From contig JBPOGI010000001.1 of NCBI GenBank assembly GCA_051251855.1, forward strand, positions 1,760,001 through 1,824,000: DNA of 64,000 nt, in the 5' to 3' direction. The stretch is from Roseibacillus sp. (lineage in GTDB: Bacteria > Verrucomicrobiota > Verrucomicrobiia > Verrucomicrobiales > Akkermansiaceae). The position numbers were made by a program, and so were the translations under genes. The notes beneath the pieces are model-generated. The model was not told where the DNA came from, did not search any database, and saw nothing but the letters and a program-made list of their open reading frames with translations. Positions 1-64,000 of this stretch are shown here, one piece after another (the stretch's first letter is position 1; each line of letters starts with the position of its first letter).

Positions 1-71
1 ATTTCGCGGCCTTTTACTGCTGTAATTGTCGTTTCAGACATTTCTATAATTAGGTGTTGGGGTGTGTATGG

Positions 72-1913
72 TTAGTCCTTCTTCCAAGCGGAGATGGACT
101 TCAAAGTAAAACTCTCGGCTTTTTCGGTCTCGAGGTCTGTCACCTCGACGGAGTCGCCAATCTTTTTGCCGACGAGCGCGCGACCAACATTGGAGAGATA
201 AGAAACCACGTTGTTCTCGGGTTCACTATCCCAAGCGCCAAGAACAGTGTAAGTCTTTTCGCCTTGTTCGTTTTCAAGAACAACCACGGTGCCGATTGCT
301 GCCGAAGAAGTATCTACGCCAGAGAAGTCGGTGCCTTGGGCAAGGTCCAATTCTTTCTCCATGTCGGTGCGGCGACGAGCCAAAACTGATTGCATGTCCT
401 TCGCCGCCTTATACTCAAAGTTCTCACGAAGGTCTCCGTAGGAACGAGCATGGGCAATATCCTTCACGTTCTGTGGAATCTTATTGTTCACCAAGTCGGC
501 GAACTCTTCCTTACGCTTCTCAAGACTCTTCCAAGAAACGACTATCGCTTCATCTTTCTCTTCTTTCGCCTCGCCGGTCACCAAGTCTTGGGTCTCAGGG
601 TGAGCTTTGATTACTCGCGCCATAAGGGACTTACGATCGAGTTCAGCAAGAGCTGGGCTTTGTAGAAGCTTACGCGCAAAGTTTCGCGCTTCATTGATAT
701 CGATATCGGACAGAAGATCTGGAATGAGCTTCTTGTCATCCATGAGAAGGTTCTGCAAACGCGTTCCCTTGCGAGGTCCATCATCCACCGCTCCCGCCTC
801 AATGACGGAAAGCATCGCAAATCCAACGTCCGTCGAGAAAACATTCTCTGCATTACCGTTACGCTCGCGGCAAATCCACATCAGCGCCTCACCACTCAGA
901 GTGCGTAGGGAAATCCCCTTCTTGATATGCTTCAGAAGCGGCTCGAACTGGTCTTCAGCCAGGAGAAATTTGGCAATCTCATTCACTCCGCGAGTGCCCA
1001 CTTTTTCAAAGACCCCCATTAGCTTCTGAATCCAATCGTCACCATAAGCGGCTGGAAACGCTTCGTAAATCCGGCGTTGGCGAGCAGCAGCAAGAGAAGT
1101 CACTTGAGCCGCGACGTCCCCGTCAGCTAAGCCAAGAGCATCTGGAATACGAAGCGAACCATCGGCAAGCTCGGCACCGTCGACTGCTGAGAACAACTCG
1201 TCGCGACATGCCAAGAGATCGAGAGACTGGCCGAGATTCAGACGAATCCCCTTTTTCACAGACTCATCGATTTCCTTCGCAAGGCCTTGAATAACTTCAG
1301 GGTCCTCTTGGAGCCCCTTCGTCTCATTCTTCAGCGAGTCCAAGACACCAATCTTAGTCTTCAGGTCTCTCGCTTCACTAAATTCTCCCACCAAAGACTC
1401 CAGTGGGCTCATATTCTCATCACGGAGAACGAGCGGCTCGGTGCGCTTGGACGGGACGACCACACGTCCACCCTCGCGAGCAATCTTCTTCGCCTTATCC
1501 CACCACTTCTTATAATTCTCTTCGGGGACAATCGTTCCGCAAAGCTCTTTATCCACAGCATCGGGCTTTAAGCTACCGCCATGGCTTTGAAGCATCCGGA
1601 CAATCAACTCCGCAGGATTATTCTCAGCCAGATCGCGCAATTCGCCCAACTTGGCAACACGCTCCGCACGGAAGTCATCAACCTCGAGAGTCTCTGTCTT
1701 TTGGATCGCCAACTTCAACCCCATCGTCTGCGGCTCACGGGCCCGCTCGAAGTCGATCGTGACTTTTCCTCCAAACAAGTCCCACTCAGTTACGCGCCCA
1801 GCGCCCCAGCTTTTATGAAGACAAAAACTATCAGGGGCTAACTCAGACAAACGGTTTCCAACGGCTTCGGTAATTCGACCCGCCTCTACGAGTTTCGCGA
1901 CATCAGGATGCAT
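72..1913 (-). CDS. greA: Transcription elongation factor GreA with long N-terminal extension
   Basis: C-terminal GreA domain with YGDLRENFEYKAAK and SYLSNVGRALVGKKIGD; about 470-aa N-terminal extension as in Chlamydia/Verrucomicrobia; ATG at 1913 preferred over the upstream ORF start. Confidence 0.85.
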   Translation of the reverse strand: MHPDVAKLVEAGRITEAVGNRLSELAPDSFCLHKSWGAGRVTEWDLFGGKVTIDFERAREPQTMGLKLAIQKTETLEVDDFRAERVAKLGELRDLAENNPAELIVRMLQSHGGSLKPDAVDKELCGTIVPEENYKKWWDKAKKIAREGGRVVVPSKRTEPLVLRDENMSPLESLVGEFSEARDLKTKIGVLDSLKNETKGLQEDPEVIQGLAKEIDESVKKGIRLNLGQSLDLLACRDELFSAVDGAELADGSLRIPDALGLADGDVAAQVTSLAAARQRRIYEAFPAAYGDDWIQKLMGVFEKVGTRGVNEIAKFLLAEDQFEPLLKHIKKGISLRTLSGEALMWICRERNGNAENVFSTDVGFAMLSVIEAGAVDDGPRKGTRLQNLLMDDKKLIPDLLSDIDINEARNFARKLLQSPALAELDRKSLMARVIKAHPETQDLVTGEAKEEKDEAIVVSWKSLEKRKEEFADLVNNKIPQNVKDIAHARSYGDLRENFEYKAAKDMQSVLARRRTDMEKELDLAQGTDFSGVDTSSAAIGTVVVLENEQGEKTYTVLGAWDSEPENNVVSYLSNVGRALVGKKIGDSVEVTDLETEKAESFTLKSISAWKKD

Positions 1914-1987
1914 CAGGCGAACCTTGCGAACACCACGAACAAAAGGCAAAGGTTTTTCGCTTCTTTCTCGGAACTTTTAATCAAAAG

Positions 1988-2749
1988 TCACTTTTTCGAC
2001 GAATCTTGAGGCACTGGAACTCGACGCACCCGCGGTACTCGTGGTTCGTCCTCCTCTCGCTGCTCAGCATTCATGAGAGATTGGAAGAGAGCGTGTAGCT
2101 TTCGTCGTGTTTTATCATCGATGGTCTCCGGCCAAGAATCACTATCTTCTCCCGCCAAAGTTCCGTGATTTACAACATCACCATCCTTAAGAACATGAAA
2201 ATCAAAGCCCCCGATCTTTCGAGAAAGACTGACCGTCACTCCATCCTCAGAAATAAAGCCGGAACGCTTCCCGAGGTCCACCTGACGCACAATCACTCCC
2301 GGAAGAGGTGGCATTAAGACCTCGGCAGCGGCCTCTGCTAACTCCCTACCATTTTCAGGCCTAACCCCCACCGTCACCGGCAGTACCAGATTCTCTCCCG
2401 CCCGCGAAACGGTGAGAGTCCCCTCATTTCCCACTCCCTTAAGCTTTAGCAAAGCAAAGAGCTGCCCTTTATTCGCCACGAACTGATTATCAAACTTCCA
2501 AATCACATCCATGGACTGCAACCCTGCTTCAAATGCGGGAGAAACAGGCTCTACCGATTCAATCAGGAGACCAAACCCAGCGGGAACTTCGTTTAATTGA
2601 GCCGCGGTCGCTTTTTCCAACCACGTCGTTTTAATCCCCAGCCAAGGTCCCCCAGGCTCGGGACAATGACCACGCATCCACTTCTTGGGGCCATCAGCAT
2701 GAGAAGGCACCACTACAAAAAGAATCAAAAGTAAAATAGGGATCCTCAT
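1988..2749 (-). CDS. Secreted PDZ-domain protein
   Basis: Signal peptide; WLGI...GLLIESVEPVSPAFEAGLQSMDVIWKFD PDZ signature; no protease domain. Confidence 0.7.
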   Translation of the reverse strand: MRIPILLLILFVVVPSHADGPKKWMRGHCPEPGGPWLGIKTTWLEKATAAQLNEVPAGFGLLIESVEPVSPAFEAGLQSMDVIWKFDNQFVANKGQLFALLKLKGVGNEGTLTVSRAGENLVLPVTVGVRPENGRELAEAAAEVLMPPLPGVIVRQVDLGKRSGFISEDGVTVSLSRKIGGFDFHVLKDGDVVNHGTLAGEDSDSWPETIDDKTRRKLHALFQSLMNAEQREEDEPRVPRVRRVPVPQDSSKK

Positions 2750-3237
2750 TACAGACTACTAGACGCATACAGTTCAGCCTCGAACTCACGCTGCAAAATC
2801 ACTTCATAACCCGAACCCTCATGAAGGATACGCTCTTCCTCTACCCCAACATAGCTCCACCCACGACTCACATCACCCGCATCATTAATCGCTTGAACCC
2901 CAAGATCCGTACCCCCTTCAATCCAAGTCATCTGCTCAAGAATCTCAATCCCAGGAACTACCTCCAATACTGCGAGCGGCACCATGGCTGGAGCATTTAG
3001 AGCTGGAGGAACCTTCTTGGCTACGAGCGCTCCTCCCAAAGTCGTTATCAGTATCGCAGCGGCAGACTGCCAAACGAAAGGCCTCTTCCAGAAAGAAATC
3101 ACCTTCGAGTCACTCGCCAACTCATCCACCACCGACTCCAAATCTTCACGGGCAGTATCAGTCAACCCACGGGGCATCAGACGCTCCAAACCCGCCTCGA
3201 TATCATCTAAACTCAATGAACCTGCGTCCCTATCCAT
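2749..3237 (-). CDS. Putative membrane-anchored anti-sigma factor
   Basis: Overlaps the ECF sigma stop; short cytoplasmic N-terminus followed by one TM helix (WQSAAAILITTLGGALV). Confidence 0.55.
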   Translation of the reverse strand: MDRDAGSLSLDDIEAGLERLMPRGLTDTAREDLESVVDELASDSKVISFWKRPFVWQSAAAILITTLGGALVAKKVPPALNAPAMVPLAVLEVVPGIEILEQMTWIEGGTDLGVQAINDAGDVSRGWSYVGVEEERILHEGSGYEVILQREFEAELYASSSL

Positions 3238-3763
3238 TGCGAACCTCCTTCAAGTGCCCGAGTTCCCGTTGCAAAAGCTCCAGCGCATAACGGTAGCGCG
3301 AGGCCGCTGTATTATGAGAAATCTTCAAAATCCCCCCAATTTCAGCAAAAGTGAGGCCTGACCAAATCTTCAACGTAATGACCTCTCGAAGCTTTTCACT
3401 TAAGCTTTCCACTGCCTGCCTCAGCATCAGCGCATCCTCATCATCCTCTAAAGTCGGGTCCAACCAGTGTTCGTCGTAATCGTGAAATTGAATCACCTTC
3501 TCATCGCGCTTCTTAATACGGCCCTTCTTACGACCAGCATCCATCGCCACGAAGCGAACCACCGAAAAAGCGAGGGGCACATCCGGCGGCCGATATCCCC
3601 GCTCCTCCTGATAACCCCACAACCGAATCAACGAATCTTGCAGCACATCCTGAGCTTCTTCGAGAGAGCCCGTTCGCTGCCGCGCATACATCAGCAGGCG
3701 ACCGCCCTCGGCCGCCAACCAGTCTTTCCACCGGTCTGCTAAATTTTGCTGCTCACGTTTCAT
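3230..3763 (-). CDS. ECF (sigma-70 family) RNA polymerase sigma factor
   Basis: Region 2 (EAQDVLQDSLIRLW) and region 4 (LREVITLKIWSGLTFAEIG...NTAASRYRYA). Confidence 0.9.
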   Translation of the reverse strand: MKREQQNLADRWKDWLAAEGGRLLMYARQRTGSLEEAQDVLQDSLIRLWGYQEERGYRPPDVPLAFSVVRFVAMDAGRKKGRIKKRDEKVIQFHDYDEHWLDPTLEDDEDALMLRQAVESLSEKLREVITLKIWSGLTFAEIGGILKISHNTAASRYRYALELLQRELGHLKEVRNG

Positions 3764-3929
3764 CCTTCTTCTAAGGTAACAAATGCCACAAAAGTCAGCT
3801 TATGTCTGTCTTTTCAGAAAAAATTATCGCGCTTTCCAAAGACAGGAATGTCGAATCCGGAAACACACTCCCCGTTCTTGCTCAAACTCTCGGTCAATCT
3901 GAAGCGGCCAAATTCGCCACAATACGAAC

Positions 3930-5804
3930 TTACTCTACCGGCAGCGCCTTCAGAATCTTCTTTGGCTCAATCTTAGACAAATCCACATTCAGCCACTTCT
4001 GCTTTCCCTCGTTCTCTTGGGCCGAATTGTCCTCTTCCTTTTGCAAGAGAACATCTTTCGTCACTGCCAACCCAACTTCACCATTCTTCTCAATCGTGTT
4101 GGAAGTCACCGACAATGTTGTGCCTTCATCCTGAGCAAAAATTCCTCCTAAGATATTACCGGAGACTAAGTTCCCATTTACCAGAGCCGTCACCCCCGAA
4201 GAAGCCACGAGCCCGACCTCACGATTCCGCTCAATACTGGAACTCTCGACCCGGCACTCTTGACCCTTCGAAGTCAGCAGAATCCCAGTCAAACCATTGT
4301 CCTGAAAACGCGAACGCTGCACCCAAACCTTACCACCGTCCCAGACATCCAACCCATGATGTAAATTAGCAATCGAACGCGACTCTTGCAGAATTGCCTC
4401 GCTCCCAGCGCCCACGACAGCAACGCCGTCCCAACCACAGCCCTTGACCTCGGTCCCGGTAATTTCACAGCGAGCGCCTTCAATCACGGCAATTCCATGC
4501 CCTGCCCCATAGCCAATCTCGCAATCTTCAAAAACAGCCTGCGCTCCTGTCACCAAGACCACGGGATAACGTGTCTCAGTATTAGAAACTCCCGAATGCC
4601 GAACCGTGAGACCCACCAATCGCGCGGGAGCGCCTTCCCCTTCAACAACCAAGACACTGCCTTGGTCCGCGCCTCCCTCGACAATTGTCTTGCCCTTGAC
4701 CCCTTGAAGAATGACCCCAGCAGGTATCAGGACTCCTCCAGCAAAGGTTCCTTCTCCCAAAGACACCTTATCTCCCGATCTAACCAACCCCAACGCCTCC
4801 GCAATAGTCTCCGCATCTTCAGGGACCGAAATCGTCTGCACATAGCTGGACATCTTTGCCAGCAAAGCGGAAGCCTTTTCCGAAGGAGCCATCCGTTGTG
4901 CTTCTCGTAAAAGCTGCAGCGCCTCCAAAGAATACTCCCCTGTGTCTAAAGCCAAAGCCTGCTCGTAAATCCCATCTGCTTTCTCGCGAAAGCCAGCCAA
5001 CACCAGCTTTGCCTCTTCAGCCTCTTTACGAAACTCAGACAACCGCTCATTCTCAGGATCGGCCTCAGCCAATTCAGCGGTCTTATCAACAAGGATCTGC
5101 CACTGCTCTTCGCGACGTGCCTGGTCAATTTCTTCTCCTAAACGAACGATATTATCGACTTCCCGAGCTTCTTTCATTCGCTCTTTGAAGGCCTTCACCT
5201 GATCATCGTTAGGAGCCAATCTGATGGCCGCCTCCATCTTAGCCTCAGCTTCATCCCACTTGCGAATATCCATCAGCCCCTGCACATCGGCCAATGCAAA
5301 GCGCACTTGCATACGTCTCTCGATCTCACGCCCATTGCTCACCCGCTCCATCCCCGCCAAAGCCTTCTTAGACTTGGGGTCGATTGCCAGGATCTCCTGA
5401 TAGACACTCTCTGCCTCGGTCCAGTTAAGTCCATCCTCTGCAACCAAGGCCTCAGGAAGACGCGCTTCCACCACCTTCAAAGCCGCTTGATTCTTTGCCA
5501 GATTAGGCCCCCAGATCACTGCCGCTGCAATCAAAGCCAAAATCACGAAAAGAGAGACTAACCCGGCCGCGACCTTTTTTTTCTTGGGGGCATGATGCTC
5601 CGCCACCTGAATCGCCTCTTCAAACCGAGCCAATTCGAGCTCGTAGTTGACCCGCTTCTCTGGCGTATCCGCCTCGTCGCGCAATCGCTGCATGTGCTTG
5701 CGAACCTCATCAAAGGCTCGCTCGTAATTATCTACGGTTTCTCCGCGCTTGAGACCAAGCACCTTAACCGCTTCCTCGTAGGACATGCCGCTTTCTGATT
5801 TCAT
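3930..5804 (-). CDS. Membrane-anchored TPR-like / right-handed parallel beta-helix protein
   Basis: TM helix near aa 80-98, helical TPR-like repeats, C-terminal NosD/pectin-lyase-like repeats (GI/GV..N..NG..G). Confidence 0.7.
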   Translation of the reverse strand: MKSESGMSYEEAVKVLGLKRGETVDNYERAFDEVRKHMQRLRDEADTPEKRVNYELELARFEEAIQVAEHHAPKKKKVAAGLVSLFVILALIAAAVIWGPNLAKNQAALKVVEARLPEALVAEDGLNWTEAESVYQEILAIDPKSKKALAGMERVSNGREIERRMQVRFALADVQGLMDIRKWDEAEAKMEAAIRLAPNDDQVKAFKERMKEAREVDNIVRLGEEIDQARREEQWQILVDKTAELAEADPENERLSEFRKEAEEAKLVLAGFREKADGIYEQALALDTGEYSLEALQLLREAQRMAPSEKASALLAKMSSYVQTISVPEDAETIAEALGLVRSGDKVSLGEGTFAGGVLIPAGVILQGVKGKTIVEGGADQGSVLVVEGEGAPARLVGLTVRHSGVSNTETRYPVVLVTGAQAVFEDCEIGYGAGHGIAVIEGARCEITGTEVKGCGWDGVAVVGAGSEAILQESRSIANLHHGLDVWDGGKVWVQRSRFQDNGLTGILLTSKGQECRVESSSIERNREVGLVASSGVTALVNGNLVSGNILGGIFAQDEGTTLSVTSNTIEKNGEVGLAVTKDVLLQKEEDNSAQENEGKQKWLNVDLSKIEPKKILKALPVE

Positions 5805-5816
5805 GTAAGGGGGGGA

Positions 5817-7454
5817 CTAGCCTTGGAAGTTTTGCACGATTGGCATGCGCCTCCCAACGCCGAAAGCCTTTGACGTTACTCGCAGACCCGGAGCCGCTTG
5901 ATGCCTTTTCCATTCGTTGAGGTCAACTCTCCTTTGCACCCATCTTACAATTGATTCTTGATAATCATGGCATTCAATAATGTCCGAAGCACTCATCTGC
6001 TGCTCGACGTAGAGTTCTAAAATTCCATCCAACTCCTCATACGGCGGCAAAGAATCCTGATCCTTCTGGTCAGGAGCAAGCTCTGCACTGGGCGGTTTTT
6101 CAATCGTATCCCACGGAATCACCTCACGCTCGCGATTCATCCATCGCGCCAGTTCATAGACTCGCGTCTTGGGCAGGTCCGATATCGCCGCCAACCCTCC
6201 ACACATATCGCCATACATCGTGCAATAACCCACCGCCAACTCACTCTTGTTTCCTGTCGTCAAAAGGATGGCGCCCGTCTTATTCGACAGCGACATCAGA
6301 AACAGCCCTCGAATCCGCGCCTGCATATTCTCCTCGGTGACATCCTCTTTCGCTCCCTCAAAAGGTCCTGCCATCGCCGTCTTCACCGTCTTAAAAACCT
6401 CTCCAATCGGCACCTCCTCACAGCGCATCCCCAAGTTCTGCGCCAACTTCACCGAATCCCCGATACTCCCTTCTGAACTAAACCGGCTCGGCATCGTGAG
6501 CCCCCTCACATTTTCCGCCCCCAACGCCTCTGCAGCCAAAGCCGCCGTCACCGCCGAATCAATGCCTCCACTCAATCCCAGACAGGCCTCCCGAAAGCCG
6601 CACTTCGTCGCATAATCACGCAATCCCAACACCAAGGCTTCATAAAGCTGTGCATTCTCATCCAACTCCGGCCACATCACCCCTTCATTTTCACCACCCA
6701 CATCAACAACCTCCACCTCCTCGCGGAATCCCGCCAAGCTCGCCAAGACCTCTCCCTGTCCGTCCACCACCGCCGAATGACCATCAAAAATCAACTGATC
6801 CTGCCCCCCCACCGCATTGCAATAAACTAGCGGAACGCCCGCCTCCTTCGCCACCGAAGCAAATAAATCTCGCCGCGCCACCGGCTTATTCAGCGCAAAG
6901 GGAGAAGCACTCAAGTTCACAATCACCTCCGCGCCCTTCTCTTTAAGCTCCCTCACCGGCTCCCGCTCATAGAGAGGCCGATAGAGAAAATCCTCCGTCC
7001 AAATATCTTCACAAATGGTCACTCCCACCTTCTGCCCCTTAAACTCGATCACCTGACACTCCTCGTTGGGCTCAAAGTAGCGCCACTCATCGAAAACATC
7101 GTAAGTCGGCAAGAGCGTCTTATAGATCCGCTCCCGAATCTCTCCCCCTTCCAACCAAGCCACCGCATTGCGAAAAGCCCGCCCCGGACGTTTGGCCGAA
7201 CGGTCCACATACCCCACTAACAAAGGCACTTCGCCCACTTCCCCTTTCAAGTAATCGAGCGCCTGCAAACAACGCGGCACGAACTGACTCTTAAAAACCA
7301 AATCACGTGGCGGATAGCCCACCAAAGACAACTCTGGAGTCACCACCAGCTCAGCGCCCTTCTCCAACGCCTCTCGGTACCCCGCAAGAATCCGCTTCGC
7401 ATTCCCCGGGAAATCCCCCACCACCGCATTGATTTGAACTAGAGCAATCTTCAT
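5817..7454 (-). CDS. nadE: Glutamine-dependent NAD+ synthetase
   Basis: Nitrilase domain (TPELS, YKTLLP, ICEDIW) plus LSGGIDS, ENMQARIR, TGNKSE, PPSAEL. Confidence 0.95.
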   Translation of the reverse strand: MKIALVQINAVVGDFPGNAKRILAGYREALEKGAELVVTPELSLVGYPPRDLVFKSQFVPRCLQALDYLKGEVGEVPLLVGYVDRSAKRPGRAFRNAVAWLEGGEIRERIYKTLLPTYDVFDEWRYFEPNEECQVIEFKGQKVGVTICEDIWTEDFLYRPLYEREPVRELKEKGAEVIVNLSASPFALNKPVARRDLFASVAKEAGVPLVYCNAVGGQDQLIFDGHSAVVDGQGEVLASLAGFREEVEVVDVGGENEGVMWPELDENAQLYEALVLGLRDYATKCGFREACLGLSGGIDSAVTAALAAEALGAENVRGLTMPSRFSSEGSIGDSVKLAQNLGMRCEEVPIGEVFKTVKTAMAGPFEGAKEDVTEENMQARIRGLFLMSLSNKTGAILLTTGNKSELAVGYCTMYGDMCGGLAAISDLPKTRVYELARWMNREREVIPWDTIEKPPSAELAPDQKDQDSLPPYEELDGILELYVEQQMSASDIIECHDYQESIVRWVQRRVDLNEWKRHQAAPGLRVTSKAFGVGRRMPIVQNFQG

Positions 7455-7569
7455 ACTATCGGGCTCCGCAAGCCTTGCTCAAAAGCACTAGCTTTGCAAG
7501 CCGCCACCAGTGCCACTTGCCACTTATCCTTTTCAAAAAAACACCAGACAGCCTCCGATCAAAATCGGC

Positions 7570-7899
7570 TTACTCGTTTTCCAACCTCACCGCCGTTCCG
7601 TAGCAGGAAGCGAGACAAAACCCTTCCAGAATTTCGAAGTCGACTTGAGTCCCCACAACCGCGTCCGCCCCTCGCTCCTGAGCTCTCTGCAACAGATCCT
7701 TCATCGCGGCCTCCTGAGTCTCTGCCACCAGGCTGGAGTAGTTGCCAAACTCTCTCCTCTCCATCGCCAACTGGAAGCCCCCTCTCACTCCCAAATTCTT
7801 GGCCGAAAACCCACTCACAACCCCCAAATACTGAACCACCTTTCTATCTTCGAAGGAATCCGTAGTAGTCATCATCGCAGGCAAAGGAGGAGGCTTCAT
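7570..7899 (-). CDS. YbjQ/UPF0145 family protein
   Basis: MTTTDSFEDRKVVQYLGVVSG...GADAVVG...YGTAV; ATG at 7899 preferred. Confidence 0.8.
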   Translation of the reverse strand: MKPPPLPAMMTTTDSFEDRKVVQYLGVVSGFSAKNLGVRGGFQLAMERREFGNYSSLVAETQEAAMKDLLQRAQERGADAVVGTQVDFEILEGFCLASCYGTAVRLENE

Positions 7900-8005
7900 A
7901 AGGCCACCACCATGCAAACTCCTCCACCTGACCTCCATTCCAAAATCGAAGCGAATTTCCAGTTCAAAAACTGCTCCAACCACCTTCTACCAATCAATTG
8001 AAAGC

Positions 8006-8185
8006 CTGGCCCGGATTTCTCACGGAACATGAGAAATTCGCCCGCAGGGCCGACTGTGTCGGGGCTAGCCCCGATAGGCACTGAGACAGGCTGTCTAACA
8101 AGTCATTAGGTTTCACCTCTCTCAGTGCCGTATCGGTCTGGCTTTCAGCCAGATGCATTTCTCACTCGTGAGAAATGCAGGCTAG
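8006..8185. mobile_element. MITE-like palindromic intergenic element
   Basis: Imperfect 20-bp terminal inverted repeats ctggcccggatttctcacgg / tcgtgagaaatgcaggctag plus several internal hairpins; non-coding. Confidence 0.55.
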
Positions 8186-8256
8186 AAAACTCCGAGCTTC
8201 ACTTCGTTCACCCTTGCCGCCTTCCCTTTTTTAAACTCAGTTAGGGAGGTCTCACA

Positions 8257-9009
8257 ATGAAAGTATCTAGCTCAAAACCTACCGCTCTCCTCGCTATCGC
8301 GCTGCTGATTCCCTTGCTCTCTTCCTGCTCCACCTCTTCGAGCAATGGAGTCAGTGCTGAAAACATCGAATCCCTCGCTATCTCCACTCCCGTTATCGAA
8401 GCGGAGTCCTACACCATTCCCGCCCAAGTCTACATTCCGCCTCAGACCCAAAGCAGCAGCGTCCCCTTCACCCCGACCGGAGGCAGTTTCGCACAAGGAT
8501 TCGTCGCCGGCGCCCTTGGCCAACTTCTCCGTGAAAGCATGAACCAATCCGATGGCACTAATCCTGTCGTGCAAGACTTTGAACAATGGAAAGTAGACGC
8601 TCAAAAAAACCTTCCTCCCACGTTCCAAAACCAACTCCAGAAAAGCCTCACCCGACAGCTCTCATCCCAGCCCGGCTTAGCAGGAAAAATCACCGCAGAA
8701 TCCCCCAATATCATCTCCCTCAAAGTCATCGAATACGGCTACAAGAAAACGGGACGAAAAGAGCGCGCCATCCTCATGACCCCCTACGTCGTCGCCGAAC
8801 TCTCCCTCACCAGCGAAGGCAAATCTCTCATCAAAAACCGTAAAATCAGCGCCCAAACCTTCGCCTCCAAGCTCATCGACACCCGCAAAGAAGGCTACGA
8901 ACTTTCCACCTACGCCGCCAGCCAACCCTCAGCTCAAGCGCACCTAAACACCGCCCTCAACAAGCTCGCCGAAAAAGCAAAAGACAAAGTTCTCAAAAAG
9001 CTCCAATAG
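8257..9009 (+). CDS. Hypothetical lipoprotein
   Basis: Lipobox LLSSC after a hydrophobic stretch. Confidence 0.7.
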   Translation: MKVSSSKPTALLAIALLIPLLSSCSTSSSNGVSAENIESLAISTPVIEAESYTIPAQVYIPPQTQSSSVPFTPTGGSFAQGFVAGALGQLLRESMNQSDGTNPVVQDFEQWKVDAQKNLPPTFQNQLQKSLTRQLSSQPGLAGKITAESPNIISLKVIEYGYKKTGRKERAILMTPYVVAELSLTSEGKSLIKNRKISAQTFASKLIDTRKEGYELSTYAASQPSAQAHLNTALNKLAEKAKDKVLKKLQ

Positions 9010-9188
9010 CCTCACCACAACCCCAGCTTTCCAATCTCACAAAAATCCCTCTACCCGAACCATCATCACCGCAACCTCAGGCAAAGATCGATAGCTGGAT
9101 TTTTGCCGAATTCAGAGACAGGGAACCCCGCCTTTCTCGTGGTTGGCAGGCAAGAATTTCCTCTTCATAGTCTCGAGTTAGAAAGCTG

Positions 9189-10067
9189 ATGAAACTCCTT
9201 CTTTTTTTCACGCTCACGCTAGGCGGTTTTCTCCACTCTGAGGCTCAAGACAAAGTCCTCGAAAACTACGATCCCATTCTCAACGAAATCGAGAACTTTG
9301 ATCCCGCCGACTTAAAAACGATGATGGAGATGGACCCGCCTCACGCCTCCCTATTTTTCTTGAGGCTTACATTTGACTACAACCTGAGACTCCCAGAAGC
9401 AGCTCCCTATCGCGAAGCTCTCGGACAAGAACTATTCAAGCACCCTCAGCTTGAAGATTACTTCATTAAACGCTTCAAAGAAACACCCCGGCACTACGAC
9501 ACAGCAGAAAAAATCAAATGGGTCTGGGGACCGTTGACTCTCATGCGGTATTCTTGGGCCGTCCGTCTCTTGGGCGAAGAGGTGATGGACGACACGCTAA
9601 TGACTCAGCCGGGAGCTACCGAAGCTGAAATTGATATGGCAATCCTCAATAGGAAATGGACTCTCGGGGAAAATAGTTTTCAGACTAAATCAATCTATGC
9701 TCTTGCACATCTTCACCTTCCCAATGCGCCTTTCGACGAAACGAGTCCAAAAATCCGCAGAATCCGCCCGAACGTCGTCGAAGAATGGAAGACATGGTAT
9801 GTGAAGCATGGAGCAGAAGTCATTGCCCAGTTGGAGGCCGAAGAAGCCGAACGAGCAGAACTCGAAGCTCAAGCGATCGCGGTAACCGAAGCTAAACGCC
9901 ACCTGAACCTTCCCCGTAGTCCACCGGTAACCATTTTCAGCTCGACTCAAGAGGAGGAAACAAAAGCCACGTCCCCTCAGAGCGCGTTGCTTGCGGCAAT
10001 CATACTCCTAGCCATCTCATTAATCGTTTATTTAACACTCCGCCTTCGTCGCTCAAAGACCCCATAA
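9189..10067 (+). CDS. Hypothetical exported protein with C-terminal TM anchor
   Basis: Signal peptide; C-terminal hydrophobic helix followed by basic tail RLRRSK. Confidence 0.65.
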   Translation: MKLLLFFTLTLGGFLHSEAQDKVLENYDPILNEIENFDPADLKTMMEMDPPHASLFFLRLTFDYNLRLPEAAPYREALGQELFKHPQLEDYFIKRFKETPRHYDTAEKIKWVWGPLTLMRYSWAVRLLGEEVMDDTLMTQPGATEAEIDMAILNRKWTLGENSFQTKSIYALAHLHLPNAPFDETSPKIRRIRPNVVEEWKTWYVKHGAEVIAQLEAEEAERAELEAQAIAVTEAKRHLNLPRSPPVTIFSSTQEEETKATSPQSALLAAIILLAISLIVYLTLRLRRSKTP

Positions 10068-10161
10068 ATCGTCCTATTTCGGCAAAAAATCTCTGCGTCC
10101 CCCTCCGCGTCCTCTGCGGCTCTGCGTCGAAAAGCGAATCAACTCCCCCCCCCAAGAAGCC

Positions 10162-10953
10162 TCACCAAAGCCCCAGCTTCCCCGTCGCCACCGCATACCA
10201 GCCCATCAGCAAATTCGCCACCCCGTGCATCACCACGCAAGCGCCTAAGCTCTTGGTCCAAATCGCACAGAGATACATCACCGTTCCAAAGGCAATCGCT
10301 CCCGCATAATCAATGGGCGCATGCGCAATCATGAACGCCAAAGTCACCACCCCGTAGGTCAACCAACTCGGTTTCCCGAACGGCACCTTCCAATAGTTGC
10401 CATCGCGATCGAGCAACCAACGCATCAAAAAACCGCGCCAAAAAATCTCCTCCACCAACGAAACAATCACCACCGCTCGAAAGAACCGGAGCGACAACGA
10501 AGTCCAATCCGCCGCACTATCAAACGCCAACGCGTTCGCCCCAAACATCCTGGCATCAAAACCATCCAAACGCTCCTGCACCCCGAGGCGCTTCAGCCAT
10601 CCCGGAACATCCTCATCCGAGGCAAAGCCCATCCACTCGTAGGTTTGCGTCGGCAACAACCAAAACCCAATTCCAATTGCTCCCAACACCGCCCCGATCA
10701 GACTCGTCTTCCAGGACCAATTAAAATCGAACTTCTTCCACCAAAAAACTAACAACCCCAAACAGATAACACTCTGCATCGGGTAAATCCACTGGTCCGC
10801 ATCACGACGCCACCAGGGCAAATCAGAATGGTCTCGAAAGAAGCCATCAAAGCTCCCCACTACAAAACCCACCACCCCCATAAAGATAAGAAAAGCCATC
10901 AACGGCACCACATGCGCCAGATTCTTGTCTGCTCTGATTTTCTGAAGGTCCAT
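10162..10953 (-). CDS. CAAX prenyl protease-related (CPBP) intramembrane protease
   Basis: EEIFWRG, FMIAH and HGVAN motifs; multiple TM helices. Confidence 0.85.
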   Translation of the reverse strand: MDLQKIRADKNLAHVVPLMAFLIFMGVVGFVVGSFDGFFRDHSDLPWWRRDADQWIYPMQSVICLGLLVFWWKKFDFNWSWKTSLIGAVLGAIGIGFWLLPTQTYEWMGFASDEDVPGWLKRLGVQERLDGFDARMFGANALAFDSAADWTSLSLRFFRAVVIVSLVEEIFWRGFLMRWLLDRDGNYWKVPFGKPSWLTYGVVTLAFMIAHAPIDYAGAIAFGTVMYLCAIWTKSLGACVVMHGVANLLMGWYAVATGKLGLW

Positions 10954-10977
10954 AAGTGAAGATATAAAAGAGAGACG

Positions 10978-12156
10978 CTATCCCAACCGCCCCACAAACG
11001 CCTCCATCTTATCCATCGCCAATTCCAACTGGTCGAAAGCAGTAGCATAACAACAACGCAGGAACCCTTCCCCTCCCTCACCAAAAGCCGTCCCCGGCAC
11101 CGCCGCGACATCTTCCTCTTCTAACAATTTCAAAGCAAACTCCTGACTCGTCAGCCCAAACTTCGTGATATCAGGAAAGACATAGAACGCGCCTCCCGGC
11201 GAGTGGCACTCTAAACCCATCTCATTCAGCCGCCGCACCACGAAATCACGCCTAACCTTGTAGTCCTGCCGCATATTTTCCACCGCAACCAAGGAGTCGG
11301 GATTATCAAGAGCTTCCAGCGCCGCCACCTGACTCGTAATCGGGGCACAGAGCATCGAATACTGGTGAATCTTCATCATCGCGTCCGTCAAGGGAGCAGG
11401 CGCACACGAGTATCCCAAGCGGAACCCCGTCATCGAAAACGCTTTCGAAAATCCGTGCAACAAAATCGTCCGCTCACGCATCCCCGGCAGACTCGCAATC
11501 GAAACATGCTTCTCCCCATCATAGCGCAGCTCCGAATAAATCTCATCCGTCAGCACAATCAGATCATGCTCAATCGCAATCTGAGCGATGCCCTCTAATT
11601 GCTCCCGAGAACAAACCGCACCCGTCGGATTGGTGGGAAAGTTTAGCATAATCACCCGCGTCCGATCCGTCACGGCCGCCTTCACTGCTTCCGGAGTGAG
11701 CGCAAAGCCATCCTCCTTCTTCGTCGTTACCTCCACCGCCTTGCCGTGAGCCATCACCACACTGGGCGAATAGGAAACATAACAGGGTGCATGATAAATC
11801 ACCTCATCCCCCGGATTCAGCAGTGCACGCAACGCTAGGTCCAGCGCCTCACTCACTCCCACCGTGATTAAAATCTCACTATCGGCATCATACTCGACAT
11901 CGAAGAAGCCTTTGCAGTACTTCGAAATCGACTTCCGCAAGCTCAACAACCCCAGATTGGAGGTATAGCTCGTTTGCCCTTTCTCCAAAGACTCAATGGC
12001 CGCGGCCCGAATGTTCCAAGGCGTCGGAAAATCTGGCTCTCCCACCCCCAGCGAAATGACGTCATCACGCCCAATCACGAGCTCGAAAAAGTCACGAATA
12101 CCTGACCGCGGAACCTTGCCCACTTGGTCTGAAATTTTACCTTCGTAGTCAATCAT
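10978..12156 (-). CDS. PLP-dependent aminotransferase class I/II
   Basis: GEPDF, NPTG, DEIY, GFSKAFSMTGFRLG. Confidence 0.92.
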   Translation of the reverse strand: MIDYEGKISDQVGKVPRSGIRDFFELVIGRDDVISLGVGEPDFPTPWNIRAAAIESLEKGQTSYTSNLGLLSLRKSISKYCKGFFDVEYDADSEILITVGVSEALDLALRALLNPGDEVIYHAPCYVSYSPSVVMAHGKAVEVTTKKEDGFALTPEAVKAAVTDRTRVIMLNFPTNPTGAVCSREQLEGIAQIAIEHDLIVLTDEIYSELRYDGEKHVSIASLPGMRERTILLHGFSKAFSMTGFRLGYSCAPAPLTDAMMKIHQYSMLCAPITSQVAALEALDNPDSLVAVENMRQDYKVRRDFVVRRLNEMGLECHSPGGAFYVFPDITKFGLTSQEFALKLLEEEDVAAVPGTAFGEGGEGFLRCCYATAFDQLELAMDKMEAFVGRLG

Positions 12157-12638
12157 GGCGAAACCAACAGACGATCACCCTCAGAATTGCCCCCAAAGAG
12201 AAATCCGCTCTCTTTGTATGTCTTTAGTCGGAAATGAGTCGCCGTCGACAACACCCCCTCTAACGAGCTCAATTTCTCACTCACAAAGCGCGCCACCGAC
12301 ATCAAATCCTCCCCACTGACCATCACCATCAGGTCATAGCCCCCGCTGGCCAGATAACAGCTTTCCACTTGGTCGAACTTCGCAATCCGCGACGCCAAGC
12401 GGTCGAAGCCACCGCCACCTTCAGGTGTCAATCTCACCTCAATAAAGGCCGAAACTCCCGCCTCCTTCGCTTTCGCAGTATCAATCACCGCTTGATACCC
12501 AAGAATCAGACCGTCCGCTTCCCAGGCCGCAACTTTAGCTCTCACCTCGTCTTCGGGCATAGAAAACCTCTCCGCAAGCGACGCCAGAGACTGACGTCCC
12601 TCGCGCCTCAACACTTCCAGCATCGGGTCAAGCGACAT
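12153..12638 (-). CDS. Lrp/AsnC family transcriptional regulator
   Basis: N-terminal HTH, GYQAVID, C-terminal RAM domain (SGGYDL); coupled to the aminotransferase. Confidence 0.88.
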   Translation of the reverse strand: MSLDPMLEVLRREGRQSLASLAERFSMPEDEVRAKVAAWEADGLILGYQAVIDTAKAKEAGVSAFIEVRLTPEGGGGFDRLASRIAKFDQVESCYLASGGYDLMVMVSGEDLMSVARFVSEKLSSLEGVLSTATHFRLKTYKESGFLFGGNSEGDRLLVSP

Positions 12639-12805
12639 GCCTTGCAAATAACGCCCCCCCCACAATAAGTCGAGGCCAATACCAGCTGAAAGGAGCCTTC
12701 AACACCGCTTAACAAGAGTTTAACAAGCGGAAGCTATACTCATCCTTGCGTTCCCCTATAATCAATGGGATCTTACTTCAGTTCGTTCCTACTCAACCGA
12801 GTGCC

Positions 12806-13321
12806 ATGAGAAAGCCCACTCCTCTCCCCCTCGCCTGCCTTGCTCTTCTGCTGGTCCTCGTTTTCGTCGTCACTTTGCTTTCTCCAAAGAACCAAGACAG
12901 CCCCCTCCCACAAGACTCCCCTTTGACTGCCTCAGCCCCCCCATCTGAGCAAAAAACGACCAACACCCGCCCCAAAGAATACGTTATCAAAGGCCTCACC
13001 CAGTTTTCCAATCCGCAAAAATCGAAGCCAACCTCCCCCTCCCTCAATCCCTCGCAGGACAGCGTCGCGCCCGCGCACCGTCCTCTTCAGCAAGAGCTCC
13101 TGCAAAGACGTCTCCTCCGCGACGAAAGCCTCCTTACGAGAGAGTTGCTCGCCGACGGCACCGAGCTCATCCACCTCAATGGCACCCAAGGCCACTTTTC
13201 AGCAGCCTCTATCGCTCCCGATGGCACAATAGAGACCCAATGCCATAGTAGCTTTGAGGGTCTCATCAACCAAGCCTCCCTTCCTGTAACCGCAGCTGCC
13301 GTCCCCTCTTCCACGAAATGA
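12806..13321 (+). CDS. Exported hypothetical protein, possible separate propeptide
   Basis: Signal/TM N-terminus; C-terminal DGTELIHLNG...APDGTIETQC motif; ATGA overlap with the next gene. Confidence 0.6.
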   Translation: MRKPTPLPLACLALLLVLVFVVTLLSPKNQDSPLPQDSPLTASAPPSEQKTTNTRPKEYVIKGLTQFSNPQKSKPTSPSLNPSQDSVAPAHRPLQQELLQRRLLRDESLLTRELLADGTELIHLNGTQGHFSAASIAPDGTIETQCHSSFEGLINQASLPVTAAAVPSSTK

Positions 13322-15144
13322 ATTTTCTTTCCCTCCTAGTCTCCTTGGCACTCGCCACTAGCACCCTTTGGGCCCAAAGCCAGAGCGCCACTTTCGTATT
13401 CATCTCCACCGATGCTGCCGGCGAAGGCTTTAACGACACCACCCCTCGCTCTGAGGTTGAAAGCAGCCTCCTAGGTGATAACCCGGGCACCACCTTAGGA
13501 GAAATTCGGCAAAACGTGCTCACCAAAGCAGGTGACCGCTGGTCCGAACTCCTCCTCAGCAACGTCCCGATTCGAGTGGAAGTCGACTACGAAGATTTCG
13601 GTGGTTCCTCAGGCGGCTCCATCACCCTCGCAGGTGCCTTGAACACCACCGTCGCCCAGAATTTCACCAACGCCCCGCTGCCCAACACCCTCTACCCAAT
13701 TGCTCTCGCCAATAGCCTCGCGGGCATCGACCTCTCCACGCAATCCGATATCGAAGTCTCCGTCAACGCCAACGCCGAACTCAACGATACCCAGACCGGC
13801 AGCTTCACTTGGTATTATGGTTTCGACGGCAACGGTCCCTCAGGAACGGTCGATTTTCTCGACGTCATCAGCCACGAACTCGGCCACGGTCTCGGATTTG
13901 CTTCCAACGTGAGTAGCACCACTGGAGGCTACTTTGGCGGAAGCCCTAATGCCTTCGCCTCCCTCATCTATGATGCCAGCTTAGAACTGCCATGGACACA
14001 AATGACCGCTGCCCAGAGAGTCACCTCGTCAACCTCTGACCCCAACCTCACTTGGAACGGCCCCAACGTCACCGGAGCCATCAACGGAATCGAATCGTTT
14101 GTATCCCAAGGGAGTAATATCTCGGACGACAACACTTTCGCTGCCATCCAAGCAGCCTTCGGAGGCAGTATCCCTGCCACCGGGACCTCCGGGAGCCTAG
14201 TTCTCGTCGACGATGGCGTCGGAGAGGAACTCAGTAACGGAGTCGGCTCCACTGCCGACTTGGTCGAAGAAATTCAAAACGGAGCGGAAGTCTCCGGCAA
14301 TATCGCGCTCATCGCTCGCGGCCTAGTGAACTTCGACCTCAAAGTCGTTCGTGCCGAAAACGCCGGAGCCATTGCCGCCGTGGTCTACAACAACGTCGAT
14401 GGCGATGCTCTCCTCACCCCCAGTGGCGGCACCGGCGAGAACGTTCCCACCATCCCCATGGTTTTCATTTCAGAAAATAGCGGCAACGAGTTGCGGGCCC
14501 TTCTCACCGACGACGTCGTTCTCACCATCTTCAATAACAGAGTCGTTGTCCAAACCGAGAACCCACCCCCCACCATCACCCGCCTTCGTCTGCACGCCCC
14601 CGCCACCTTCGAGACAGGGTCATCCATCTCCCATTGGACCAACGACTCCTTCCCCAATCTCCTCATGGAGCCCTCCATCAACAACAACCTCACCCCAGAC
14701 CTCGATCTTTCTGTCCTTCTCATGAAAGACATCGGCTGGAACACCCAGAACATCGACATCCCCTACCTCACCTACGACTTGTGGCTTGCCGAGACCGGTC
14801 TCGATGACGAAGCAAGCAACACCGCGCAAGACGACGATTTCGACAACGATGGTCTTTCTAACATCGAGGAATACTACCATGGCACCGACCCCTTCACTCC
14901 ACAGCCACCTCAACTCGAACTCGTCCTTGAGGATGGCACCCTCCAACACCAGCGCTCCACCCTCTCCAACGACCTCATTCTCGAGTATCAAAGGGGCGAG
15001 ACGCTCACTGACTTCACCACTTTTTCCGCATCCGAAACGACCTCCTCTCTGGACGAGCCATTCGAAGACACCGAAATAGACATCGACCTCAACGAGGTTC
15101 GCCAATTCTTCCGCCTCCGCATCCAAGCTTTGGAAGGCAACTAA
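13318..15144 (+). CDS. Secreted zinc metallopeptidase with PA domain
   Basis: Signal peptide; HELGHGLGF zinc motif; PA domain (IALIARG...KVVRAENAGAIAAVVYN); SISHW...LMEP. Confidence 0.8.
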   Translation: MNFLSLLVSLALATSTLWAQSQSATFVFISTDAAGEGFNDTTPRSEVESSLLGDNPGTTLGEIRQNVLTKAGDRWSELLLSNVPIRVEVDYEDFGGSSGGSITLAGALNTTVAQNFTNAPLPNTLYPIALANSLAGIDLSTQSDIEVSVNANAELNDTQTGSFTWYYGFDGNGPSGTVDFLDVISHELGHGLGFASNVSSTTGGYFGGSPNAFASLIYDASLELPWTQMTAAQRVTSSTSDPNLTWNGPNVTGAINGIESFVSQGSNISDDNTFAAIQAAFGGSIPATGTSGSLVLVDDGVGEELSNGVGSTADLVEEIQNGAEVSGNIALIARGLVNFDLKVVRAENAGAIAAVVYNNVDGDALLTPSGGTGENVPTIPMVFISENSGNELRALLTDDVVLTIFNNRVVVQTENPPPTITRLRLHAPATFETGSSISHWTNDSFPNLLMEPSINNNLTPDLDLSVLLMKDIGWNTQNIDIPYLTYDLWLAETGLDDEASNTAQDDDFDNDGLSNIEEYYHGTDPFTPQPPQLELVLEDGTLQHQRSTLSNDLILEYQRGETLTDFTTFSASETTSSLDEPFEDTEIDIDLNEVRQFFRLRIQALEGN

Positions 15145-15432
15145 ATGAAACTTTCTGACGACATCACCAGCGCGCGCCTCCTCAAAGTCAAAGGCCTCCT
15201 TTTCGCCGCTCTTGGGCTCGTCGCCAGCACTCTACTCCTCATCACCAGCCCCACCCTCTCGACCGCAATTCTTCTCGCCATCGCCATTTGGGCCTTCTGC
15301 CGTTTCTACTACTTCCCCTTTTACGTTCTCGAAAACTACGCCGGTCAGAAGCGCCCTTATTCAGGACTCTGGGATGCCCTCCGCGAAGCAGTGAAGATGA
15401 AAGAATCCACCCACAAAGAGGACTCGCAATAG
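15145..15432 (+). CDS. Small membrane protein
   Basis: Two TM helices; WAFCRFYYF..YVLE motif. Confidence 0.65.
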   Translation: MKLSDDITSARLLKVKGLLFAALGLVASTLLLITSPTLSTAILLAIAIWAFCRFYYFPFYVLENYAGQKRPYSGLWDALREAVKMKESTHKEDSQ

Positions 15433-15457
15433 AGGCCATTCTTCCTAAACTTCGCCC

Positions 15458-15892
15458 ATGAATTCCGAAAACGGTCCTCCGCCACTCCAACAACACCAGC
15501 AACCACCGCCCGGGCTTCCACATCAAGTCATTACCCACCCCGACAACCCACACGCCCCCTACGCTCCCAACGACGACGAGCGCACCATGGCCATGCTCGT
15601 CCACCTCCTTGGACTTCTGACTGGCTTCGTCGGCCCGCTCATCCTCTGGCTCGTTAAACGAGAGACATCTCATTACATCGACCACCACGGCAAAGAGTGC
15701 GTTAACTTCATGATCACCACCCTTATCGTCTCTATTCCCATGCTTTTCATCGTGTTCATCACTTTCGGCATCGGATTTATCCTCTACATCCCTTGGATCA
15801 TCATGATTTACGTCTTTGACATCATGGCCTGCATCCAAGCCTACAAAGGCTCCTGGCACCGTATCCCCCTCACCATCCGCCTGATCAAATAA
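15458..15892 (+). CDS. DUF4870 (Tic20-like) membrane protein
   Basis: DERTMAMLVHL...GPLILWL...HGKECVNF...IPLTIRLIK. Confidence 0.85.
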   Translation: MNSENGPPPLQQHQQPPPGLPHQVITHPDNPHAPYAPNDDERTMAMLVHLLGLLTGFVGPLILWLVKRETSHYIDHHGKECVNFMITTLIVSIPMLFIVFITFGIGFILYIPWIIMIYVFDIMACIQAYKGSWHRIPLTIRLIK

Positions 15893-16095
15893 TACCATTT
15901 GAGCGGTTCAATTGGTGTAATGGTCGGAGTCAGGTTTTCCAAGACCAAGGCGCGCCGAGGGAGGAGTGCGGGCACTCTGACCGAGACGTAACGCCGGTAT
16001 TGGGAAACTTGACCCGGCTTTCTGAGTGCTCGCGCAGCGCTTTTCTTAAAACCCAAAATAAAACCATTGCATCAATTTAACTGTGAGAATGGTAT
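15892..16095. mobile_element. MITE-like element with nested inverted repeats
   Basis: Ends ataccatt / aatggtat; ggttcaattggtgtaatggt pairs with accattgcatcaatttaact; inner stem 15929-15946 / 15996-16013. Confidence 0.55.
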
Positions 16096-16098
16096 AAT
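16090..16098 (+). promoter_or_regulatory. Extended -10 promoter element upstream of secA
   Basis: TG-G-TATAAT, perfect TGn-TATAAT consensus about 85 bp before the secA ATG. Confidence 0.45.
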
Positions 16099-16182
16099 CG
16101 CCTTGATAAGGCACACGCCTGCCTTGCGTCCCAGCCCACGCGCGTGTAAGAGTCCGCCTTTCAAGCTCAGCGCAACAATTTC

Positions 16183-19100
16183 ATGCTTAAGTGGACTCTC
16201 CAAAAAATCGTCGGGACTAAGAACCAACGCGAAGTCAAACGACTCCGCCCAGTCGCGGCCAAAATCAACGAAATCGAAGAAGGCCTTCAAAAAGAACCCG
16301 AATCTATTCTCGTTGAGAAAACCCGTGTCTGGCAGGCAAAACTGCACCGTTTTCTCCCTCTTCACACCCCAACCAAGCGCACCATCGAGCAACTCGAGCC
16401 CGAGCCCTTGGCTGAACTGACCGCCATGGTTTCGGCCCGAATCGAAGCCTTGCGCCCCGATTTTCCCAGCCTTCCTCAGGTTACCGCTTCTCCCGCCTCC
16501 ATCGAGGAAGCCAAAGAAGCCTTCCGCGGCATCGAAGACCAATTTCCCAAGCTCCGCGAAAAATATCTCGAGGAAATCCTCCCCGAAGCCTTCGCTGTCG
16601 TCAAAAACGGAGCCCGTCGTATGTGCGGCCAGACCATCAACGTCGCCGACCAAGACCTCCTCTGGGAAATGGTCCACTTCGACGTTCAGCTCGTCGGCGG
16701 AACTGGCCTTCATCGCGGTATCATCGCCGAGATGCAAACAGGTGAAGGCAAAACCCTCGTCGCCACCCTTCCGGTCTACCTCAACGCCCTCACCGGTATG
16801 GGCGTGCACGTGATCACCGTCAACGACTACCTCGCTCGACGCGACTCCGAGTGGATGGGCTCCCTCTACCGCTACCTTGGCCTTACCGTCGGCTGCATCC
16901 AGAATGCCCAGCCCCCCCAAGAGCGCCGCGACCACTATGGTTGCGACATTACCTACGGCACCAATGCCGAATTTGGTTTCGACTACCTGCGCGACAACGG
17001 CATGGCCTCCTCCACCAGCCAACAGGTCCAGCGTGGACACTACTTCGCCATTATTGACGAAGTCGACTCCATCCTCATCGACGAAGCTCGAACTCCACTC
17101 ATCATCTCCGGTCCATCCACCGTCGCCACTTCCACCGAGAAGTATGTCGAATTCAAGGGCATGATCGAACAGCTCGTTAAAAAGCAGAACGGACTCTGCG
17201 CCGAGCTTGCTGCCGAAGCCAAAAAACAAATGGACGACGGCGAACCCGAAGAAGCAGGCCGCACCCTCTTCAAGCTCAAGCTCGCCCAACCACGTAACCA
17301 ACAGTTGATGGGCTTCATGGAAGACCCAGACACTCGCCGTATTGTGGAGAAAGCCGAGCTCGCGATGTATCAGGACACCCAAAAGAAGGACCTCTACGCC
17401 GCGAAAGAAGAACTCTATTACACCATCGACGAGAAAGCGCACGACGCCGACCTCATGGAGATGGCCCGCGAATTCCTTTCCCCCGGGGACCCCGAATCCT
17501 TCGTCCTCCCCGACCTCGCCGGAGCCTACGCCGACATCGATGCTCAGCTCGACATCGATGACCAGACCCGAGCTCAGATGAAGGAAGACGTCACCGCCAA
17601 GCTCGATGCTCAAGGCGAAAAGATGCACGTCATCTCCCAGCTGCTCAAAGCTTACTGCATCTACGAGAAAGACGTCGAATACGTCGTTCAAAACAACCAA
17701 GTCGTCATCGTCGACGAAAACACCGGTCGCGAGATGCCTGGCCGCCGCTGGTCCGACGGACTCCATCAAGCCGTTGAAGCCAAAGAAAACTGCGAGATCG
17801 AAGCCGAGACCCAGACCTACGCCACCATCACGATCCAGAACTACTTCCGTCTCTATCTCAAGCTTGCCGGTATGACCGGAACCGCTGAGACCGAAGCCGC
17901 CGAGTTCAAGGACATCTACAACCTCGACGTTCTCCCCATCCCCACCAACCGCCCTAACCAGCGCGAGGACCTCAACGACCAAGTCTTTAAAACTCGTCGC
18001 GAAAAAGAGAACGCCGTCATCGCCAAGATTCAGGAAGCACACGACAAAGGCCAACCCGTCCTCTGCGGAACTGCTTCCGTCGAATCCTCTGAGAACCTCT
18101 CCCGCCTCCTTAAAAAGGCCAAGATTACCCACAAAGTTCTCAACGCCAAATTCCACCGCCAGGAGGCGGAAATCGTCCAAGCCGCGGGCCAAAGTGGCTC
18201 CGTCACCGTCGCCACCAACATGGCCGGTCGCGGAACAGATATTAAGCTCGGCGAAGGCGTCCCCGAAGCCGGCGGACTGTTCGTCCTCGGCACCGAGCGC
18301 CACGAATCACGCCGTATCGACCGTCAGCTGCGCGGACGCTGTTCCCGTCAGGGCGACCCCGGCATGTCCCAGTTCTACATCTCCTTCGAGGATGACCTCA
18401 TGCGCAATTTTGCCGCTGCCGACCGCATGACCAGCATGATGGAACGCTTCGGAATGGAAGAAGGCGAAGCCCTCGAGCACAAGTGGCTCAACCGCTCCGT
18501 CGAAACCGCCCAAAAGCGCGTCGAGCAACACCGCTACCGCCAGCGTAAATACGTCCTCGATTTCGACGACGTCATGAACAATCAGCGCGAAGTCGTCTAC
18601 GGCTACCGCAACGAAGTTCTCAGCAGCGAAGACCCCCGCGAACTTCTCTATGAACTGATCGAAAAAGTGATTCCTGAGAAAGTTGACTTCTACATCAACC
18701 AACGCGACGAAGGCTCCTCGGACATTGTTGAGCTCATCGGCTGGGCTAATACCACCTTCCCTCTCCGTCTCGACCGCGACGAAGTCAAATTCGAAGAGAA
18801 AGAAGCCGACGAAGTCGCCACTTTCATCCTCGAAAAAGTCAAACAAGCCTACGAACTTAAAGTTAGCCACGAGCACCCTCAGATGCTCGACGACCTCGAG
18901 CGCCAAATCATCCTCGTCGCCATCGACCGTCAGTGGCAACAACACCTTTACAACATGGACTCCCTCCGCGACGGCATCAGCCTCCGCGCTCAAGGCCAAA
19001 AGGATCCCCTCGTCGAGTATAAGAACGAAGCCTACAAGCTCTTTGAAGAACTGATGGGTAATATCGAAGAGGAAGCCCTCGGCAACCTCTTCCGCTCCAC

Positions 19101-19353
19101 TACCAACCTCGAAGCCTACGAGAACTTCCTCCAGAACCTGCCCATGCAACTCGGTGGCGACGCACCCTCACCCGGTCAAGTCGCCCAAAGCAACATGTCC
19201 GTCACCACTAACGTCGGCGACATTAAGCCCAATAAGCCCGAGCTCAAACTGAACCTACCCAAACGCCGCCCCACCGTCAAAGTCGGTCGTAACGACGACT
19301 GCCCCTGCGGATCCGGCAAAAAGTTCAAATCCTGCCACGGCCAAGAAGAATAA
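16183..19353 (+). CDS. secA: Preprotein translocase subunit SecA
   Basis: [53 protein letters not shown]. Confidence 0.98.
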
Positions 19354-19364
19354 CAGGTCCGTCC

Positions 19365-19394
19365 CTGGGAGCGCTGGTCTTTGACCGGCCCCAC
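19365..19394 (+). repeat. Solo REP of the family flanking the RAYT
   Basis: ctgggagcgctggtctttgaccggccccac, 1 mismatch to the copy at 24083-24112. Confidence 0.8.
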
Positions 19395-19489
19395 CGACCC
19401 CGTCCCTTCTACCGGACCGCGAATCTTGAGCTCGCCCCACCGGTAAGAACGAACGCAGCACTAGACCACCCCATTCACGGCAGGGTTCT

Positions 19490-19690
19490 TTTTAAACAGA
19501 AGGCCGCAAAGGACGAGGTTCTAGTTTTCTAACCACCGCTCTGCGGGGCACGGCAGGAGATAAGGAGGAAAAAGGAGCTCGTCCGTCGTGGTTCCTCTAA
19601 CAGAAGGCACCGAACCGACTCCTTTTTCCTCCTGACCTCCCTTTAAAAAAATCTCCGCGTTCCCCACCGCCCTCCAAGTCTCTGCGATTA
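19490..19690. repeat. Intergenic inverted-repeat cluster (same family as 21300-21790)
   Basis: ggagataaggaggaaaaaggag (19556-19577) inverted with 19619-19640; shares the aaacagaagg and gcggggcac.gcaggagataaggag motifs with 21300-21790. Confidence 0.7.
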
Positions 19691-19700
19691 AAATCATCCC

Positions 19701-20138
19701 TCACTCCCCAATATCCTCATTCCACAGCTCCGGCTTCGCCTCAATAAACTCCTTCATCATCTTCACACACTCCTCACTCTTCACCACCTCAACCTCCACC
19801 CCACGCGACCTCAGCAACTCCTCTTCCCCCATAAAGGTCTCATTCTCCCCCACAATCACCTTCGGGATTCCATACAACAGAATCGCCCCACTGCACATGC
19901 TGCACGGCGAAAGCGTCGTATACAGCACACACTCCCGATAAACCTTCGCCGAAAGCCTCCCCGCCTTCTCCAGCGCATCCATCTCCCCGTGCAAAATCGC
20001 ACTCCCCCCCTGCACCCGCTGATTGTGCCCCCGCCCCAGAATCTTTCCCTCGTGCACCAACACACTCCCAATTGGTATGCCTCCTGCATTTAGTCCCATC
20101 TGCGCTTCTTCAATTGCTGCCTTTAAAAACGGATCCAT
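19701..20138 (-). CDS. Nucleoside/cytosine deaminase (CDA-type, FCY1-like)
   Basis: PIGSVL, HGE, SPCSMC zinc motifs, WNEDIGE C-terminus. Confidence 0.9.
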   Translation of the reverse strand: MDPFLKAAIEEAQMGLNAGGIPIGSVLVHEGKILGRGHNQRVQGGSAILHGEMDALEKAGRLSAKVYRECVLYTTLSPCSMCSGAILLYGIPKVIVGENETFMGEEELLRSRGVEVEVVKSEECVKMMKEFIEAKPELWNEDIGE

Positions 20139-20223
20139 AATGTCTAAAACTACGCTACACTGTCCCTCCTGCCCAGCACCTCTCTGGCCAAATCACCAAT
20201 AACTTTCCACAAACCACACCCTT

Positions 20224-21285
20224 ATGCCCACCGTTCGCCTTTCCGGAACCGTCATCGGCTCCGAAGATCCCAATCGTTCCACTCGTGCCAAGCTCCTCTT
20301 CCACCTCTTCAATGCCGGCTGGGACATCTACAACTCCAACGGCGACCAGAAAATCACCCTCGGCAATATTGAGGAAAAAATCATCGAGTCCGAGGCCTTC
20401 GTTTTCACTCCAGGAGCCAGCCTCGAAGACTTCTTCAAGGCCATCTCCATCTTCGTCGGCTACCAAACTCTCGACAAAAACCTCGCTGCCAAGCCCACCA
20501 TCATCGTCAACGACGACAACTCTTGGGACATCATTTTTCAACTCCTCGACCACCTCAACAAGCTCGGCACCGTCAAACAAGACCACCGCGACTACCTCCT
20601 CGTCGCCGAAACTGCGGAAGGCGTCACTGAAGCCCTTAGCGAGTTCCGTGACAAAGGCCTCCCCCCCATCGACCGCGCTCCGCTTGAGGAAAAACAGGCC
20701 ATGCCTACCGCGGCCAACACCCCGGTCCCCGGCGACTACCTCGGTAACGTCTGCGTCTTCTGCTCGGCTACTATCGAGAAGGAGGATTACATTGCCGACG
20801 GCGAAACCCTCGGACGCGACCTCGCCGACAACAAACTCGGCTGTGTCTCCGGGGCAGGCAAGAGCGGAATCATGGGCGCCGTCGTCCGCGGCTCCGTCGC
20901 AGGCGAAGGCTGGACCGCAGGCTCCAACGTCCCTCACATCATCGAACTCGAAGGCCTCCCTGACGGCCTCGACGCTTTCTGGCTCCGCGACGACATCTAC
21001 ACTCGCATGGAGGTCATGATCGAAAACTCCGATGCCTTCGTCATCTTTCCTGGCGGCGCCGGCACCGTGCAAGAACTCCTTGCCCTCATGATCTTTCACC
21101 AGCAAGACCATGACCTCATGAAAGGCAAGCCCGTCATCATCTTCAACCGCCTCGACAGCAGCGGCGACCGCTTCTGGGAACCACTCGTCGAACTCCTTGG
21201 CAAATACTGCAATGCCGACGACTACACCATCGTCAACGAGCTCGACGAAATCGTCCCCGCCATCAAAGCAAAGCTCAAAAAATAA
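20224..21285 (+). CDS. LOG family protein (two-domain)
   Basis: C-terminal LOG domain VCVFCSA...GIMGAV...PGGAGTVQE; degenerate N-terminal Rossmann-like repeat. Confidence 0.8.
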   Translation: MPTVRLSGTVIGSEDPNRSTRAKLLFHLFNAGWDIYNSNGDQKITLGNIEEKIIESEAFVFTPGASLEDFFKAISIFVGYQTLDKNLAAKPTIIVNDDNSWDIIFQLLDHLNKLGTVKQDHRDYLLVAETAEGVTEALSEFRDKGLPPIDRAPLEEKQAMPTAANTPVPGDYLGNVCVFCSATIEKEDYIADGETLGRDLADNKLGCVSGAGKSGIMGAVVRGSVAGEGWTAGSNVPHIIELEGLPDGLDAFWLRDDIYTRMEVMIENSDAFVIFPGGAGTVQELLALMIFHQQDHDLMKGKPVIIFNRLDSSGDRFWEPLVELLGKYCNADDYTIVNELDEIVPAIKAKLKK

Positions 21286-21299
21286 CTCTCCGCTTCGTT

Positions 21300-21790
21300 T
21301 CTCCACCGCAGAAGCGCAGAAATCTCGAACCACCGCGGGAGCGGGGCACAGCAGGAGATAAGGAGAAAAAGGAGCCGGGGTTCTGTGATTTCAAATAGAA
21401 GGCCGCAAACTTCGCAAAGGACGGGGTTCTGCAGTTTTAAGCAGAAGGCAACGAAGGAAACGAAGGACAGCGTTGATTTTTCTAGGCTAAACTTGAAAAA
21501 GCAGTGCCAAATAGAACTTCTATCTCTCTTCAATCACTGCCGAACCGTCCTTCGCTTTACTCTGCTCAAAAAATACACAGAACCGATTTTTGCGTCTTTT
21601 GTGCATCTTCGCGGCCAAAAATCATCCAACCCCGATAGCCCAACCTCGTCCTTTGCTTCCTTCGTTGCCTTCTGTTTAAAAAATCCTACCGAACCGACTC
21701 CTTTCTTCCTCCTTATCTCCTGCTGTGCCCCGCTCCCGCGGTGGTTCCAAAAATCTCTGTGAAACTCAGCGTCCTCCGCGCCTCCGCGTT
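21300..21790. repeat. Nested inverted-repeat array
   Basis: Perfect 39-bp inverted repeat 21327-21365 / 21709-21747; inner imperfect IR 21435-21468 / 21648-21681. Confidence 0.85.
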
Positions 21791-21860
21791 GAACGAACAA
21801 TCCTAAAATTCCCTTTACTTAACAGACTTCCGCATTGCCCCAACCGCCCTCATCCCTTAG

Positions 21861-24074
<2,214 letters not shown>

Positions 24075-24080
24075 AACCGT

Positions 24081-24286
24081 CACTGGGAGCGCTGGTCTGT
24101 GACCGGCCCCACTGCCCGATAAAAACCTGCGTCGATGGCTCCCCTTCAATTCTCAAACAGATTAAAAGTGTCTCCTCTGTGAGATACAACGGCTGGAGAC
24201 GAAAGCTCGTAAAAGAGCAATTGCAGTCTTGTCGAGTTCGGTTCTGGATGGACATACTGGTGGGGCCGGTCACAGACCAGCGCTCC
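24081..24286. repeat. REPIN-like unit 1 (two inverted REPs) upstream of RAYT
   Basis: cactgggagcgctggtctgtgaccggccccac at 24081-24112 and inverted copy at 24260-24286. Confidence 0.85.
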
Positions 24287-24853
24287 AAGAAAGGATGGCA
24301 CTCCCGTGGGTATCTGCCTCACTTTGATGGCACCGCTACCATTCAGGCTTTGACCTTTCGCCTAGCCGACTCACTTCCGCAATCAGTTCTCGCTGGTTGG
24401 CGAACCCAGCTTCGCGACCTCGACGAAGCCCAAGCGCACATTCAACTCTCTCGCAAAATCGCCCACTACGAAGACGCTGGCCACGGCGCTTGTCTCCTCT
24501 CGAACCCGTCCAATGCAGAGATCGTGCAAGACGCTCTTCTCCACTTCGACGGTGAACGCTACCGCCTCCTCGACTGGGTCATCATGCCCAACCATGTCCA
24601 CGCTCTCGTTAAGACCGATACCGAACCTCTTCCTCGTATCGTCAAGAGTTGGAAGACCTTCACCGCTCGCCAAATCAATCTCGCCCGCAAGTCCTCCGGA
24701 CCCGTCTGGGAACGCGAATACCACGATCGCTACATCCGCGATCTCGCTCACTATCACAACGCTGTTGCCTACATTCGCAACAACCCCGTCAAAGCCAAGC
24801 TCTGCCCCACGCCCCGAGACTGGCCCTACTCCAGCGCCTCAGCAAAAACGTAG
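24248..24853 (+). CDS. REP-associated tyrosine transposase (RAYT, Y1 HUH family)
   Basis: RGYLPHFD, TFRL, WVIMPNHVH (HUH), WEREYHDRYIR, YIRNNPVKA (catalytic Tyr), DWPYSS; ATG at 24248 preferred. Confidence 0.92.
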   Translation: MDILVGPVTDQRSKKGWHSRGYLPHFDGTATIQALTFRLADSLPQSVLAGWRTQLRDLDEAQAHIQLSRKIAHYEDAGHGACLLSNPSNAEIVQDALLHFDGERYRLLDWVIMPNHVHALVKTDTEPLPRIVKSWKTFTARQINLARKSSGPVWEREYHDRYIRDLAHYHNAVAYIRNNPVKAKLCPTPRDWPYSSASAKT

Positions 24854-24857
24854 TTCC

Positions 24858-25005
24858 CACTGGGAGCGCTGGTCTGCGACCGGCCCCACTGCCCGATCAG
24901 AACGTGCGGTGACCAATCCTGCTGGAAAGTTCTACTACCATCCAGCCGCTGTCGGTTCGGTATAGACGTAACGGTGGGGCCGGTCACAGACCAGCGCTCC
25001 CAGTG
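24858..25005. repeat. REPIN-like unit 2 downstream of RAYT
   Basis: REP 24858-24889 and inverted REP 24974-25005; spacer ends resemble those of unit 1. Confidence 0.88.
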
Positions 25006-25230
25006 CCACCTCTCCAAAGACCTCGCCCTTTTCAAAGCACTTTGACAACTACCAGCAAATAAAAAACACTCAAAAATTCGGGCCAACCCTCGCAACGGAA
25101 CATTTCTCAGTAGAGAAGCTGGAGTCAGCCCACGATCTAAACATTCTTCATTCAGCCCCCTTCTCCTTCGACACCGGCGCCAACCATGGTCTTCACCTCT
25201 TCTCTATGGCTTCGACTCCTGACCTAGTAG

Positions 25231-26655
25231 TCAATCTCCCAAAATCCCAGGGTAATTTGCCTCTATCCAATCTTGCGATCTCCGGTGAGTTGCGGAGGTT
25301 CTCCGGTGAGTTGCGGAGGCTCTCAGGTCGAGTGCACCGTATTGTACGGCACTTCCGGCGGTTGAACCGTATTCTATGTATCTCTCGTTTTGATAGGCGG
25401 AAAAGGCTTCGATTTGTGCGACACTTCCCTCCGAAGACAAAGGCGGAGAGGCTGCCGTGCCTGTGAAATCGTTCGTTGAGATCTGAGGAGAAAGCTCCAA
25501 GCTCACCACTTCAGAATCTATTGCAGTGAAGTTGGCCACTAACTCATTGGCATAACCTTGCAGATTCAAATCGCCGATATAGCTCACGAGGGTAGCCGGG
25601 GTTTCCACTCCAATCTCAGGGTTACTCAAAATGCCTTCGATGACGAGGTAGAGACCCAAGTCGATGTTTGTCCACGAGCCCAGATCTGCCACAACATCGG
25701 GGAGGGTCTCTGGGGAAGCGGCGGCAAGTTGCTGCAAGTATCCAGCCGCCACCAAAGAGGCTACCTCGGGATCAAGAGTTTGGAGGTAATCATTAAAAGC
25801 GACTGAAGAGAGATCGGCGGAATTCCAGCCCACGTCGATGGCCGATTGTAAGACCGCTCTTCTGTCGGCGGAATAACGAATCCAAGAACGTGCTTTGGTG
25901 CTAGCCCGAGAAGCCATCTCCGAAATGCGCCGAGCGGTTGAGTGAACTGAAAGCCCCTTCGGAAAGTCGACGAGAGCCTGAGTGGCAAGATCGACAGTCG
26001 AGCTATTCTCATCGCTCTTCACCAACCCCTCATCGGAAATTTCTAGCGTCACATCGACCTCGACTAATTCCTGCTCTGGAACTGGCTGTTGGAAGGATTG
26101 CCATGCGAGCGCATGCGGGGCTAGTTCTGAGGATTGCAGCGCAGTGTTGAGCGCGAACTGAAAACTTTCGTCTCCCATTTCGAAAGACCGAGCCAATACT
26201 TCGGCCACTCCTTGCGAGCGCATCCAGGCATCGAAAAACAAGGTGCGCTCGTGAACGGTTTGGAAAAGAAAGCCAGTAGCCAAATCGCGAAAGTCTGTCG
26301 GACTACAACGGTCCAGATGGAGCAGGAGTAAAGAGAGACGCTCCAAAGGATCGTTTTCCTCGGCGAAGTAACGAGGGAAATCTTCCAGCCGACTATCGCG
26401 AGTTGAGCTGAGAAGCTCAGTGTCGGATTTGGTGCCCGACGACAACCTCGAAGAGGCCAAGCGAGCACTCTTGAGCGAGGTTTTGCTCGAGCTCGAAGAA
26501 AGCGCCGAAGTCTTTTGGTCGGTCTTGAAGCCGAACCAAAAGGAAATCAACAACATCCCAAGCCAAAGACTAGTGAAAAACGTTACTCTCACTCTAGGGA
26601 GAAAACTATCAAACCCCTGAACGAGAACCAGCCTAAACACAGCAGCGGCAGCCAT
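25231..26655 (-). CDS. Hypothetical membrane-anchored protein
   Basis: 474-aa ORF with N-terminal TM, Ser-rich linker and helical region; start uncertain. Confidence 0.55.
   Translation of the reverse strand: MAAAAVFRLVLVQGFDSFLPRVRVTFFTSLWLGMLLISFWFGFKTDQKTSALSSSSSKTSLKSARLASSRLSSGTKSDTELLSSTRDSRLEDFPRYFAEENDPLERLSLLLLHLDRCSPTDFRDLATGFLFQTVHERTLFFDAWMRSQGVAEVLARSFEMGDESFQFALNTALQSSELAPHALAWQSFQQPVPEQELVEVDVTLEISDEGLVKSDENSSTVDLATQALVDFPKGLSVHSTARRISEMASRASTKARSWIRYSADRRAVLQSAIDVGWNSADLSSVAFNDYLQTLDPEVASLVAAGYLQQLAAASPETLPDVVADLGSWTNIDLGLYLVIEGILSNPEIGVETPATLVSYIGDLNLQGYANELVANFTAIDSEVVSLELSPQISTNDFTGTAASPPLSSEGSVAQIEAFSAYQNERYIEYGSTAGSAVQYGALDLRASATHRRTSATHRRSQDWIEANYPGILGD
25279..25320. 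repeat. 21-bp tandem repeat x2 inside CDS
   Basis: tctccggtgagttgcggagg(t/c) twice; encodes SATHRR twice on the - strand. Confidence 0.85.
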
Positions 26656-26742
26656 TCGCCAACCGGGTCAGTCCTGATTGGCACTGCATTAAGCCACATT
26701 TCGTTCGAGAACCGAGAGTTTATCATAGCTGAGGCCGCAGGC

Positions 26743-26842
26743 ATAGGAGAGTGGCTTTCTAAGCCGCTGGGGTTGATCCCGTTACTGGGCAGATAAATCA
26801 ATCGACGACAGTTCAGTGAATTCGGGAGTGCGCAGGCCTACC
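26743..26842 (+). repeat. 100-bp diverged direct repeat, copy 1 (REP-like head)
   Basis: ataggagagtggctttctaagccgctggggttgatc...gcaggcctacc; same spacing as copy 2. Confidence 0.75.
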
Positions 26843-27077
26843 TTTAACGAGCAACAACTTAGCTGCCATCATGAAGTTGCCGATAGTAACCGTGAACCCA
26901 TCGTGATCACACGCAGCGGCAAGCCTCTGGTGGCTCACCTCCCAATGGACGAGTATGGAAAGCATGGTCGAAACCCTCCCTCTTCTCTCGTCCCCAGCCA
27001 ACCAGGCCCGCATCAATCAGGGACTGCTAGACTACGCCGAAGGCCGCTTCGCCAAACACGCCTTGATTGAAGAGTAA
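26843..27077 (+). pseudogene. yefM: YefM/Phd antitoxin pseudogene
   Basis: NNLAAIM / EPIVITRSGK..MDEY / ESMVETL.LLSSPANQARI in different frames; 5' end missing. Confidence 0.8.
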
Positions 27078-27331
27078 TGGAACTCGTCTGGCTCGAAGGC
27101 CCTTGGGAGGACTACCTCTAATGGCAAAAAACTGATAAGAAGGTCCTCAAAAGACTCAATCAGCTCATCAAGGAAGCAATGCGCGCGCCCTTCGAAGGCA
27201 TTGGCAAACCCGAACCTCTCAAAGCCAATCTCACTGGCTGGTGTTCCCCCCGCATGACCGGCGAACTTAGACTCGTCTACCGAGTAGAGGCTGACCACTT
27301 CATCGTCTTCCAATGCCGCTTTCTTGACTGA
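27077..27331 (+). pseudogene. yoeB: YoeB/Txe toxin pseudogene
   Basis: MELVWLEGPWEDYL*WQKTDKK...PFEGIGKPEPLK...RLVYRV; in-frame TAA at 27119-27121; TAATG overlap with yefM. Confidence 0.88.
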
Positions 27332-27333
27332 CT

Positions 27334-27433
27334 ATAGGAGAGTGGCTTTTTAAGCCACTGGGGGTGATCTCGTCACTTTGAAGACGACATAATCATGGCA
27401 AGATTAATGAACAAAGAAGTCAGCAGGCCTACC
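27334..27433 (+). repeat. 100-bp diverged direct repeat, copy 2
   Basis: ataggagagtggctttttaagccactgggggtgatc...gcaggcctacc; inverted partner REP-like hairpin at about 27455-27481. Confidence 0.75.
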
Positions 27434-27487
27434 CCGAACTGCCGATACGACTAGGTCGCGGCTTGTAAAGACCGCGCTCCTGTCATC

Positions 27488-27565
27488 TTTGCCTTCCTGC
27501 GAAACCTTCACCTCGGCGGCTTTCAAATTGATCTGACCAGACTCCTAGAACCTAAAAAGAATCTC
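27488..27565 (-). pseudogene. Degenerate partial copy of gene 28072..28323
   Basis: Matches 28153-28179 and 28216-28245, with the intervening 36 nt deleted at a ctc microhomology. Confidence 0.75.
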
Positions 27566-27693
27566 ATTTTTAAAAAGGCTCCTGATGCTATTTTTTCCAA
27601 GACATCTCCGTGCCAAAAGGTTATCTCCTCTCTATTGAGAATGGTGGATTACCCTTCGCCTATTTTCTTCCCCTTTAACTTGAGAGCGAGAGT

Positions 27694-28062
27694 ATGGACA
27701 AAGAAGAACAGAGAATAGCCATCGCTGCAGCCAACCGTGAATTGTGGGCAGACAAGGGGTATCGCTGGACCAACACCGGATTTCTCTATCGAGTTGAGGA
27801 TGGCCATATGTTGACCTTGGATCCGCTCGACGACCTAAATGTCATGGCCGAGGCCAAGAAAGGCCTCAATACAAATGAACGCCGAAACGACTACCTCGCT
27901 TATCTCTGGGATCTTCTCGGATTGGAGAGAGATCGTGTCTTTTGGGACGAGAACAATGCTCAAGGTTTGCAGACCATTGTCATCGACGTCACTGCCGAGC
28001 AACAAGCCGTCGCCTATCTCAAAGCCCTCGATTTGTGGAGCTCTGAGGAGCTTCCAAATTAG
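27694..28062 (+). CDS. Phage-like hypothetical protein
   Basis: EQRIAIAAA...DPLDDLNVMAEAKK...TAEQQAVAYLKALDLW pattern recalls small tailed-phage proteins (recognised from memory). Confidence 0.55.
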   Translation: MDKEEQRIAIAAANRELWADKGYRWTNTGFLYRVEDGHMLTLDPLDDLNVMAEAKKGLNTNERRNDYLAYLWDLLGLERDRVFWDENNAQGLQTIVIDVTAEQQAVAYLKALDLWSSEELPN

Positions 28063-28071
28063 AGCCTGAAG

Positions 28072-28323
28072 CTAGTGGTCCGAATAACAAGACCCCGTGT
28101 AACTCGGTGCGTTGGTGTCGATGCGACCCACCCCCTTGAGAGCCGAGCCTTTTTTACCTTCCTGCGAAACTTTCACCTCACCAGATTCAATCAACTTCTT
28201 CACTGCCGGACGCTCGGCGGCTTTCCAATTGATCTGACCAGACTTCCCTGGCCCCAAGAACAGCTTCTTCCCACCAGGAAGAGGAACACTCAGAGGCTTT
28301 TTGGTTTGGTTGGTAATATCCAT
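28072..28323 (-). CDS. Small hypothetical protein
   Basis: MDITNQTKKPLSVPLPGGKKLFLGPGKSGQI; a diverged second copy nearby supports coding status. Confidence 0.6.
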   Translation of the reverse strand: MDITNQTKKPLSVPLPGGKKLFLGPGKSGQINWKAAERPAVKKLIESGEVKVSQEGKKGSALKGVGRIDTNAPSYTGSCYSDH

Positions 28324-28573
28324 GAGATTGGCTAGAGAAGTATCATAGCCCAAGATTAAGGTGAGGTCGAGACTGACTCGACTCGACCCTGAGAGTGATA
28401 GCAGAGCGGCCGAAGGGCAGACCTGCATTGCAATGCCCTCGAGGTTCCTGAAGCCTACTGGGACATACTAAAGTCAGCATCGGGTTGGGTGAAAGCTCCG
28501 CACTTGGTCCCCATCTTCTCAATTTCTGACGTGACGGGCTCCCCCTATTCGGATTTCAATTTAAGGCCAGCCC

Positions 28574-29656
28574 ATGACTCTCAAATCACTTTGCTTCCTC
28601 ACTGCCTTCTTGCTCACCCCTTTCACGAGGGGGCAAGACTCAGACACTTTCAATCTCTCTGCGGTGCTGCAAGGAGTGAGCGAAGACAACATCTTCTACA
28701 ACGAAGAGTTTTTTAATTGGGGTTCAGGAATCGTGAAGGGAGACGATGGCAAGTATCACCTCATCTATTCCCAGATGCCTCGGAAGCACGGATTCTATTC
28801 CTGGCTGACGGACGGTATCGTCTCACGTGCGGTTTCCGATCATCCCGCCGGCCCCTACAAACATGTGGAAGTCGTCTTGTCGGGAAGAGGACCAGGACAC
28901 TGGGACGCCTACACCGCACATTGCCCCAAGGTCTACAAATTCGACGGCAAATATTACATCTACTATATGTCGACGAACTCGGGCGAGATGAACCTGACTC
29001 CAAAGCAACTCGAAGAGGTGCGTCGCACGAAATGGAATGAGGGAAACCTCAGGGACATGATGCGTTTAAACCAACGGATTGGCGTCGCAGTCGCCGACAA
29101 AATCGAAGGCCCTTGGCAGCGATTCGACGAACCGGCCGTCGTTCCAGCATTGCCAATCGCAAACATCGTCAACAACACAAGCGTAACGAAAAGACCGGAA
29201 GGAGGCTACCTAATGATCATTCGCGGCGACCAACCTGACCAGCCGGAGGGAACCATCTTGCGGAGCCAAGCCGTCGCCCTCGCCGACCACCCTCTCGGAC
29301 CCTGGGTGATTCAGCCCAAACCCGTTATCAAGGACTACAACTCGGAAGACCCCGAGGTTTGGTATGACGCCAGTCGCAAGCGCTACTATTCCCTCTACCA
29401 CGCTTTTGGATACATGGGAATGATCACTTCCTTGAACGGGCTCGATTGGCAGCGCGCCAAACACTACCGCGTCTCTGATAAATCCTACACCACTAACGAC
29501 GGCCAAACCGTCGAAGTGCAACGATACGAAAGACCCACTATCTACCACGAAAATGGCAAGCCGTTAGTGATGACGGCCGGAATCCGCAAGAAAGACGGCG
29601 ACACCTTCTCCCTATTCATTCCACTCAAACAAGAGCCGGTCGAATCAGAACCCTAA
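28574..29656 (+). CDS. Secreted glycoside hydrolase, five-bladed beta-propeller (GH43/GH117-like clan)
   Basis: Signal peptide; WGSGIV..DGKYHL, AVSDHPAGPY, WDAYTAHCP, EDPEVW, YERPTI. Confidence 0.8.
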   Translation: MTLKSLCFLTAFLLTPFTRGQDSDTFNLSAVLQGVSEDNIFYNEEFFNWGSGIVKGDDGKYHLIYSQMPRKHGFYSWLTDGIVSRAVSDHPAGPYKHVEVVLSGRGPGHWDAYTAHCPKVYKFDGKYYIYYMSTNSGEMNLTPKQLEEVRRTKWNEGNLRDMMRLNQRIGVAVADKIEGPWQRFDEPAVVPALPIANIVNNTSVTKRPEGGYLMIIRGDQPDQPEGTILRSQAVALADHPLGPWVIQPKPVIKDYNSEDPEVWYDASRKRYYSLYHAFGYMGMITSLNGLDWQRAKHYRVSDKSYTTNDGQTVEVQRYERPTIYHENGKPLVMTAGIRKKDGDTFSLFIPLKQEPVESEP

Positions 29657-29695
29657 GATCCCCTCTCTCCATCCTTAAACCGCTCTCAGTCCAGA

Positions 29696-30430
29696 CTACC
29701 GCTTCACTTCCCTCACCACGAAACTCCGAATCGCAATGGGACCGTGGTCGCCTTGGATAGAAATAGGCCCTTTCTTCGCTTCTCCTTTCAAAGGATGAGA
29801 AATGGTGGGGCCGGCTACGGACACATTCTCCTGCACCACCTTTCCATTCACACGCACCCACTCAATGACCGCATCTTCTATCTTTTCTCCCTTTTCAGAA
29901 AAGCGAGGAGCTCGAAATTTCATCTCCAAGCGTTGCCAGCTTCCGGGCTCTTTGGCGGCATTGAGGCTTGGAGCTACCCCTGCATATTTTTTCCTCTCCT
30001 CGTCGGGTAGTCCCTTCCCCTTCACTCCCTCATAAATTCCACCGAGGTCGCCGAAGCCCACTTTCTTTTTTCCAAAGCTATCCAAAATCTGAACCTCATA
30101 TCGCCCCATCAAATAGACCCCTGCGTTCGACCCCTTGGGAATCAGAAACTCCAAACTCATCTCCAAGTCTCCATACTCTTGTTTCGTCAACAGGTAAGGC
30201 AGCCCCTTCACCCGCTCGGTCGCATTCACGAGAATCTTGCCTTCTTCGTTAGGCTCGACACTCAGTTTCTGAGGGTCGTCTTCATCCAGCGCGACAGAAG
30301 TCACCAGATGCCACCCTTCCGTCTTCTGAAAATTTTGTAATGGATGTTCCCCTATCAACTCTTCATCTGCAGCCACTGACAGCATCGTCAAAGAGAAAGA
30401 GAGAACTAGGAACCGTGGCAAGAGCTTCAT
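29696..30430 (-). CDS. DUF1080 / 3-keto-disaccharide hydrolase family protein
   Basis: SNAGVYLMGRYEVQILDS, WQRLEM.FRAP, QGDHGPI. Confidence 0.85.
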   Translation of the reverse strand: MKLLPRFLVLSFSLTMLSVAADEELIGEHPLQNFQKTEGWHLVTSVALDEDDPQKLSVEPNEEGKILVNATERVKGLPYLLTKQEYGDLEMSLEFLIPKGSNAGVYLMGRYEVQILDSFGKKKVGFGDLGGIYEGVKGKGLPDEERKKYAGVAPSLNAAKEPGSWQRLEMKFRAPRFSEKGEKIEDAVIEWVRVNGKVVQENVSVAGPTISHPLKGEAKKGPISIQGDHGPIAIRSFVVREVKR

Positions 30431-30573
30431 CGCTTCTATCCTAGAGAAAATCCATCACCCGACAAGCAACCGCTTTGAATCTCTCCGCTTCCAGCGTTCC
30501 AGGGTATTCGAACTTTCAAGGGAAATTGGAATTGCCAATGAGAGAGGCTCTCCTTCAACCTAGGAGGCAGAAC

Positions 30574-31005
30574 ATGAAAAGCATCAAACCTGGCAGAGGT
30601 CCTTCCGCAATGGCGGCCGTTGGTGGAGTTATCGCCGTGATATTCGGCATCTTTTGGATTGGAATGGCGTCTGAAATATCAGGAAGCTTTGGAGGCGGAA
30701 TTGCTTCCTTCTTTCCTCTCTTCGGAGTCTTGTTCGTCGTCGTAGCTATCATTGGAGTGCTCTACAACGTCAAGAATGCCACCTCCAAGGACCGCTTTTC
30801 GACCTTTGATATTACCGATGAGTCCGAAGAGTCCGATCCCCTCAATGAAGCTTTTGGCAGACCGCAACCGTCACCCACAAAACCTGCGAACGCAGAAAAA
30901 ACCGTGCGAGAACGACTATCAAAACTAGAAGCGCTGCGAAAAGACAACCTCATCACTGAAGACGAGTATCAAGCTCAGCGAAAAACAATCATCACCTCTC
31001 TCTAA
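30574..31005 (+). CDS. SHOCT-domain membrane protein
   Basis: AGGAGG RBS at 30562; MKSIKPGRGPS, two TMs, ERLSKLEALRKDNLITEDEY. Confidence 0.8.
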   Translation: MKSIKPGRGPSAMAAVGGVIAVIFGIFWIGMASEISGSFGGGIASFFPLFGVLFVVVAIIGVLYNVKNATSKDRFSTFDITDESEESDPLNEAFGRPQPSPTKPANAEKTVRERLSKLEALRKDNLITEDEYQAQRKTIITSL

Positions 31006-31027
31006 GTCCCCCTCCTCTTCCTCACGC

Positions 31028-31528
31028 CTAATGGGCGAATGCCCCACTCCATTCTTTCGCTAATCCCGTTCCTTCTCCGGCTAGAAGCATCTCACGAAAC
31101 TCGTAAAAATCGACTTCCAGTAAATTTCGATAGTCATAGCAGTAAAAAGGATTCAGGCGTTTCCCCTTCAAGTAAGATTGAGAATAATGCTTCAAATACT
31201 CGGGCAAGACCAACGTCCCAATCAGGACTGCCCCAAACAGATACAGACTACGCTTCCCATTGCCTAAACAGAGAAACTGAAGGGCAATCTCATCCTCCAC
31301 CGCCGTCCCATAGCCAGTAAGAACATGATAAATATCGTGCTGCTCCACTTTGGGAATCAACTCAAAGTCATTCTCCTCGAGAAATCTCCCTAAGTGATAC
31401 CCCAAAGTCGCTGGCTCATACTTCAATAAATCACGACGCCGAATCCCCCACTCTGGCGAGGACTTGAAGAGGGTGGTGTAGATTCTTTGCGAGTGTAAAT
31501 AGAGGGCGGTCAGGAATTTCTTTCTCAT
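31028..31528 (-). CDS. Coq4-like protein
   Basis: TLGYHL, EQHDIYHVLTGY...DEIALQ (HDxxH-x11-E motif). Confidence 0.75.
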   Translation of the reverse strand: MRKKFLTALYLHSQRIYTTLFKSSPEWGIRRRDLLKYEPATLGYHLGRFLEENDFELIPKVEQHDIYHVLTGYGTAVEDEIALQFLCLGNGKRSLYLFGAVLIGTLVLPEYLKHYSQSYLKGKRLNPFYCYDYRNLLEVDFYEFREMLLAGEGTGLAKEWSGAFAH

Positions 31529-31666
31529 GTTTTTGGAGAAGCGGTTTCACTTCTCCGCCATCACATCCCGCTCCCGTGAAGCCACCATGAACCCTCGATG
31601 AAAAACGAGAGAATTTTCTCTTCATTCGAACACCTAACAACCGTGAATCCCTGACTACAAAAGCCC

Positions 31667-33463
31667 CTACTCTTCCTGCACCGCAAGCCCCTTAAGATAT
31701 TCTTGATCGCCCTCGCTCAAGGTGTCGAAGTCGAGGTCCGTTGTGCGGCCATTCCGTTGACGAATCCGTACCAGACCTAGCCGATGGTCAAAAGCAACCA
31801 AACTGCCTTCAAACGAAGCGGTTCTATCCGCGTTGGTAAACTTTCGAAAGGCACGCTCATTAGACTCCAAGAACTCATTCTTCTTAGCGACCTCTGCTCC
31901 CCCCTCCACCCCATGAACACGGAGCTTGGGACTGGAGAAACTATAGACGAACGCCATCGCGGCAGTGGTGTGATTGCGAATATTTTTGCGGTAATAGGAG
32001 CCGTCCGCATAGTCGCGGTTCGGGAGCACGACATAGGAGTCACTGCCATGGCAGCGGGCCATATTGAACCAAGCGATGTAGTATTCGCTGATCTTCTCTT
32101 TCAGCTTTTCATCGTCGGAGGCATAAACTCCCGCGAGTCCCCAGGTGAACCCCATGAGACCGCAGGCGTGCCCGTCAGGTAAATCCTTGTAAGCTGCATC
32201 GATGTTAGCGAGATGAAGTTTTTGATACTTCTCCGAGTCCTCTCTCTCCGGTGAGAGTTTATGCACGAGATAAGCAAGGCCGGACTTGTGTGAGAACCCA
32301 TGGCGCGTGCTCTTCTTCCACTTTGCGGAATCCACGGGCCCATTGTTCAAAGTAAATTCGCCGCCGTAAGCCACCTTACCCGCATCGGTTGTGCCGTAAT
32401 CCAAAAACCGATAGCTCCGCTCGGGCGCATCATAGGGAGCCTCCACTCCACAATCTTCAGCAAGCTGCCAAGTCATCAAAGCCAAACAAGTGGGCCACTG
32501 CATGGGTCCATAGCCACCTCCACCACGCTTCTTAATCACGTCGTAAGGAGCGTGACCGAAGCCTCCCTCATAACGATCTTGATGCGTATTGAGCACCTCC
32601 TGAGGAACTGGATTTTTCATTTTTTCCACCTTCCAGTGACGGACGGGCGATTTCCACTGCGCTTTTGCCATGAGGTCCATAGAGGACTCTAGTGTCTTCA
32701 ATACTTTCCTATCCCCCGTCAACAAATGGTATTCCGAAAGAGCGATTCCTTGAAAGCCGAGATGCCACGCCCAAGTCTCTTCGCTATAAGGCTTGTTCCA
32801 CTCTAAGGCCATCTTCTCCCCTGCCCGAGAAACCTTCGGGTCGTCAGCACCTAGCATTGCCAGAGTCGCGACACATCTCCCTTGCGAATCCAAGCCACCG
32901 GGATTGTCGATGAGATACTGATAGGCACGCTCTTTGAGAATCTTTGTCTTCGCACAATCGACCGGAAAGGTTTCAGCGAAGCGCCCTAACTTCTCCAGCT
33001 GCACCTTCACTTCCAGCTTCTCTTCCCCGCGGTTGACCATCAATTCCAAGACGCCATCCTCCCCCTCACTATCTTCAATCGCCAATCCCAGGTCTCGCAG
33101 GGGGCCTTCCATACCAATATTGATATTAGTTCCGGCAAAAGTGTGTGCTGAGAACTTCTTCCCATTCGCACCGTAGACTTCATCTCCGAGCACGAGCACT
33201 TCAGAAGCGGGAGAATTTTTAAAGATATGTTGCACCACATACGAGCGTTCCTTCAGAATTCCTCGCGCTCCCGTCGGTCCCATATTGATAAGGAAACCAG
33301 GCACTTCAGCATCGGGCCCCGTGTTGCAAGGCTTGCTCCACCGACCTTGGTTTTCTTCGTTCTTAACGCCTTGAACTTGACCCGCACCTAAGAAAAGGAT
33401 GGCCATCCAAGGAAACACTCGCCCATGGCGAGAAGTCTTTTTGATTCTAAGGTGTTGTTTCAT
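31667..33463 (-). CDS. DUF6288-like secreted protein (PDZ-like + alpha-barrel) with C-terminal SHD1-like domain
   Basis: NMGPTGARG, SPASEVL, GGFGH, C-terminal RKFTNAD..SFEG...LSEGDQEYL; ATG at 33463. Confidence 0.6.
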   Translation of the reverse strand: MKQHLRIKKTSRHGRVFPWMAILFLGAGQVQGVKNEENQGRWSKPCNTGPDAEVPGFLINMGPTGARGILKERSYVVQHIFKNSPASEVLVLGDEVYGANGKKFSAHTFAGTNINIGMEGPLRDLGLAIEDSEGEDGVLELMVNRGEEKLEVKVQLEKLGRFAETFPVDCAKTKILKERAYQYLIDNPGGLDSQGRCVATLAMLGADDPKVSRAGEKMALEWNKPYSEETWAWHLGFQGIALSEYHLLTGDRKVLKTLESSMDLMAKAQWKSPVRHWKVEKMKNPVPQEVLNTHQDRYEGGFGHAPYDVIKKRGGGGYGPMQWPTCLALMTWQLAEDCGVEAPYDAPERSYRFLDYGTTDAGKVAYGGEFTLNNGPVDSAKWKKSTRHGFSHKSGLAYLVHKLSPEREDSEKYQKLHLANIDAAYKDLPDGHACGLMGFTWGLAGVYASDDEKLKEKISEYYIAWFNMARCHGSDSYVVLPNRDYADGSYYRKNIRNHTTAAMAFVYSFSSPKLRVHGVEGGAEVAKKNEFLESNERAFRKFTNADRTASFEGSLVAFDHRLGLVRIRQRNGRTTDLDFDTLSEGDQEYLKGLAVQEE

Positions 33464-33567
33464 ACTCAATTCTTTCGAGCGAAAGTATTGAGAAGCACAA
33501 GAATAGAAAAGAAGCAAATCGGCCCAAAACACGCCGTCTCCTCGCACTTTCAGCTCTGAACTACATT

Positions 33568-34998
33568 CTAAAAATCGATTACAAAGCCGCCACGACTCGT
33601 CACCGCACGGGCAATGTCGACATGGACCCAACGCAACTCGTATCGTGGTCCCCAAGAGTCACTAACTCCCACCTCGTTGGTCACCTCATTATAGCCAACA
33701 ACCATACAGATATGATGGTTAGCCTCCACATTTTCAACCTGCGGAACAACGCTCTCTGCTTCCTTGGCTATGTCCTCTGCCCAAACAGCGAAATCTTCCG
33801 TTTCGCTCCGTTCCTTAGTTCGGCGGTTAGCGAGTTCGTTATAAGGAGTCAAGCTGCACATCTGCCAGAGAACGGGAACTCCTTTATCGATATATTTCTT
33901 TAGCTTAGAGATCTCAAAATCATCCTGAAGCTCGAGCTCTCTCACCTTGCGGGCCTTGCTTCGAATGATGCGCTTAGAAGTCTCCGCTAATAGGGTCGTA
34001 TTCGTTCCCCCACCCTCACTGGTAGCAGCGGTTGCCAAGAGATACATATCGGCAGGGACCTCCATGTATCGCATCGCACGCTCAAAAGTAGCTGGGGCAC
34101 AGTATCCTTTGGGGCCTTGATCCACCATGGGAATATTCTGAATGAGAACGTCACCGTTGCTCTCATGCATCACGTTTTCGATCAACTTAGCCTTCAGATC
34201 TGAGTCCTTAATCAGCTCAACTTTTCCCTCGGCGTCCGCGTTTGCAGTGCTAACGATGAGCACGCTGGTGTATTCGTCATCCTGTGTAGATAGCAGAATA
34301 CTGTGCTGTTCTAAATCCCAACGCTGCACCCTGCGCTTGTCTTCTTTTTCCCCATAATACTGCTTTTGAGGTTCCCCCAAAGTTTTGGAGAGCTGGGCCG
34401 CAATAATTTCGGCATCAGCCTCTATCGCATCTGCGAGGGACATGGGCGCCTCCCGGTCAGGATTGACTTTTTTGAAATGGTCTTCTCCGAACCCCGCGGT
34501 GGAGCCAAAGTCACCCTTATTAGCAAAGACGAGTGAAAGCTGCTCAGCCTTTCCGTTCTCATTACCATAAAGAGTCACACAATAGGGATGGGCTCCTGCG
34601 AAGAGGTAGTCGACCTTGGTATAAAGACGATAGCTGCTCGAGAGTTCAACCGATGATTCCAGCTTGAGTCCCATACGCTTCGCCACCGCCGCAGCATCTT
34701 CGTTCCAAAGAGAAGAATTTCCACTCAAAAGCGGTTGACCAAAAGCGTCGTTTGCCTGGGTCGAAGCTCCTGCAAGCGCATCTTTGATCGCTTCGATGCT
34801 GGCATCCGTGAGAGAAGAAAGAGGCACCTCAAAGTTCTTCCCCGTTGCATTCTCGATCGTCACTACATCATCAGCAAGGCCCACAACATTGACAGAGAGC
34901 TTCTTGCCGGAAGCCTTCTGGGTAATCTCAATCGACTCTCCTTGGAGAGCAAACATGCTTCCGCCCAAGAATAGCGACATCAGTATCAAGTGTCTCAT
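33568..34998 (-). CDS. C39-like cysteine peptidase domain protein with N-terminal SHD1-like domain
   Basis: VDQGPKGYCAPAT, HICMVVGYN, SDSWG; signal peptide. Confidence 0.8.
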   Translation of the reverse strand: MRHLILMSLFLGGSMFALQGESIEITQKASGKKLSVNVVGLADDVVTIENATGKNFEVPLSSLTDASIEAIKDALAGASTQANDAFGQPLLSGNSSLWNEDAAAVAKRMGLKLESSVELSSSYRLYTKVDYLFAGAHPYCVTLYGNENGKAEQLSLVFANKGDFGSTAGFGEDHFKKVNPDREAPMSLADAIEADAEIIAAQLSKTLGEPQKQYYGEKEDKRRVQRWDLEQHSILLSTQDDEYTSVLIVSTANADAEGKVELIKDSDLKAKLIENVMHESNGDVLIQNIPMVDQGPKGYCAPATFERAMRYMEVPADMYLLATAATSEGGGTNTTLLAETSKRIIRSKARKVRELELQDDFEISKLKKYIDKGVPVLWQMCSLTPYNELANRRTKERSETEDFAVWAEDIAKEAESVVPQVENVEANHHICMVVGYNEVTNEVGVSDSWGPRYELRWVHVDIARAVTSRGGFVIDF

Positions 34999-35196
34999 AT
35001 CGACAATAGTTAAGCCAGTTCCTGCCAAGAGGTAAGCGAAAATTTCTATTTTGGTGGGAAATCCTCTTCTCTAAAGAAGCCTCTTCTTTTAGTAGCGCTG
35101 GTTAGGACCTCGTGGTGGCATCCAGCTTACCGACGACCAGAGAGTAGAGACCGATTCCCTTGACCTCTTGATTTCACAAGCCACTTGCCTAAGGGG

Positions 35197-35550
35197 CTAT
35201 GCGCCGCGACCAGGATTCCCACCTTGGCTAAATCTAAGACGCTTTGCAGAATCGTCTAATTCCATTCTCCCGTCGATGCGACCATCTTCGGCATCAACAT
35301 CACGAATGAAATCGGCGAGTGCATTCGCATCGACCACTTTTCGAGAGACCAGATAGCGAGTAAGAGCTTGGGTGGCTAACTTTAACTCTTCGACCTCTCG
35401 CTTTAGGTGGGCAAGCTCCATTTCCCGCGCCCCTAGTTCCATTTCAGCAATGGACTGACTCCGTCTCAGCGCACCTATTTCTCTCTCCGTATCCTCGATA
35501 TCAAGACGGTTCCCAATATCTCCCAACAAAAGTGTTCGCATCCATCCCAT
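35197..35550 (-). CDS. Hypothetical coiled-coil protein
   Basis: MGWMRTLLLGDIGNRLDIED...VDAEDGRIDGR. Confidence 0.6.
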   Translation of the reverse strand: MGWMRTLLLGDIGNRLDIEDTEREIGALRRSQSIAEMELGAREMELAHLKREVEELKLATQALTRYLVSRKVVDANALADFIRDVDAEDGRIDGRMELDDSAKRLRFSQGGNPGRGA

Positions 35551-36243
35551 GTGCTGAAGGCTAGCGGATCCCTCAGAGTTTCCCATTACACTTTTGCCAG
35601 AATATTCTCCCCTACCCTCGAGCGGATAAAAGCCACTCCTCACTCTTGCCCCCTCAAGATGCAACACCTCGCACAACTACCCCTGAGCACCTATGAAGCG
35701 CTAGTCGACAGACCGACTATTCACCACGAACTCTTTGAAAAAACAGAGTAAAGAACAGTTCTGAGAAGTCCCTCGATCTCTATGAAGTGCGCTACCTCAC
35801 TCGGTCCCGACCTTGAGGCACCACCAGAATCTCCGCCTACCACATCAAACTCTATTTCGAAGTAGATTGTCTTTCTCGCAATATCAAAAGACATCTAACA
35901 AAAGTGAAACATCAACCCTCGAGAAGAAGCTTCCTATTCTCCGCTCCTCTCTGCCAAGCTCTCAAACTAAGAAAAAGTCGTCCCAAGGTATTCACCCTCC
36001 TTGTCTCACAATAAAACTCCTACCCCCCAAAAAACGAGGGCCTAAGCGGTTGCCGAGTCACAGACTCCCCTCGTTCTCGGCAAGATAATCACCCATAATC
36101 ACCCCGACAGTCCAAGAAACTCAGACTCACTTCTTTAGAACGATTTTTAACTAAAACCATCCAAATCGACTCCCCCCTGTTTTCGGCTTGATGTTCTGGG
36201 GTAAGTCTCTGAAATGGCGGATACATCTTGTAACAAAAAACCA

Positions 36244-39200
36244 ATGAGAATGAAAAGAACCTACCTAGTCGGCTCCATTGTCGGCTCCCTCATGATGACG
36301 GTTTCGGCCGTCGATTACACGTGGACCGGTGCCGCTGCTGATGGCGACTGGAATAATACTGCCAACTGGACCGGAGGGCTTGTCCCCCCTGATGATAACG
36401 CAGGAGGAGGGCTGACCATCAACGCAGCCGATTTGATCATCTTCGATGGCGCGAACATGCCCACCAACAATCCTGATATGGGAGGTGAGTATGACGGCGG
36501 GACCAATGGCGGCGACTTTTCCACTCCTGCCCTGCAAATCAACAGCGGAGGCACCATTGGATTCGATATCACCGGCAATGGCGGCTCCATTTGGACCAAT
36601 CTCGGCACCTCTGGGCTGACATTCCGTGAACTATGGATTATTGGCGATGGCACCGGAGCGCCCGGAGAAGTGACCGTCAACGTCGATCCCTTCGGGAACC
36701 TGAGCCGGCACCCCGGCAACATGGTTCACACCGTCACGGTCAATTCGGACGGCATCCTGAATTTCCTTGGAAACGTCGATATGACTGCAAATGCGGGAAA
36801 CCGATGGGCTGCCCTTTCGATCAACGGAGGTGTGGTGGAGATTACCGGCACTGTGAACGACCTTGATAACAACGCCAATAACGAGGTTCTCTTCACAGAC
36901 GTTGGAGGAAGCTTCACCGCGGATTACGGCGGAGACTTCGCAGATTTGGCCGCGGTTGAGGCCCAGGTTGGCCCCACTGGCAGCTTCCGCTCCAACGACG
37001 TGGTGACCATCACACTTGAGGTTACCGAGGACTTGGTGAGCGTTCCAAATACCTTCACGGTGTCCGCGGTGCCAGCTCCGGACCCGAACAACTGGACCGG
37101 CAATGGTAGCGGTGTTCTGGGTGATGCGAGTAACAATTTCACCTTTAACAATGTCGGCGATACCCTCGATGAAGGACCGTTTGGGGATCTCATCGGAGAC
37201 TCGGACAAGGCGACTTTCGCAGACCAGTATTTCCATGTTTCGGGGCCCACTGCAGTGGCTACCTCCACCCTGACGACTTTGACTGGGGGCGTAGTTATTG
37301 ACGACCTCGCATTCCTCAATGATGCGGTGAGTTACTCGATAAATAGCCCTGATACTTTCGGGATCGCAGGCACGACCAGTATTTCCTTGATCGGCTCCGG
37401 CGAACTGACCTTGACAGGTGAGCACGCAACGTCAGGCAGCACTGCCATTCTCGCGGGCAACACCCTGAATTTGGGAGACGGCACAACGGATGGCTCCATC
37501 AACGACAGCGCCATCGGCAACAGTGGAGCCCTCGTCTATAACACTCTCGGCTCGATCACCCAGACGGGTGCACTCAGCGGAACTGGGAGTATTGAGAAAC
37601 TCGGTGCAGGAACTGTCACCATCGCTTCCGGAAATTTAAGCGGAAACACCACCGTCACCGAGGGGAACCTCGTCTTCAACGACCCGACCGCTTCTCCGCT
37701 CTATACAATCGCGTCCAACGCCACCTTGACTTTCGACATCGACGGAGGTCAGCTCAATCTCGGGCCGAACGGCACCGTCATTGACGGGACGGGTACCTTG
37801 GTGAAATTGGGCACCTCCACCCATCGTTGGGGTGGCGCAGTGGTGAACTGGGAACTCGATTCCGGTGCTCTCATTGACGTGCAGGAAGGCATCCTCCGGG
37901 GTGGTTCGAATGCCAACGATATTTGGCTGATCAACAAGGCGGACCTCAACATCGGCAGCAACGGAGTGTTCCAGACGAACGAGTCCAAGGTGAGGGTGGA
38001 TTCCCTCACTGGTGATGGTGAGCTGCAAAACGGATCCACCAACGGCTTTTACGAGCCGCTGAGAATCGGAGTCGACAACGGCACTGGTATTTTTGATGGT
38101 ATTATCACAGGCGCCGATGGCAGCTTGATCAAGCTGGGCACCGGCACCCAAACCCTCAATGGGTCCAACTCATTCGGAACCAATGGCGGCACAGTGATGA
38201 TCGGTGAAGATCTCGGTGGTGGTTTGATTGCCCCAGGTGGGGAGCTTATCCTCGACAATCTGAATACCTATACCGGCGACACCACGATAGTAGACGGAAC
38301 TCTCACTCTGACCGCCGATTCGGCGATTGGATTCGTCCCTACTGCGAACGGAGTGAGCAACAAGGTAACTGGAACCGCAGCAGGAACTGCTGAATTTGGT
38401 GGTATCATCAGCATCGACCTCTCGAATGCGTCTGCCGCACCAGGCAACAGCTGGACGTTGGTAGACACCAGCGGTGGCTTGTCGGTGAGCTATATTTCGG
38501 GGGCACTTGACTTTATTGTCGAAGAGACCACCGAAGGCTTTGTGTTCGAAGAAGACACCCCGGGCGTCTGGACCTACGACCTAGGTTTTGCTGTTTGGAC
38601 ATTCACCCAGTCTACTGGAGAGCTGACCTACAGCGCCGGTCTTGACACCAAGTTCTGGACTGGAATTGGCGGAGCGATTTGGGATCAGGCAACCACTGCC
38701 AACTTCACCGACAACCTCCCAACGGACCCAGTTTCCAATGTCACATTTGACGCTGCAACAACGACGACGATGCGTGCCGCATTTGCCGACGTCTACGTAG
38801 CAAGTGGTGGTTCAGTTGCAGCGACTAACACCACTATCGACGTTGAAGCGACTGGGGTATCCACTGGCGACGTTGACTTCTTTAACGATAGCCTAACTTA
38901 CGTCATCGATAGCGATGGTGGAGCCGGTATCGCTGGCACGACGAATATTAATGCCAGCAACGCGGGCACCCTAATCTTCCGAGGTGATCACACCACCACC
39001 GGAACGACCACGATTGGTAGTGACAGCGTCGTGACCTTCGAAGCTCTGACTAGTGAAGCTTCCACCTTCTCGTCTCCATCGACGGGCGGCGGCAGCATCA
39101 CCAAAACGGGTGATGGAGTGACCACTCTCGCTGCCAATGCCGGTTCCACCGGTACAACGACAGTGACAGCTGGTGAACTCATCCTAGACGCGAACCACTC

Positions 39201-40512
39201 GGCTACCGCGATTGACATCGCAGCCGGTGCTACCCTCACCTACAATTCGACAGGCAACTTCCGCTATTCAGTAGACGGTTCCTACACAGGAACGGGCATC
39301 CTGAAGAAAACAGGTGCAGGCACCAATGACTGGAATGATGGCGAATTCGCCTTGGGTTCTGGTTCACTCATCGACGTGCAGGAAGGTATTTGGAAGGGTG
39401 GTTCAGGCAGGAGCGAAGGATGGTCTGCTAACCTCTCCGATCTCAACATCGCTGCAGGAGCTGGCTTCACCTCGGTAGAAGCCAACGTGTTCGTCGATGG
39501 TGTAACCGGAGAAGGAACCCTTGCCACTGGGTTCAACCTCGGAGGTAACCCCTCCTATGCGCAGTTGACCATCGGGGTCGACAACGGCGACGCTACCTTT
39601 GATGGCACCGTCCTCGACCAAGGCGTGTTCGACAATACTCCAACTCAGCACTTCGGCCACTTACACAAGGTCGGAACTGGTATGCAGACCTTCACTGGTG
39701 ATGTCGCCCTCCATGGTGATTACGACATCCAGGACGGCACAGTGACCCTGACTGACACTGGAAGTATTACCTTCTTCCCTGAAGGCAATGGCGTAACCAA
39801 CCAAGTGCTCGCTAGCGTGGACACAGGAACACCAGTCTTGAACCTCAACGGTGCAGTCAACTTCGATCTAAGCGGAGCTGACACCACTACGGGGAACATG
39901 TGGACGGTCCTTGATCCCACAAACTTCGACACGGTGACCATCGGTGCCACTGCTACTGTAACAAGTAGCGCCTTCGGAGCCTTCACCGAAACGGTTGTAG
40001 ACACCACGTTTGAGCTGGATGCGGGAGGGTTCCTTTGGACCTTCGATGTCGCTAGCGCAACCTTGAGCGTGGGCCCAGGAACACCTCCTGCTGGATACGC
40101 AACCTTCCAGACCGACTTCTTCTTCCCTGCTGAGATCACTGCTGGCGATGCCGATTTCGATGTCGATTTCGACGCTGGTGGACTGGACAACGGTATTGAG
40201 TTTGTTGTGGGTGGTAATCCCACCGATGCCTCCGATGACGCTGCTCTAGCGCCCACCTGCGCGAAGACCGCGGGAGGCTTCACCTTCACCTTCCGTCGTA
40301 CGGACGAGTCGATTGATGACAACCCTGGAGTCGAGTATGGCAGCGATATCGTTGGCTTCACCTTAGCTGCAGATGGTGTTGATGGCGTGATTATCACAAT
40401 CACCGATGACGGCTTCGACACCGGTGTCGATCAAGTGGACGTCTTCCTCCCTGACAGCCTCGCAGTTGGCGGCAAGCTCTTCGCTCGCTTGACCGTGACG
40501 CCAACCCTGTAG
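36244..40512 (+). CDS. Large secreted passenger-associated beta-strand repeat (PATR) protein
   Basis: Signal peptide; WTG...W..ANW start; many L.K.G.GT.TL...NTYTG.T repeats; no beta-barrel; C-terminal KLFARLTV. Confidence 0.85.
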   Translation: MRMKRTYLVGSIVGSLMMTVSAVDYTWTGAAADGDWNNTANWTGGLVPPDDNAGGGLTINAADLIIFDGANMPTNNPDMGGEYDGGTNGGDFSTPALQINSGGTIGFDITGNGGSIWTNLGTSGLTFRELWIIGDGTGAPGEVTVNVDPFGNLSRHPGNMVHTVTVNSDGILNFLGNVDMTANAGNRWAALSINGGVVEITGTVNDLDNNANNEVLFTDVGGSFTADYGGDFADLAAVEAQVGPTGSFRSNDVVTITLEVTEDLVSVPNTFTVSAVPAPDPNNWTGNGSGVLGDASNNFTFNNVGDTLDEGPFGDLIGDSDKATFADQYFHVSGPTAVATSTLTTLTGGVVIDDLAFLNDAVSYSINSPDTFGIAGTTSISLIGSGELTLTGEHATSGSTAILAGNTLNLGDGTTDGSINDSAIGNSGALVYNTLGSITQTGALSGTGSIEKLGAGTVTIASGNLSGNTTVTEGNLVFNDPTASPLYTIASNATLTFDIDGGQLNLGPNGTVIDGTGTLVKLGTSTHRWGGAVVNWELDSGALIDVQEGILRGGSNANDIWLINKADLNIGSNGVFQTNESKVRVDSLTGDGELQNGSTNGFYEPLRIGVDNGTGIFDGIITGADGSLIKLGTGTQTLNGSNSFGTNGGTVMIGEDLGGGLIAPGGELILDNLNTYTGDTTIVDGTLTLTADSAIGFVPTANGVSNKVTGTAAGTAEFGGIISIDLSNASAAPGNSWTLVDTSGGLSVSYISGALDFIVEETTEGFVFEEDTPGVWTYDLGFAVWTFTQSTGELTYSAGLDTKFWTGIGGAIWDQATTANFTDNLPTDPVSNVTFDAATTTTMRAAFADVYVASGGSVAATNTTIDVEATGVSTGDVDFFNDSLTYVIDSDGGAGIAGTTNINASNAGTLIFRGDHTTTGTTTIGSDSVVTFEALTSEASTFSSPSTGGGSITKTGDGVTTLAANAGSTGTTTVTAGELILDANHSATAIDIAAGATLTYNSTGNFRYSVDGSYTGTGILKKTGAGTNDWNDGEFALGSGSLIDVQEGIWKGGSGRSEGWSANLSDLNIAAGAGFTSVEANVFVDGVTGEGTLATGFNLGGNPSYAQLTIGVDNGDATFDGTVLDQGVFDNTPTQHFGHLHKVGTGMQTFTGDVALHGDYDIQDGTVTLTDTGSITFFPEGNGVTNQVLASVDTGTPVLNLNGAVNFDLSGADTTTGNMWTVLDPTNFDTVTIGATATVTSSAFGAFTETVVDTTFELDAGGFLWTFDVASATLSVGPGTPPAGYATFQTDFFFPAEITAGDADFDVDFDAGGLDNGIEFVVGGNPTDASDDAALAPTCAKTAGGFTFTFRRTDESIDDNPGVEYGSDIVGFTLAADGVDGVIITITDDGFDTGVDQVDVFLPDSLAVGGKLFARLTVTPTL

Positions 40513-40546
40513 GCAAGCCTCAGTAAACGATATTCCTTTTCATTTC

Positions 40547-40584
40547 ACGAGCTGCATCCTCACGGATGCAGCTCGTTTTCTTTT
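40547..40584 (+). terminator. Rho-independent terminator
   Basis: Perfect 13-bp stem acgagctgcatcc / ggatgcagctcgt, 4-nt loop, T-rich tail. Confidence 0.88.
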
Positions 40585-40836
40585 CGAAGTAGATCTCTGA
40601 TACAAACCAGAACGAATGCCTCTAGACCGTTTTCCAGATGGAGTGGCCGATATCGCTGAGATGAGTTCTTTCAAGGACAGGCAGTGACGAAGGAGTTGGT
40701 CGAGACCAACGACTGAGAAATATCGCAGTCATTGGATAAACTCATCCAGAACCATCGAAACATGCGGCCTTGCCACCTGACTCAAAGACCAACTCAACAT
40801 CGATTTCGGCAAGCTCAGTTGGAAACTCGTCTAATC

Positions 40837-41691
40837 TTAAGAATCCAACTTGTCGCCACACTTACGACAAAAGCGGGCATCCGGTAGATGACCACAAGAG
40901 CCACAACCGGGACAAGCGTCGGTCAAGTCCTCTTCCCTTTCCCTCGCATGAGCAACCTCGGAAACAAAGATACCCGTCGGAACAGCAATCACCGCAAAAC
41001 CTGACAAGGAAGTGATCATTGTGAGAAATTTTCCCAAATCCGTGACTGGAATGATATCGCCATAACCTAATGTGGTCATCGTCACGACCGCCCAGTAGAT
41101 ACCTGAAGGGATACTTTGAATGCGGCTCCCTTCGTGCCCATTCTCAATAAGGTAAGCCAGCGTGCCCATGATGGATGCGAAAATAGCCATCGCCATTAGA
41201 AAAACGCTAATCTTGGCTCGACTCGCATAGATGGAACGTAACAGCAAGTTTGCCCCTTTGACATGGTGCACCATTTTCAGAATCCGAAACATGCGCAAGA
41301 GGCGAAGAATCCGAATTACGAGCAATGACTGAACCGTCGCACCTGGAAACAAGAGCGTCAGGTATGTAGGGAGACATGAAAGCAAGTCAACGATCCCGAA
41401 AAAACTCGTCGCGTAACGAAGCGGCTTACGCACCAGCCACAATCGCACAACGTATTCGACGGTGAAAAGAATCGTGAAAATCCACTCGAGCACGATAAAC
41501 AGCGCCCCATACTCAGCCTTAATCGACTCCACGCTCTCCAGCATGACAGCGGCAACACTGATAACAATGAGCCAAAGCAAAGCGACATCGAACATCTTTC
41601 CCGAAGGGGTCTCGGCCTCGAAAATGATCTCCCAGAGCTTCTGCTTCAATCCCCGAGAATTCTCTCCTAACTCTTGATCGGGTTCACTCAT
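40837..41691 (-). CDS. Voltage-gated potassium channel (ion transporter)
   Basis: S4 RILRLLRMFRILK; selectivity filter TTLGYGD; C-terminal CPGC...CRKC. Confidence 0.9.
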   Translation of the reverse strand: MSEPDQELGENSRGLKQKLWEIIFEAETPSGKMFDVALLWLIVISVAAVMLESVESIKAEYGALFIVLEWIFTILFTVEYVVRLWLVRKPLRYATSFFGIVDLLSCLPTYLTLLFPGATVQSLLVIRILRLLRMFRILKMVHHVKGANLLLRSIYASRAKISVFLMAMAIFASIMGTLAYLIENGHEGSRIQSIPSGIYWAVVTMTTLGYGDIIPVTDLGKFLTMITSLSGFAVIAVPTGIFVSEVAHAREREEDLTDACPGCGSCGHLPDARFCRKCGDKLDS

Positions 41692-41692
41692 C

Positions 41693-42316
41693 TCAATCGC
41701 GCCCGAGAAGGCGCTTACTATCGTTCAAAGACATCTTCTCGTAATCCTCATTATCCATAATCAGCGGCTTTGGACTGTCTCTTTGGCGAATCTCAGTCTT
41801 AAGGTCACCCGGCCTCGACAGTCGATCACCCGCCTGCTCACGTGCGGTGCTCGTACGGTAATCCCCCGTTGCATAAGCCTGCCCCTGGCTGCGTGCCGCC
41901 GTTCCCGACTCCTGCGCCTGCTTCTGCACGAAATATTCTTCGTTGTCCCAGCGATTTTTAGAATTCGTAAATTTCCCAGTATCAAAGTTCTTTGACCCTT
42001 TCCAGTTCTTCTTGGAATAGCGCGTTGCAGCAAATTCCTTGTTCGTCAAGTCGCCCCCAATATTGCTCATCTGCTTCCCCTCAAAAGAGCTCCGCTTGGA
42101 ATCCTTTCGGTTCAAGTTACCTTCCCCATCAAAAGCGAGATCCTTACCATAATCCGCAAACTTTTTTTCCAGCGCAATTTGGCCAGATCCCTCATCCATA
42201 GCCAGAATCTGTCCCGCACTTTCTGTCGCAGTTGGAGCCTTGCTTCTCTTGCTACACGAAGACAGGACCACCCCACCAAAAAGAGCGGCTAAAGTTCCGA
42301 TGATCGCGTTATGCAT
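41693..42316 (-). CDS. Hypothetical lipoprotein
   Basis: Lipobox VLSSC; ATG at 42316. Confidence 0.7.
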   Translation of the reverse strand: MHNAIIGTLAALFGGVVLSSCSKRSKAPTATESAGQILAMDEGSGQIALEKKFADYGKDLAFDGEGNLNRKDSKRSSFEGKQMSNIGGDLTNKEFAATRYSKKNWKGSKNFDTGKFTNSKNRWDNEEYFVQKQAQESGTAARSQGQAYATGDYRTSTAREQAGDRLSRPGDLKTEIRQRDSPKPLIMDNEDYEKMSLNDSKRLLGRD

Positions 42317-42711
42317 AGGAGTTCTTTTAGCATATCGCCACTTACCCCCAAACTCCAATTTCACGCCCCTTTTCTCATCACTCACTTCCAAGTCCTTGTC
42401 ACGATGCGCCAAAAAAACCGTCCAAAGAATGCTCCCAATAAACAAATGGGAACCACCAGCCCACTTGCACCCAAAAGAATCGAATCCACGCTCGCCCCGT
42501 TGTCCGAAAGAAGCTTCAACAGGTCGGCACGGCCCTTCTGAACCATCGTCAGCCCAAGGCTAATCAGTCCAGTCGCCAAAAGACACCAATCCATTCGCCA
42601 ACTCATTTGCAAGTGCAGCTTATCAATTTTTTTTAACAAAAGGGAGCCAAAATTTTCGCTCCGACAAAATCGGCGTTGGACCCCATCGCTACTTGGTTCG
42701 ATAGTCTCCCT

Positions 42712-43257
42712 GTGATACCCACCCTTCCTGACCCTCAAAGTCCTCTCCGTGAAATCCTTGCGAGCTACCCCTCAGCCCGTAGAGCCCTCTTCGCGGCCTA
42801 CCATATTGGAGGCTGCCAATCCTGTGCTTTTTCTGAAGAAGACACTCTCGCCGAGGTTTGTCGACAAAATGATATCGACGAGCTCAAAGCACGGGAAACC
42901 ATCGCTCAAAGCCATCAAGAAGAGCAAGAACTCCTAATTTCTCCTCACCAACTCCAATCGGAACTCTCTTCTGAGCACCCTCCCAAGCTCATTGACACCC
43001 GCACGCGCGAAGAACACGAAGCGGTAAGAATAGAACCTTCCATCCTGCTGACTGAAAACACCTTATCATCCTTATCTACTGAAAACACGGAAGAGAGAAT
43101 CATCTTTTACGACCATCTTGGCTCCTCCGTTTTCGACCATGTCTCTTGGTTCCGCGGCCACGGCTTTAAGAAATGCTTCGCTCTTGAAGGCGGCATAGAT
43201 GCCTACGCCAAAAATGCCGACCCCTCCCTCGCCCGTTATCGCCTCGAGATGGACTAA
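42712..43257 (+). CDS. Rhodanese-domain protein with N-terminal GGCxxC domain
   Basis: ALFAAYHIGGCQSC; LIDTRTREEHE; LEGGIDAY; start uncertain (GTG 42712). Confidence 0.8.
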   Translation: MIPTLPDPQSPLREILASYPSARRALFAAYHIGGCQSCAFSEEDTLAEVCRQNDIDELKARETIAQSHQEEQELLISPHQLQSELSSEHPPKLIDTRTREEHEAVRIEPSILLTENTLSSLSTENTEERIIFYDHLGSSVFDHVSWFRGHGFKKCFALEGGIDAYAKNADPSLARYRLEMD

Positions 43258-43327
43258 GTCACACCAATCCGAAACCAGCTGATAACAAAAGAGCTCTCAC
43301 CACGTTCTTCTCCTCTCTCGTTCTTCC

Positions 43328-46300
43328 ATGATCTCCTTCTTCGCCCGCAATGACATCGCAACCAACATTCTTATGGTGGCGATTCTTATCGTGGCTGGCT
43401 GGTTTGCAGCGGAGAAAATTCCCTACGAGATCCAACCAAACGAGGTCTATAACGAAGTCCGAGTCAGAATTTCCTATCGAGGAGGTAACCCTGCCGACGT
43501 TGAGCGTGACGTCGCCATCCCCATCGAAAGAGCGCTCGAAGGCCTCGGCGGCGTCAAACGTCTCCGTACCGAGAGCAATCGCGGCGGCTGTGAGATCGAT
43601 GTCGAAGCCAAAGATGGAGTCGACCCCAAAGAACTTCTCGAAGAAGTCAAAGCTCGCATCGATCAGGTCAACACTTTCCCAAGTGAAACCGAGCCTCCAC
43701 GTTACTCTGTTCCATCGAGTGAACAACGGCGTGAAGTCCTTTCCGTTGCCGTTATGGGTGAGCTCAGCCAACACGACCTTCTCAATGCCACCCGCCTAGT
43801 CCGCGACCAAGTCTCAGCCCTCCCCGGCGTATCCACCACAGATATAGCAGGAAACACCCCGCTCGAAATTTCCATCGAAGCCAAACCCGACCGACTCCTT
43901 CACTTCGGCCTCTCCCTCAGCGACATCACCAACAGTATTCGCCGCTCGTCTATCGATCTTCCTGCCGGCCAAGTCAGCACCCCCTCCGGTAACGTGATGA
44001 TTCGCACGACCGGCCAAGCCTACTCCCGCGAACAATTTGAAGACATCGTCCTTCGCTCCCGTGACGGGGCTGAGATTCGCCTTGGAGATGTCGCTACCGT
44101 ATCCGACGGCTTCGAACAAAATCCCAAGATCGTCCGATTTAATGGCACCCCTGCCCTCATTGTCGAAGTCTTCCGTATTGGCGACCAAAGCGCGCTCGAA
44201 ATCTCCGATGCGGTGAAAGAATACGTCCGCACCTCGCCCTCTCGATTACCCTCAGGTATTTCTCTTTCTGTTTGGGACGACGACTCCATTGCCCTCCGAG
44301 GCCGCCTCTCCACCTTAACGAACTCTCTCGTTCAAGGAGCCATCCTCATTCTCATCGTCCTTGGGCTCTTTCTCAGACCCACCCTCGCCCTATGGATCCT
44401 TATCGGCATCCCCGTCGCCTTTGCCGGAGGAATCATTTTCATGCCCCTTCTAGGTGGCACCATCAACATGATGTCCCTCTTTGGATTCATCATCGTGTTA
44501 GGAATCGTCGTCGATGACGCCATTGTTACCGGAGAAAACATTTACACCAAACTTCGCGAAGGTCTCGAACCTACCGATGCGGCCATTCAAGGGACCAAGG
44601 AAGTTTCCACGCCCGTCACCTTTGGAATTATCACCACTGTTGTCGCCTTTATTCCTCTCATGTATATGCCCGACTCTTGGTCCTCGTATACCAAGCCCAT
44701 TCTTCCCGTCGTCGCCCCCGTCCTCCTTTTCTCACTTATTGAGTCCAAACTCATTCTTCCCTGCCACCTCAAACACCTCCGAACCAATCGCGACCGCAAA
44801 CGCCTCAACTGGTTCGAGCGCTTTCAACAGAAAATTGCCCACGGCTTGGAACTCTTTGTCGAAAAAGTATTTCAACCAATTCTCAACCTTGTCCTTCAAT
44901 TCCGCTATGCAGCCCTCGCTACCTTCCTCGCCATTGCGATGGCCTTTGGTGGCTATTGGAAAGGAGGCCACCTAGGATTTGTCACCCTGCCCTCCATGGA
45001 CCGCGATATGATCAACGCTTGGGTCGAGATGCCCAACGACACTCCCTTTGAGGAAACCGATCGAATGGTGAAACGTATGTATGCCGCCGCTCTCACCCTT
45101 CAGGAAGAGTTCACCGACCCCGCCACCGGTCAATCCATCATCACCAACGTCATCACCTCCACTGGCGGTTGGCACTCCCGCCGAAACATTGACCCCCGCC
45201 AAGGCTCCATCGCCTTCGAACTCCTTCCTCCCGAAAGACGTCCCAAGCAATTCTCTCGCATGAGAAATGCCGAAATCTCCCAACGTTACCGCGAAATCAT
45301 CGGCCCATTGGACGAGGAAGTTAGGCGCTTTAACATCTTCGGCGAGATGGGCGGCGGCCGCTACGGCGAAGACTCGGGACGCTCCATTGAGGTCCAAGTC
45401 AATGGACCTCATTCCCCCCAAAAGATGGAAGCCATGGACCGAATCGAAGAACTCTTCGACTCCTACCGACCTCGTGGCATCACTTCTACTTGGCATGATG
45501 CAGAGCGGGGCCGCGAAGAAATCCAACTCACACTTAAACCCCGTGCCACCGAGCTAGGCCTATCCCAAAGAGAACTCGCCTCCCAAGTCCGCGCCGCCTT
45601 CTTTGGCGAACAAGCCCAGCGTATCCAACGCGACCGCGACGACATTCGCGTCATGGTGCGCCTTCCCGAAAAAGACCGCGAAACCCTCGACACTCTCGAC
45701 AACCTCACCCTGCGCGCCCCCGGTGGAGCAGAAATCCCCTTCTCCGCAGCAGCCGACATCAAATTCACTCAGGCACCAGGGAAGCTCAATCGCATCAACG
45801 GTTCCCAGATCAATGAGTTCCGAGGCGAAGTCCGCGACGACGAAGTCCCCATCATGAGCATCGCCAAAGATGCGGCGCCGCAAATCGACGGAATCCTAGC
45901 AGGAACCGGCCTTACCTGGCAATACACCGGATTCATCGCCGACGATGGCGAAACCCTCCGCCGCACCCTCCTCGGCGCCGGGCTCCTTATCCTCACCCTC
46001 TATGCCCTTCTCGCTATTCCCTTCAAATCCATCATCCAACCCCTCTTCGTTTTACTCGCCATCCCCTTTGGCGTTATTGGGGCCATGCTCGGACACATCA
46101 TTCTTGACCAAACTCCCTCTTGGCTCTCGGTATTCGGCATCCTCGCTCTCACTGGCGTCGTCGTAAACGACTCTCTCGTCCTCGTCGACTTTATCAACCG
46201 TCGACGTGAATCCGGCCTCGACCTTCACCAAGCCGTTCTCCAAGCAGGGGCCAGACGCTTTCGTCCCATTCTACTCACTTCCCTCACCACCTTCGCTGGC

Positions 46301-46531
46301 CTCATGCCCCTCATGGCGGAAACCTCTCTCCAAGCCCAATTCCTCAAGCCTATGGCCATCTCCCTCGCTTACGGAATCCTTTTCGCCACCTTCATCACTC
46401 TCCTCCTAATTCCTACCGCCTACCTCATCACCGAAGACATCAAGAACCTCTTCCAAAAATTCTGCCAGTGGTATCAAGCTCCCTTTAAGGACAAAGAACA
46501 GACTCGCAAAGTAGCGGAAGAAAAGGCCTGA
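43328..46531 (+). CDS. RND efflux transporter permease subunit
   Basis: GIVVDDAIV.GENI, VVNDSLVLVD, RFRPILLTSLTT; 1067 aa. Confidence 0.93.
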   Translation: MISFFARNDIATNILMVAILIVAGWFAAEKIPYEIQPNEVYNEVRVRISYRGGNPADVERDVAIPIERALEGLGGVKRLRTESNRGGCEIDVEAKDGVDPKELLEEVKARIDQVNTFPSETEPPRYSVPSSEQRREVLSVAVMGELSQHDLLNATRLVRDQVSALPGVSTTDIAGNTPLEISIEAKPDRLLHFGLSLSDITNSIRRSSIDLPAGQVSTPSGNVMIRTTGQAYSREQFEDIVLRSRDGAEIRLGDVATVSDGFEQNPKIVRFNGTPALIVEVFRIGDQSALEISDAVKEYVRTSPSRLPSGISLSVWDDDSIALRGRLSTLTNSLVQGAILILIVLGLFLRPTLALWILIGIPVAFAGGIIFMPLLGGTINMMSLFGFIIVLGIVVDDAIVTGENIYTKLREGLEPTDAAIQGTKEVSTPVTFGIITTVVAFIPLMYMPDSWSSYTKPILPVVAPVLLFSLIESKLILPCHLKHLRTNRDRKRLNWFERFQQKIAHGLELFVEKVFQPILNLVLQFRYAALATFLAIAMAFGGYWKGGHLGFVTLPSMDRDMINAWVEMPNDTPFEETDRMVKRMYAAALTLQEEFTDPATGQSIITNVITSTGGWHSRRNIDPRQGSIAFELLPPERRPKQFSRMRNAEISQRYREIIGPLDEEVRRFNIFGEMGGGRYGEDSGRSIEVQVNGPHSPQKMEAMDRIEELFDSYRPRGITSTWHDAERGREEIQLTLKPRATELGLSQRELASQVRAAFFGEQAQRIQRDRDDIRVMVRLPEKDRETLDTLDNLTLRAPGGAEIPFSAAADIKFTQAPGKLNRINGSQINEFRGEVRDDEVPIMSIAKDAAPQIDGILAGTGLTWQYTGFIADDGETLRRTLLGAGLLILTLYALLAIPFKSIIQPLFVLLAIPFGVIGAMLGHIILDQTPSWLSVFGILALTGVVVNDSLVLVDFINRRRESGLDLHQAVLQAGARRFRPILLTSLTTFAGLMPLMAETSLQAQFLKPMAISLAYGILFATFITLLLIPTAYLITEDIKNLFQKFCQWYQAPFKDKEQTRKVAEEKA

Positions 46532-46543
46532 GTCTCTTTTGAC

Positions 46544-47680
46544 ATGAAACCGCTACCCCTCCTCCTCACTCTCTTAGGAGTCGCCCTCATTGGCGCGCTC
46601 GTCCTCACTCTTCGCAAACCCTCCGAGGACCAACTCAGCAGCTCCCAGCTCAGCCCCATTCCCGACGCGCCCCTCCCCATCGACTTTCAGGAGCCGGAAT
46701 TCCCTCTCCCGCAACCACCCATCCTCGAAGAAAACCTCACCCCCGATCCTCAACTCGTTTCCTTCGTAGAAGGTCACCTTGGCCTGACCTTCAGCAAACC
46801 ACCCATCTTCACCCCCACCCCAGCCGAAGACATCATTGGTCCTATCGAACTAGGCATCGCTGACCACCTCACACACAAACAACTCACTGAACTCAACCTT
46901 GTTTGCCACCGACTTAAACTCTTACCAGCCTTCCAGCAAATCGACCACAATGCCGTCACCATTCTCGCCGGCGAAGTCCGAGGCCTTATCACACCCACCC
47001 GTAACCTCGTCCTTAACGACCTTCAACCCTCTTCCCCACCCGAACAAGCTGCCCTTGTCAACCTCCTCGCCCAGCGACTCCTGACCCAAGAGATCCCATT
47101 TCCTAAAAAGAGTGCCTCCATTGACCAAATCCTAGCTCGTCACTTCACAGTCCAAAGCCTCTCTTTCGCCGCCGAAAAAGAATTCCGTAAAACTCTCCCC
47201 GAGTATCCCGCCTCCCTCAACGAGAACCTTCGCGAAAGCATCCTCCTTGGCCTCCCCGCCTTCTTCCACGAACTCTCCACCTTCTCAGAATTCCATCTCT
47301 GGAAGAAACTTCAGGCCAGCACTCCGTCCCAAGCCATCGCCCAACTTTCAACCATCTCGTCAACCCCGTCGCGAGACCTTCTAGCCTTTCCCTTTGCAAC
47401 TGAGCCCTCCAACGAATCCAGTCACCTCGGAGCCATCCCCCTCTACCTCATCCTCCTTGAAGCCACCGATCCCACCACCGCCAGCACTCTCGCCACCGCT
47501 CTCATTGGCGACTCCATCGAACTCAACGAAGACCTTCTCACTTGGACTCTCACTTTCTCATCTGAAAAAAGCGTCCCTCGCGCTGCCGAGTTCTTCCGCA
47601 GCTACTTCTCCCTTCGCGACTCAGAACGAAAAATCAAAATTACCGTCGATTCTAACCAACTGCTTATCCAAAGCCGATAA
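46544..47680 (+). CDS. Hypothetical exported protein
   Basis: N-terminal signal/TM and Pro-rich linker; long ORF co-oriented with the RND gene. Confidence 0.6.
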   Translation: MKPLPLLLTLLGVALIGALVLTLRKPSEDQLSSSQLSPIPDAPLPIDFQEPEFPLPQPPILEENLTPDPQLVSFVEGHLGLTFSKPPIFTPTPAEDIIGPIELGIADHLTHKQLTELNLVCHRLKLLPAFQQIDHNAVTILAGEVRGLITPTRNLVLNDLQPSSPPEQAALVNLLAQRLLTQEIPFPKKSASIDQILARHFTVQSLSFAAEKEFRKTLPEYPASLNENLRESILLGLPAFFHELSTFSEFHLWKKLQASTPSQAIAQLSTISSTPSRDLLAFPFATEPSNESSHLGAIPLYLILLEATDPTTASTLATALIGDSIELNEDLLTWTLTFSSEKSVPRAAEFFRSYFSLRDSERKIKITVDSNQLLIQSR

Positions 47681-47729
47681 GCTCGGAGGCCTTGGCTTCG
47701 CGACACTTTGATTCGAAAGCGATCCCACC

Positions 47730-48581
47730 CTACAGGGCGCCTCCACTCCAAGACAGCTTCTTCCTCAGCGTCTCATAGAACGAGTGCCCGGGCAATCTCA
47801 CCACCCGCAGCGGTTCTGGAGCCTTATCAACGACCACCACACTATCCGGTGCTACTCTCAGAATATCCCTGCCATCTACCGTGAACAAAATAGGTTCCGG
47901 ATGATTTGCGCTGGGCGAAAGCTCTACCACCGAATCATCACCAATCACTAATGAACGGCCACTCAAGGTATGCGGACAAATCGGCGTCATCACCATCACC
48001 TCAGCCCTCGGCCCCACCAGCGGGCCGCCTGCTGCCAACGAGTAAGCCGTCGAACCAGTCGGAGTAGCTACAATCAAACCATCGGCCCGATATTCATTCA
48101 AAATCTCGCCATCCACCTTTGCCTCCAGCGAGACCAACCTTCCCGTCTCACCCCTCATTAAAACCACTTCGTTCAACGCCAAAAATTCGTGCTCTACTCC
48201 CTCGTCATCAAACATTCGCACCCGCAGCATACTCCGTTCAATTTCCAGATGCTCCCCCACCGTCACCACCTCTGCCAACTCATCAACTTGCTCATCCTGA
48301 CAAGCTGTCAAAAAACCAAGATGACCAATATTTACTCCCGCTACCGGCACCGGACAACCGCCCATGCGATGCAACGTCTCCAAGAACGTCCCATCTCCCC
48401 CAATAGAGATCACCAAATCCGTCCCTTCCCAGAACTTTTCAACTCCTGGCATTCCGACGACTTCGCCACCCTCAGTATCAATCACCACTGACCAGCCCCG
48501 CTGCTCAAAAGCAGTCCGCACCCGTCCAAAAGCCTCCACCACGTCTGGCTTCCGTGGATTGACAAAAACTCCTAATTTCAT
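47730..48581 (-). CDS. nadK: NAD(+) kinase
   Basis: GGDGT, GHLGFL, NE, DGLIVATPTGSTAYSLAAGG. Confidence 0.95.
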   Translation of the reverse strand: MKLGVFVNPRKPDVVEAFGRVRTAFEQRGWSVVIDTEGGEVVGMPGVEKFWEGTDLVISIGGDGTFLETLHRMGGCPVPVAGVNIGHLGFLTACQDEQVDELAEVVTVGEHLEIERSMLRVRMFDDEGVEHEFLALNEVVLMRGETGRLVSLEAKVDGEILNEYRADGLIVATPTGSTAYSLAAGGPLVGPRAEVMVMTPICPHTLSGRSLVIGDDSVVELSPSANHPEPILFTVDGRDILRVAPDSVVVVDKAPEPLRVVRLPGHSFYETLRKKLSWSGGAL

Positions 48582-48609
48582 TCCCGAGTAGTGTGACCGA
48601 CTTTTGCCC

Positions 48610-49329
48610 TTAAAACCATCCTAAGAATTCCACATTGCCATCCATCCCTTGAATCGGGCTCTCAATCACTCCCCGCCACTCTCTCCCCGACTCCTCGACA
48701 AAGCCTCTAATCTTATCCACCGCCTTCTGCCTCAGCTCTGGCTCTCGCACGATTCCTCCCTTACTCACCTCATCCCGCGACAACTCGAACTGCGGTTTAA
48801 TTAGCGCCACCACCTGCCCCTCCTCCTTCAAAACCGAGAAAACCGCCGGCAACACCTTCGTCATCGAAATAAAGGACAAATCCAACACCGCTATATCTAC
48901 CGGCTCTCCCAAATCCGCTACCGTCAAATTGCGCGAATTGAACTTCTCCTTCACAATCACTCGCGGATCCGTCCGCAGCTTATACACCAATTGATTCGTC
49001 CCCACATCCACCGCATGCACCCGCGACGCTCCCCTTTGTAAAAGGCAATCCGTAAAGCCCCCCGTCGACGATCCCGTATCGAGACAAACAAAGTCCGTCA
49101 CCTCGATGCCAAACTGCTCCAGCGCCCCCTCCAATTTCAGCCCCCCACGCCCCACGAACTTTGGCTTCTCACGCACGCTCAAGTCACCATCGACTGGCAC
49201 CTTCGTCGAAGCCTTACTCACACGCTCCGTCCCCAAGAACACCTCGCCTGCCATCACGAGACGCTTCGCGATCTCGCGCGACTCACACAGTCCACGCGAT
49301 ACTAACAAACTATCGACTCGTTCTTTCAC
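48610..49329 (-). CDS. tlyA: TlyA family rRNA methyltransferase
   Basis: S4 domain; RGGLKL, GSSTGGFTD, LIKPQFE, GNVEFL. Confidence 0.95.
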   Translation of the reverse strand: MKERVDSLLVSRGLCESREIAKRLVMAGEVFLGTERVSKASTKVPVDGDLSVREKPKFVGRGGLKLEGALEQFGIEVTDFVCLDTGSSTGGFTDCLLQRGASRVHAVDVGTNQLVYKLRTDPRVIVKEKFNSRNLTVADLGEPVDIAVLDLSFISMTKVLPAVFSVLKEEGQVVALIKPQFELSRDEVSKGGIVREPELRQKAVDKIRGFVEESGREWRGVIESPIQGMDGNVEFLGWF

Positions 49330-50438
49330 GCGCGGTTAATGGCATCAATCATCATTCTCAACTTCCCAAAACTGCCCTTTCGATTACGAAAAACCAACCG
49401 CGGCAACTCACTCAACTCAGGCTCATCATCTTCGGCCTCCAACGGACCACTCATTTCCATCGGCCCTGACGTCACCAGAGTCGCAAAATCCTCCTCTAAC
49501 TGAGCAACAAACTCCGCACTCAACTCCTTCTTTAACCGAATGACAATCTTATCCCCCACATAACGGTAGCTGTGATAATTGCGGTAGAACCCTGTAATCT
49601 CGGCCACTGCCTCCTCGACATCATCCGTCACTTTGAATAGCGCAAAGTCATGATCCGAAATTAACTTCAACCGGTGCAAATGCTCCTCAATGAATTGATT
49701 CCAAAACTTCCAATAAGTGCCCCCCGGCGCATCTAACAACACAATTGGATAGACCGTCGCCTTCCCCGTCTGAATCAATGTTAGCGCCTCGAAAACCTCA
49801 TCCATCGTCCCAAAACCACCCGGACAACCCACCGCTGCGTCCACCTCCTTTACAAAGGCCAGCTTGCGCGTGAAAAAGTAATCATAATCAATGAGCTTCG
49901 CATCGCCTTTGATAAACTCATTGGCCGAAGCCTCGAACGGCAACGTGATATTAAGTCCAAAGGAATCATCACGCCCCGCCCCCTCATTACCCGCCGCCAT
50001 GATACCTGGCCCCGCCCCTGTCACCGTCATATAACCTTCTTCGCACATCCGCCGCGCGAACTTAACCGTCGTCTGATACTCAGGTTCCTCCGGCTTCGTG
50101 CGCGCTGAACCATAAATCGCGATCTTCCGGCAATTGCGATAGGGATGAAAGACCTCCTCTGTGACCTGCATCTCCTTAAGAGCCCGATTCATCAGCTTAA
50201 AGTCGGCCTGTTCCGTGCGGCTGCGCGCCACCCTCACCGCCGTCGTCATCAATTCAGCCAAAAGACAAACTCGACTTTCGTCTTCCTCCACTTCTCGCGC
50301 CAGCCCCATAATACGGTCATCTGTCTCACTATCGCCCGTTGTTCCTACAAAAGAACACGAAAACGAACGCGTCATTCCCGCCGTAAAGTCACGTTCCACC
50401 GGAATCTTAGTCGGTTGCACCTGCTGAGCCATATCCAA
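49326..50438 (-). CDS. LOG family protein (TIGR00730-like)
   Basis: YGSART, TGAGPGIM, YFFTRK, PGGFGTMDE. Confidence 0.88.
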   Translation of the reverse strand: MDMAQQVQPTKIPVERDFTAGMTRSFSCSFVGTTGDSETDDRIMGLAREVEEDESRVCLLAELMTTAVRVARSRTEQADFKLMNRALKEMQVTEEVFHPYRNCRKIAIYGSARTKPEEPEYQTTVKFARRMCEEGYMTVTGAGPGIMAAGNEGAGRDDSFGLNITLPFEASANEFIKGDAKLIDYDYFFTRKLAFVKEVDAAVGCPGGFGTMDEVFEALTLIQTGKATVYPIVLLDAPGGTYWKFWNQFIEEHLHRLKLISDHDFALFKVTDDVEEAVAEITGFYRNYHSYRYVGDKIVIRLKKELSAEFVAQLEEDFATLVTSGPMEMSGPLEAEDDEPELSELPRLVFRNRKGSFGKLRMMIDAINRA

Positions 50439-50533
50439 GAGCCTGAATCACCCACCAAATTCAGCAAGAACCTTGCGCCCGCTTTGCCGTCATCAGGAGT
50501 GGATTTTTTTCAACCCTCAGGCATGGTTTCTTC

Positions 50534-51856
50534 ATGAATCTGGCCGCTCTCCCTTCCGTGGAAAAACTTTCGCAACAACTTGCCAAAAACTCCCAACTGC
50601 CCAAGTCCCTCGTCGTTGGCTTCGTCAAGCGCCACCTCACACCCTACCGCGAACGCCTCCAGTCGGGAGAAGAACTCACCCGCGAGGACATCACCTCCGG
50701 CATCACCTCTGCCCTCGAAACCTTCGAAAGCTCCCGCCTCCAGCCCGTCCTCAACGGCACCGGCATCCTCATCCACACCAATCTCGGGCGCTCTCCCCTC
50801 GGTCACCGTGCCGCTCAAGCTGTCTACGATGTTGCCACCAACTACTGCAACCTCGAGATCGACCTTACCACCGGCAAGCGCGGCAAGCGCGGAGCCTTCC
50901 TCGAAGAAGCCCTCGCTATCCTTGTCGAAGCCGAAGCTGCCACCGTCGTCAACAACTGCGCCGCTTCCCTCGTCCTCACCCTCCGCGCCCTCATCGCCGA
51001 AGGCAAAACCGAAGTCATCGTCTCCCGAGGCGAACTCGTTGAAATCGGCGGTGGCTTCCGCATCCCCGACATCCTCGAAACCTCCGGCGCCAAGCTCGTC
51101 GAAGTCGGCGCCACCAACAAGACTCACCTCCACGATTACGAAAAGGCCATCACCGAGCGCACTGCCCTCATCCTCAAAGTCCATCGCTCTAACTTCTATC
51201 TCGGCGGTTTCACCGGAGAACCCGAACTCGAAGACCTCTTTCAACTCGCCAAGAATCACAACATCCCCCTTGTAGAAGACCTCGGCTCCGGCGCCCTCAT
51301 GCACACCGACCACCTCGCCCCAATCGAGCATGAGCCCCGCCCGCAAGAGCAACTCGGACGCGGAATCGAGCTCGTCCTTTTCTCCGGCGACAAGCTCCTC
51401 GGCGGCCCTCAAGCTGGCATCATCGCAGGTCGCGCCGACTTGGTCGAAAAAATCAAAAGCGAACCCTTCTACCGCGCCGTCCGCCCCGACAAACTCATTC
51501 TAACAGCCCTCCAAGAAGTGGTCGTTGACTACCTCACCATCAAAGACGACCCCACCCGCCTCGACCTCGTTCCCGTCCTCGAGATGCTCAACCAAACTCC
51601 TGAAGACCTGCAGGAAAAAGCCACCGCCCTTCAGGAGCGCATCGGGGGCGAATCCGAAGTCGTCCCCACCACCGGAGCAACCGGCGGCGGCACAATGCCC
51701 CAAGCTCACTTCCCCTCCATTGCAGTCAGAACAAAAGACAAGCCCAAGCTCCCTCATCTCTTCACCCGGGTCGAAGACGATCAACATCACACCGACCCCC
51801 GCACCCTCCGCGAACCATCCAAGAGTGAGGCAGTCTCGCCGAGGCAGCCGCAATAG
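50534..51856 (+). CDS. selA: L-seryl-tRNA(Sec) selenium transferase
   Basis: NGTGILIHTNLGR, VNNCAA, SRGELVEIGGGFRIPD, EDLGSG, FSGDKLLGGPQ (PLP Lys). Confidence 0.95.
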   Translation: MNLAALPSVEKLSQQLAKNSQLPKSLVVGFVKRHLTPYRERLQSGEELTREDITSGITSALETFESSRLQPVLNGTGILIHTNLGRSPLGHRAAQAVYDVATNYCNLEIDLTTGKRGKRGAFLEEALAILVEAEAATVVNNCAASLVLTLRALIAEGKTEVIVSRGELVEIGGGFRIPDILETSGAKLVEVGATNKTHLHDYEKAITERTALILKVHRSNFYLGGFTGEPELEDLFQLAKNHNIPLVEDLGSGALMHTDHLAPIEHEPRPQEQLGRGIELVLFSGDKLLGGPQAGIIAGRADLVEKIKSEPFYRAVRPDKLILTALQEVVVDYLTIKDDPTRLDLVPVLEMLNQTPEDLQEKATALQERIGGESEVVPTTGATGGGTMPQAHFPSIAVRTKDKPKLPHLFTRVEDDQHHTDPRTLREPSKSEAVSPRQPQ

Positions 51857-51909
51857 AGAACCTTCCCATGGAATAGACACCCCCTCCCATTCGTCCCATC
51901 CCCAACGAC

Positions 51910-52785
51910 ATGAAGTCTTTCCTTCCTCTCCTTTTCATCCCGCTCATGGCCTGCAGCTCCCAGAATCAAGAAACCCCTCCCGAGCTCGGCACCGTCCAAT
52001 GGCAAACCGACCACGACAAAGCCCTCGCCCTCTCTGCCAAATCAGGCAAACCCATCTTCCTCCTTTTCCAAGAAGTCCCCGGATGAGGCCCTTGCAAAGT
52101 CTTCGGGTCCGAAGTCCTCAGCCATCCCCTTCTCGTCGAGTCCATCGAAAGCGATTTCATCCCTCTCCTCATTCGCAACAACAAACCCGGCCCTGAGACC
52201 GAACTATTGGAGAAATACAACGAGCCCTCTTGGAACTTTCCAGTTGTCCGCTTCCTTAGTCCAAAAGGCCAAGACCTTCTCCTCCGCAAGGACCGTCAAT
52301 TCAAGGTCGACCAACTCCTTCCACGCATGACCGAGGCTCTCACAAAATCAAAGAGAACCTCCACCATCCTCCCCCTCGTCCAACCCGAAACCGTCCGCCC
52401 CAGACTCATTGCCCTTTCCCAACATTGTTTCTGGACCGGCGAACTCGCCATCGGAGGCATCGAAGGCGTCACCAGAACCGAAGCCGGCTGGCTCAAAGGC
52501 AAAGAAGTTACCCTCGTCTACTTCGATAGAGAAGCCATCACCCAAGAGCAAATCGTCAAACAAGCCCAAGCCGAATCCTGCGCTGACGAAGTCTTCTACG
52601 GAGCCAACCTCAAAGGCTACCGCCCCGCCAGAGACTCCGACCAAAAGCGCCAACTCCAAGGCACCAAATTCGCCAGAATCAAGAACCTCACTCCCTACCA
52701 AAAAACCAAACTCAACGCCTTCGCCCGCACCAACCCCGCCCGGGCCAAAACCTACCTTACCCCTCGGCAAAAAACTCAGCTATGA
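51910..52785 (+). CDS. Selenocysteine-containing thioredoxin-like / MsrA-like lipoprotein (291 aa, Sec59)
   Basis: MKSFLPLLFIPLMAC lipobox; ...FQEVPG-UGA(52084)-GPCKVFGSEVL... continuing in frame with ORF 52207..52785; SECIS-like hairpin; adjacent to selA; CFW MsrA-like motif. Confidence 0.88.
52084..52120 (+). promoter_or_regulatory. Bacterial SECIS-like element
   Basis: Upper stem CUUCG/CGAAG with GGUC loop starting 19 nt after the UGA; lower stem UGAGG/CCUCA. Confidence 0.75.
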
Positions 52786-52833
52786 GACTTCAGCTCATCT
52801 TCACGAACTCTCATTTACACCCCACTTCGCCTG

Positions 52834-53301
52834 CTATCCTATAAACAGCTTCGTAATCACGAGAACCACCGCACAAACCCCAAGCACCAAGGGACTTCGG
52901 ACCAGCCTCTTGGTAGGTTCTGCAATCAAAGAGAGAGCAAAGACCGATCCGACAGCCAGCAACGAACAAAAAACGGGAAAAAGAGAGAGCTCCTCAGGAT
53001 TCGATATCACCAGCGAGAAAAAACCCCCAATGCAAAAAACGATTCCACTCAAAAACACCATCACAAAAACCCAGCGCAATAACTTATCCGCCCAACCATC
53101 CGAATCACTCAATACCTCAGAGCCACTGCTCAACTCTAACTCTACGCCCTCACTCACAAAAACTCTCACCCCTCCCACCGTAAGAGGCCCCCAAAGTGAC
53201 GAGACCGACTCGTCACAGATATCGGCGGCATAGCCTTCGCTCCGGAGTCTTGAAGCGGCAATAGCAGCTTCGATATGGTCGCTGAATACAAGAGTCCTCA
53301 T
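52834..53301 (-). CDS. DUF2007-like membrane protein
   Basis: EAAIAASRLRSEG...GGVRVFV N-terminal domain followed by TM helices. Confidence 0.6.
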   Translation of the reverse strand: MRTLVFSDHIEAAIAASRLRSEGYAADICDESVSSLWGPLTVGGVRVFVSEGVELELSSGSEVLSDSDGWADKLLRWVFVMVFLSGIVFCIGGFFSLVISNPEELSLFPVFCSLLAVGSVFALSLIAEPTKRLVRSPLVLGVCAVVLVITKLFIG

Positions 53302-53400
53302 CTTTAACAAAACTTAAAGAATAGACGTAACTGTAGCAAGAACCAACTTTGTCCCTCTCCCCCAAACGCTCGCGAGACTCTTCTGACTCCCATTGACAAC

Positions 53401-53796
53401 CTATACCGACGCTACAATTTCCGCGAAGAGAGCCGAAGCCCAAAGCCAGAAGCCTGCTAGAATCGGCAGGACGGTTAGATAAGTCACCTTCCCCAATCTC
53501 ACGCTCAAAAGGAGAATCAACACCCCAACAGCAAGAGAGAAAAAGACCCAATATTGAAGCACCTCATACTCATCGAGATTCGTAGCTTGGGCAAAAAACG
53601 AAACAACAATCGGAGAAAGCAAGAGATATCCAACCCACCAAAATGAGACGATTGAGGGAAACTCTAAGGATTTATACTTCGGTATTAGTGAAAACAGACT
53701 CACTAACAATACAATCAATCCTCCTACGGAAAGAAAACCGTAAAGCGATATCGCAATCGAAAACTCGAAAGGTAAAAAGTAAATATCATCGAGCAC
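53401..53796 (-). CDS. Hypothetical membrane protein
   Basis: Four hydrophobic helices; AT-rich. Confidence 0.5.
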   Translation of the reverse strand: MLDDIYFLPFEFSIAISLYGFLSVGGLIVLLVSLFSLIPKYKSLEFPSIVSFWWVGYLLLSPIVVSFFAQATNLDEYEVLQYWVFFSLAVGVLILLLSVRLGKVTYLTVLPILAGFWLWASALFAEIVASV

Positions 53797-53910
53797 AACA
53801 GTTCAAAATAGTAACATTCTTAAAGAATCGACCTCATCGACTGAAAGTCCTCCTGACTTCTATCACGCTCCCTCCACTCGGCAATCCCCCTCACAACCAA
53901 CACCCCAGCC

Positions 53911-54447
53911 TCATTCCTTACTTTTCTTCTCAATTTCCAATGGAAGCTCTGCCTCCATCAAGGAAACTCCCTCAGGTGCAATCCACGTGATCCTGATGGA
54001 CTTCTGAGAAGTGCCTACGAGCGTCTTCTGTAAACAGATGCCAGTCAACTTCATCACCTGCATCATAGTCACCCCAAGGTTGTCGGGCAACTTCGCTTTC
54101 GAGAAGTCTGCAAAGACCTGATGCTCCTTCTCTCCATACTCAGCATAAACACTGCCACCGACAAGAACGACGAGATTGCTTTCGTTAGGAAAGTTCTCGC
54201 TCGCCCCCGCGATTCGATGAGGAAGCGAGATGGCATGAACGACCCCCTCAGGCACGGCCCCTTCCACAATGACCGGACGCGAAACAATAGTCGCCGGAAG
54301 ACTCTCTCCATTCTCGAACGGATCCGAATCCAACTCAGTCCCAAGCAAACTTGTGGGCTGAAAGACCTCTATCAGCATTCGTTCCGCGCTGAGCTGTTGC
54401 GAAAGGAAAGAACCGAGAACAACCGCAGAGATGAGAAGAAACTTCAT
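53911..54447 (-). CDS. Hypothetical secreted protein
   Basis: Signal peptide MKFLLISAVVLG...LSA; ATG at 54447. Confidence 0.6.
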   Translation of the reverse strand: MKFLLISAVVLGSFLSQQLSAERMLIEVFQPTSLLGTELDSDPFENGESLPATIVSRPVIVEGAVPEGVVHAISLPHRIAGASENFPNESNLVVLVGGSVYAEYGEKEHQVFADFSKAKLPDNLGVTMMQVMKLTGICLQKTLVGTSQKSIRITWIAPEGVSLMEAELPLEIEKKSKE

Positions 54448-55057
54448 ATTCGATAAAGAACATATCAACACACCAAACCTAAGAACCAAGAGTATTCTCA
54501 GTAACGCTTCTTTGCGTTCCCTCAACTCCTAAAGCCAAAGAGCGTTCGCCTTCCAATCTTCCTTCTTCTTGGATTCTTGCCAAAGTTCAAACGCCCGTTC
54601 ACGGTCACCAGAAGACGCGCCAGCATACTCAGGACGAGCTGACAAAAAGACCTCCATCTTCGCCGGAACCTTGAAAGCAGGCCAAACCTCCACCTCTTTA
54701 TCGTCCTCAAGTGCGTCATGGTATCTTCTCAAATAGAAAAATCTCGCTCCCAGCCTAATGAGTCCTCTAACAATAGAAAGCCCTACCGGACCTCCAATAC
54801 TTATCTGATCGCCGCCGCCCGAAGTCAGAAAAAAAGCGCAACCAGAACGAAGAGAACTAGGGCAACGCCTCCACCTACAGCAAAGGTTTTCTTCTTGTTA
54901 TCTAACAGAGTCACCACGAACTTCTAGCCCCCCTCTCCTCATCAACCTCCGACTCTTCGACTCAATTTAGTTTCCTATTTAACGTTCTGTTAGCCTCTCT
55001 CTTTACCATGAAGCCCCTTTGTCAATTCTCTTAATCACAAGCAAAAGCTCAGAAGAC

Positions 55058-56455
55058 CTATTGCCGAACAGTGAGTCGGAAGAATTCAGAATCGGCAGAG
55101 GTAAGCGGAGCTACTCGTTCAATGAGGCTCCCGTCGCCCACAAAGGGCTCCATGCAATCACCCCACTCGAACATGTCCTCGCTTTGCTGCCATTGGTAGT
55201 GACGGCCGGCCTCGGTGACAGCCCCCAGAGTGTGAGGTAGAACGGTGAACTCGACATCAGGCACTGGGGGCAACAGTTGAGTGATATCGGTCGTCGGCCA
55301 CGTGATAGTGCCACTATCAAAAATAGCATCAAGAGAACTACGCATCGTCGAAGAATAGCTTCCGGAACTAGGACGCTTGTTAAACATAACCGCGTAGTTG
55401 ATCCCATCTCCACGCTGGCGCGCCAGTGCGTTGGTACCTGTCAAGGAACCAGTATGATTCCAGCGCCACCCGCCCGGGCTAGGACGTGGTCCTCCGATAT
55501 CGGCTCCTGCAATTTGATAGCGGTGCAACTGCCGTAGAAGGACGTAACCATGGGCCACGATTCTTCCCTGCCCCGTCCGCGCCTCGAAATCGAACCCTCC
55601 ATAGGGCCAGTTCACAAAGGCATCATCGCTTAGAGCAGGATAGAACACGTTATTTGCATTAAATTGATAATCGTAAAACGGCTCACGCGCGTCCTGTTCT
55701 GAAGCAAAAGTGCGCCCCAGAAGCCAATCGTTCCCGTCTGACCCCTCTGGGCCCATAATATTGTTCTGAAGAAAGCTGCGATAGTCCGTTCCGGATACCT
55801 CTTCGACGATCAGCCCAAGAAGAAGATAGCCGATATTCGAATAGGCATAGGTCGATCCTGGTTCGTTCTGGAGCGGCTGCCCCATGATGTAGCGAACCGT
55901 GTTCTCTCGCCCGGGAGGACTCGGCACATCCATCGCGGCAGCAATCGCCCTATCCATATAAGTCAAATCTCCCGCCACTCCCCGGTCCCAGCCGCCGTAA
56001 TGCCGAAGCAGGTGATCGATAGTGATATCACCAAGTCGGGCGTCTGGTGTTCCAAAAGGCACGTAATCGAGAATTCCTACCCCAGGTGTCCCCAAGCTGA
56101 AAACCTTGGTATCGAGAGACAGCAAACCGTCCTCAATCAAGTTGCGAATAGCCGCAGCGGTGAACGGCTTTGTGATACTAGCCACCCGAAAGAGCGCGTC
56201 GGGACGAATCGGCTTCTGCTGCTCAAGGTCTTGCCAACCGTAGGTATGATGAAAAACAATCGTCCCATTTCTCATCACAGAAAGAGACCCCGCAGTAATC
56301 TCATTTGTCTCCATGAAAGTCTTCATCTCGCTATCGAGCACCATCAACTCGGGAACCGGAACACCGACAACTGGAATTTGAGCCCACAGCAACTGCGATG
56401 GAAAAAGAATAAGCAGACTGGCGAGATCCATCGCAATACCGGGCAGAGATTTCAT
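55058..56455 (-). CDS. Serine hydrolase (beta-lactamase class C-like)
   Basis: ASITK (SxxK), YSN, HTG motifs; C-terminal EFFRLTV. Confidence 0.88.
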   Translation of the reverse strand: MKSLPGIAMDLASLLILFPSQLLWAQIPVVGVPVPELMVLDSEMKTFMETNEITAGSLSVMRNGTIVFHHTYGWQDLEQQKPIRPDALFRVASITKPFTAAAIRNLIEDGLLSLDTKVFSLGTPGVGILDYVPFGTPDARLGDITIDHLLRHYGGWDRGVAGDLTYMDRAIAAAMDVPSPPGRENTVRYIMGQPLQNEPGSTYAYSNIGYLLLGLIVEEVSGTDYRSFLQNNIMGPEGSDGNDWLLGRTFASEQDAREPFYDYQFNANNVFYPALSDDAFVNWPYGGFDFEARTGQGRIVAHGYVLLRQLHRYQIAGADIGGPRPSPGGWRWNHTGSLTGTNALARQRGDGINYAVMFNKRPSSGSYSSTMRSSLDAIFDSGTITWPTTDITQLLPPVPDVEFTVLPHTLGAVTEAGRHYQWQQSEDMFEWGDCMEPFVGDGSLIERVAPLTSADSEFFRLTVRQ

Positions 56456-56613
56456 TAATGGCAGCCACCTTAACACACTCTATTCAATCAGATTAGAATT
56501 ATATTAACATTTATTAACAAACTCCCCCTTGAGCAAAACCACCACACTTCAACGCGGGCGAATTTATTGTCCTCCGTCTAGTTATCCTCCAATAAAATAG
56601 CCATTCGTTGAGG

Positions 56614-58764
56614 CTAATCCTGATTGGTAAGCTGAACCCTAACTCTGGAAAAAACCTGAGCGCTTGAGACTGGCTCTTTTATCACAACCCTCTCCCAATC
56701 GGAATCCATGACCTCAACTTCAACCTCCGAAGTGAATGCCTGCCACTCCGTTCCTATGAGGTTTCCGGTAAACTGAGGGGTGTATTCGATATCCCCTGCG
56801 CGACTCCGCACGAACTCTAAATGCCAAGCTGGCATACTCAAATCATCATCAACGAATCTACCAACGGGAAGCCCGCTCGCTCTCCCTTCAGACATCTCCA
56901 ATCCACCGTTCGAATTGGGCGGAATTCCGAATCCATATTTGACAAGATTCGTCATTCCATCGGAGAGCGGCGCAGCCTCTGGGATTCCCGCCAGCCCATA
57001 AAACCCAGATTGACTCGACCAACGTTCGTAACCAGACAGCTCGTCCCTACCAGCAAGACGACAGAACAAGAGATCCGACCAACTCCCTCCATAGATCTCG
57101 CGAACACCCCGCAGCTCAGTAGTATATCTCAACTGTCCTTCTCCGTTGTCACCCCACGCCACAACCGATCCATCAGCTTTGAGAGCCGCTGAGTAGGTTT
57201 GTCCTGCAGCAATATCAACAACCCCGCTCAGCCCTACCGGAACTGAAATTTGGCCATAGTGATTTTCGCCCCATGCCTCCACGGTTCCGTCGCTTTTAAG
57301 AGCTATCAGATGGGAATCCCCAACCTCAATATCCACTACATCTGACAGATCGGACGGCAAGTTTGGGATGGCAAATGATTCTCCCCATACCTCAATTCTC
57401 CCCTCCGAACGAAGCGCTGCAGAAAAGTGATAAGAGGCGACGACTTTTGTCACGGAAGATAAACCACTGGGAACTGAAATCCGATAACCAGCAGTTGGAG
57501 AATACTCCCACGCGACCACCGTCCCATCATCTCGGAGACCAACGACATGAAATCGGCCTGTGGCGATCTGCGTCAGCGGTCCAATTCCAACCGGTGTCAT
57601 TGGCTGACCATTAGAAGACTGACCCCAGCCGACGACAGTACCATCGGCTCGAAGTGCTATGCTGTATTTCTCACCTGCCCCTACCGCTATCACTTGGTCC
57701 AATTCAGGGGGTACATCCAGCTGACCATACCCATTTTGCCCCCAAGCAACGACGGTTCCATCGGCCTTCAGCCCAACGCAGTGATGAGAACCTGCCGCAA
57801 CTTCTTCAAGTCTAACCAACCGGTGAGGAACCGTACTCTGGCCATCGAATGGCCGTCCCCATGCAAAGACCCGACCATGATTGCTCAATCCGACCACATG
57901 CTGAAAACCCGCATCCACTTCCTTAAAGCCTTCAGGAACCTCCGGAGCAACACACTGCCCATAGAAATTGCCTCCCCAGCACACCACAGTGCCATCACTC
58001 TTAAGAGCAACAGAGAAATCACTTCCCGCGGCAACTGAAATCACGTCGGTCAGCCCAGCTGGCACCGCGGCCTGCCCATCAGCGATGTTCGTCGTTCTTC
58101 CCCTCCCCCATCCAACCACCGTTCCGTCATCCTTAAGGGCGAGGGTATGATAGTCACCTGCATCAATCGCCACCACTCCCGATAGACCGACAGGAGGTCG
58201 TCCCTGCCCCTGAGAAGTGCCTCCCCATGAGACCACGGTTCCATCTGCCTTCAATGCCACCGAATGATACTGACCAGCATCGATCGCAACCACGTCGTTG
58301 AGATTGGTAGGCACCGTGGCCTCATACTGCCCATTGTCACCCCAAGCAACGACCGTTCCATTAGCCATCAAAGCCAGACATTGCCCACGCCCCGTTGCCA
58401 CCTGAATACACTTACCCAATCCTAGCGGGATATCCCCCTCTCCGTTGATTCCTCCCCAGCCCCGAAGAGTTCCATCTTCCAGTAGAACCAGCGATCGAGA
58501 TCCTTTAGAGGACAGAGAAACCACACCAACAAGATTCTCTGGCGCTTCTGATTGGCCCCATATCCAAGGACGACCATCACCTTGAAGAGCGAACGATGAG
58601 GACACTCCAGCGATGACTGAGTTGATCCCCATAAGCAATGGCTCCGAATGCTCTTCCTGGGTGCCACTGAACATCTGACCAGAATACAACCATCCCGGAT
58701 CCTCCCCTCGCACGAAGGAGAGGCTAAAAAGCGGCAGAAGGGCGACGAACCTAAATTGAAGCAT
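56614..58764 (-). CDS. Secreted RCC1-like repeat protein
   Basis: About 14 repeats of AG..H..AL..DGTV..WG.N..GQ; signal peptide from ATG 58764. Confidence 0.88.
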   Translation of the reverse strand: MLQFRFVALLPLFSLSFVRGEDPGWLYSGQMFSGTQEEHSEPLLMGINSVIAGVSSSFALQGDGRPWIWGQSEAPENLVGVVSLSSKGSRSLVLLEDGTLRGWGGINGEGDIPLGLGKCIQVATGRGQCLALMANGTVVAWGDNGQYEATVPTNLNDVVAIDAGQYHSVALKADGTVVSWGGTSQGQGRPPVGLSGVVAIDAGDYHTLALKDDGTVVGWGRGRTTNIADGQAAVPAGLTDVISVAAGSDFSVALKSDGTVVCWGGNFYGQCVAPEVPEGFKEVDAGFQHVVGLSNHGRVFAWGRPFDGQSTVPHRLVRLEEVAAGSHHCVGLKADGTVVAWGQNGYGQLDVPPELDQVIAVGAGEKYSIALRADGTVVGWGQSSNGQPMTPVGIGPLTQIATGRFHVVGLRDDGTVVAWEYSPTAGYRISVPSGLSSVTKVVASYHFSAALRSEGRIEVWGESFAIPNLPSDLSDVVDIEVGDSHLIALKSDGTVEAWGENHYGQISVPVGLSGVVDIAAGQTYSAALKADGSVVAWGDNGEGQLRYTTELRGVREIYGGSWSDLLFCRLAGRDELSGYERWSSQSGFYGLAGIPEAAPLSDGMTNLVKYGFGIPPNSNGGLEMSEGRASGLPVGRFVDDDLSMPAWHLEFVRSRAGDIEYTPQFTGNLIGTEWQAFTSEVEVEVMDSDWERVVIKEPVSSAQVFSRVRVQLTNQD

Positions 58765-58909
58765 TTTAACAGAATGTTGAGCACAGCCAATCCAACTGAC
58801 CCAGCGCACACTTACTATCTCTACCACGAGCCCTCCTCCAGTCAATTTCCGACTCTTTAACACCGACAACTTCGTAGCTCTGCGTTATGTTCTATCCTTA
58901 CTCCATTGC

Positions 58910-59362
58910 TCACTCACCAGAGACCAAGAGATCTACCTGAAACATCGCCGGCGCTTGCTGCTCATAGCCAACTGACCGATAGAAATCGTGAGCCATCTTG
59001 CGGTGGCGGCCAGAGTAAGCCCTGAGCCTCTTAAAACCGATTGAACTGGCCCACACCTCCGCACCTCGAATCAACACACGACCGACACCCCGCCTCCTCC
59101 AACTCTTATCCACGACAAGCGCACCCAATTCTGCGTAGCCCTCACTCTCAAGAAGTCGCACACCATAGACGTGACACCATCCAACGACACCTCCCTCAGC
59201 TTGAGCAACAAATAGCCCGCTATCGCTCGAACCTTTAATCCCATTAAAGCGGTCGACAAACTCGACCCTTGAGACTGGATATCCAAGCTGTTCGCTCAGG
59301 ACTCCAACCCTTACGAAGTCGCAAGGATTCATCTCTCTTGTCAATATCTCGGGCTCTTTCAA
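58910..59362 (-). CDS. GNAT family N-acetyltransferase
   Basis: LVVDKSWRRRGVGRVL, AHDFYRSVGY. Confidence 0.85.
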   Translation of the reverse strand: MKEPEILTREMNPCDFVRVGVLSEQLGYPVSRVEFVDRFNGIKGSSDSGLFVAQAEGGVVGWCHVYGVRLLESEGYAELGALVVDKSWRRRGVGRVLIRGAEVWASSIGFKRLRAYSGRHRKMAHDFYRSVGYEQQAPAMFQVDLLVSGE

Positions 59363-59392
59363 TTATAGGGACATTGGTGAGTAAAGTTTCTG

Positions 59393-59520
59393 AGAGAACG
59401 TTTTAGCATACACAACCCCAATGAATCAGCACGCTTCCACTACTTCTACCACGCGCATCTCCCTAGTCAAACCCCGACTCGCCAGCGAGGTCAAAGTCTT
59501 GATACAGCGTCTTGTTCATC
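59393..59520 (-). other. Degenerate attC-like site
   Basis: On the - strand GATGAAC-aagac-gctgtatc ... tgtatgc-taaaac-GTTCTCT, 128 bp, between two short co-oriented genes; L-box pairing weak. Confidence 0.4.
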
Positions 59521-59567
59521 AGGCTGGAGGTCACTAACTAGCCTTACTATTCTCGGCCCGCGAAAAA

Positions 59568-59876
59568 TTAGTGGATTAGACCACTCGCTTCTGGTCGAGA
59601 CCATGCCCAGAAAGCAACAAGCACGAAAAGCGAACAAGCGAGACTGATACAAACCATCGCCCACGTCTTCTTCATTTCGTAGAGACAGGCACCTAACAAG
59701 GACACAGGAACAACTGCTAGAGTGAAACCAAAAACGACGTTATCCCATAGGCTTCCGTAGACTCGGAAGTTGTCGCTGAACACTAGGATAACCAAAAGCA
59801 TCAGTGCTCCGAGAAACATGGAGATCACTGACGCCAGCCACACCAGAACACGAACGATCAAGCTGTAGGGTTTCAT
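59568..59876 (-). CDS. Small hypothetical membrane protein
   Basis: Three TM helices; ATG 8 nt after a GTTTGGC motif. Confidence 0.55.
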   Translation of the reverse strand: MKPYSLIVRVLVWLASVISMFLGALMLLVILVFSDNFRVYGSLWDNVVFGFTLAVVPVSLLGACLYEMKKTWAMVCISLACSLFVLVAFWAWSRPEASGLIH

Positions 59877-60054
59877 ATTTTCTAGCCAAACAGTGGGTCA
59901 ACTTCGAAAAACTTATATAATCACCTCTTCGCAGTCGAAACTCAAAGCGGCCCCAAGGAAAATTTGAATAACTCAAACCGTTCAGATTCTTGAGGCAGCA
60001 TCTCGCCCCTATATATTGATTCTCTTTAGAGGGCCTTAGTTCTGAGCTCTTCGA

Positions 60055-60924
60055 CTAGCCCAGTTGCCTAGCGGCCTGCAGGGTATTTTTCATCAGCATT
60101 GCGATCGTCATAGGTCCCACCCCTCCGGGCACGGGAGTAATCGCTTCGCAGAGCTCGGCAACTTCTTCGAAGGCAACGTCACCAGTGAGGCGATAGCCAC
60201 GCTTCTTACTCAAGTCCTCTACTCGATTGACTCCGACGTCGATGACAACGGCACCCGGCTTGACAAAGTCTTTGGTGATCATCTCGGGGCGTCCGACTGC
60301 CGCGACGAGAATATCAGCCCGACGACAAACACCGGCTAAATCATTCGTGCGCGAGTGCGCAATCGTGACGGTGGCATCCGCGCCCTTGGCGACCATGAGC
60401 AACGCCATTGGCTTCCCCACAATCATACTACGTCCAACGACGACGACCTCTTTGCCCGCTGTCTCAATTCCGTATTCCTCGAGCAAGCGCATACAACCCG
60501 CTGGAGTGCAGGCCACGTAGCCAGTCGGATCTTCCAAAGTCAATTTTGCTACATTCTCGGGATGAAACCCATCAACATCTTTAGCCGGATTGATCGCCTT
60601 CACAACTTTCGCCTCATCAATCTGCGGCGGAAGCGGCGACTGCACCAAAATCCCGTGCACAGCGGCATCAGCATTCAAGTCCGACACCACCTTCATCAAT
60701 TCTTCCTCCGAAGCCTCTACCGGCAGCACAATCTTGCGCGAGTAGATTCCCAAGTCTTCACAAGTCTTCACCTTGGAGCCCACGTAAACCTGAGAAGCCG
60801 GATCCTCCCCCACCAGCACCACGGCCAATCCAGGGGTGACTCCACTTTCCTTCAATGCCCGCACTTCCGCTCGACATTCTTCCAAGACTTTCGCCGACAC
60901 GGCTTTACCATCAATTCGTTTCAT
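60055..60924 (-). CDS. folD: Methylenetetrahydrofolate dehydrogenase / cyclohydrolase
   Basis: [33 protein letters not shown]. Confidence 0.97.
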
Positions 60925-61580
60925 CGGTCACCGAGATTCAAGCTGTCTCGCATCACTTCCTCCACCTTTTTCCGCTCCATCTCGAATTCTTCTCGTCCTA
61001 ATTTACGGGGAATGCCTATTTCCGGCCCAAAAGTGACCTGAACCTTCGAAAATGGCTTCGGAATCTGAAACTTGTCCCAAGACCCGAGTGCCCAGAAGCT
61101 CTCGTAATTCACCAGAAACGGAATGATCGGAACTCCAGTCAGGGAGGCCAGCTTCACGATTCCTGGCTGAACCACATACCGAGGACCTCGAGGACCATCG
61201 GGCGTAATACAAACGTGCTTCCCAGCCTCGATTTCTTTCTTGAGGGTCACCAAGGCCGCCGCACCGCGCCGCGAGGACGAACCACGAACTGAACCTAACC
61301 CAAAACACTCCATCGCCGCCGCCAGCGAAGCCCCGTCTTTACTCGCACTGGTCAGAACCACCCCGGGTCGCAATGCCAACCACGGGGCAGCAGCCGCGGC
61401 CGCTCCAATCATCCGATTGTGATAGAGGGCAAAAATACACGGGCCCTTGGTGGAAGGACCATTACACTCGTAGGCAGTCGACAGCCGCAGAGTCTTCGCC
61501 AATGAGACTGCAAACCAGCCTGCGGCACTTCCTACGGCAGATGCCTTCCAATCTCCTCTCACCTCGTTTTTCTTACTCAT
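60921..61580 (-). CDS. DUF374 / lysophospholipid acyltransferase family protein
   Basis: [37 protein letters not shown]. Confidence 0.88.
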
Positions 61581-61593
61581 CTCATCCTCTCCA

Positions 61594-63084
61594 CTAACTC
61601 AGCGCCGAACCACGCAGACTCTCACTTAAAAACTGCCGCCGAGAAAGCACCTCGCGATAACGTTCATGCTCTTCTTGGTCAGGCTCACATCGACTACCCT
61701 CGGCAGGTTCAGCCGCATAGGCCGCGATTTCCTGATAGCTGAGGTCTTCCCCGCTCTCTGCAAAAAAGGTCACTGCCGCTTGCAAGGCTCCACCCAGTGC
61801 AGCCCCATCTCCCCCCTTCACCGCCGCCACCGGCAATCCAAAGACGTTCGACACCAGCTGCCGCCATACCCGACTCCGAGACCAATCTCCCGCCACATGC
61901 ACATGCTTAGGTTCGAAACCCAGTTCGGCGATTCGCTCCAAGCTATGCCCGAACTCGAGCGCCACCCCTTCAGCGGCCGCACGAGCCAAATTGATGGAAT
62001 TGTAGTTTTCACGCGTCATCCCGTGGAGGAATCTCGCCGGAACGCCGCTTTCCCCCGTCTCCGCCAGCGGCAAAAACACCAGCCCCCCCGCCCCACAAGG
62101 AGCCGCATGAACCGCCTGCTCCAACTTGTCAGACGACCAACCAAACGTACTGCTTACCATCTCCAACGGGTCTGTAGCCCCCAGCGTTGCCACCGTCGGC
62201 ATCCATTGGTCGGTGCTATCGCAAAAACAATTCACTTCCCCTCGAGGGTCCACAATGGGTTCCCGGCTCACTCCCGAAACACGGCCCTCATAGCCGAGCC
62301 TGACCGTCACTCCCCCAGAAGAAACATTACCCGCACCGATAGCTTCCATCATCGCAGTATTGCCACCCGCACTCACCAAAATCTCTCCTGACAACCCCCA
62401 TGAAGCCGCCAAATCCGCCCGCAATAACCCCTGCGACCCACGCGACGACGACAATGCTGGCAAACACTCTCCCAAGCGCGCATCGATCAGATTCAGAATC
62501 GGCTGCGACCACTCGCGACTCCGCACATCCATCAGCCCCGACACAGAAGCATCGCCAAACTCCATTCGCTTGGCGCCAGTCAGCCAATAGTTCAGAAAAT
62601 CATGGGGTGTCAATATCGTCGCCAACTGCTCAAAGTGATGCCGCTCACGCTTCTTCAACCAATGTAAAAAAGCCGGCGCGCCATCGTTGGAGACGACATT
62701 ACCAGTCAACTCAATCATCCCAGGAGGCCCCCCGAATGCTTGGCTAATTTCCTCGCTCTCTTGCAGCATTGTCAAATCGCCCGCTAACTTTGCTGGCCGC
62801 AAAATACGGTTATCACGATCCAGAGTAACTAGTCCGCCACTCTGAGCACTCACTCCAATCCCCGCTACCCGATCCCGGCCAGGCCCTAATCGCGCTAAAC
62901 ATTGCCGCACCGCTGAATCCAGCGCTGAAATCCAACCCGCAGGATCCTGCTCACGGGCTCCCTCCGGCAATCCCGAAAGCAACTGGTGATCCGAGGTCCC
63001 CTCAGCCACGACCGCTGCAGCCTCCAAATCCAACGCTGCTACAACAGTGCGGTGAACATTAGAATCAATACCGAGGAAGAACAT
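61594..63084 (-). CDS. FGGY-family (xylulokinase-like) protein with degenerate active site
   Basis: EQDP..W, GVSAQ, PHDFLNYWLTG, GDASVSG fold motifs present; catalytic motifs altered. Confidence 0.8.
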   Translation of the reverse strand: MFFLGIDSNVHRTVVAALDLEAAAVVAEGTSDHQLLSGLPEGAREQDPAGWISALDSAVRQCLARLGPGRDRVAGIGVSAQSGGLVTLDRDNRILRPAKLAGDLTMLQESEEISQAFGGPPGMIELTGNVVSNDGAPAFLHWLKKRERHHFEQLATILTPHDFLNYWLTGAKRMEFGDASVSGLMDVRSREWSQPILNLIDARLGECLPALSSSRGSQGLLRADLAASWGLSGEILVSAGGNTAMMEAIGAGNVSSGGVTVRLGYEGRVSGVSREPIVDPRGEVNCFCDSTDQWMPTVATLGATDPLEMVSSTFGWSSDKLEQAVHAAPCGAGGLVFLPLAETGESGVPARFLHGMTRENYNSINLARAAAEGVALEFGHSLERIAELGFEPKHVHVAGDWSRSRVWRQLVSNVFGLPVAAVKGGDGAALGGALQAAVTFFAESGEDLSYQEIAAYAAEPAEGSRCEPDQEEHERYREVLSRRQFLSESLRGSALS

Positions 63085-63282
63085 GAGAGTTGGATAGTCA
63101 ATAACCTTTAAGCCTCTCTGACAATCGCGAAGACCGTTCTACCCTGACCGCATTGAATCCCGCCTGTGAGCCTATCTAGGGGACACCCCCAAGAAAGCGA
63201 AAGCCCCTGAGCAGTAAAGAGGAGCCCGTTCTTCACAAAAAGTGCTCCTCAAATTCTCATACGAGAGAGAAACTCACCGCAA

Positions 63283-64000
63283 TCACTCTTTTTTACGGCG
63301 ACCTCGCGAGGACTTCGTAGCGGTCTTTTTTGCGCTCGCCTTCCTAGAAGTGCGCTTTCGTGAACCACTGCTCTTAGAATTTCCACCCGAGTCACCCGAG
63401 TCACCCGAGTCTCTCGAGCCACGAGTATTTCGTTTCACTCCGCTCTTACGAGCCGAATTCTTCTTGGAGTTTCCTTGCGACTCTCCACCGGGAACGGTGG
63501 CAATCTCAACAATTGAGAAGTCTACCCTCTGCTCAACGAAGTCAATTTTCTTCACCTTAAGCTTCACCGGCACCCCACCCTGAACACGCTGGTCCCGGTT
63601 GTCGAAAGAAGGACCACTGCCATTAAACCTCCACCCTCGCCCCGGAAGGTCGTCAAATTTCACCAAGCCCTTCTGCATGATATCTGTTGCCTCCACGAAC
63701 AAGCCCATGGAACGCACCTCAGTTACTACCCCGACGAAGACGGGAGGATCGTCGGAAGTCCGAGTCATCTCTAGCCACTCTAAAAGCTTGAGAGTCTTCG
63801 TCTCTTGCTCAGCAAAGCTCGAGTTGCGCTCAGTCTCAGATATATGAACTGCAGCTTCTTTACACTCCTTCTGACCCATGGTTCGGTCAGGATTCTCAGG
63901 ACGATTACTCAGTAATCCCTGCAAAGCTCGGTGAACCACTAAGTCCGCATACCGCCGAATCGGACTCGTGAAGTGAGCATAATCTGCCTTAGCCAAGCCA
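63283..64000 (-). CDS. rnr: Ribonuclease R, C-terminal part (runs off window)
   Basis: YAHFTSPIRRYADL, S1 domain, basic C-terminal tail. Confidence 0.9.
   Translation of the reverse strand, partial: GLAKADYAHFTSPIRRYADLVVHRALQGLLSNRPENPDRTMGQKECKEAAVHISETERNSSFAEQETKTLKLLEWLEMTRTSDDPPVFVGVVTEVRSMGLFVEATDIMQKGLVKFDDLPGRGWRFNGSGPSFDNRDQRVQGGVPVKLKVKKIDFVEQRVDFSIVEIATVPGGESQGNSKKNSARKSGVKRNTRGSRDSGDSGDSGGNSKSSGSRKRTSRKASAKKTATKSSRGRRKKE
63384..63410. repeat. 9-bp tandem repeat x3 in rnr tail
   Basis: cacccgagt x3; encodes DSGDSGDSG. Confidence 0.8.

Follow-up and report, generated by a model that had tools for sequence, protein, structure and literature searches.

A UGA-interrupted gene beside selA in Roseibacillus predicted to encode a selenoprotein with thioredoxin and MsrA-like domains

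Results

The locus and its surroundings

In the window (the whole stretch of Roseibacillus sp. DNA that was analyzed, 64,000 nucleotides), selA is followed on the same strand by a gene with an in-frame TGA. From an ATG at 51910 the frame is open as far as codon 59, a TGA at 52084-52086; beyond it the same frame runs on to a TGA stop at 52783-52785, for a total of 291 aa with U59. The ORF caller output for the locus consists of a 192-aa fragment only, 52207-52785. Both the longer frame and the restriction of the ORF track to its downstream part had been described in the original prediction, and both descriptions hold. The features at this end of the locus are as follows.

50534..51856, + strand: selA, selenocysteine synthase, the upstream neighbor (TIGR00474, 456.4 bits against a cut-off of 267.9)
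51910..52785, + strand: full gene, an NF041383 member, encoding 291 aa when UGA is taken as Sec
51910..51954, + strand: putative signal peptide with lipobox-like LMAC (Cys15), N terminus MKSFLPLLFIPLMAC; export and lipidation predicted from sequence
52084..52095, + strand: redox motif U59-G-P-C62, preceded by VPG, with TGA 52084-52086 as Sec (a Cys column in homologs, TGA in 36 related genomes)

From its N terminus we infer that the protein is exported and probably lipid-anchored at Cys15. Lipobox-like motifs (LVAC, LMAC or LVGC) are found in same-genus TGA homologs, but only 33 of 104 motif-bearing proteins carry a loose lipobox pattern. Among named records, the nearest matches come from Roseibacillus, at 71-80% identity. 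The database entry from Roseibacillus persicicus comprises the downstream fragment only, as a 218-aa hypothetical protein.

As had been claimed, selA ends 53 nt upstream of the gene. The two genes adjoin in 4 of the 6 other genomes of the genus. Outside the genus, none of the 33 genomes that contain both has them adjacent (many of these assemblies are fragmented); among 45 GTDB loci, 3 show the adjacency, all three from Roseibacillus. Adjacency to selA was seen only within the genus, and we therefore reject it as a trait of the family. Clustering of 75 loci likewise revealed no conserved neighborhood beyond selA within the genus. The arrangement may reflect cotranscription in this genome: a scan of 50300-53000 detected neither a promoter-like site nor a terminator on the + strand, which is compatible with a read-through transcript from selA, yet uninformative.

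The TIGR00474 match of the window selA stops at position 408 of 455; copies from other genera reach about 454. The match ends equally early in four of the five other same-genus selA copies that reach the C-terminal region. Judging by these profile matches, the C-terminal part of selA has diverged in this genus. Elsewhere in the window, 42676-43257 encodes a small prismane-associated redox disulfide-like domain (CQSC) with a rhodanese domain fused after it. Elsewhere in the genome, nine tRNA genes lie within 1.5 kb (G000:C10:114076-115599), an array type often carried by mobile elements, and contig C1 holds two tRNA-Trp(CCA) genes.

Homologs, decoding machinery, and co-occurrence with selA

What residue do homologs have at the position of the UGA? 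In an alignment of 68 rows (A1, with the query counted as Cys at the Sec column), the column is Cys in 66 rows and Trp in none. Among the best 120 of 310 homolog matches, 102 have CxxC and 1 has CxxV; 2 gave spurious pattern matches and 15 gave no motif match, 13 of these being fragments that start past the motif and 2 being full length but lacking it. Homologs P0005 and P0008 are full length and without the VPGC motif. CxxC was also present in 117 of 148 distant representatives. Neither the best 120 of 310 homologs nor the 148 distant representatives included a CxxT; across the two sets, many proteins have C-x-T-C.

Searching the genome for selB, selC and selD found all three, in addition to selA. 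SelB scores 331 bits against a cut-off of 242, and selC is a gene for tRNA-Sec(UCA). The selD product (L009, G000:C7:93121-94050) is itself a selenoprotein, with a CAG-U motif and one in-frame TGA.

We then compared gene form with machinery across 200 other genomes of the same taxonomic family, of which 47 have the gene, 37 in a TGA form and 10 in a Cys form. All 37 genomes with TGA inside the match have selA above the cut-off, versus 2 of the 10 Cys-form genomes; a selB match was present in 36 of the 37, and either selA or selB in only 2 of the 10. Because the genomes are kin, these counts show a pattern but do not amount to a statistical test. The TGA was confirmed at the VPG column, with flanking frames intact, in 36 of the 37 TGA-form genomes; the remaining one (G069) looks broken.

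The hairpin downstream of the UGA

52099..52116, + strand: apical hairpin of the bacterial SECIS, with its GGUC loop at 52106-52109 on a core stem of 52101-52105/52110-52114

The original prediction placed a CUUCG/CGAAG hairpin with a GGUC loop 19 nt after the UGA, and added a UGAGG/CCUCA helix. The hairpin is present, but the second helix is absent from both the MFE and the centroid structures of this sequence. Its core pairing, UGAG/CUCA, shows no compensatory change across homologs, and one pair is broken in 4 of 11 rows. The hairpin falls within the bacterial SECIS constraints as quoted in PMC13188914: a 4-nt GGUC loop, a 5-bp stem, a 19-nt distance and -10.4 kcal/mol for the 62 nt from the UGA. 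Compared with shuffled versions, the 71-nt region does not fold any better (z +0.80), and of the 649 TGA ends of long ORFs in this genome, 142 have a G-loop stem of at least 5 bp somewhere in that range. None of the 649 has the exact register of the window hairpin. Across the 11 same-register rows the apical helix is 94.8% paired and has two compensatory changes (a level reached by 37 of 500 shuffles), figures biased upward because these rows were chosen from 20 for sharing the register.

The comparison of TGA with Cys forms was more telling. A G-loop stem of at least 5 bp is found in 20 of 20 distinct TGA sequences versus 11 of 47 Cys sequences; for stems of at least 6 bp the counts are 17 of 20 versus 2 of 47. 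A stem of at least 5 bp was also present at all 17 further TGA loci. The register varies by lineage after the same codon, with the loop at +21, +22 or +28; the loci with +21 or +28 instead of +22 are L066, L068, L072-L075, L077, L080 and L085. The assignment as a SECIS element, weak from the window hairpin alone, is settled by this comparison.

Perhaps the TGA is instead a true stop, a pseudogene lesion, or a codon read as Trp or Cys? Such a reading would fit a hairpin that is weak when taken alone, as well as databases that annotate only the downstream fragment, as in the 218-aa entry from R. persicicus. Against these readings stand the same TGA, kept between intact frames in 36 related genomes, a column that is Cys in aligned homologs and never Trp, a TGA form that tracks selA, a hairpin specific to TGA, ordinary genes that terminate at TGA here (the 649 long ORFs) and the presence of tRNA-Sec(UCA). 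We regard this whole set of explanations as very improbable. Hence, the hidden selenoprotein made by UGA read-through that had been proposed is borne out by the Cys homologs, the machinery, the co-occurrence with selA and the comparative SECIS results, and we conclude with near certainty that UGA-59 is selenocysteine decoded via the ordinary SelB/SECIS system.

Family membership

With UGA read through, the protein scores 314.8 bits against NF041383 (VPGUxxT family thioredoxin-like (seleno)protein, type 2; cut-off 275), its residues 25-290 covering profile positions 1-286 of 287. A resemblance to the VPGUxxT family had been proposed; passing this cut-off makes the protein an actual member. The accompanying suggestion that UxxC departs from the family was mistaken. 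Since CxxC is usual in it (the 102 of 120 best matches and 117 of 148 distant representatives above), UxxC or CxxC is the family norm and the motif is no novelty. The family name literally gives U-x-x-T, in contrast to U-G-P-C here, and the named members P0013 and P0098 have C-x-x-C. The name thus mismatches the family's usual motif, so the lack of a literal UxxT cannot count against membership. VPGU, at residues 56-59, lies within the thioredoxin fold.

Type 1 of the family (NF041382) was also considered and was rejected, the score of 102.9 bits being far below the cut-off of 350 and confined to the N-terminal half. The likeness is to the thioredoxin domain (17-148), whereas the C-terminal part is unmatched. 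Among the 301 genomes searched, none held a type 1 protein above the cut-off.

A 2026 review lists the family in its selenoprotein table as "hypothetical protein OS_HP5," with the motif VPGU and one Sec (PMC13188914). The window protein shares with the family the whole-profile match, the VPGU motif and the Sec/Cys pairs, with no sequence difference of importance. The table entry gives one Sec and the VPGU motif only, and an MsrA-fold second domain and a two-Sec form, both described below, are not mentioned there. A literature search for "VPGU" and "NF041383" returned PMC13188914 as the sole relevant paper. OS_HP5 is absent from the main text of PMC1976440 and PMC2398784, whose supplements may describe the family, and neither VPG nor OS_HP5 appears in PMC12013277 outside its supplement. 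In the main texts of the papers that our searches returned, we found neither the MsrA-like domain nor the two-Sec form. We conclude that the recoded gene is a further member of a catalogued but unstudied selenoprotein family.

A thioredoxin domain followed by an MsrA-like domain

51973..52359, + strand: thioredoxin-fold domain, about residues 22-150, DsbD-gamma/DsbH-like (PF13899, 40.7 against 27 bits)
52396..52782, + strand: compact MsrA-fold domain of C. oremlandii type, with an equivalent of the helical domain, residues 163-291 (structure match and HHalign)
52426..52434, + strand: C173-F174-W175, equivalent to Sec/Cys16-Phe17-Trp18 of C. oremlandii MsrA (CoMsrA); the C173 codon is TGA with a SECIS in other members
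52504..52506, + strand: E199, equivalent in the HHalign residue map to the catalytic acid Glu55 of CoMsrA (Glu94 in E. coli numbering)

The AlphaFold model of the protein (pLDDT 94.3) has two domains. The structure matches of the thioredoxin domain (VIA) include 3f9u (Z 14.6), DsbH 2ju5 (Z 13.4) and DsbD 1vrs (Z 13.2). A complex prediction for the two domains of a Cys homolog gave no support and no verdict, and weighs neither way.

The second domain, which was absent from the first reading of this DNA, is the more interesting feature of the protein. Residues 163-291 folded alone give pLDDT 96.9; in a comparison with 48,161 solved chains, the six top matches are all MsrAs. The best of these, 4lwj, aligns over 127 of 130 residues (VIA Z 14.4, rmsd 2.0 Å); HMA domains score about Z 5.5, and an HMA/CopZ identity was rejected as far weaker than MsrA. 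HHalign against 30 CoMsrA-type Sec-MsrAs from related genomes returned probabilities of 99.4-99.7.

The active site of CoMsrA comprises GCFWG, Tyr47, Glu55, Gln89, Tyr90, His137 and Tyr140, with Tyr47, Glu55 and Tyr90 binding oxygen and Phe17, Trp18, His137 and Tyr140 forming the methyl pocket (PMC4333827). Its catalytic Cys-Phe-Trp and Glu have equivalents here: in 119 aligned sequences C173 is conserved in all 119, E199 in 118 and W175 in 115, and the helical-domain ATRxN-type motif is kept. Tyr47 and Tyr90 (Tyr82 and Tyr134) and His137 are absent. The Tyr47 loop and the Gln89/Tyr90 loop are both missing, the G193-E199 loop being 5 residues in 112 of 119 sequences; His137 is replaced by Asp244, and Tyr140 by Arg247 in this protein (Tyr in 64 of 119). 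A further cysteine, C224, is semiconserved (84 of 119). With two tyrosine loops deleted and His137 lost, canonical methionine-sulfoxide reduction is doubtful. The domain falls short of the MsrA profile cut-off (PF01625, 16 versus 23.7 bits), and TIGR00401 is not among the C-terminal-domain profile matches at E 0.1. We conclude that the second domain is MsrA-like in its catalytic core yet outside the MsrA family.

Its nearest known counterpart in our comparisons is the 1-Cys MsrA of C. oremlandii (Clostridium/Alkaliphilus; 4lwj, 4u66). The two share the fold including the helical-domain equivalent, the equivalents of Cys16, Phe17, Trp18 and Glu55, and, in some family members, Sec at the catalytic position; no MsrA-type resolving Cys was identified. 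In contrast to CoMsrA, the window domain is about 75 residues shorter, lacks the Tyr47 and Gln89/Tyr90 loops and has Asp for His137; the window protein is also fused to a thioredoxin domain, predicted to be exported, and in this genome carries Cys, not Sec, at the catalytic position.

Some members vary this plan. L064 is a fused form that has lost the cysteine of the CFW motif (C173), and P0166 and P0233 have an extra C-terminal domain. From its motifs, that domain resembles an alpha/beta hydrolase and comes with putative TPR-like or PDZ-like segments.

Two-selenium members and domain-separated forms

TGA at the C173 column was found at 57 metagenome loci, each with a better score against the family profile than against that of MsrA; the search pattern demanded TGA at this column, so no frequency of TGA forms can be taken from the count. 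All 43 loci that reach the thioredoxin motif have TGA there too, the other 14 being cut by a contig end before it. Of 50 distinct sequences, 47 have a stem of at least 6 bp after the second TGA; after Cys codons the count is 4 of 67. Selenocysteine at a position is commonly taken as the mark of a redox-active residue. Because Sec occupies the C173 column in other members, C173 is very probably catalytic in the window protein too. Cys/Cys, Sec/Cys and Sec/Sec labels placed on a tree made by a quick method (93 rows; rows lacking either motif or with short tails left out) require at least 6 changes, for which we claim no direction.

The two domains also occur apart. Among the 37 TGA-form relatives, thioredoxin-only UxxC proteins outnumber fused forms, 22 versus 14. 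These thioredoxin-only selenoproteins of about 155 aa, from 22 related genomes (L082-L086, L126-L142), are probably unannotated because they are too short for the C-terminal half of the NF041383 profile. Stand-alone mini-MsrA domains have signal peptides of their own (L051, L053, L054, L056, L144 and L145). In two genomes, G072 and G112, separate exported thioredoxin-only and MsrA-like genes reside together, which fits a partnership without proving it. Given that thioredoxin-only forms are the commoner, that L064 lacks C173 and that P0005 and P0008 lack VPGC, the domains are not obligatory partners.

Discussion

A possible redox relay

Overall, we think it fairly probable that the locus encodes a recoded, exported, probably lipid-anchored NF041383 protein whose thioredoxin and minimal 1-Cys MsrA-fold redox modules act in relay. 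For the relay itself we favor, by a little, a self-recycling path from C173 to Sec59 to C62 to DsbD. Computation supplies the recoding signals, the family membership, the two folds, the residue equivalences and the Sec/Cys exchange at both sites; beyond these we infer export, the flow of electrons between the domains, DsbD as the donor and the substrate. C173 would attack an oxidized cell-envelope substrate, with E199 as acid, leaving a sulfenic acid or a disulfide on C173. Sec59 would resolve the oxidized C173 through a mixed selenenyl-sulfide, from which C62 would release it, and the U59-C62 bond would be rereduced from the cytoplasm through DsbD, whose gene is present in the genome. Methionine sulfoxide is the default guess for the substrate, though the pocket has been remodeled.

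Such a relay would resemble, in one chain, Neisseria PilB or the C. oremlandii pair of glutaredoxin and Sec-MsrA, in which glutaredoxin reduces the 1-Cys CoMsrA (PMC4479559). In PilB, the N-terminal thioredoxin domain recycles the Msr domains in the periplasm with electrons from DsbD (PMC6210582). The likeness is that of an exported thioredoxin-fold reductant, fed by DsbD, fused to an Msr domain (PMC6210582). PilB, however, has a TlpA-type thioredoxin domain, a complete MsrA, an MsrB and no Sec, whereas the window protein has a DsbD-gamma/DsbH-like thioredoxin domain, a minimal MsrA and no MsrB. Several observations count against the relay: the sulfoxide pocket is incomplete, the fused thioredoxin domain of PilB reduces MsrA only intermolecularly (PMC6210582), thioredoxin does not reduce CoMsrA (PMC4479559), and the two domains are not obligatory partners.

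It also counts against the relay that the genome already encodes canonical MsrA and MsrB with signal-like N termini, plus a CoMsrA-type Sec-MsrA. The last is a second hidden selenoprotein (L088, G000:C6:461808-462398), with G-U-FWG and a strong SECIS whose loop lies at +22. Proteins of this type turned up in 51 of the 200 related genomes; apart from one partial match, every one has a single TGA.

If recoding is accepted, might the second domain do something else? It could be a redox or metal module built on C173 and possibly C224, passing electrons to an envelope partner or binding Cu or Hg as HMA domains do, while the thioredoxin domain serves other clients. The loss of the Tyr47 and Tyr90 loops and of His137 would then be natural, as would weak CopZ/HMA profile matches (E 0.005-0.05), the Z of about 5.5 to HMA domains, a C224 present in 84 of 119 sequences and the commonness of thioredoxin-only forms. 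But the CFW loop holds a single Cys and no CxxC, the catalytic Glu and Trp of MsrA and the ATRxN-type motif are kept, and the structure matches to MsrA stand far above those to HMA; we judge such a module unlikely, though worth keeping in view. A further alternative, a plain periplasmic methionine-S-sulfoxide reductase of canonical specificity, would have the thioredoxin domain or a partner supply the missing tyrosines. It draws on the retained active-site Cys, Phe, Trp and Glu, on an MsrA fold extending over 127 of 130 residues and on a use of Sec at the catalytic position that mirrors the Sec-MsrAs. It must nevertheless contend with the absence of two of three oxygen-binding residues and of His137, and with the canonical MsrA and MsrB with signal-like N termini that the genome already has. 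We consider it improbable.

Implications for the family

The recoding as such is unremarkable: a selenoprotein from a catalogued family that annotation has missed. The records of a close relative hold the downstream fragment only, and the TGA form occurs in 37 related genomes, so gene calls in this group of genomes need correcting. The main value lies in function: what is listed as hypothetical OS_HP5 is a thioredoxin domain joined to a trimmed MsrA, and both active sites can have Sec. The family suggests specific assays and provides a natural experiment on which MsrA residues sulfoxide chemistry requires.

Going further, it is conceivable, though we would not call it probable, that NF041383 represents an unrecognized class of exported, self-recycling reductase. 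Its minimal MsrA fold would have lost the methionine-sulfoxide pocket, would act on another, oxidized envelope substrate and would regain its electrons from its own thioredoxin domain, by way of a Sec-to-Cys relay in the window protein or, in two-UGA members, a Sec-to-Sec relay. If this is true, the Sec-to-Sec relay of the two-UGA members would be a tandem-selenium electron path within one chain.
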